DNA of 64,000 nucleotides from Dictyostelium discoideum (lineage: Eukaryota), in assembly GCA_000004695.1 (NCBI GenBank), contig CM000151.3:3424001-3488000 (forward strand), in the 5' to 3' direction. The translations under genes were made by a program, and so were the position numbers. Positions 1 to 64,000 of this stretch are shown in pieces (the first letter of the stretch is position 1; the number at the start of each line of letters is the position of its first letter). The notes beneath the pieces are model-generated. The model made no database searches, was not told the DNA's origin, and saw only the letters and a list, made by a program, of their open reading frames with translations.

Positions 1-12783: not shown

Positions 12784-13084
12784 AATTTTAAATATTTACT
12801 TAGTGATTAAAAAAAAATATTAAAAATGGATAATGACTCATAAACTAAGAATTTTCCAGGTTTTTATTTTTTTGCAAAATAAATAAATTGGATCCTCGTC
12901 ATCGTTTTGGATGACAAGTTTTTTTTTTTTTTTTTTTATATTTTTTTTTTATTTTTTTTTTATTTTGAAGCAGATCACCCACTTTTTTTTTATTTTTTAT
13001 TTTTTTTGTTTTTTTTATTTTTTTTTTTTGAGAATTAATTACAATTTATAAATTTGTATTTATAAATAAATATATATATAAAAA

Positions 13085-13327
13085 ATGGTTAAAAATATAA
13101 AAATATTTTTATCATTATTTTTTGTAGTTGTATTAGGTTTATTAGCTACAACAGCAAATTCAATGGTTATTGGTATTGATTTAGGTTCACAAACATTTAA
13201 AGTATCATTAATTAAACCAGGTGCATTTGAAACCGTTTTAAATGAACAATCTGGTAGAAAAACAATTTCATCTGTTGGTTGGTTTAAAGATGAAAGATTA
13301 TTTTCTTCTGATTCATTTAGTGTTGTA

Positions 13328-13398
<71 letters not shown>

Positions 13399-14067
13399 AA
13401 CTTACACAATCCAAAATATTTTTATTTATTTTTATATTTATTTTTTTTATTTATTTATTTTAATTTAATTTTTAGTGGGCTAGAAATCCAAAACAAAATT
13501 ATAATTTAATTCAAGCATTTTTAGGTATTAAATATAAAGAAGGATTAGTTGAAGAGATTAGTAATGGATTACCATTAGGATTTAAGGTAAAGAATGATAC
13601 TGTTAGAAATACAGTTTCAATTGTATACGATGATGATACCAATTATTCAGCAGAGGAATTGACAGGTATGTTATTAAGAAGAGTTAAGGATATGGCATCG
13701 TCATATGCAGGTTCATCAATCAAGGATTGTGCAATCACAATTCCACCTTACTTTACACAACAACAAAGACAAGCATTATTGGATGCTGCTCAATTAGCAG
13801 GATTAAATGTTTTATCATTAATTCATGATGTCAATGCAGCTGCATTATCATTTGCAATGGATCGTACTTTCTTAGAAAAGAATGAGTCCGTTATCTTTTA
13901 CGATATGGGTGCAAGACATACCTCTGTATCATTAGTTGAATTTGAATCTCATAATGAACAAATCAAAGGTGTCAAAAAGAATAAAACAGTTTGTAAGTAT
14001 AATTTCAAATCACCCATTTTTTTTTTTTTTTTTTTTTTTATTATTTATTAATTTTTTTTTTATTTTT

Positions 14068-14105
<38 letters not shown>

Positions 14106-14486
14106 TAATTATAGCATCAGCATCAGTTAAAGGTATTGAATGGGATGAAAAATTAGGTGGATTTGATTTTGATATGGTAATTGTAAATCATTTGAAAACA
14201 TTATTAAAGAAACAAATTCCATCAGCCAATGTTGATGATATTAAGATTACAATTAAATTATTAAAAGAAGTTGGAAAAATGAAAGAAAATCTTAGCGTAA
14301 ATCAACAAGCTCAAATCTTTATTGGTAGTTTAGTTGATGATCATGATTTCCAAGCAACCATTTCAAAACAACAATTTGAAGAATTATCACAATCATTAAT
14401 TGAACGTTCATTATTACCACTAAAAAAATTAATTCTTTCAACTGGTATTAAATTAGTATGTGTTGTTCATACACTTCATTTTATTA

Positions 14487-14566
<80 letters not shown>

Positions 14567-16304
14567 TACTGTTAACAGTACTAATATTAAATATATTTGT
14601 TTATTTATTTATTTATTATAGAAAGATATTGAATATTTTGAAGTTATTGGTGGTGGTGTTAGAATTCCATTTATTCAACAAGCATTAAAAGATTACTTAA
14701 AGAGAGATACATTAGATAAACATTTAAATGGTGATGAAGCAATGTCAAATGGTGCTGCATTTTATGCAGCAAGTTTAACACATTATTTTAAAGTTAAAGA
14801 AATTAAACTTAAAGATATTTTATTAAATTCAGTTGATGTTGAAATTAATAATAATATAATTAATAGTGGCGGTGCTGGTGAAACTTTATTAGAAGAAACT
14901 GAAGATAATGAAGATAATGAATTAAATAATAGTGGTAATGAACAACAACAACAACAACAACCAACTATTAACCAAGGCGGATTAAAGGATAAAAAAATTC
15001 AATTATTTAAAGTTAATTCAAAATTAGGTATAAAGAAAACTGTTTCATTTTCATCAGAGAATGGATTTTCATTATTTTTAAATAATCCAACAATTAATAA
15101 TCCATTAGCAACTTATACAGTTTCAAATGTACCAACACCAGGTGAAAAATATAATTTCACTGGTAAACCAAAGATTCATTGTTCTTTCCGTTTAACCACT
15201 AGCGGTATAGTTGTTTTAGAGAAAGCTGAAGCTGAAATCACCGTTTCATTAATTAAACCACAACCACAACAAAATAAAACATCCTCATCAACAAGCACAA
15301 CTAAAAAGAATACCACCACAATTGAAACAACTGATGGTGGTAGTGAAGAAACTACTGATGAAACTACAACCAAACAACAACAACAACAAGAAAAAGAAGA
15401 GGAAGAAGAAGTTGTAGTTGTTGAAAAAGTTATTGAATATATTCAAAAAACAATTAGAGTACCATTAAATTTCACAATTAAATATAATGGTTGTGTTGAA
15501 CCATTATCAAAGGAATTAAGTCAAGAAAGTAATGATAGAATTAATAAATTGGATCAAGTTGATAGAATTTTAAGAGAATTAAGACAAGAGAGAAATAATT
15601 TAGAATCATTTATTTATGAAACTAAAGATAAATTGGAATCTAATGAAGAATATTTGAAATGTTCAACTCAACAAGAGAGAGATCAATTGGTTGAAGAATT
15701 GGATAAAACATCTGCATGGTTATCGGATGCTTTGGATAATGATAATACTGAAACCGAGGAATACCGTAAACAATTGAAAGATATTAAAAAGAAAGCTGAC
15801 AAAATCGTTAACCGTGTCTCTCAATACCAATTGGTACCTGTCGCATTGGAAGAGTTGGAAGACACTGTTGATAAAGTTAAACCAATGTTTGAAATCGCTT
15901 CAAAGGATTTAAATGTAACCGCTGAGGAATTAAAAGAAACTACTGATAAAATTCAATCCGTTTCCGATTGGGTACAAGAAAAGAAATCTGAATTCAAATT
16001 AGCTGATTATTCAAAAGATTTACAAACTTCCTCTTTTGATATTAAATTTAAACTTTATGATTTAGAAAGAACAATTAAAGAAATTTTAAAAAAGAAAAAG
16101 AAACCTGTTAAACCATCCTCCTCTAAAAAAGATAAATCTTCAAAATCTTCAAAAGGTAAATCAAATTCAACTGATGAAAAAGATCAAAAACAAAAAGAAC
16201 AAAAAGAACAACAACAACAACAAAAAGAAGAATCTCAATTCCAAAATGATGGTGCTGAGGAACAACAATTTGAAGATGATCATAAAGTTCATGATGAATT
16301 ATAA
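13085..16304 (+). CDS. ER-lumenal Hsp70-superfamily chaperone, GRP170/HYOU1 (Lhs1)-like, 4 exons: join(13085..13324,13476..13992,14115..14455,14622..16304)
   Basis: A signal peptide ([26 protein letters not shown]) is followed by Hsp70 NBD motifs (VIGIDLGSQ; [14 protein letters not shown]; [14 protein letters not shown]). The C-terminus is a long acidic/Lys-rich region ending in the ER-retention signal HDEL. The introns have GTATGT/GTAAGT donors; one carries an A66 run and another an (ATT)n repeat. Confidence 0.8.
13331..13396 (+). repeat. Poly(A) homopolymer of about 66 nt, inside intron 1 of the GRP170-like gene
   Basis: The run is visible directly. The ORF track reads it as poly-K, but it lies downstream of the GTATGT donor at 13325. 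Confidence 0.9.
14488..14566 (+). repeat. (ATT)n microsatellite inside intron 3 of the GRP170-like gene
   Basis: The run attattatt... is visible directly. The track reads it as poly-L or poly-I in different frames. Confidence 0.9.
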
Positions 16305-16427
16305 ATAAAAAAATAAATGTTATTATTATCAAATAACTATTTATTACTTTTTTTTTTTTTTTTATATTTTGTTTTTTTTTTTTTTTTATTTATTTTTTGT
16401 GGAAAAAGGAAATTAATTATAATTTGT

Positions 16428-17054
16428 TTAAGCTAAACCTAATCTTCTACGTTCGGCCATTTTTTCTTCATTTGCTTTTTTCTCTTCTTCTTTACGTTTT
16501 GCTGCTTCTTCTCTTTGTTTTCTTATGACTTGTAATCTTTCGAGATCACTTTTTTGTTGTTTTTCGTTTTGTCTTTGAGTTGCGGCTTGTCTTGCGAGTT
16601 CTTCTTTTTCTCTACGTGAAAGTTCAACTTTAGCGTTTACATTGATTTCACTTAGTTTTTTAGTAACTTGTTTCATTCTATTTGGATTAGCGATTTCGTC
16701 TTCACTATCACTTTCTTTATCTGAATCGTCTTCACTATCGCTCTCTTGTTGTTTTTTAGTGGTTGGTGGTCTTTTAGCTGCTGGTTTTTTGGCATTTGGA
16801 TTTCTAGAGACAATGACTGGTTCATCATCACTTGAATCACTACCTAATTTACTTTTATTATTATTATTTTTTGTTTCATTTTCTGAACCTGATTCAGAAC
16901 CAGAATTATCATCACTATCGCTTTCTTGATTTCTCTTTATAATATCCTCTTCATCATAAACACGATCACGACTAATTTTTCCTTTACTTCTTTCATAATC
17001 ACGACCAAATGTTTTGGTTGGTGCTACTTTACCACCTCTCTTTCCACCTGCCAT
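16428..17054 (-). CDS. PDAP1/HASPP28-like 28 kDa heat- and acid-stable phosphoprotein (208 aa), single exon
   Basis: The protein begins MAGGKRGGK.... It has Ser/Asp/Glu-rich CK2-site clusters (SDSDDNSGSESGSE; SDSEDDSDKESDSEDE) and a conserved C-terminal block (NPNRMKQVTKKL...ELSRREKEELARQ...DLERLQVIRKQREEAAKRKEEE). That block matches the PDAP1 family signature NPNR...ELSRRE...LA.IR.QREEAA. Confidence 0.75.
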   Translation of the reverse strand: MAGGKRGGKVAPTKTFGRDYERSKGKISRDRVYDEEDIIKRNQESDSDDNSGSESGSENETKNNNNKSKLGSDSSDDEPVIVSRNPNAKKPAAKRPPTTKKQQESDSEDDSDKESDSEDEIANPNRMKQVTKKLSEINVNAKVELSRREKEELARQAATQRQNEKQQKSDLERLQVIRKQREEAAKRKEEEKKANEEKMAERRRLGLA

Positions 17055-19305
17055 TATTATTAATTATTTGATAATTGTACAATAAAAAAAAAAAAAAATT
17101 TTTAATAGTTTTTTTAAAAAATAAAAATAAAAAAAAAAAATATTTTTTTTATTTTTTTTTTATTTTTTTTTTATTTTTTTTTTATTTTTTTGAAAATTTT
17201 TTGAAAAATAAAAAAAAAAAAAAAAAAAAGGAAAAATTAAATAAAAAAAAATAAATTAATAAAAAAATAAAAAAAACAATTGTATATTTTTTGTTAAAAT
17301 ATTTAGTAAGACATTATTAATAATTATTTTTTATTTTTTTTATAATTTTAGTTTTTTTATTTTATTTTATTTTTTTATTCTGCTATTTACCATAATTAAA
17401 CCTTTAGAGTTCTTCATTTATATTTATATATCTATATAATATAGATGGAATTCTAAAGGAAAAATATGGAAAATAACAAAAAAAAAAAAAAAAAATTAAT
17501 AAAACTATATAAATTTATATAAATTCTTAAAAAATAATAAAAAAAAAAAAAAAAAAAAAAAATAATAATAATAAAACTAATAAGTTTTATTATTTTTTAT
17601 TTTTTTATTTATTTTTATAATTTTTAAATCTTTAAAATCTCAGAAGGTTGTACGAAGATAAATTAAAACATCATAGTTGTTGTTATTTTGCTGTACATAG
17701 TAAAAAATCAAAATCATAAGATTTCACTTAATGTGCGATTGAATTAAAAAAAAAATAAATAATAAAAAAAAATAAAAAAATTATTATTATTAGAATAGTG
17801 TTTTAAAAATAAATTCTTGGAGATAAAGTTAATTTTAGAATTTTTTGATAGAATTAGGCAATCAAATCACAATCGCCATTATTTATTTTTAATTTTTTTT
17901 TTTTTTAATTTTTTTTTTTTTTTTTTGTCTCTGGGTGGGAGCATTATTATTAATTTAATTTATTGTTTTTTTTTTTTTTTTTATACATTGATTTTTTTTT
18001 TTTTTGGTTTTCAATTTGTATTTTTAATTTATTTTTTCCATTCCAGTATATTATTTAAAAAATATAAAAAAAATAAATAGTAAAAATAAATAATTATTTT
18101 ATAATTAAATTAAAAAAGGATAATATAATATTAAATTAAGTTAAAATTAAAAAAAATAATAATAATCAAATAAAAATAGAAAATAATTAATTAAAAATTA
18201 ATATAAATTAAAAAAATAAATAATTTTAATTTTTTTAAAATAATAATTATTAAAAAAGAAATTTATTAATTATACAAATTTTCATTATCAAAAAAAAAAA
18301 GAAATAACAGTAAAAAAAAAAAAAAAAGTAAACTCAAATCATATTTACTACTTTTGTATTACAGTATATTTTGTTTAAATTATTTTATTTTATTCACACA
18401 TGCATGTATGCATTTTGGGTAAATTGGAAAATAAAAAAAAAAAAAAAAAATATTAAAAGAAAATAATCTTTAATCAAGTTTATTTATTTGTTAATCATTA
18501 ATTATTTTTTTTATTTAAACATTCTAAGAATATTTCCAAGTGAATAAACAATTCTTTATTTTATTTTTTTTATTTTTTTTTTATTTTTTTATTATTTTTT
18601 TTGTTTTTTGTTTTTTTTTTTTTTTTTTAATTAAGTTTTTTTTTTTTATTTTTATTTTTTTTTAATATAAAAAATTTTTTTTTTTTAATTTTTTTTAAAT
18701 TTTTTTTTTTTTTAATCCCATTTTTTTTATTTGTTTTGTTTACCCACTCACCCACTCACACACACACACTATACATACCACTTTCACCCATTCAAAAATA
18801 CCCTTTTTAATAAATAAATAATAATTAAAAAAAAATTAAATAATTAAATAATTAAAATAATAATAATAATAATAATAATAATTAAATATATATAATCTTT
18901 AAATATTATACATAAATAATTATTATCACTATTAAATACATTTAGGACAACAAAAAAAAAAAAAAACAAAAAAACAAAAAATAAACAAAAAAAAAAAAAA
19001 AAAAAAAAAATATAGTTTTTAAATAGATTAATATCGTTTAAAAATTCTTATTTTTTTTTATTTTTTTAAAGAGAGTGGCAGTAATATTAATTAAAAAAAC
19101 TATTAAAAACCTTTTAAAAAAAAAAATTGTAGTGTTAAAGAATCAAAGTAATAACAACAGCAATAGTATACATACATTATTTAAGCAACATACAAGCAAT
19201 AACAATAACAATATTAATAATAGTATTAAAAACGATAATTTAATAATTGGTGGTAACAAATTTAAAATTATAAAAAACAACAACAATAACAATAATAATA
19301 ATAAT

Positions 19306-19623
19306 ATGGGATCAGTTGAAAGTTCAAATCAAATGAATGGATCCATTGAAAATAAAACAAATAAGATTGATATTAGTGTATTGAGACCATTACCAACTAG
19401 AAGCAATAGCTCAATATCATTAAGTTCCTCTTCTCATAGTTCATTCAGTAGAATGGGATCACTAGGTTCATTACCAACAAATTCTGGTTCTTCTTCACCC
19501 TATTACAATAATAGTTCATTTGATCTTGTTGATGAAGAAAGAATTAAATCTTCAATTTATAATTTAAAAAATCATATTAAATGTATTCATAAAATTAAAG
19601 AAGAATTTAGAGTAAGTTTTAAT

Positions 19624-19659
<36 letters not shown>

Positions 19660-21076
19660 AAAACAAAAATGACTTACTTTTATTTATTTTTTATTTTTAT
19701 TTTCATTTTTTTTAAAAAAAAAAAAAATAGTTATTGGAAGAATCTGTTGGACCAAGTGAAACCAGTGAAGGTGATAAAAAACATAACACATCAAAGAATA
19801 GATATACTAATATTTTACCAGTTAATCATACAAGAGTACAATTAAAAAAGATTCAAGATAAAGAAGGTTCAGATTATATTAATGCTAATTATATTGATGT
19901 AAGTATATATTTAATTAATTTTTTTTAATAATATAATTCTAATTTTTTTCTTATTTTTTATTTTTTATTAATAATAAAAAGGGAGCATACCCAAAACAAT
20001 TTATTTGTACACAAGGACCATTACCAAATACAATTGCTGATTTTTGGAGAATGGTATGGGAAAATCGATGTCGTATTATTGTTATGCTTTCAAGAGAGTC
20101 TGAAAACTGTAGAATAAAATGTGATAGATATTGGCCAGAACAAATTGGAGGTGAACAATTTTCAATATATGGTAATGGTAATGAAGTATTTGGCACATAC
20201 AGTGTCGAATTGGTTGAGGTTATCCAAGATCCAGAGAGAGAGATAATCACAAGAAACATTAGACTTACATTTGAGGGTGAGACAAGAGATATCACTCAAT
20301 ATCAATATGAAGGTTGGCCAGATCATAACATCCCAGATCACACTCAACCATTCCGTCAGTTGTTACATAGTATCACAAATCGTCAAAATCAAATCATACC
20401 ATCATCAGATAGAAATGTTCCAATCATCGTTCATTGTAGTGCAGGAGTTGGTAGAACCGGCACCTTTTGTACAGCCGTCATTATGATGAAAAAGTTGGAC
20501 CATTACTTTAAACAATTGGATGCTACTCCAATTGATCAAGTCGTTGATCCTTTCACTCATTTACCAATCACTGAATATCAAAGTGATAATTTAGATTTAA
20601 AAGGACTTGGTTATCATTTTAAATCTTCAATTTATAATAGTAATGGTATAAATAATAATAATAATAATAATTTAAATAATAATAATAATATTAATAATAA
20701 TTCAAATGGTTCAAATAATACGCCACAAACTGAACCAAATAATGAGGAAGATGATGATGACGCAGCAGAATCTGACTTAAAATATGCAATAATGGATAAA
20801 TATAATAGTAGAATCGATTTTAATTTATTTTCAATAGTTTTGAAACTTAGAGAGCAACGTCCTGGAATGGTTCAACAATTAGAACAATATCTATTTTGTT
20901 ATAAAACAATTTTAGACGAAATTTATCATAGATTAAATTGTAAATTAGGTTTTTCTTTACCACATGTTAATAATATCAATAATTATAATAATTATAGTAA
21001 TACTACTACCACCACTACTTCTTCTTTAGCCTCAACTACAATAATTCATCCATCTACAAATAGTAAATTAAATTAA
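19306..21076 (+). CDS. ptpA: Non-receptor protein tyrosine phosphatase (522 aa model), 3 exons: join(19306..19611,19731..19898,19982..21076)
   Basis: PTP motifs span the exons: [14 protein letters not shown]...DYINANYID|[13 protein letters not shown]...FWRMVWEN...KCDRYWP...WPDHNIPD...[13 protein letters not shown]...[16 protein letters not shown]. An Asn-rich insertion of about 100 aa lies between the catalytic loop and the Q-loop. Both donors are GTAAGT. The track's starts at 19075 (GTG), 19734 (TTG) and 20051 are artefacts. The first in-frame ATG is at 19306 (MGSVES, which also fits an N-myristoylation pattern). The 522-aa length matches my recollection of Dictyostelium PTP1, so the symbol is tentative. 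Confidence 0.75.
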
Positions 21077-21494
21077 TAAATTTTCATATAAATTTTTTTT
21101 TTTTTTTTTTTATTAATTATTAATTTTCATATATATATATTATAAAAATTTGTATATAAAATTATATCTTTTTAAAATAATAACAAACAAAAACAAAAAC
21201 AAAAACAAAAATAACAAAAACAAAACAAACAAATCAACTAATAACAAAAAATGACAAAATTAAACAACAAACTTACAGACATAACATTAAACAATACTTT
21301 GACACATTACTTTATCAAAAAAAAAAATAAAAATAAAATAACTAAAATAATAATGATTAATTTATTAATAAATCATTATTAGTTTTTTCACACATTAAAA
21401 ACTTTTTTTTTTTTTTATAATAAAAAACACCAACACTAAAAAATGTTTTATTTTTAAATTTTCTTTGAAATCAAATTTGATTTCTTTTGTTTTT

Positions 21495-21525
<31 letters not shown>

Positions 21526-21586
21526 CATTGGGTCAAATGGGGAAAAAAAAACTTTTTTTATTTTTTTTATTTATCATCAATTAAAA

Positions 21587-23092
21587 ATGGATTATCAATT
21601 ATTTAAAAAAGTATTTAATAATAAATATTTAAGAAATAAAATATTTGAATCAGTTTCAATAATAAATAAAGAGAATAAATTTATAGTAAAGAAATTTAAT
21701 CAATGTGGAGTTAAATGGATAGTAATGAATAATCATTTTCAATTATTAATTTATATATTTAAAATCCAAGCAAATAAAAGAAAACAATTAACATATCCAT
21801 TATTACAAAGATTTCTAGAATTTAATCAATCAATTGAAATTTTAAAAATTTTAATTTGTCAAGTACCATCATTTTTTGAAAATTTAACACCAATTCAACA
21901 ATTTAATAATTCACAATCATTATTTAGTTCAATGAAATCAAAAAATGAATTAATTATTAAATATTTAATTGAAGAAAAAAGTTTTGAAATTACAAAAATT
22001 TCAATTGATTTTGTGTGTTGTCAAGAAAATTATCAATTTTTTAAATATTTATTATTAATTGATGAAAAATTAAATAAAAATAATAATAATAATAATAATA
22101 AAAATAATAATTTAATAAATAATTCAAATTTTCAACAAATTAATCTTGTAATTAAATTTAATGATTTTGAATTTTTTAAAGAATTAATAGAAAAATCAAA
22201 TAATGTTGAAATTTTAAAAAATTATTTAAAAAATGAAGATACAATTGTATCAATTATAAAAACGTGTGGTAATAATTTAAATTTGGAATTTATAAAATTC
22301 ATTTTTCAAATGTTTAATAATGAACAATTAAAATTAACAACGACAGTTATTATTGAAACTATTAAATTTGGTTCATTTGATTTGTTGAAATTATTATTAG
22401 AAAATCAAGATTATTTTAGTAATAAATTCAGTTCAATTAAAACTTCACCATTTATAAATAAATATTGTTTTTTATATTTATTAGTATACAGATGTGATAA
22501 AGAAATTTTAGATTATTATTGCAAAAAATTGAATTTATTTAATAATACCACCGCCACCGATGATGAAGATGACGATTTATCGTTAAAAGAGACAATTGGG
22601 GATATAGAAGTTTATGAAAAACTATCAAATTTTAAAAATGGTAAAACTTGTATTATTTCATTCATTGGTGATATTTCATCAAACATTTGTTATGACCATA
22701 ATCAATCGTCATTGGAAATGATGAAATATTTAAGTGGAAACCAATACTTTAATTCAATATTTACAATAACCACAACCGTTATGGATAATGCGTTGTTTTC
22801 AGGTAGGTTCGATATTTTCAATTGGTTAGTTAAGAATGGTAATCAAGGTTGTTCAGATAAAGGTTTCCATTTTTGTTGTAGAAATATGCCACAATATCGA
22901 TTTCAATTGGCTACTATTTTAGAGAAATTCAGATCAAATTTTAGTGATGATGTAATTTTAAATTCAATTTCTTCAAATGATTATTTTAGATTAGATAAAA
23001 AGAATCATAATTATTTATCTTCATTTTTACCACAACATTTAAAACCTGATTTTCCAATGGAATATACACCAATTAAAACTAAATATTTATAA
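21587..23092 (+). CDS. Hypothetical protein, 501 aa, single exon, Asn/Lys-rich, no recognisable domain
   Basis: A long uninterrupted ORF with a genuine ATG and ordinary amoebozoan codon usage. It is far longer than chance would give in DNA of about 75% AT. Confidence 0.55.
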   Translation: MDYQLFKKVFNNKYLRNKIFESVSIINKENKFIVKKFNQCGVKWIVMNNHFQLLIYIFKIQANKRKQLTYPLLQRFLEFNQSIEILKILICQVPSFFENLTPIQQFNNSQSLFSSMKSKNELIIKYLIEEKSFEITKISIDFVCCQENYQFFKYLLLIDEKLNKNNNNNNNKNNNLINNSNFQQINLVIKFNDFEFFKELIEKSNNVEILKNYLKNEDTIVSIIKTCGNNLNLEFIKFIFQMFNNEQLKLTTTVIIETIKFGSFDLLKLLLENQDYFSNKFSSIKTSPFINKYCFLYLLVYRCDKEILDYYCKKLNLFNNTTATDDEDDDLSLKETIGDIEVYEKLSNFKNGKTCIISFIGDISSNICYDHNQSSLEMMKYLSGNQYFNSIFTITTTVMDNALFSGRFDIFNWLVKNGNQGCSDKGFHFCCRNMPQYRFQLATILEKFRSNFSDDVILNSISSNDYFRLDKKNHNYLSSFLPQHLKPDFPMEYTPIKTKYL

Positions 23093-23161
23093 ATAAAATT
23101 ATTATTATTATTTTTTATTAAAAAATGAAAAAAAATATTCTGTATAAGAACCATGATAATC

Positions 23162-23192
<31 letters not shown>

Positions 23193-23236
23193 ATTAGAAA
23201 ATGTTTGTTTGTGTGAATAATAAAAATTTAAGGTGT

Positions 23237-23804
23237 TTAGGATTTGTATGGGGGGTGACATTGTTTTTGTTTTTTTTTTATAAAAAATTTAAAAAAAAGA
23301 TACATACTTAAATGATTTTCAAATTTTTCTAAACAATAATCTATTTCTTCATAGGTTTCTATATATTCATCACATTTCTTACATGAACCACCTAAAACTC
23401 CACTACATGTTGCTGATTGAATAAAATGATTATAAAAAAATGTATGACCTTCCTTATCTTGAATATATTTTTTACCTTTTATTCTTATATAATTGTTTTT
23501 TGGTTTTTTTTTAATATCATTTTCTAAATGAGTATCTTTTAAAATAATTTTTTGTAAAATTAAATAATTAATATATTTTTTTTTTTTTTTTATTAAATTT
23601 GGAAAAAATAAAAAAAATATATAACATACTAATATGAAAAACAAAATCATTAAGTTCAAAATTTCTTTTTGAATAGGTTTTAAAAATAGAATTACATCTT
23701 TTACATTGACCAATTACACAATCATTTTCACTGTATTCAATTTCTTTAAAATACATATTAAACCAATCAAAATCTTCAATATAATTTTTTTTTCTTTCTT
23801 CCAT
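23237..23804 (-). CDS. Small cysteine-rich protein with two CxnCxxC modules, predicted 2 exons: join(23804..23630,23535..23237) on the minus strand
   Basis: Exon 1 encodes MEERKKNYIEDFDWFNMYFKEIEYSENDCVIGQCKRCNSIFKTYSKRNFELNDFVFHI. A GTATGT donor and a unique downstream AG (TTTTAAAAG) join in frame to ...THLENDIKKKPKNNYIRIKGKKYIQDKEGHTFFYNHFIQSATCSGVLGGSCKKCDEYIETYEEIDYCLEKFENHLS.... The module C-x4-C-x2-C...Y/F is duplicated and looks zinc-ribbon-like. The 3' end is uncertain because a second GTATGT follows HLS. Confidence 0.4.
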
Positions 23805-23815
23805 TATTTAATTAT

Positions 23816-23879
23816 AAAATAAAATAAAATAAAATAAAATAAAATAAAATAAAATAAAATAAAATAAAATAAAATAAAA
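23816..23879. repeat. (AAAAT)n pentanucleotide microsatellite, about 13 units
   Basis: The repeat aaaataaaat is visible directly, just upstream of the minus-strand gene start at 23804. Confidence 0.9.
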
Positions 23880-24075
23880 AAAAAAAATTAAAAAAAAAAG
23901 GAAAAAAAAAAAAAATGGAAAAAAAGTGAAAAAAAAAAATGATCAGATATGATTTGTTTAAAATAAAATAAAAACTAAAAAAAGAATTTCAGAATTATCA
24001 GATAATGAAATGAGTTTGAAAATTTATTATTTATTATTTACTATTTATTTTTTATTTTTTTTTTTGAATAATTTG

Positions 24076-24136
<61 letters not shown>
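24076..24136. repeat. Poly(A) homopolymer of about 61 nt in a divergent intergenic region
   Basis: Visible directly in the sequence. Confidence 0.9.
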
Positions 24137-24140
<4 letters not shown>

Positions 24141-24335
24141 GATTACTTGATTGTAGATTAATTATTTTTTTTACACGTTTTTATAAATCTGTATTTATAA
24201 TACGATGCATGTTGTTTGGGAGTATTTATTTATTTCTGAAATTACCCATATATTTATATTTTTTTTGATTGATTATATATATAAATAATATTCTACATTT
24301 AAACCAAAACACCATTATTTTTAAGAATTATACCC

Positions 24336-24381
<46 letters not shown>

Positions 24382-24681
24382 TTTTTATATACTAATTTCT
24401 CTGCATTAAATAATTTAAATACCGTTTAGGATGAATCATAAATAACAACACCCATTTTATTTATTATTTTTATGTTTTTTTTTTTTTTTTTTTTAAATTT
24501 ATTTTTTTTTTTATTTTTATTTATTTTTTCTAACACATTATTATTTTAAAGTGGGGGTTCTTGTTACTGTTTTGTTTATATGTGCAAAAATGCATATATA
24601 CTGGTGTGTTAGATTGAATATTTTTACAAATTAAATAATTCTAAATATATATAAAAATTTGTATTATTGTTTAAAAATTTG

Positions 24682-24718
<37 letters not shown>

Positions 24719-24972
24719 AAAAACAATGATTACAATTTTTGTCTTTAATTATTTATTATTAAAATACTAAATATTAAAAAATTAAATTTATATGAATATT
24801 TAAAAAAAAAAATTTATAAAAAACAAAAAATAATAAAAATTAAAAATATTATATAAAAAATAATAGAATAAAAAAAATAAATAAAAAAAAAAAAAAAAAA
24901 ATATCCAAATAAAAATAAAAAAATATAAAAAAAAAAATAAAATAAAATAAAAAAAAAAAAGAAAAAAAGAGA

Positions 24973-26296
24973 ATGGTACAATTAATTAATATTAATGAAG
25001 ATCAAAATCAAATAAGAGATGAATTTTTTGTAGATAATGAAAGTGATGAAAATAATAATTTTGGGGATGATAATTTATATGAAGAAGAAGAAGGAGAAGA
25101 AAATGAAGAAGAGGAAGGAAAATTTGAAGAAGAGGAAGATGAAGAAGATGATTATAGTTCAAAATTTGATACTGAATATAAAAAAATCTTAAAACTTGCA
25201 AATGAAACTAATAGTAAAACCGATATAACAGTTAAAATTGAAATTACAACTTATAATAGAAATTATAGAAATTTAATAAATAATAATGAAAACAACAATA
25301 TTATTAATAGTGATGATAATAATTTATATAAAAAGTTAGAAAAAAAACATTTTTTAAGATTTAAAGATAAACCAATTAAAGTTGGTGAATTATCAGAACA
25401 AGTTGAAGTATTATGTTATGGTGATAGTTATAATTCAATATTATTAGAAGGTACAGTTCCAAAGTTTTTAAAAATTATTGAATTTGGTGAACAATTTAAT
25501 AAACATATTCCAAAAGGCTTCTTTCAAAATGAAGGTGGTAATTTACATAGAATTGAATTTGGAAAGAAGTATAATATGCCAATTGGTGAAGGAGTGATAC
25601 CAAATACTGTGATAACCATTATATTTGGTGATGAATTTAATTGGTTTTTACCGGCAAATGTTATTCCATTGGGAGTTATCAAAATTCAATTTGGTAATGA
25701 CTATACTGCACCATTCGTTAAGGATTCAATTCCATCAACTGTCAGATTCTTGCAATTGGGTAATAAGTATAATTTACCTTTAAAATGGTCCCCAATTCCA
25801 AAAGTTTTATACCATTTAACATTTGGTGATTCATTTAATCAAATCATTGAACCAGGTGATTTATCACCATTTTTAACTTATTTAAAATTTGGAAATGATT
25901 TCAATCAAAAATTATCCATCCCTTCAAAAGTTTCAATACTGTCATTTGGTGATAGTTTTAATCAAGATATTATAATTAATGGCACTGGTGCAACCATTTT
26001 ACCAAAAGATACTTTAAAATCAATTACATTTGGTAATGATTTTAATAAATCATTAGGAAATTTATCACAATTTTATCAATTAACTTTTATTAAATTTGGA
26101 AATGACTTTAATCAACCATTATTAAATTTACCCCCAAATTTAATTGAAATTGAATTTGGTATAAATTTTAATAAACCATTACCATCAATACTTCCATCAA
26201 CAATTAAATCAATAACATTACCAAAATCTTATAACTTACCATTACCAAAACCATTACCAAATGATCAATCAACAAATTCAACAATTTTATCAAATG

Positions 26297-26340
<44 letters not shown>

Positions 26341-26406
26341 TCCAATACAATCACTTTAATATCAACTACAACTACAACAACTACATATATTATTAATAAT
26401 AATTAA
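24973..26406 (+). CDS. FNIP-repeat-containing protein (477 aa), single exon
   Basis: An acidic N-terminus is followed by at least 12 tandem copies of the roughly 22-aa FNIP repeat (F-G-x-x-F-N-Q/K-P/x-I/L...IP..V..L.FG), for example ITIIFGDEFNWFLPANVIP, IKIQFGNDYTAPFVKDSIP and LTFGDSFNQIIEPGDLSP. The C-terminus carries poly-N and poly-T tails. Confidence 0.8.
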
Positions 26407-26553
26407 AAAAAAAAAAAAAAAATTAAAATTAAAATTAAATAGTAATAAAAAAAAATAATAAAACAAAAATTAATTTAAAAAAAAAATTTTATTCTTTTAA
26501 CTTTTTTTAATAAATATATATATATAAATTAAAATTTAATTTTTTAAAAAATT

Positions 26554-27092
26554 TTAATTAATTAAATTATTTAAAACTAATTTATGATATTTAATTTGTA
26601 ATAAAACATGTTTAAAAATTGATTTCTTTTTTTCTAAATCAAATTCTAATTTATCATTCCTTTTTAAATTTTTTTCATACTTTTTTATATCTTTTTTAAT
26701 TTGTTTTTCATTTCTTTGAACAATATCTAATAATAATTTGAAAGTGTTTATAACAGAATTTAAACATTTAGCCGAAGAAATTGTTGATGGTTTTCCAAAT
26801 GATTTTGAAATATCAATAATTTCATTATGTGAAAATTGTGATTCCCATTTTAAATCGTTTTTATTGGCACATAATATAATGGGTATATTATCTTTAAATG
26901 GGAATGCTTCTTTAATTAAATCTCTATATTTATAAATTGAATCATATGAATCTCTATCAGATATTGAATACATTATTACAAAACAATCACATTGTTTAAT
27001 TGTATCTAATAATATACTTTCCATCTCAATTGATCCGGCTTTTTTTTAATAATAAAAAAATAATAATAAAAAAAATATCAATATTAATATTG

Positions 27093-27124
<32 letters not shown>

Positions 27125-27321
27125 CAAACAAAAAAATATTTACCTGTATCATATATATTTAAATTATATAAAACTTTATATGAAAATAGTTTTGTAAATT
27201 TTGATTCTATTGTGGGGCTATATTTTTCGTCATCAAAAAAAGAATTTACCATTGTGTGTATTGTGCTTGTCTTTCCAACACATTTATCTCCTAAAAAACA
27301 AATATTCAATTTTTTGCACAT
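26554..27321 (-). CDS. Divergent Ras-superfamily small GTPase (220 aa), 2 exons: join(27321..27144,27038..26554) on the minus strand
   Basis: The G1 P-loop is LGDKCVGKTS. G3 (DTAG) is split by the intron: the ACAG|GTAAAT donor and the acceptor AAAAAAAAG|CC rebuild the Ala codon. G4 is LCANKND (NKxD) and G5 is SSAKC (SAK). The C-terminal extension is Lys-rich and looks coiled-coil. Confidence 0.75.
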
Positions 27322-27342
27322 TTTATTTTTTTTTTTTTTTAT

Positions 27343-27405
27343 TTTTAATTTATTTTTAATTTATTTTTAATTTATTTTTAATTTATTTTTAATTTATTTT
27401 TTTGT
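27343..27405. repeat. Tandem repeat of an 11-nt unit (tttatttttaa), about 5.5 copies
   Basis: Visible directly, immediately upstream of the GTPase start codon. Confidence 0.85.
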
Positions 27406-28372
27406 ATATGTGAAATTTTTATTTAATTAATTAATCTTTTATTTATTTTGATCAATTGCTTAATAATAAATAATTTTGAAAATTATTATTATTTCTATTA
27501 TTAAAAATAAAAAAAATAAAAACAGTAATAATAAAAAAAAACAATAATTAAAAATAAATAATAAATAAATAATTTTTATTATTAATAATAATAATTTGAT
27601 TATATCAAGATTTGTTGAAGAAAAAAATTTAAAAAAAAAAAAATAAAATAAAAAAAAGATAAACAATTTAATTGTTGCTGTGTGGGAGCATTGTTATAAT
27701 TGCTATAAATATATTTTTTATTTTCAATTTTTTTTTTTATTATTTATTAATTATTTATTTTTTTTTTTTTTTGTGTGTACATTTGGGGAACTAACCCACC
27801 TTTTTTACACCTTCAAAAAAAAAAAAAAAAATAAACTAAAAATTGAAAATCCATTTTTATAATTTCAGGTATTTTGTTGTAATCATTGTTGGTGCTATTT
27901 AGGTAACTGATATGTTAGAAATAGGGTGTGGTCTTAAATATAATTTTTTACTTTAATAAAAATTAGAATATGTTTATATAAATTTTTTAATTTACTAAAT
28001 ATGGCAATAAATCCCCTAAAATTGTAAGTGGGTGTTGTGTTGTTGCAATATTAAATCAAATTTGATATTTTCAATATATCCAAAATAACAAAGAAAACAA
28101 ATAAAACAATAAAACAACTCCCAAAAAAAAAAAAAATAAAAATAAAAAAAATAAAAATAAAAATGAAAAAAAAAACAAGTAAACACACACAAAAATAATA
28201 AATCACACACACACACTATCACAAATATCAATTGATAAAAATAAAAATGAACAAATTTCTAAATTAATTAATTAATTAATTAAAAATAAACCAATTTCTA
28301 AAAATAAAGTACAATCAATAAATAATTATTTATTTATTTATTTATTTTTTGAAATATAATTATTATTTTGTT

Positions 28373-29482
28373 TTATTTTGATTTATTTTTATTTATTATT
28401 ACTTTATCGATTTCATAAATTTGATTTGAATAATTTATTAAAGTGATAGAATGTATAATAAAAGTTATTGTGAAAATGATATCAATTATTGGTAAAACAT
28501 TTGCAATTGCTTGATAAGTTGAAATTGCAAGTGAAAAAGTTGGAGATACTCCATCTAAAGCTAATTTCCAAAATCCACTTGATATTGTTATACTATAATA
28601 AACCAATGTAATTGAAAAATAATACATTGTTGAATAATAAATGAATTGTGCGAATGAATCATTTAATTTTGTTATAACAATATCTTTTGAAATCTCTAAA
28701 TTAAACAATTCAAATGTTACTTTATTTTTAATTGCTGTTGTTGTTGTTGAATGATTATCTAAAAATGAATTTCTTGAAATTTGTAAATTCTTTGATCTAG
28801 TTCTAATATTTAATAATAAATAACCAAATGAAATTAAAGATAATAATGAAAATATTAAAACTTTTTTACTCTTTCCTGATTCAATATTTGATGTTTCAAA
28901 TAATGATGATTGTAAAATCATAAATAGTAAACTAAATATCCAAACCAATGCTATCAATTCAACGATTGCAACTCTTCTACCTTTGAAAATTGTATTTAAT
29001 AATTTATTTCTAATTTCATTTATAATTCCACCATTATTAATTTCGTTTTCAGATTTCTTATAAACTATACCATATAGTTTATATGATATTATAAAATATA
29101 ATGCAAATGTTATAAATGATATAAATAAGTAAAAGTGAAATGAATTTAATGTTGATGATGTTGTTATCGATGATATTGTTGATAATGATTTTAATAATTT
29201 ACTGAAATAAAATGAATTTTTTGAATAATTATATTTTTGATTATCAATAAAATTTAAAAAATCTGTTAAAAATAATGATGAAAAGAAAACTTTAACAATA
29301 CAACATAATGAAATAATTATTGTTTTTGGTGATCTATATCTTTTAAAAATAATGAAAAAACAAAATAATAAAGCTATTATTATATAATATAAAAAGAATG
29401 ATCCATTTAAGAATAAATGATAATAATCATTCTTTGATGTTGTTATGAATTGTGAAACCGCTAACTTTTTGGTTAGTGTCAT
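28373..29482 (-). CDS. Putative seven-transmembrane membrane protein (369 aa), single exon, no confident family assignment
   Basis: A genuine ATG and about 7 hydrophobic segments of 18-23 aa: FLYYIIIALLFCFFIIF, IIISLCCIVKVFFSSLFL, FYLFISFITFALYFIISY, VAIVELIALVWIFSLLFMIL, VLIFSLLSLISFGYLLLNI, FIYYSTMYYFSITLVYYSITI and VLPIIDIIFTITFIIHSITLI. Confidence 0.55.
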   Translation of the reverse strand: MTLTKKLAVSQFITTSKNDYYHLFLNGSFFLYYIIIALLFCFFIIFKRYRSPKTIIISLCCIVKVFFSSLFLTDFLNFIDNQKYNYSKNSFYFSKLLKSLSTISSITTSSTLNSFHFYLFISFITFALYFIISYKLYGIVYKKSENEINNGGIINEIRNKLLNTIFKGRRVAIVELIALVWIFSLLFMILQSSLFETSNIESGKSKKVLIFSLLSLISFGYLLLNIRTRSKNLQISRNSFLDNHSTTTTAIKNKVTFELFNLEISKDIVITKLNDSFAQFIYYSTMYYFSITLVYYSITISSGFWKLALDGVSPTFSLAISTYQAIANVLPIIDIIFTITFIIHSITLINYSNQIYEIDKVIINKNKSK

Positions 29483-30254
29483 TGTTTTTTATTGACTATT
29501 AAGTTTGTTTTTTTAATTTTAAAATTGGAAGTAGGAAAAGTAAATTAAAAAAAAAAAAAATTAAAAAAAAAAAAAAAAAAATAAAAAAAAATGAAAAAAA
29601 TAATTTAATGCAGAAATTTTTCTGTTTATTATTTTTTTATTTTTATTATTTTTTAAACTAAATTTTGAATTTAGTTTATTCATATGAATAAAAAACAAAT
29701 TAAATCATTATTAAAAAAAAAAAAAAAAAAAAAAAAAACTTCAATTTTTTAAAGTGTCAAATTTATATTTGAAAGTTTTTATTACTGTGAAAACAAATTA
29801 CATATGATATAATACATTTAATCATTCTATTTTTTGGATTTTTTTTTTTTCTTTTTTTTTTTTTTAATCAAAAAATTTTCTTATAATTATAAAAAAAAAA
29901 AAAAAAAAATGGCTTTGTCTAAACGAAATCAAAAAGATTTTCTTTAAAAAATAACAATCAAAAAAAAGATATTTTTTTTAGTGGTAAAATGGGTTTAATT
30001 ATTTTAAAAAAAAAAAGATATTTTATTTAAATAATTTTTGCACCAACACCACAAATCCAATTTTTATCATAAATAATCTTATATGAAAAATTTTTATTTT
30101 TTTTTTTTTTATTTTTATTTTTTTATTTTTTTTTTTTTGTACAGGGCTAAAAATAGTACTAATCAAAAATAATAAAAATAAAAAATTTAAATATAAAATA
30201 GTTTTTTTTTTTTTTTTTTTTTTTACAAAAAATAATTAAGAAATAAATTAAAAA

Positions 30255-31902
30255 ATGAAAATTTCAATTTTATTAATTATCTGTATAATTTATTTATCAA
30301 TTTCAAATGTTAAATCATATGGAGAATCTGATAATTCTGGTTATCCAAATTATCAAGAAAGAGAAGCTCACACAATGATGAATGTTGTTCGTCAATTGCC
30401 AACAAAATATAGAGATACTTTTATGACTGGATATTCTGGTTACCAAAATTTATTTACCACATCAACAGCTTTACCACCAACTACACCAGTTTATTATAAT
30501 CAAACATTAGGTTATCTTGCAAGATCACACTCTTCAGAAATGGGCATTAAAGGTTATTTTAGTGTAAATAGTTAAAAATTTATTATTATTTCTTTTATTT
30601 TAAAATATTTTTTTAAATAATCAATAATTAATATTTATTTATTTTATTTTATTATTATTAAAAATGTTAAGCATAACAGCTATGATGGAACTTCTTGGAG
30701 TACTCGTTTCGATTCCTTTGTTGCCGGTTGTCAATCTGCAGGAAATTCAATTGCTGAGAATATTGCAGCAGGAGGGGTATCAGGAATCGGAACAACTAGT
30801 CAATTACTTTGTGATGCTGTTTCTGGTGTTTGTGTAGTTGATACAAGCTCTGATGCTGGACACCGTAAGAATATAATGGGAAACTATAAAATCGTTGGTA
30901 TTGGTTTTTACTATAACTCAAGTAGTCAATATGGAAATTATTGGACCCAAGATTTTGATAATGGTAATTTTAGTTTTTTTTTTTTTTTTTTTTTTAATTT
31001 GTTTATTTAAAGTTGTTAACATTTGTTTTATTTAATTTAATTTAAATTTTTTTTTTTTTTTTTTTTTAAAAATAATTTTATTGATTGATTAATTATTTTT
31101 ATTCTTATTACTATTATTATTTTATTAAGGTATTTGTGGATTACCAACTACTCCAATTTATTCAGGATTCCATACTTTCTTCTTTGGAGCAAATGCACCA
31201 AATTATTATTTATCATATTATAGTTCAACAGATGCAGCAAGTAAAGTATCATTTATTTTTGAAAATGGAACATCAATTGATATGACATTATTTGGTGGTA
31301 CAGCCAATTCTGGTATTTATACAACTTCAACAGTTTATCAAGTGTGTGCTAAATATTATTTCTCTGTCACAAGTGCAAGTGGTAAAACATATAGGTATCC
31401 AGATACTGGTTATTTACAATTAACTAAAGCCAGTACATGTGCTTCTTGGGTTGCCTCTTCATCTAGTTCAACCACATCTACTACATCAACCTCATCAACT
31501 ACCTCCAAACCAACTACTACATCAACCACATCAACTACATCAACAACATCAACAACATCAACTACCTCTAAACCAACAACTACATCAACAACATCAACTA
31601 CATCAACTACCTCTAAACCAACAACCACATCAACTACATCAACTACATCAACTACATCAACTACTTCCAAACCAACTACTACATCAACCACATCAACTAC
31701 TTCCAAAACAACTACTGGTTCATCAACAACAACAACTGGTTCATCAACAACAACTGGTTCATCAACAACCACATCATCACCATCAACTACAGATACTCAA
31801 ACAGAATCTCTTGAGGATGGATCAACACCATCAAGCTCTAACACTGTAAAATCATCATTATTAATTGTATTGGTATCACTTGTATTATTAATTGCTTTCT
31901 AA
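30255..31902 (+). CDS. Secreted CAP/SCP/PR-1-like domain protein with a Ser/Thr-rich mucin-like stalk and a C-terminal hydrophobic tail (probable GPI anchor), 3 exons: join(30255..30563,30672..30963,31130..31902)
   Basis: After the signal peptide (MKISILLIICIIYLSISNVKS) come CAP-like motifs: HTMMNVVRQ, then HNSYDG...AGNSIAENIAAGG...SGHRKNIMGNYKIVGIGFY...YWTQDFDNG. A threonine-rich stalk is built from perfect nucleotide-level repeats encoding TSTTSTTSKPTTTSTTSTTS. The C-terminus is SSLLIVLVSLVLLIAF. The donors are GTAAAT and GTAATT. Confidence 0.55.
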
Positions 31903-32168
31903 ACAAGAAAAAAAACAAAAAGAAATTATCCAACTCTAAAATGCATTACCATTTATATATATATTTATTTATTTATTTATTTATTTAATCAATAAATTAA
32001 AATTCGAATTTATTATTTATTGAACAATTCATTTATTATTTATTCTTTGTGTAGATAAATATATATATATATATATATACACACAAAATCAAAAAAAAAA
32101 AAAAAATAAAATAAAATAAAATAATAAATTTTTTTTTTTTATTTTTATTTTTTTTTAAATTTATTATT

Positions 32169-38721
<6,553 letters not shown>

Positions 38722-39610
38722 TCTTTAAGTTTGGGTTTTTTTTTTAAAAAAAAAAAAAAATTAAAAATTTTAATTATATATATATATAAATAAATACAAA
38801 AATAAATAAATAAATGAACGATAAATTTTAAAATTTTAAAAAAATCAATTTCATCTATCGTGGTGGTGTGGTGGGGTGAAAAATAAAAAATAAAATTTAT
38901 TAATTTATTAATTATTTAAATAAGGTTCCCAATTCCCTTTTTTTTTTTTTTTTTTTTAATATTAAAAAAAATAGGAATTAATTAAACAATAACAAAAAAA
39001 AAAGATGTTTTTTTTTTTTTTTTTTTGATTAGGGAATGTTATTTTAAAAATATATTGTTGTATTTTTAATTATAAAAAAAATAAAAATTTTCAAAAAAAA
39101 TAAAAAATAAAAAATAAAAAAAAAAAAATTATAAAAAAAAAATAAAAAAAAATAAAAAAAATAAAATTCAAAAAAAAATATTTGAAAATAATTTTTTTAT
39201 TTTGAAGGCTGGTTGGTAATGTCAACGTTGTTCATTTATATTTGGTTATGTTGAGTATTTTAAATAATAAAAAAATAAAAATATTCCATTTTTATTTTTT
39301 TTAAAATCAAAATTTATTTTCATTTAAATGGAATATTAATTTTATTTATTTTATTATTTTTTTAAATATCTTGATTAAAAAAAAAAAAAAAAAAAAAATG
39401 AAGATATTTATTATTTTTTTTTTTTTTTTAATAATTTTTTTTTTTTGAGTGTTTTTAAAAATACTATTTTTTTTTTTTTTTTTTATAATTTTTTTCTTTT
39501 TTATTTCTTATTTATTTTTTATAATTGAAATTTTTATATAAAAATAAATAAAAAAACAAATAAATAAAGTTTTCCTAAACACTTTTTTTTTTTTTTAAAA
39601 TAAAAAAAAA

Positions 39611-41086
39611 ATGGTTGTACTTTCAAAATATAATGAATTTACAATTATTAATCAATTAAATGATGATAATTCAATATTATTTTTTAAAATTTGGAGAAAT
39701 ATTGTATTAAAAAAAAAGATATGGCAAGATGCAATTTTAATATCAAAATATGATATTCAAAATATTAAAGAAATAAAACAATTAAGAGAACATAAATATA
39801 GAGAATATATTAGAACAATTAAATTTGTTGATCATTTCAATGATTTATTAGAAGAAGGTGATATTCCAAACAATGTTTCAACAATTGATTTTGGTGTAGC
39901 ATTTGATACAAGAATTAGTGCTAGAGTTTTACCAAATTCGCTTACAACCCTTGACTTGGGCATACAATTTAATCAATCCATTGATTGTGGTGTTTTACCA
40001 AAAAATTTAAAAAATATTTATTTTAGTCATTTATTCAATAAACCAATACTAGTAAACTCAATTCCAAATAGTGTTAAATTAATTGATTTTAGAAATTCGC
40101 CATCGTTTAATACTGAAATTAAAATTGGATCATTGCCAAACTCATTAACCTCTTTAAATTTAGGGTATAAGTATAATATTAAATTTAAAGAAGGAGTTTT
40201 ACCAAACTCTTTAAAAAAATTAATAATTTCAGAAAATTACAATTTTCCAATTAAAAAAGGTGATTTACCAAATAGTATAACTAGTTTAACATTGGGAAAT
40301 TATGATCAAAATATTAAATCAGATGAGTTACCAGAAAGTTTAAAAGTTTTAATAATGGGCCCACTACAAACAAAACAAATTGAAATTTCAAATTTGAAAT
40401 ATATTGAAAAATTGACATTATCAGATTACTATGATGTTCAATATAAAGATTTTCCAAAATCTTTAAAAATTTTAAATTTAGCTTATAAATATAATAAACC
40501 AATTTTACCAAATTCTATTGACAATATTACTGAAATTACATTTGGTAGTGAATTTAATCAACCTATTGAATTGAGTACATTCAAGTCAATTAAGAAATTA
40601 GTATTTGGTGCTAGATTTAATCAGGAATTGAAGCCATATACTTTGAATGATGGTATTGAGAGTTTATCATTTGGTTATTTTTATAATAAAAAATTTCAAT
40701 CAAATAGTTTACCATCGACATTAACTTATTTAAAACTTGGTAGAGAATTTAATCAAATAGTTGAGCCTGGTATATTCCCAAACTCAATCAAACATTTAAT
40801 CTATAGTAATTTAAATAAATCACCATTGACCATTGGTATATTACCATCATCACTTGAAACTTTAGAATTTTTATTTTTCAATGCACCAATTGAGCCATTT
40901 TCAATTCCAAATGGTTGTAAAAAGATTATTTTAAGTTCACAATTTCAAAATCATTCAATTTCAAATAATGTTATACCAAATACTTGTACTGAATTAACAA
41001 TTTCTGAATTATATAAAAGAGAATTATTAGATTTAAATTCATTACCAAAAGGTTGTAAATTACTATATGCTTTATTAATTAATTAA
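39611..41086 (+). CDS. FNIP-repeat-containing protein (491 aa), single exon; a paralogue of the gene at 24973..26406
   Basis: At least 15 FNIP repeats, for example IDFGVAFDTRISARVLPNSLTTLDLGIQFNQSIDCGVLPKNLKNIYFSHLFNKPI. Confidence 0.8.
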   Translation: MVVLSKYNEFTIINQLNDDNSILFFKIWRNIVLKKKIWQDAILISKYDIQNIKEIKQLREHKYREYIRTIKFVDHFNDLLEEGDIPNNVSTIDFGVAFDTRISARVLPNSLTTLDLGIQFNQSIDCGVLPKNLKNIYFSHLFNKPILVNSIPNSVKLIDFRNSPSFNTEIKIGSLPNSLTSLNLGYKYNIKFKEGVLPNSLKKLIISENYNFPIKKGDLPNSITSLTLGNYDQNIKSDELPESLKVLIMGPLQTKQIEISNLKYIEKLTLSDYYDVQYKDFPKSLKILNLAYKYNKPILPNSIDNITEITFGSEFNQPIELSTFKSIKKLVFGARFNQELKPYTLNDGIESLSFGYFYNKKFQSNSLPSTLTYLKLGREFNQIVEPGIFPNSIKHLIYSNLNKSPLTIGILPSSLETLEFLFFNAPIEPFSIPNGCKKIILSSQFQNHSISNNVIPNTCTELTISELYKRELLDLNSLPKGCKLLYALLIN

Positions 41087-41225
41087 TTAATTATAAAAAT
41101 AAGAGAATATTTATTTATTTATTTATTTTTAAAAAAAATATATATATAAAAAGTTATTAAATTATAAAATTACAAATAAAGAAATAAAATGTATAAAATA
41201 ATTATTTCTTTTTTTTTTTTTTTTT

Positions 41226-42020
41226 TTATGCTACACATTTAAAATCACTACAATTAATAAAACACTCACCAACTGGGTCAACTCTTTGCCAACGCACTAA
41301 TAAAATTGCATTTGAGAAACGAGTTGGCATATTTAAATTAAAAATATAAGCAGATGTTGAAGAACATGATGGATCACTAATTGAAACACTTGCAGTATTT
41401 GGGAAACTTTGGAATAATGTTAAATGATCCCATGTTAATGGAGTTGTGGTTGGGTTGAAACCTGGTTTACTAACATAGAATTCCCAGAAATTTGGATTAT
41501 GAGAAGCAGTTGCACAGAATTTATAAGTGAAACTAACATTTACAGCATTTGCAGTTGTTGGAATAATTGTTGGTGTCCATGGTGCAACAATTGACATTCC
41601 ACTTTTATCATTTGATGATGTAGTTGCATATGCTGAACATAATGAATTTGGTACTGCTGCTTTTAAAGCACTTGCTCCTTGAGCATAATTTGGAATTAAA
41701 ACTGAAAATTCATTTGATTGAATAAATTGATATTGTGGATTATTTCCTTTTGCTTTTACAAATTGAAAAGCTGAACGACATGCAGCATCAGTAATACCAG
41801 ATCCATCCTCTGGCCACCAAATATTACCTTTTGGACATCTTATTTTAAAAAAAAAAAAAATTTAATAAATTGATATTTTATTGGAATAAAAAAAAAATGA
41901 AAAAATAAATAATTACTTTTGTTGGCGAGCCATTGGATAAATTGCATACCCATGAGAATTAATTAAAGAAATTGAAATCATTGAAATTAATGATAATAGT
42001 AAAAATTTAGAAATATACAT
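41226..42020 (-). CDS. AA10-family (CBM33-type) lytic polysaccharide monooxygenase, secreted, 238 aa, 2 exons: join(42020..41917,41838..41226) on the minus strand
   Basis: After the signal peptide (MYISKFLLLSLISMISISLINS) the mature N-terminus is HGYAIYPMARQQKC, matching the AA10 HGY..P.SR...C pattern. The second-His/Trp motif is TASHNPNFWEFYVSKPGF...PLTWDHLTL, and the C-terminal W.R.D....F block (LLVRWQRVDPVGECFINCSDF) is present. The CAAAA|GTAATT donor overlaps the apparent stop codon and the acceptor is AAAATAAG. Confidence 0.7.
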
Positions 42021-42686
42021 TGTTTTTTTTTTTTTTTTGATTTATTTTTTATTGTTTATTTAGGAATTGAAATTAAAAAAATAAAAATTTATTCAATTGA
42101 TTTAAATACTTAAATTTTTTAAATTGTAATATTATAATTTTTTTTTTTTTTATTTGTTTATTTGAAAAAAAAAAAAAAAAGCCATTCATCTAGTAATAGA
42201 ATTATTTCAATTAATTTTACCAAAACTTTTTTTAAAAAAAAAAAAAAAAAATAGGTTGAAAAAGAATATTGATTACTTATTTAGGATTTCTATATTTAAT
42301 CAATATTCTTTTAAAAAATTATGAAAAAAAATATAAAATCCAATCTTTTTTTTCAACACACAATTCACCACAACAAATTAATAATTATATTTTTTTTTTT
42401 TTTTTTTTGATAAAAAGTGATGGTGAGATGATTAAATAAAAATGATTATTAATATAAAAAAAAAAAAAATTTTTAAATCCAAAAAATCTCACACGATATA
42501 TAATAAATAAATAAAATTAACCCATTTGAATGACAAATTTGAATTTTCTAATAATTAAAACAAGATTTTTAAAATCAATGTTTTTTTTTTTTTTTTATTA
42601 TTACTTTATTATATGTTTACATTATGATATTGATGGGATGAGGAATTTTATAAAATATTGGTTTTAAAAAAAAAAAAAAGAAAAAC

Positions 42687-42721
<35 letters not shown>

Positions 42722-42918
42722 TTTTGTTATAATTATTATGAATTGTGAAAATAAAGAAAAAATAGAAAAAAAAAATTATTGGATATATAGATAAAAAAAT
42801 TATTATTGAATATTGATTTTTGAGTGAACTAAATTATATAATATTTTAAAATATTATAAACTTAATTAAATTAAAATTAGGGGTTTAATCCAATTTTAAA
42901 AGTTGTTTGTTTTTTTGA

Positions 42919-45700
42919 TTATTGTTGTTTTTTATCATGATTATCAACAATTTTAGCAATTGAAAATTGACATAATAAATTTTTAGCAGCATTTGAATGA
43001 GCATAAACTTCACCAGTAAACATTGAAGTTGCATCTTTACCAATACCCATTTTAATGTAAGCTAAACCACCTGGGTGATCATTAACAAAAGATTCGACAT
43101 CTAATACGGTTTTGTTGATTATCATTAACTTTTTATTTTCTTTTTCAACCAAATTATTAAATTCATCGATTGTCATTGATGGTAAATCTTCTTTATTGAT
43201 ACCCCAATAGATTGATTGTTTCTTTGCGTCTAAATGTTTTTGGTGCATTTGAATCATACCTTTTTCAATTTCATTTTTGGAGAAAGTTTTCAAATCATAA
43301 GCCAAGCCTAAATAATACATTGCAGAGATCAACCATTTAGTTGGATCATATTGATAGAATTTATAAGCGTTTCTATAGTCATTTGGGAATTCATGATGGA
43401 AGTTATGATAACCTTCACCAAATGTTAATATAGCAGTCACAACTGAATCCTTTGGAGTATGTTCATCATCGTATGGAGAGTCACCTAAATAATGAGCCAA
43501 TGAATTGACCAAGAATGTGGAATGTTGAACTGTAACGAGACGAAGTACACCAGAGTAGAAATAACCACCAGCCCAATCACCCCAACCTAAACCAGCTACC
43601 AATGTTGGGAAAACGAGACCCATAAAAGTGGCGATTTTAATGTAATGTTTATGTTGCCACATAACCCATGGATCGGCGTTAAGGTCGTCAATGTTTGCTC
43701 TACCGATTTTCTTTGGATCTTGTTTGAACATTAACCAAATGAAATGGGAATGCCAGAAACCCAATGAAGCTGAATATGGATCTTTATCAGTATCGAGATA
43801 ACGATGATGAGCACGATGATCTCTTGACCACCAACGACATGAACCTTCGACAGCACCTGCACCAAATAGCAACAAGATAATACGAACTGGTAAAACTGCA
43901 CTATAAGCCTTATGAGCCCAAAGTCTATGATAACCTGCTGTAATACCCATACCAGTGAAATGATAATAAATAAATGACCAAATAAATGTTTTCAATGAAC
44001 ACTCTACATTAATTAGACCATAGAGACCAATGAATGGAATACCAATTAAAATGATAACATGTAACCAATTGATTGATTTTAAAAATTCTTTAACAGTACG
44101 ACTTGTACGACTATTTGAAACGGCTTCAGCGGTTGCTTCTGCTTTCTTTTCTTGATCTGGTACCAATGGAGCTGAATCAAATGGTGAGAAAATTTCATTT
44201 GAAAAGTTTTCACTACGGATAATTAATTCTTTAAATAATTCAGTTTCAAATGTACATTCATAAATATATTCACCCCAACTCTTTTTAAATGAATTATAAG
44301 CTTTTCTTAGATTATAATGTGGAATTGAAACTGCAATTTGTCTTGGTAATGAAAAATTAATATCTTTAACAATAAATTCAAACCATTGTGGATATGTAAT
44401 ATGTACTAAATATTTTTCAACTTCAGATGATTTCTTATCACCTTTGTTATTGTTATTATTATTATTTGATTTTTCTAATTTTGAAGCAACTTGTAATTCT
44501 TCATAAAATGGAATTGATGGTAATAATGAAGCAGTTGAAAGTAAGAAATGTAAAACTAACCATGGTGCGAACCAATAATTAAGGAATCCACTTACACCTA
44601 CAAATTTAAACATCATTGGGAAGAAAATAAATCCAAAAATGTAAACAATTGCAATTGAAACGATTGCTTTGGTTTTATCTTTTTTATCTGATAAATTTTT
44701 AGTTGAGAAATAATTTTCAGACCAATTAATAATTGATAAAATCCAAAAGAATTTACCAGTTGCCCATTGTCTAATTGGATTTGTACTTTCGGTTGTGGTA
44801 TGTGCATTAATCTTGAATTGTTCACCATTTAAAACAGCTGTCGATTTCTTTTCTGCATTATTCTTTTCTGAAATCTTGTAAGATTGGAATGGATATAACA
44901 ATGGTAACATTACAATTGTTCCAATAATTGAATTAACTAATGGATTCTTTGAAAAAGTTTTATGAATACAATCATTACCAATTACCATTAACTATTAGTG
45001 TGAGAGGTTGTCATATTTTAAAAGATATTAAAAAAAAAAAAAAAATAAAAAATAAAAAAAAAGTTTTGTTGGGTTAGTGATTAGATATTTTGGAAAAAAA
45101 AAAAAAAAGATGCAAATAAAAAAAAAAAATTTTAATTATTTTTAATTATTATTTTTTTTTTTTTTTTGTTTTTGTAAAATGGGTGCTTTTTTTTTTTTGA
45201 TGGTAATCAAAAAAAAAATAAAATAACAATCATTGTGATTGAAAAAAAAAATTTGGTAGTCTGGAACTGTGACGGTTTTTTTTTTTTCCCACTTGAAAAT
45301 TTCAAGTCACTTTCAGAAAAAAAAAAAAAAAAAAAATTTTGTTTAAAAAAAATAAAAAAAAAGTGAAAATGGAAATAATAAAAAATGAATGAATAATAAT
45401 TGTATTACTTACACCAGTAACTGAGGCACCCATTAACATCCAACCAATTGGGGTTAAGTAAGATGGCATGAGAGTAATGAATGTTGCACTTAAACCAATG
45501 AATAAGATTGTTATTAAAAGTGAACATGCTGATTTAAAATTACTTGTTTCAAAAACTTCTTTTGGAAGAGATTGTAAAATTTGATCAATAGTTAATTCTT
45601 TTGGTAATGATTTTGGTTGTTTTCTAATTGGTTTAATATTTCCATACATAACAGATGGATAAACTTTCTCCTTTAAAGGAGCTCCACTTCCTTTACCCAT
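42919..45700 (-). CDS. Tri-domain membrane desaturase-like protein (about 786 aa): an N-terminal FAD2-like domain with degenerate His boxes, then a delta-9 acyl-CoA (stearoyl-CoA) desaturase, then a C-terminal cytochrome b5; 2 exons: join(45700..45413,44991..42919) on the minus strand
   Basis: The delta-9 part has three intact His boxes (HRLWAHKAY; HRAHHRYLDTDKDPY; HNFHHEFPNDY) and the cytochrome b5 part has DHPGG. Exon 1 (MGKGSGAPLKEKVYP...LTPIGWMLMGASVTG), with a GGT|GTAAGT donor and acceptor CACTAATAG, is colinear with FAD2-type desaturases across the splice (TG-LMVIGNDCIHKTF versus TGIWVIAHECGHHAF). In this domain His box 1 reads NDCIHK, box 2 reads EKNNA and box 3 is lost. Confidence 0.7.
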
Positions 45701-47005
45701 TTTTTATCTATAATTTTTTTTTAAATTTTATTTATATTTAGATTTTTTTTTTTTTTTTTTTTTTTTTATTAATATTTTATATTTTGGATTTTATTTTTTT
45801 AAAAAAAAAAGATATTTTTATTTAAGTAATTACTTTTTTTTTTTTTTTTACTTTACAATTAATTTAATTTTTTTTATTTTATTTTTAAATAAATAAAAAA
45901 AAAAATTATGTGGAAAGATAGGTATGAATTAAAAAAAGAAAAAAAAAAAAAAAAAAAAAGGTAAAATAAAAAAAATAAAAGAAAAAAAAAAAAAAAAAAA
46001 AAAATAATAAAAAATAAAATAAAATATTAAATAGCAACATTTAATCATATGATGGTGGGAATTCAGGTGGAACATGAAACCAAATTTTTTTTTTTTTTTT
46101 ATTTTCGGGATTATAAAAAATATCTTTATGAAAAAAAAAAAAAAAAAAATTTCCCCGTTTCTTATTTTTTTAATAATCTAAAAATAACAAGCAAAAAAAA
46201 AAAAAAAAAAAAAAAGCACCTGCATGCCATTTTGAATCCCATTCGCCGTAAAATTATCTATTTAAAAAATTATGATTCAAAATGTATATCTTTCGAAAGG
46301 AAAAAAAAAATGAAATCCAATTGAAAAAATATTACTGAATCTTACCACACAATGAAAAAAAAAAAAAAAAATTAATTATTAAAAGAACAAATAATAAATA
46401 GAATAGAAAAAAAAAAAAAAATTAATTTATCTAAAAAATCTTTTTATTATTATTTTTCTTTTAATTGGAACTTTAAATGACCTTTTACTTTCAAAATGAC
46501 GAATTTTCATTCACATTTTATTTTTAAAATTATAATAAAAAAAAATTTAAAAATTGGATATTTTAAATAAAATTTTATAAAAGAAACGATTAAAAAAAAA
46601 AATAAAAAAAAAAAAAAGAAGAAAAATAATAAAAAGTTTAATTTATATTAGATTTTTTTTTTTTTTTTTTTTTTTTAAATACTTGTTTTATCTTTATTCT
46701 TTTCATTTCATTCACCAAATTATTTTGATCTGAGATTAAATAATTACTTAATTTTTTTTTTTTTTTTCTTTTATTATTACCAACCTGTTAAACACAAAAA
46801 ACAAATTACTAGGAGTTTTAAAAATTATGGTCAAACTTTTTCCTTATTTTTTCTGTTTAATAATTATTATTATTATTATTTTTTTTATTTTTATTTTTAT
46901 TTTTTTTTTTGTTTAGAAAAATTATTTTTATTATTTATTATTTTAAAATTATTTTTATTATTTATTATTTTTATTTTTTTTATTTATTTATTTTTTTTTA
47001 TTTTT

Positions 47006-50000
47006 TTACTTTTTAAATTTGTTTAAAGTACTTGTACTTGTATTTAAATCTAATAAAGTTGAAGTTAATTGATTAACCATTGAAGTTAATTGTGAATCAG
47101 AGTCAGAATCTTTTTCATCAGAAGCAGCTTTAACACTTGATAAAATTTTAAATTGACAACTTAGTGTTTGTAAAACACCAATACCATGACTACATCTTGT
47201 TTGTAACATTTTATTTGAAGTTGGAGTTGATTTAATATTATTTGAAACCTCTGTTGAATATTTATTTAAAAGTATAGATATATTTCTACCACATAATAAA
47301 ATTTGTTTTTTATCACCAATTTTAATTGCATTTGCATAAGCTTCCAATTCTTTACCAATTGTACCAAGTTGTTCATTACCTGATATATTTGACATTTGAT
47401 TTGCTGCATTAATACATGAATCTTCTAATGATGCACCTTTATCACTTGGTTTAAAAGTATTAATTGGTTGTGGTGTTTTATTTGGTATTGGTTTTGTTGC
47501 TGTTGTAGTTGCTTCTGTAGTAGTAGTTGTTGTTGGTGGTACAGTTTTAGGATTTGTAGATTGAGGTTGAGTTGTTAATTTAATTGGTACTCTAGTTTCA
47601 ATTGGTCTAATTGGTTTTGTAATTGTAATATTATTTGTATTTGTTAAAATTGGTTTTTGAGGTTGTGAAGATGATCTTGGTTTATAATTTACTTGAGCTG
47701 TTGAAATGATTTTACCATTATTTGATGATGATGATGAAAATATTGGTTTAGTTGAATTTGTTTGAATTGAAACATAACGTTCAATTTTATTTGGTGATTC
47801 AACAATTGGCAATAGATTATTTGACTTAATTGAATCAACCAATTGTTTAATATCTTTTGATTTTGATTGAGAGGATTGTGATAGTTTGATACGATTATCT
47901 TCAATCTTTGGTTGATTAATACTTTGAATTGAATTTATTAAATTACAAAGTGAAGAGATTGACATATCCTTCTCAGCTTTAATTGTGTCTGTCAATTTAG
48001 ACTGTTTCAAATTCTTTAAATAATCTTTTGAAATTGAGTTAACATCAGATAATTTAGATTTCAATTGTGATTCAAATTCTTTTAATTCTTTTTCATTTAA
48101 ACCTTGTTGTTTCAATAATGGTATTAAATGATTTGATTGTAAATTTGATAGTTTTGAAATATATTCATCAATTTGTTTTGAATTATCATTGGTCACTGTT
48201 GAAACATCAATTGAATCATTTAATTTAATTAAAGTTGCTTGATATTGTTTAATTGCATTTTTAAATTGGAATATAGGATCAATTGAATCTAATTGATTTA
48301 AAATTTCATAAATTGGTGATTCAATTTTAGTTTGTAAATTCTCTAATAATTCTCTCTTCTTTTGATCATTATTATTATCATTTAAACAATTATTTGATGC
48401 AACAATTAATTGAGGTGTTAAAGTTTCAATTTCTTTTAATGATTTACCAATTATTAATTTTTTACTTTCATTTAATTTTATATCATTATTAATTAATTGT
48501 TGTTTTAATTTTGAATAATTTTCTAAAATTTTTTTTGTAGTTTCTTGAATTTTTACATTATTATTAGCATTATTATTATTATTAATTGGTTGTTGAGTTG
48601 ATTGTCTTGATAATTTTTGAATTAAATTTGAATGATTTAATAATAATTGTAATGGTGTTGATAATTGTTCATTAATTAAATTATCTAAAGTTTGTTGGAA
48701 TTGTGATCTAACTTTTTCAAATTGTTCTCTTGAAATTGGATTTAGGGGTTGTTTTAAATATTGATTAATTTTATTTGATAAATCATCGGTGGAATCATTA
48801 TTTTTACCATTTAATTTATTTTCTAATTTATTAATTGCATCTCTAATTCTTTGTTGTCTTTCTTTATCTAAATAAGATTGTTGTCTTGATAAATCGAAAT
48901 TTGAAGAATCTATACATTTTCCAGCCAATTTCTCTAAACGTTTTAAATTTACTTTAAATTGATTTTCATCTTTAATTAACATACCATTATTATCGATTTT
49001 ATTTGAAAGTTTTTTAAATTGGTCAGAGTAATAAGGTGTTTTAGAAATTAATTTATAATTTGAATTATTATTTGAAGATTGTTTTTCAATTTCATTTAAG
49101 TTTCTTTTAATTTGATTATTAATGAAACCAACTTTCTTTTGATAGGATGCTTCGGTTGGTATATCTTTTGATTGTAACATTGATTTAATAGTTTGTAATT
49201 GTAATGGTATTAATGTTGATAATTCTTTTGAACATTCTTTAATTATTAAATTTCTTTCAAAATCTGCATTATTTTGATTAGCATCAATTAATACTGCCGT
49301 TGAACTTGTTAATGAATCTGCTAATGATAATATTTCTTGATGTAATTTAACTAATGATCTTGATGATTCAACAACACCTTTTGAATCTGAATCTAATGCA
49401 TTTGATTCTAATTTATCTAATTCTTTCTTTTCATCATTAATTAATTTTTTAATCTTTTTATCTTCTTCTTCATCATCATCATCATCATTATTATTATTAT
49501 TATCATTGTTATTATTATTATTATTATTTTCAATATTTTCTTTATCAATTATTTGATTAATATTTGGATTTAAAATTAATTGTTCTAATGGTTGAATAAT
49601 TTGATCTAATAATTGTTGATGTTTTTTCTCTAATTCTTTATCATTTGGATTTGATTGTAATTGTGTTGCTTGTAATGTTAATGTTGGTATAATTGAATTT
49701 ATTGATTGTTTAATTGTATTTTGAGAGATTGTAGTTGGTGATAAATCTTGTTGTTGTTTACCTTTACCAGTTGCAAAGAAAATTGATTTTGAACAATTAT
49801 CAACACTCTCTGAAACTGTATCTAGGATTGTTAAAAGTTTTTCAATTTGATCATCACTTTTTTCACTCTCCAAGAATGATAAAGCAGCTTCAACTTGATC
49901 AACGATAGATTTCTTTACAGTTTCCAAGGAATTTGCTAAAAGTAATTGAATATTTGGATCCAAGGTTTCAGAAACTTCTTTTGAAGTCAAATGATTTGAA

Positions 50001-52756
50001 GCCAATTTCAATAGTTCACTTTGTTGATAAACTATTTTTTCAATTGATTGAGATATTAAATCATCTTTACCAACTTGATAAGCAGTTTCAATATAATATC
50101 TTGAATTAATTTGATGTTCTTTAAAACCTTTAATTATATTCTCATTAATTGGGTGTGGTTTTAATAATAAAGCTTGTTGATATGATGATAATTCTTCAAT
50201 TAATGGATTTAATTTTAATAATCTTGTTAATTCAATTATTGATTTTTTAACAGTTTTACAAGCTTTTGTTAATTGTGGATCATCATTAATTTTTGCAGTT
50301 TTACCAGCCAATGCGATTGAAGAGGATATTGAATTTTTAAATAGATTTATTGAAGAATCAATTTGATCTTTAAAATCTTGACTATTTGAATTTTGTTTAA
50401 TTTCATTACCCAATTGAATTAGTTTATCTTGCTCACCAATTAATTGTTTCAATGTAACAACTGATTTATTTGCTTCATTATTCTTTAAATATTGAATTAA
50501 ATCATTAAATAATTTTAAAAGTTTTTGGTCATTTGATAGATTTTCCAATTGTTTCAATTCTTCTAATCTTTCATTATCTCTTTTAATTTCATTTTCTTTA
50601 TTTTCTTTAATAATCTCTTTATTAATCTCTTCATTAATTCCATCAATAATTTCATCATTTAAATTTTCAATTGGTATAATTACTTGACGACCACCACCAT
50701 CACCATCATTAGTGGAGGAAGATGGTAAATTTGATAAATTTGATATATTATTAATTATATTATCTAAAATATATGATAAATTATCTTTTGAACCATTTAA
50801 ATCTTTTGATAATTCTTGATTTAATTGATTTTGATAAGATTCTAATTGTTTAATTTGATTTTCAATTAATGGTTGATCAAGCATTTGATCTTTGTAATTA
50901 TAAATTATAGAATTAATTCTATTATTTATATCTTTTTGAGTTGATTGTAATTTTGGTGAATTTGGTGTAACCGATTGTGGATGGCAATTTAATAATTGTA
51001 ATTTTAATAATGGTACAACTTCAAATGATTTCAAACAATCAATTAATGATTTTGATAAATCTGATATCAATTGATTTGATTTTAAAAACTCTTGTTTTAC
51101 ATCCTTATCAAATGGTGATTTTGAAAATTTATTCATACCAATATCTCTTCTATTTTGAACTTCTTTTAAAAGTTGATCAATTGTTTTCTTTACAAATTCT
51201 TTTAATAATGTATCATTTGATAATACTAATTCAGATTCAATTAATCCAACTAAATTTGCATTATCATTTTCTAAATCTTTTAATAATTTATCAATTAGTT
51301 TTGAATTTTCTTCAATATTATTATTATTATTATTGTTACTATTGTTGTTGATATTATTTAATAAAACTTGATTTGAAGAATTTTCTTGTTTTGATAATAA
51401 TTCATTTGAATCTGAAATTGTTGATGGTTCCATTAATGATTGAATCTTTGATAATGGTAATTTCATTGAATTTGAAATATCAGTAAATTGTTTTCTATTT
51501 TCAAGATTTGTTGAATCTTTTAAGTAAAGTTTTGCAGCTTGAATTTGTAATGGTAATAATTCTGATAATTTTGAAACTGCTTCATTAATTTCTGGATTAA
51601 TTGAACTATTATTATTATTATTATTATCATCATCTGGTGTTGTTGATGTACTTGTTATTAATGCTTCAATTTGATGTTGATTCTTTGCTAAGTGTTTTAA
51701 TGTACCAACTATTGCTTGAGTATTATTTGCAATTGAATGATCTGATAAAATGGTTAAAACATCTTCTTTTGCTTTAATTGCATTTAAAAATTGATCTTCT
51801 TTTGTTGAAACTATACCATCGATTGAATTTAAACAATCTTGAATTGATTCTAAACCTTCAATCATTTTATTAATTTCATCATTCTTTACATTTTGATTAC
51901 CTGATGATCTTGTTACTAATGTTGCTGATTGAATATATTTTTGAATTAAATCATTCTTTAATTTATTTATTGATTTTTCTAAAATCTCTTTTTCATTTTT
52001 ATTAATATTATTATTATTCTTTATATGTTGATTTAAAGTATCATTTAAAATTGGTATTAATTGTTGAATTGAATTTGAAATTGTTTCAGTTGCCATTGGA
52101 TCACCTCTACATGCTGCTCTTAATTCTTCAATACAACTTTTAGAAATACCTCTTATTAAATCATTTAGTAAATTATTATTTTCATTCTTATCAATATTAT
52201 TATTATTATTAATTTCATTATTAATTTCAATACTATTATTATTATTATTATTATTACTATTATTATTATCATTATAAATTGTTTTAATATTTGAAGTTGA
52301 ATATTGTGATGGAATTGGTGATTGAATATAATTATTTACATTTGTAAATTCTGGTAATGATAAAGTTGGTGAATTTGTTTGGATTAAATTAAAAGTATGA
52401 TTTAATTGATTTAATAATGAATTTTGATGATTTATAAATTTTTGTTTTTGTGATGGATCGTCTAAATCTGAAAAGATATCATTAACAATATCAATTAAAC
52501 GATTGGCATCCTCTACCAATTGTTGTGATAATTTAATAATATCATCGTCATCGTCATCTATAAATTGATTTTGTAATGGAGATGATAATTGATTCTCCTT
52601 TGCTTTAACTTCTAAACATGATGAATATTCAATTAAATTTGAAATAGTTTGATTTACTAATTCTCCAAATCCATTAAACTCTTCTCTATCAATCATACCA
52701 AATGAATTTTCATTATTTTTAAATTGATTTTTACAAGTTTCAATTAAATGTTTTAA

Positions 52757-52796
<40 letters not shown>

Positions 52797-53455
52797 TGTT
52801 TAGAAAAATAATATTAGTAATTATAAATTATTAATAAATTTATTGTTTATTTTTTTTATTTTTTTTATTTACCTTTTAATATCTGCATCATAAATTACTT
52901 TTAAAATTTTATAAGTTTCATTTGCAATATTTTTACAAGATTGAATTAAGTTTGACCAAGATAATTGTTTATTAGTTGTTGTTTGAAAGTTTGCAATACA
53001 ATCAATTGTGGTTTTTTTAATTGTTGACATATTTGTTGTTGTATTAATAATTTCATTATAGATACTTGGATAATTTGAATATTCTGCATCTGCTAATTTA
53101 ATTGCAATATCTGATATTGATGATGCTGCATTTGCAATTGCTGTCTGGTATTATTAAAAAAAAAACATTTAGTATCCACTATTCAATATATAAAAATAAT
53201 ATTAATAAATAATAATGTATTTATACATACAACTTCTACAACTGGTAAATTTGCATTTTTATCTTTTAATTCTAAAACTGTTAAAATAAGTTGACTAACA
53301 TTCTCTGAAAGTTGTTCTAACATTTGTTGTGCTGTTTAGATATTTATTTTACAATTTGGTAAGAATTTTTTATTTTTTTTTTATTTTTATTTTTTTTTTT
53401 ATTTTTTTATTTTTTTTGACTATTTCAAAGTTAAACTTACCAAAAGATTTTTCCA

Positions 53456-53456
<1 letters not shown>
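47006..53456 (-). CDS. Very large vinculin/alpha-catenin-family protein (about 2046 aa) with extensive Asn/Gln/Ser low-complexity and coiled-coil regions, 4 exons: join(53456..53441,53331..53231,53144..52873,52757..47006) on the minus strand
   Basis: The first exon is tiny (MEKSF + G) with a GTAAGT donor. The N-terminus (AQQMLEQLSENVSQLILTVLELKDKNANLPVVEVTAIANAASSISDIAIKLAD) aligns with the vinculin N-terminus (IESILEPVAQQISHLVIL...[20 protein letters not shown]). The C-terminus (TRCSHGIGVLQTLSCQFKILSSVKAAS...LTSMVNQLTSTLLDL) resembles the alpha-catenin tail (CHQLNICSKVKAEV...). Exon 4 continues the frame of the track's 1896-aa ORF upstream of its ATG. Confidence 0.6.
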
Positions 53457-53487
<31 letters not shown>

Positions 53488-53891
53488 ATAATGTACAATA
53501 AAGGTTATTTTTATTTCTTATTTCTTATTTCTTAATTCTTATTTCTTAATTGGTGAATTTTTTTTTTTTTTTTTTTTTTTTTTGTGAAGGGTTTTTTTTT
53601 TTTTTTTTTTTTTTATTTTTTTTTCTTTTATGTACAAAAATAATTGAATTAATAAAAAAATTAAAAAAAATTATTAAATAAAAAAAAAATAGATAAATAT
53701 TAAAACCTCTAAATATAGATTATGTACAACACAACAATAATAAAAAAAAAAAAAAAAAAAAAAAATTAAAAAAATGAAAAAAAAAAAATGAAAAAAAAAA
53801 AAAAAAATGGCTTTTAATATAGATATTTATTGACCCAACAGATAAAAACAACAAATGTTCAGGCTGAAAAAATTAAAAAAAAAAAAAAAAT

Positions 53892-53931
<40 letters not shown>

Positions 53932-54326
53932 TTAATATGGATTGGTTTATTTTCAGAAAACAAATAAAACATTCACTTATGAAAAGTATTACAACTCTGT
54001 AAAAAAAAAAAAGTTGTCCGAACATTTTTTTTTTTTAACCCAATTAAAAATTTTCAAATAATAATTTGTTTTTTTTTAATTTTTTATTTTTTTTTTTTTT
54101 ATTTTTTTTTTTTTGATCCGACATATACACTTTTTTTTTATTTTATTTATTTTTTTAATATCATGGCTTTATCTGAATTAAAATTTAACTATTTGAACTA
54201 AAAATTTTGGTTTTTTTTTTATTTTTTTTTTATTTTACATATTTCCAATTATAAACTGAAACAATATTTTTAATTAAAATTAATTAAAATTTTGATTCAA
54301 AATATGTAAAAATTTAAACATTACTG

Positions 54327-54361
<35 letters not shown>

Positions 54362-54560
54362 CCAAAAAACAATTAAATATATTTAATTTTGGATAAATAA
54401 ATCCATATTCCTTAAAATAATAATATTCAAATTGAGTTGTTTTATTTTAATTTTTTTAATTTTTTTTTTTTTTTTTTATTAAAATTATTTTTAATTTTTA
54501 ATTTTTTTTTTATTTTTATTTTTATTTTTAATATTGTATTTTCAAAACGATTTCGAAGAC

Positions 54561-55769
<1,209 letters not shown>

Positions 55770-55933
55770 AATTAAAATAATTAGAAAAAAAAAAAAAAAA
55801 AAAAATAACACATGGTATATACCTTTGTTTTTCACACCACCCAATTATTCTTTTAGAAAAGTATGGAAAAATAATTACTTTTTTTAAGAATTGTTTTTTC
55901 CTAAATTTTATTAAAAAAAAGGTAATGAATAGA

Positions 55934-56015
<82 letters not shown>

Positions 56016-56606
56016 TAATAATATAATATTAAACTCAACTGAATTGTATATTTCAAAATAAAAATAAAAAATAAATAAAATAAAATAAAAAGATTTTAAT
56101 TAAAAAAAAAAAAAAATAAACAAATAGAAAAAATTAAATTAATTAAAATCTGAATCTTTTTTTTATTTTTTATTTTTTTTTATTTTTTTATTAATTAAAA
56201 TATCATAATAATATATTTTTAGAATTAAAAAAGGGACATTCCTTTTTTATGTAAGGATAGTTATAGTGCAATAATTTATTTTTTTCCTTTTGTAATACCA
56301 TTAGTAATGTTTCATATGATGACAGAAACGAAAAAGTTTTTCTAACCACTTTTAGTTTTGTTTTGAAAAAACTGTAAAAAAATTACTAAAAAAAGTCATA
56401 AAAACTATTTTTATTTTTTTTTTTTATTTTTTTTTTATTTTTTTTTTATTTTTTTTTTTCGGGGTCAAAACCATAGTTATTTTAAAAAAGGAAAAAAAAA
56501 GATTTATAATTAATTTATTTATTATTTATTTTTTTTTTTTAATTTCTCAATAAAAGAGTGTTTTTAATTTTCTATTTTCTTTTTTTTTTTTTCTATAAAC
56601 TAATAT

Positions 56607-56637
<31 letters not shown>

Positions 56638-56658
56638 TTCTAAAAAATTTAAAAATAA

Positions 56659-56690
<32 letters not shown>

Positions 56691-56747
56691 TAATAATAAT
56701 TTCATTATCATATTTAAATAATTATAATTATATTTTAATGTATTAAA

Positions 56748-56779
<32 letters not shown>

Positions 56780-56799
56780 TAATAATTAATTTATTAAAA

Positions 56800-57378
56800 A
56801 TGAATTCTCCATCAACATTTTCAGGTGGTCGTAGAGGATCATTTTCAGAGACCAAATATATTTATAATAAATCAAGAACTGGACCATATCCAGCAAGAAA
56901 TGTATCAAGACAACAAAGAAGTTTAACATTTAATGAAACTTTTAGAGCATTATTTCCAGCAGTATTTGCAGTATTACTCTCTTTAATGGTATTATCAGCA
57001 TTCAATCATTTACATGGTAACAAAGTTATAGAGTGGATCAATGATAATGCTATAAGTATCCCAGGTTATCGTAAACATTCAACAACCGATTTAATGGAAA
57101 GACCAACAACTGAAATTATGAAAATCGATGGAGTTGGAAAACCACCCTTTGATTTGGCTGAATATGAAAAATTGGGTCCAAAAACATCTGGTTCCTACTG
57201 GGCAAATAAAGGACGTGGTCAAGAATATCAAAATATGAAAAATAGAAAAATTGACTACAAATCAATGATAAATACAAAATATCAAAGTTATGGTCCATTT
57301 GCTTCATCTTCTTATTATGAAAATATTGGTAAAATGAAAGAATATGAAGATAGAAAAATTTCAAACCAATTTAATTAA
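56800..57378 (+). CDS. Hypothetical single-pass membrane protein (192 aa), single exon
   Basis: A genuine ATG, one hydrophobic segment (ALFPAVFAVLLSLMVLSAF) and a Lys/Tyr-rich C-terminus. No family is recognised. Confidence 0.45.
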   Translation: MNSPSTFSGGRRGSFSETKYIYNKSRTGPYPARNVSRQQRSLTFNETFRALFPAVFAVLLSLMVLSAFNHLHGNKVIEWINDNAISIPGYRKHSTTDLMERPTTEIMKIDGVGKPPFDLAEYEKLGPKTSGSYWANKGRGQEYQNMKNRKIDYKSMINTKYQSYGPFASSSYYENIGKMKEYEDRKISNQFN

Positions 57379-58092
57379 ATTAAAATAATAATAATAATAA
57401 AAAAAAACAAATAATATAAAAAAAAAAAAATTAAAAAAATTAAAAAAAAAAAAAAATTTAAAATAAAATAAAATAAAATAAAATACTTTAATTTTAATTA
57501 AAAAAAAATAAAAAAAATTAAAAATTAAAATAAAAAATACCCAATTAAAGTTTAATAATATAAATAAAACTTTCCTTTTGAAGTTATTTTTTAAATCTAA
57601 TTTTAAATCCTTGTTTTTTTTTTGATAAAAAAAAAAAAAAAAAAAAAAAGTTTACATTTTCCAAAATAAAATTTAAAATAAATATGAATATCCAATTAAA
57701 AACAAATAAAGTTTTTTAAAAATATAAATATAATAACATTTTTATCTAACATATAGTTTTAATCTAGTTTTAAAATCTGTGTTTCTATTTTAACTCATGA
57801 TAGAAAAAAATAAAAAAAAAAAAAAAAAAAGAAATATAAAATATTACTTGAAAATGAAATAAATTTTTACAAAATAATACATTCATACATCCACTACTAA
57901 AACCATCCATTTATTTAATTTCTTTTTTTTTATTTATGATAATTATTTATTAATTTTTTTTTTTTTACTTTTAATTAATTTAATTTTTTTTATATAAAAA
58001 AATATAAAAAAAAGAATAAAAGAATAAAAAGTTTTTATTTTATTTTTCCATTTTTAATCAAATATTATTAAAAAAAAAACAAAATTTTAAAA

Positions 58093-64000: not shown

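Follow-up and report, generated by a model that had tools for sequence, protein, structure and literature searches.

The gene at positions 41226-42020 on the minus strand of the window, by which we mean the whole 64,000-nt stretch of Dictyostelium discoideum DNA analyzed here, is native to dictyostelids and probably encodes a small secreted single-domain copper lytic polysaccharide monooxygenase (LPMO) belonging to a fusolin/GP37-like subgroup of the AA10 family, with chitin as its most likely substrate. We assign this reading a probability of about 0.78. The structure of the gene, the family to which its product belongs, the conservation of key residues, the fold, the native status of the gene and its conservation across dictyostelids are established by direct observation. 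Since the catalytic residues are conserved and appear to be under purifying selection across dictyostelids, a secreted single-domain copper LPMO is the best-supported interpretation of the protein.

The gene comprises two exons with a spliced coding sequence of 717 nt that translates to 238 amino acids followed by a stop. Exon 1 (41917..42020, minus strand, 104 nt, with the ATG at 42020-42018) encodes the predicted signal peptide plus the first 12 residues of the mature protein and ends within the Lys35 codon, after base 2. The intron (41839..41916, minus strand) is 78 nt long, has GT..AG borders (GTAATT...AATAAG) and a GC content of 7.7%, and interrupts the Lys35 codon in phase 2. Exon 2 (41226..41838, minus strand) spans 613 nt including the TAA stop at 41226-41228 and encodes the remainder of the LPMO_10 domain. 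Fusolin and the orthologous proteins align without gaps over the splice junction, where ...ARQQK is joined to CPKGNIWWPEDG, and this continuous homology corroborates the splice at 41916/41839. Over its full length (100%), the translation shows 100% identity to an annotated D. discoideum AX4 protein, DDB_G0273103 = DDB_G0273835, confirming in every detail the two-exon, minus-strand, 238-amino acid gene proposed in an initial annotation made from the DNA sequence alone. The AX4 protein, located on a contig of 8.48 Mb, carries two locus names and two GenBank protein accessions, a doubling that presumably reflects the known duplication on AX4 chromosome 2. Within the 64,000-nt window the gene is present as a single copy, with tblastn detecting no paralogues beyond the gene itself. 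An FNIP-repeat open reading frame converges on its 3' end and an open reading frame encoding a desaturase/cytochrome-b5 protein with histidine-box motifs lies upstream. A further, large Gln/Asn-rich neighboring open reading frame may, by reading of its sequence, encode a Sec7-type ARF-GEF. No CAZyme gene cluster was found among the neighboring genes.

The protein is a member of the AA10 family and carries an intact set of histidine brace residues, as the initial annotation had claimed. A profile scan matched residues 23-234 to Pfam LPMO_10 (PF03067) with an E-value of 1.1e-35 and a score of 124 bits (cut-off 23), and the match covers the whole profile (positions 1-183 of 183), which places it far beyond chance. 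LPMO_10 is the sole Pfam domain of the protein and adhesin-type domains are absent. The chain stops at residue 238, about 4 residues past the Pfam domain, leaving no carbohydrate-binding module and no C-terminal extension. An AlphaFold2 model built with 24 homologues has a mean pLDDT of 84.5 and a pTM of 0.83, with the signal peptide alone disordered, and the immunoglobulin/fibronectin-like beta-sandwich of LPMOs is present in this model. In a Foldseek search of the PDB, the best 39 matches are chains of AA10 LPMOs or chitin-binding (CBM33) proteins, and AA9 and AA11 structures rank next.

All catalytic-site residues are kept, namely His23, Ala146, His148, Glu226 and Phe228. The motif HGYAIYPMARQQKC, previously highlighted in the translation, begins at His23, whose CAT codon is read from the sequence at 41952..41954 (minus strand) and specifies the predicted mature N-terminal histidine and first brace ligand. 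A second highlighted motif, ASHNPNFWEFYVSKPGF, holds the second brace histidine, His148 (CAT, 41499..41501, minus strand), which lies in the segment FCATASH together with Cys143 and Ala146; Ala146-Ser147-His148 constitutes the Ala-x-His motif. The PLTWDHL segment is likewise present, as is the C-terminal block RWQRVDPVGECFINC with Trp218 and Phe228. The codons for Glu226, Cys227 and Phe228 occupy 41259..41267 (minus strand) and provide the Glu-x-Phe arrangement, in which Glu226 is the candidate second-shell residue and Phe228 the candidate axial residue. In AsLPMO10B, the equivalents of these two residues are Glu206, which positions the co-substrate, and the axial Phe208 (PMC9361615). Among 240 full-length homologues, the His23 column contains histidine in 232 sequences, conservation extends to 237 sequences at each of His148, Glu226 and Phe228, and Trp218 and Arg220 are invariant or nearly so. 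His23 is invariant in two of our three alignments (A2 and A3) and nearly so in the third (A1), while His148 is invariant in all three. Read from its sequence, the active site is that of a normal AA10 and nothing departs from that pattern.

Two further cysteines of the amoeba protein are not accounted for. Cys227, between Glu226 and Phe228, adjoins the copper site and is specific to dictyostelids, being found in 24 of 26 dictyostelid sequences and in 0 of the 214 others, with glycine at this position in fusolin. Cys236 is an additional extra cysteine.

A predicted signal peptide ends directly before His23. Residues 1-22 (MYISKFLLLSLISMISISLINS; coding region 41955..42020, minus strand) contain an n-region with Lys5, an h-region of about 15 hydrophobic residues (6-20) as judged by hydropathy, and a serine at position -1. 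The leader thus stops exactly in front of His23, the residue that the initial annotation had predicted as the mature N-terminus. Position -3 of the predicted cleavage site is occupied by isoleucine, a residue less favored there than alanine or valine. Each of the orthologues has a hydrophobic leader ending in a small residue before HG[YF], and in alignments with the fusolin chains 4x27, 4ow5, 4yn2 and 4yn1, as deposited, His23 falls opposite their His1. From these features we infer that the signal peptide is cleaved between Ser22 and His23.

Copper binding, oxidative activity and substrate can likewise be inferred, and the mechanism we propose follows that of other LPMOs in outline. Removal of the 22-residue signal peptide would turn His23 into residue 1, and a single copper would be coordinated by His148 and by His23, the latter through both its amino group and its side chain, forming the histidine brace. 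Phe228 would occupy the axial position, Glu226 would act from the second shell to position O2 or H2O2, and Ala146 would lie near the copper. Once an external electron donor has reduced Cu(II), the enzyme would cleave glycosidic bonds oxidatively on the flat face of a crystalline polysaccharide, with the conserved surface aromatics Tyr25 and Trp42/Trp43 probably helping to bind the substrate.

The closest structurally characterized relatives of the amoeba protein are viral fusolins. A sequence search of the PDB ranks four entomopoxvirus fusolins first (E 1.4e-45 to 1.2e-40), followed by Aliivibrio salmonicida AsLPMO10B (7okr, E 1e-26), then by T. fusca AA10A, the fern protein Tma12 and Streptomyces and Micromonospora enzymes at 1e-10 to 1e-7, and by CbpD at 2e-6. 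Ranking by fold with Foldseek gives the same order, with fusolins at TM-scores of 0.81-0.83 (E 1e-19), AsLPMO10B at 0.67 and CBP21 at about 0.5; some 35 further AA10 chains stand behind the fusolins. The description of the protein as bacterial-type and similar to CBP21, put forward in the initial annotation, therefore has to be revised: fusolins are nearest (E 1e-45), AsLPMO10B comes next and CBP21 reaches an E-value of just 0.04. To sample the family more broadly, we searched 1.84 billion representative sequences with HMMER and obtained 259 proteins at E < 1e-3. Past the dictyostelids, the best matches are metagenomic proteins, the spindolin/fusolin of Heliothis armigera entomopoxvirus (40% identity, 7.8e-42) and gammaproteobacterial LPMOs of modular build, for instance the Simiduia agarivorans protein (43% identity, 4.5e-37). 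With 43-47% identity for the best gammaproteobacterial-type matches versus 40% for fusolin, raw similarity cannot separate the viral from the gammaproteobacterial relatives.

A cysteine pair and a neighbor-joining tree speak moderately for separating the two groups. Cys143, within FCATASH, and Cys193, in the loop before the penultimate strand, occur together in 49 of the 240 homologues and never singly. This strict co-occurrence suggests that the two residues form a disulfide. The 49 sequences are made up of all dictyostelids, the fusolins, baculovirus GP37 and metagenomic sequences, and none of the named bacterial homologues in the 240-sequence set has the pair, a second observation at odds with the bacterial-type label. 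The tree was calculated from Scoredist distances with the Cys143 column masked and 6 unstable or His-less sequences removed. Neighbor-joining bootstrap values for monophyly of the dictyostelid sequences are 92-99%, with 99% in this tree, where the sequences with the cysteine pair form a clade at 56%; this clade has a value of 1% and is not recovered when all 194 taxa are included, and it reached 14% in an earlier tree based on Kimura distances. The sequence data for the amoeba protein are thus best read as affinity with the fusolin/GP37 subgroup, although this placement is not robust. Metagenome scans for a sister group of the dictyostelid AA10s gave no match, and a scan of viral contigs for homologues from amoeba giant viruses yielded 56 loci with nothing pointing to an amoeba virus; 52 of the 56 are on contigs of 101-168 kb, by their size probably baculovirus genomes, 1 is on a 246-kb contig that may be an entomopoxvirus genome, and 3 are on contigs that are short or derived from metagenomes. 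A Cys-rich C-terminal tail seen in one homologue (P0088) was considered as a CBM14 module and set aside after Pfam gave no match.

Chitin is ranked first among possible substrates on the grounds that relatives in the subgroup either have chitin as their substrate or carry chitin-binding modules as fusion partners, although a 2016 review gives the activity of fusolin as not determined (PMC5094447). With no carbohydrate-binding module attached, the architecture of the amoeba protein itself does not reveal the substrate. To our knowledge, Dictyostelium makes no chitin, and the polymer would be encountered in fungal or yeast prey or in invertebrate debris in soil. Dictyostelids, Dictyostelium included, do produce cellulose, and the enzyme could instead act on the amoeba's own cellulose in the stalk tube, spore coat and slime sheath, working with developmental cellulases in wall remodeling or germination. 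The presence of the family in all sampled dictyostelid genera would fit such a role tied to dictyostelid biology. Moreover, two orthologues (P0006 and P0014) carry a linker rich in Ser/Thr and end in a hydrophobic C-terminus, features of their sequences that suggest anchoring at the cell surface. The solved AA10s that follow fusolin and AsLPMO10B in the PDB search also include proteins deposited as cellulose-binding or cellulose-active (7zjb, 4oy7 CelS2 and 4oy6), and one of these matches, ScLPMO10B, is active on PASC, Avicel and beta-chitin (PMC5094447). Within the closer subgroup, however, all relatives that have a fused module or for which a substrate is stated indicate chitin, as exemplified by fusolin, AsLPMO10B and proteins carrying GbpA_2 and CBM5/12 modules, the latter identified by Pfam in three homologues (P0036, P0040 and P0042), and the amoeba protein lacks a cellulose-binding module. 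We therefore regard action on endogenous cellulose as less likely than action on chitin, though it is the main alternative.

A more far-reaching proposal adds two elements to endogenous cellulose remodeling during development, namely that dictyostelid AA10s are the closest cellular relatives of fusolin/GP37 and that Cys227 tunes or regulates activity. The idea of a closest cellular relative is suggested by the shared extra, putative disulfide and by a sister group located on eukaryote- or virus-like contigs. Were the combined proposal true, these proteins would represent an old LPMO lineage of eukaryotes and large DNA viruses and not a bacterial loan, and they would provide a case of an LPMO serving endogenous wall remodeling. 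We consider the combination improbable, and neither the position as cellular sister of fusolin nor the remodeling of self-made cellulose is strongly supported.

Even less probable is that the protein does not cleave polysaccharides at all and instead uses an LPMO fold to bind copper or glycans, serving as an adhesin, a colonization factor or in copper handling, comparable to GbpA-like or Bim1/X325-like proteins. Dictyostelids do use the fold without a brace, as seen in His-less paralogues from D. purpureum (P0056, with NGF for HGY and the second histidine lost too) and P. violaceum (P0039, with RGY). The unusual Cys227 beside the copper site could be read in the same direction, and the 2016 review treats fusolin itself as not yet shown to have LPMO activity, giving it as N/D (PMC5094447). 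Against this, H23, A146, H148, E226 and F228 are all kept in the gene described here and in nearly all orthologues, a degree of conservation that argues for selection on catalysis, and the protein has neither a C-terminal anchor nor adhesin-type domains. A catalytic LPMO is accordingly the function we favor for this protein.

The gene is native to dictyostelids and vertically inherited. Its GC3 of 0.11 falls within the range of neighboring genes (0.07-0.20), and the flanks have a GC content of 5-13%. Orthologues and paralogues are found in Dictyostelium, Polysphondylium, Heterostelium, Tieghemostelium, Acytostelium and Cavenderia; named matches from other amoebozoans are absent among the matches listed. 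The D. purpureum orthologue is 63% identical and has an FA_desaturase and Cyt-b5 gene upstream in the same position and orientation, so that synteny with the D. discoideum locus is conserved. The initial annotation had likewise argued for a native gene and against contamination, and its conclusion stands on the host-like GC3 of 11%, the AT-rich spliceosomal intron and the synteny with D. purpureum. Its use of the intron holds in part: the intron is real, but comparison of the orthologous sequences indicates that it is lineage-specific and not ancient. No intron interrupts the D. purpureum and Heterostelium orthologues, and in the Cavenderia gene a 66-nt intron lies elsewhere, at residue 87 in phase 1. 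A conserved intron as a mark of age was consequently rejected, with positions differing or the intron missing among dictyostelid orthologues. A recent acquisition of the gene from bacteria, or an assembly contaminated with bacterial DNA, which could be entertained given that the literature portrays AA10 as mainly bacterial (PMC7571853) and that gammaproteobacterial-type proteins share 43-47% identity with the query, is ruled out for practical purposes by the spliceosomal intron and its low GC content, the host-like GC3, the typical Dictyostelium genes on both sides, the conserved synteny, the monophyly of orthologues from six dictyostelid genera and a cysteine pair missing from named bacterial homologues. 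An ancient bacterial origin of the fusolin-like subgroup as a whole is possible.

The gene was already known at the level of annotation, and its AA10 assignment is present in the literature; functionally it is uncharacterized. The novelty implied by the initial annotation was thus overstated. UniProt lists the protein as 'Chitin-binding type-4 domain-containing protein', and two dictyostelid orthologues are annotated as 'fusolin precursor' and 'enhancing factor precursor'. One published paper used as outgroup 'Q86K62, an AA10 protein in Dictyostelium discoideum' (PMC7720654), an accession that may correspond to this locus, and another reports an AA10 LPMO gene in D. discoideum and considers the implication for the age of the family (PMC6690862). 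Our literature search found no paper naming DDB_G0273103 or DDB_G0273835 and no study of a social-amoeba LPMO beyond passing mention. What is added here is the fusolin/GP37-like affinity, the cysteine pair, the dictyostelid Cys227, the synteny, the lineage-specific nature of the intron and the His-less paralogues. As D. discoideum is genetically tractable, it offers an easy route, via knockout, tagged secretion or recombinant protein, to a secreted single-domain fusolin-like LPMO. Questions that can be addressed in this way include the role of eukaryotic non-fungal AA10s and whether cellular eukaryotic relatives of the viral fusolin/GP37 lineage exist.

Comparison with known systems places the amoeba protein at increasing proximity to three types of AA10. 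CBP21 of Serratia marcescens (2bem) belongs to the same Pfam family and shares the beta-sandwich fold and a histidine brace with axial phenylalanine, yet it is remote from the amoeba protein, with a phmmer match over a partial stretch and about 16% identity. The gammaproteobacterial LPMOs, represented by AsLPMO10B and the proteins of Simiduia, Gilvimarinus, Rheinheimera and Photobacterium, have catalytic domains 33-47% identical to the amoeba protein, and single-domain proteins from Pseudomonas, Serratia and Enterobacter belong with this AsLPMO10B-related group. AsLPMO10B has the same Glu-x-Phe arrangement and L2 tryptophan as the amoeba protein. In contrast, bacterial proteins of the AsLPMO10B type lack both the Cys143/Cys193 pair and the loop bearing Cys193, and most of them carry the GbpA_2 and CBM5/12 modules, neither of which is found in the amoeba protein. 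Fusolins and spindolins (4ow5, 4x27, 4yn1 and 4yn2) are about 38-40% identical to the amoeba protein and superimpose on its model with an rmsd of 2.3 Å. They are longer, at 350-370 amino acids compared to 238, and possess a long C-terminal extension, missing in the amoeba protein, that underlies the domain-swapped dimer and the spindle crystals of fusolin (PMC5094447). Unlike viral fusolin genes, the amoeba gene resides in a cellular genome and contains an intron, and there is no sign of a role in insect infection as fulfilled by fusolin. At the catalytic surface the correspondence is close, with His1, His142 and Phe225 of fusolin matching His23, His148 and Phe228 of the amoeba protein and Trp20 of WsEPV fusolin matching Trp42 as the common L2 tryptophan, and the motifs FC(A/P)TAxH and RWQRxDPxGExF are common to fusolin/GP37 and the amoeba protein.

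Dictyostelid LPMO proteins carry a distinctive cysteine close to the predicted copper site. In the D. discoideum gene the codons for Glu226, Cys227 and Phe228 occupy positions 41259-41267 of the window on the minus strand. Cys227 is thereby placed between the second-shell glutamate and the axial phenylalanine, an arrangement found in 24 of 26 dictyostelid sequences and in none of the 214 other family members compared, most of which possess a glycine at this position. The presence of Cys227 results in an odd number of cysteines in most dictyostelid proteins. D. discoideum and its closest relatives encode an additional cysteine, Cys236 (window 41235-41237, minus strand), located on the same predicted strand as Cys227. 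The distance between the two residues appears too great for them to pair.

Paralogues without the histidine brace are also present among dictyostelids. In D. purpureum, the N-terminal HGY motif is replaced by NGF in DICPUDRAFT_79382 (P0056) and the second histidine is lost as well. This protein and the brace-containing P0012 are tandem paralogues, with the two loci found at 6001-6976 and 7278-8294 of L059. P. violaceum encodes three genes with consecutive numbers, CYY_005015, CYY_005016 and CYY_005017, on contigs of equal size, and the third of these (P0039) carries RGY instead of HGY at the position of the N-terminal histidine.

Some dictyostelid orthologues are extended beyond the catalytic domain by a Ser/Thr-rich linker, namely P0006 (Heterostelium album), P0014 and P0009 (Tieghemostelium lacteum). 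Beyond the linker these proteins end either in a Cys-rich tail or in a hydrophobic C-terminus that may serve as a membrane or GPI anchor. Neither the linker nor any of these C-terminal elements is present in the protein of D. discoideum. A different architecture is found in the 896 aa H. album protein P0034, annotated as a phospholipid-binding protein, where an LPMO-like N-terminal region (57% identity to the D. discoideum protein across residues 5-152) and a long unrelated C-terminal part are combined in a single gene model that may be a fused gene prediction.

The LPMO gene is flanked on both sides by open reading frames. Directly upstream, a 689 aa desaturase-like ORF (window 42919-44988, minus strand) contains the fatty-acid desaturase histidine boxes HRLWAH, HRAHH and HNFHHEFP, preceded by an N-terminal extension of ca. 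300 residues. Its 762 aa counterpart at the same position in D. purpureum possesses FA_desaturase and Cyt-b5 domains. A 491 aa ORF composed of FNIP-type repeats (LPNSL.. units; window 39611-41086, plus strand) lies on the 3' side of the LPMO gene in convergent orientation, and the two stop codons are separated by only ca. 140 bp with a GC content of 5%.

Sequences grouping beside the dictyostelid clade are found on two unusual metagenomic contigs, L062 (5972-7030; Logan SRR18474643, 12.4 kb) and L061 (8779-9546; JGI 3300037014, 12.2 kb). One contains tightly packed genes, among them several for MCM fragments, others for DEAD helicases and one for an IAP-like protein with BIR and RING domains. 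Split fragments of E2F/DP and bZIP proteins are encoded on the second. The two contigs look like they originate from a eukaryote or a large DNA virus and not from a bacterium. A Pfam search with the C-terminal Cys-rich extension of the homologues P0088 and P0118 yielded no match. A fusolin/GP37-like gene with 33% identity to the D. discoideum protein is present at 697-1419 of the metagenome-derived viral contig IMGVR_UViG_3300036772_000153 (L025), which spans 64.9 kb compared with 101-246 kb for most contigs containing the other viral matches.
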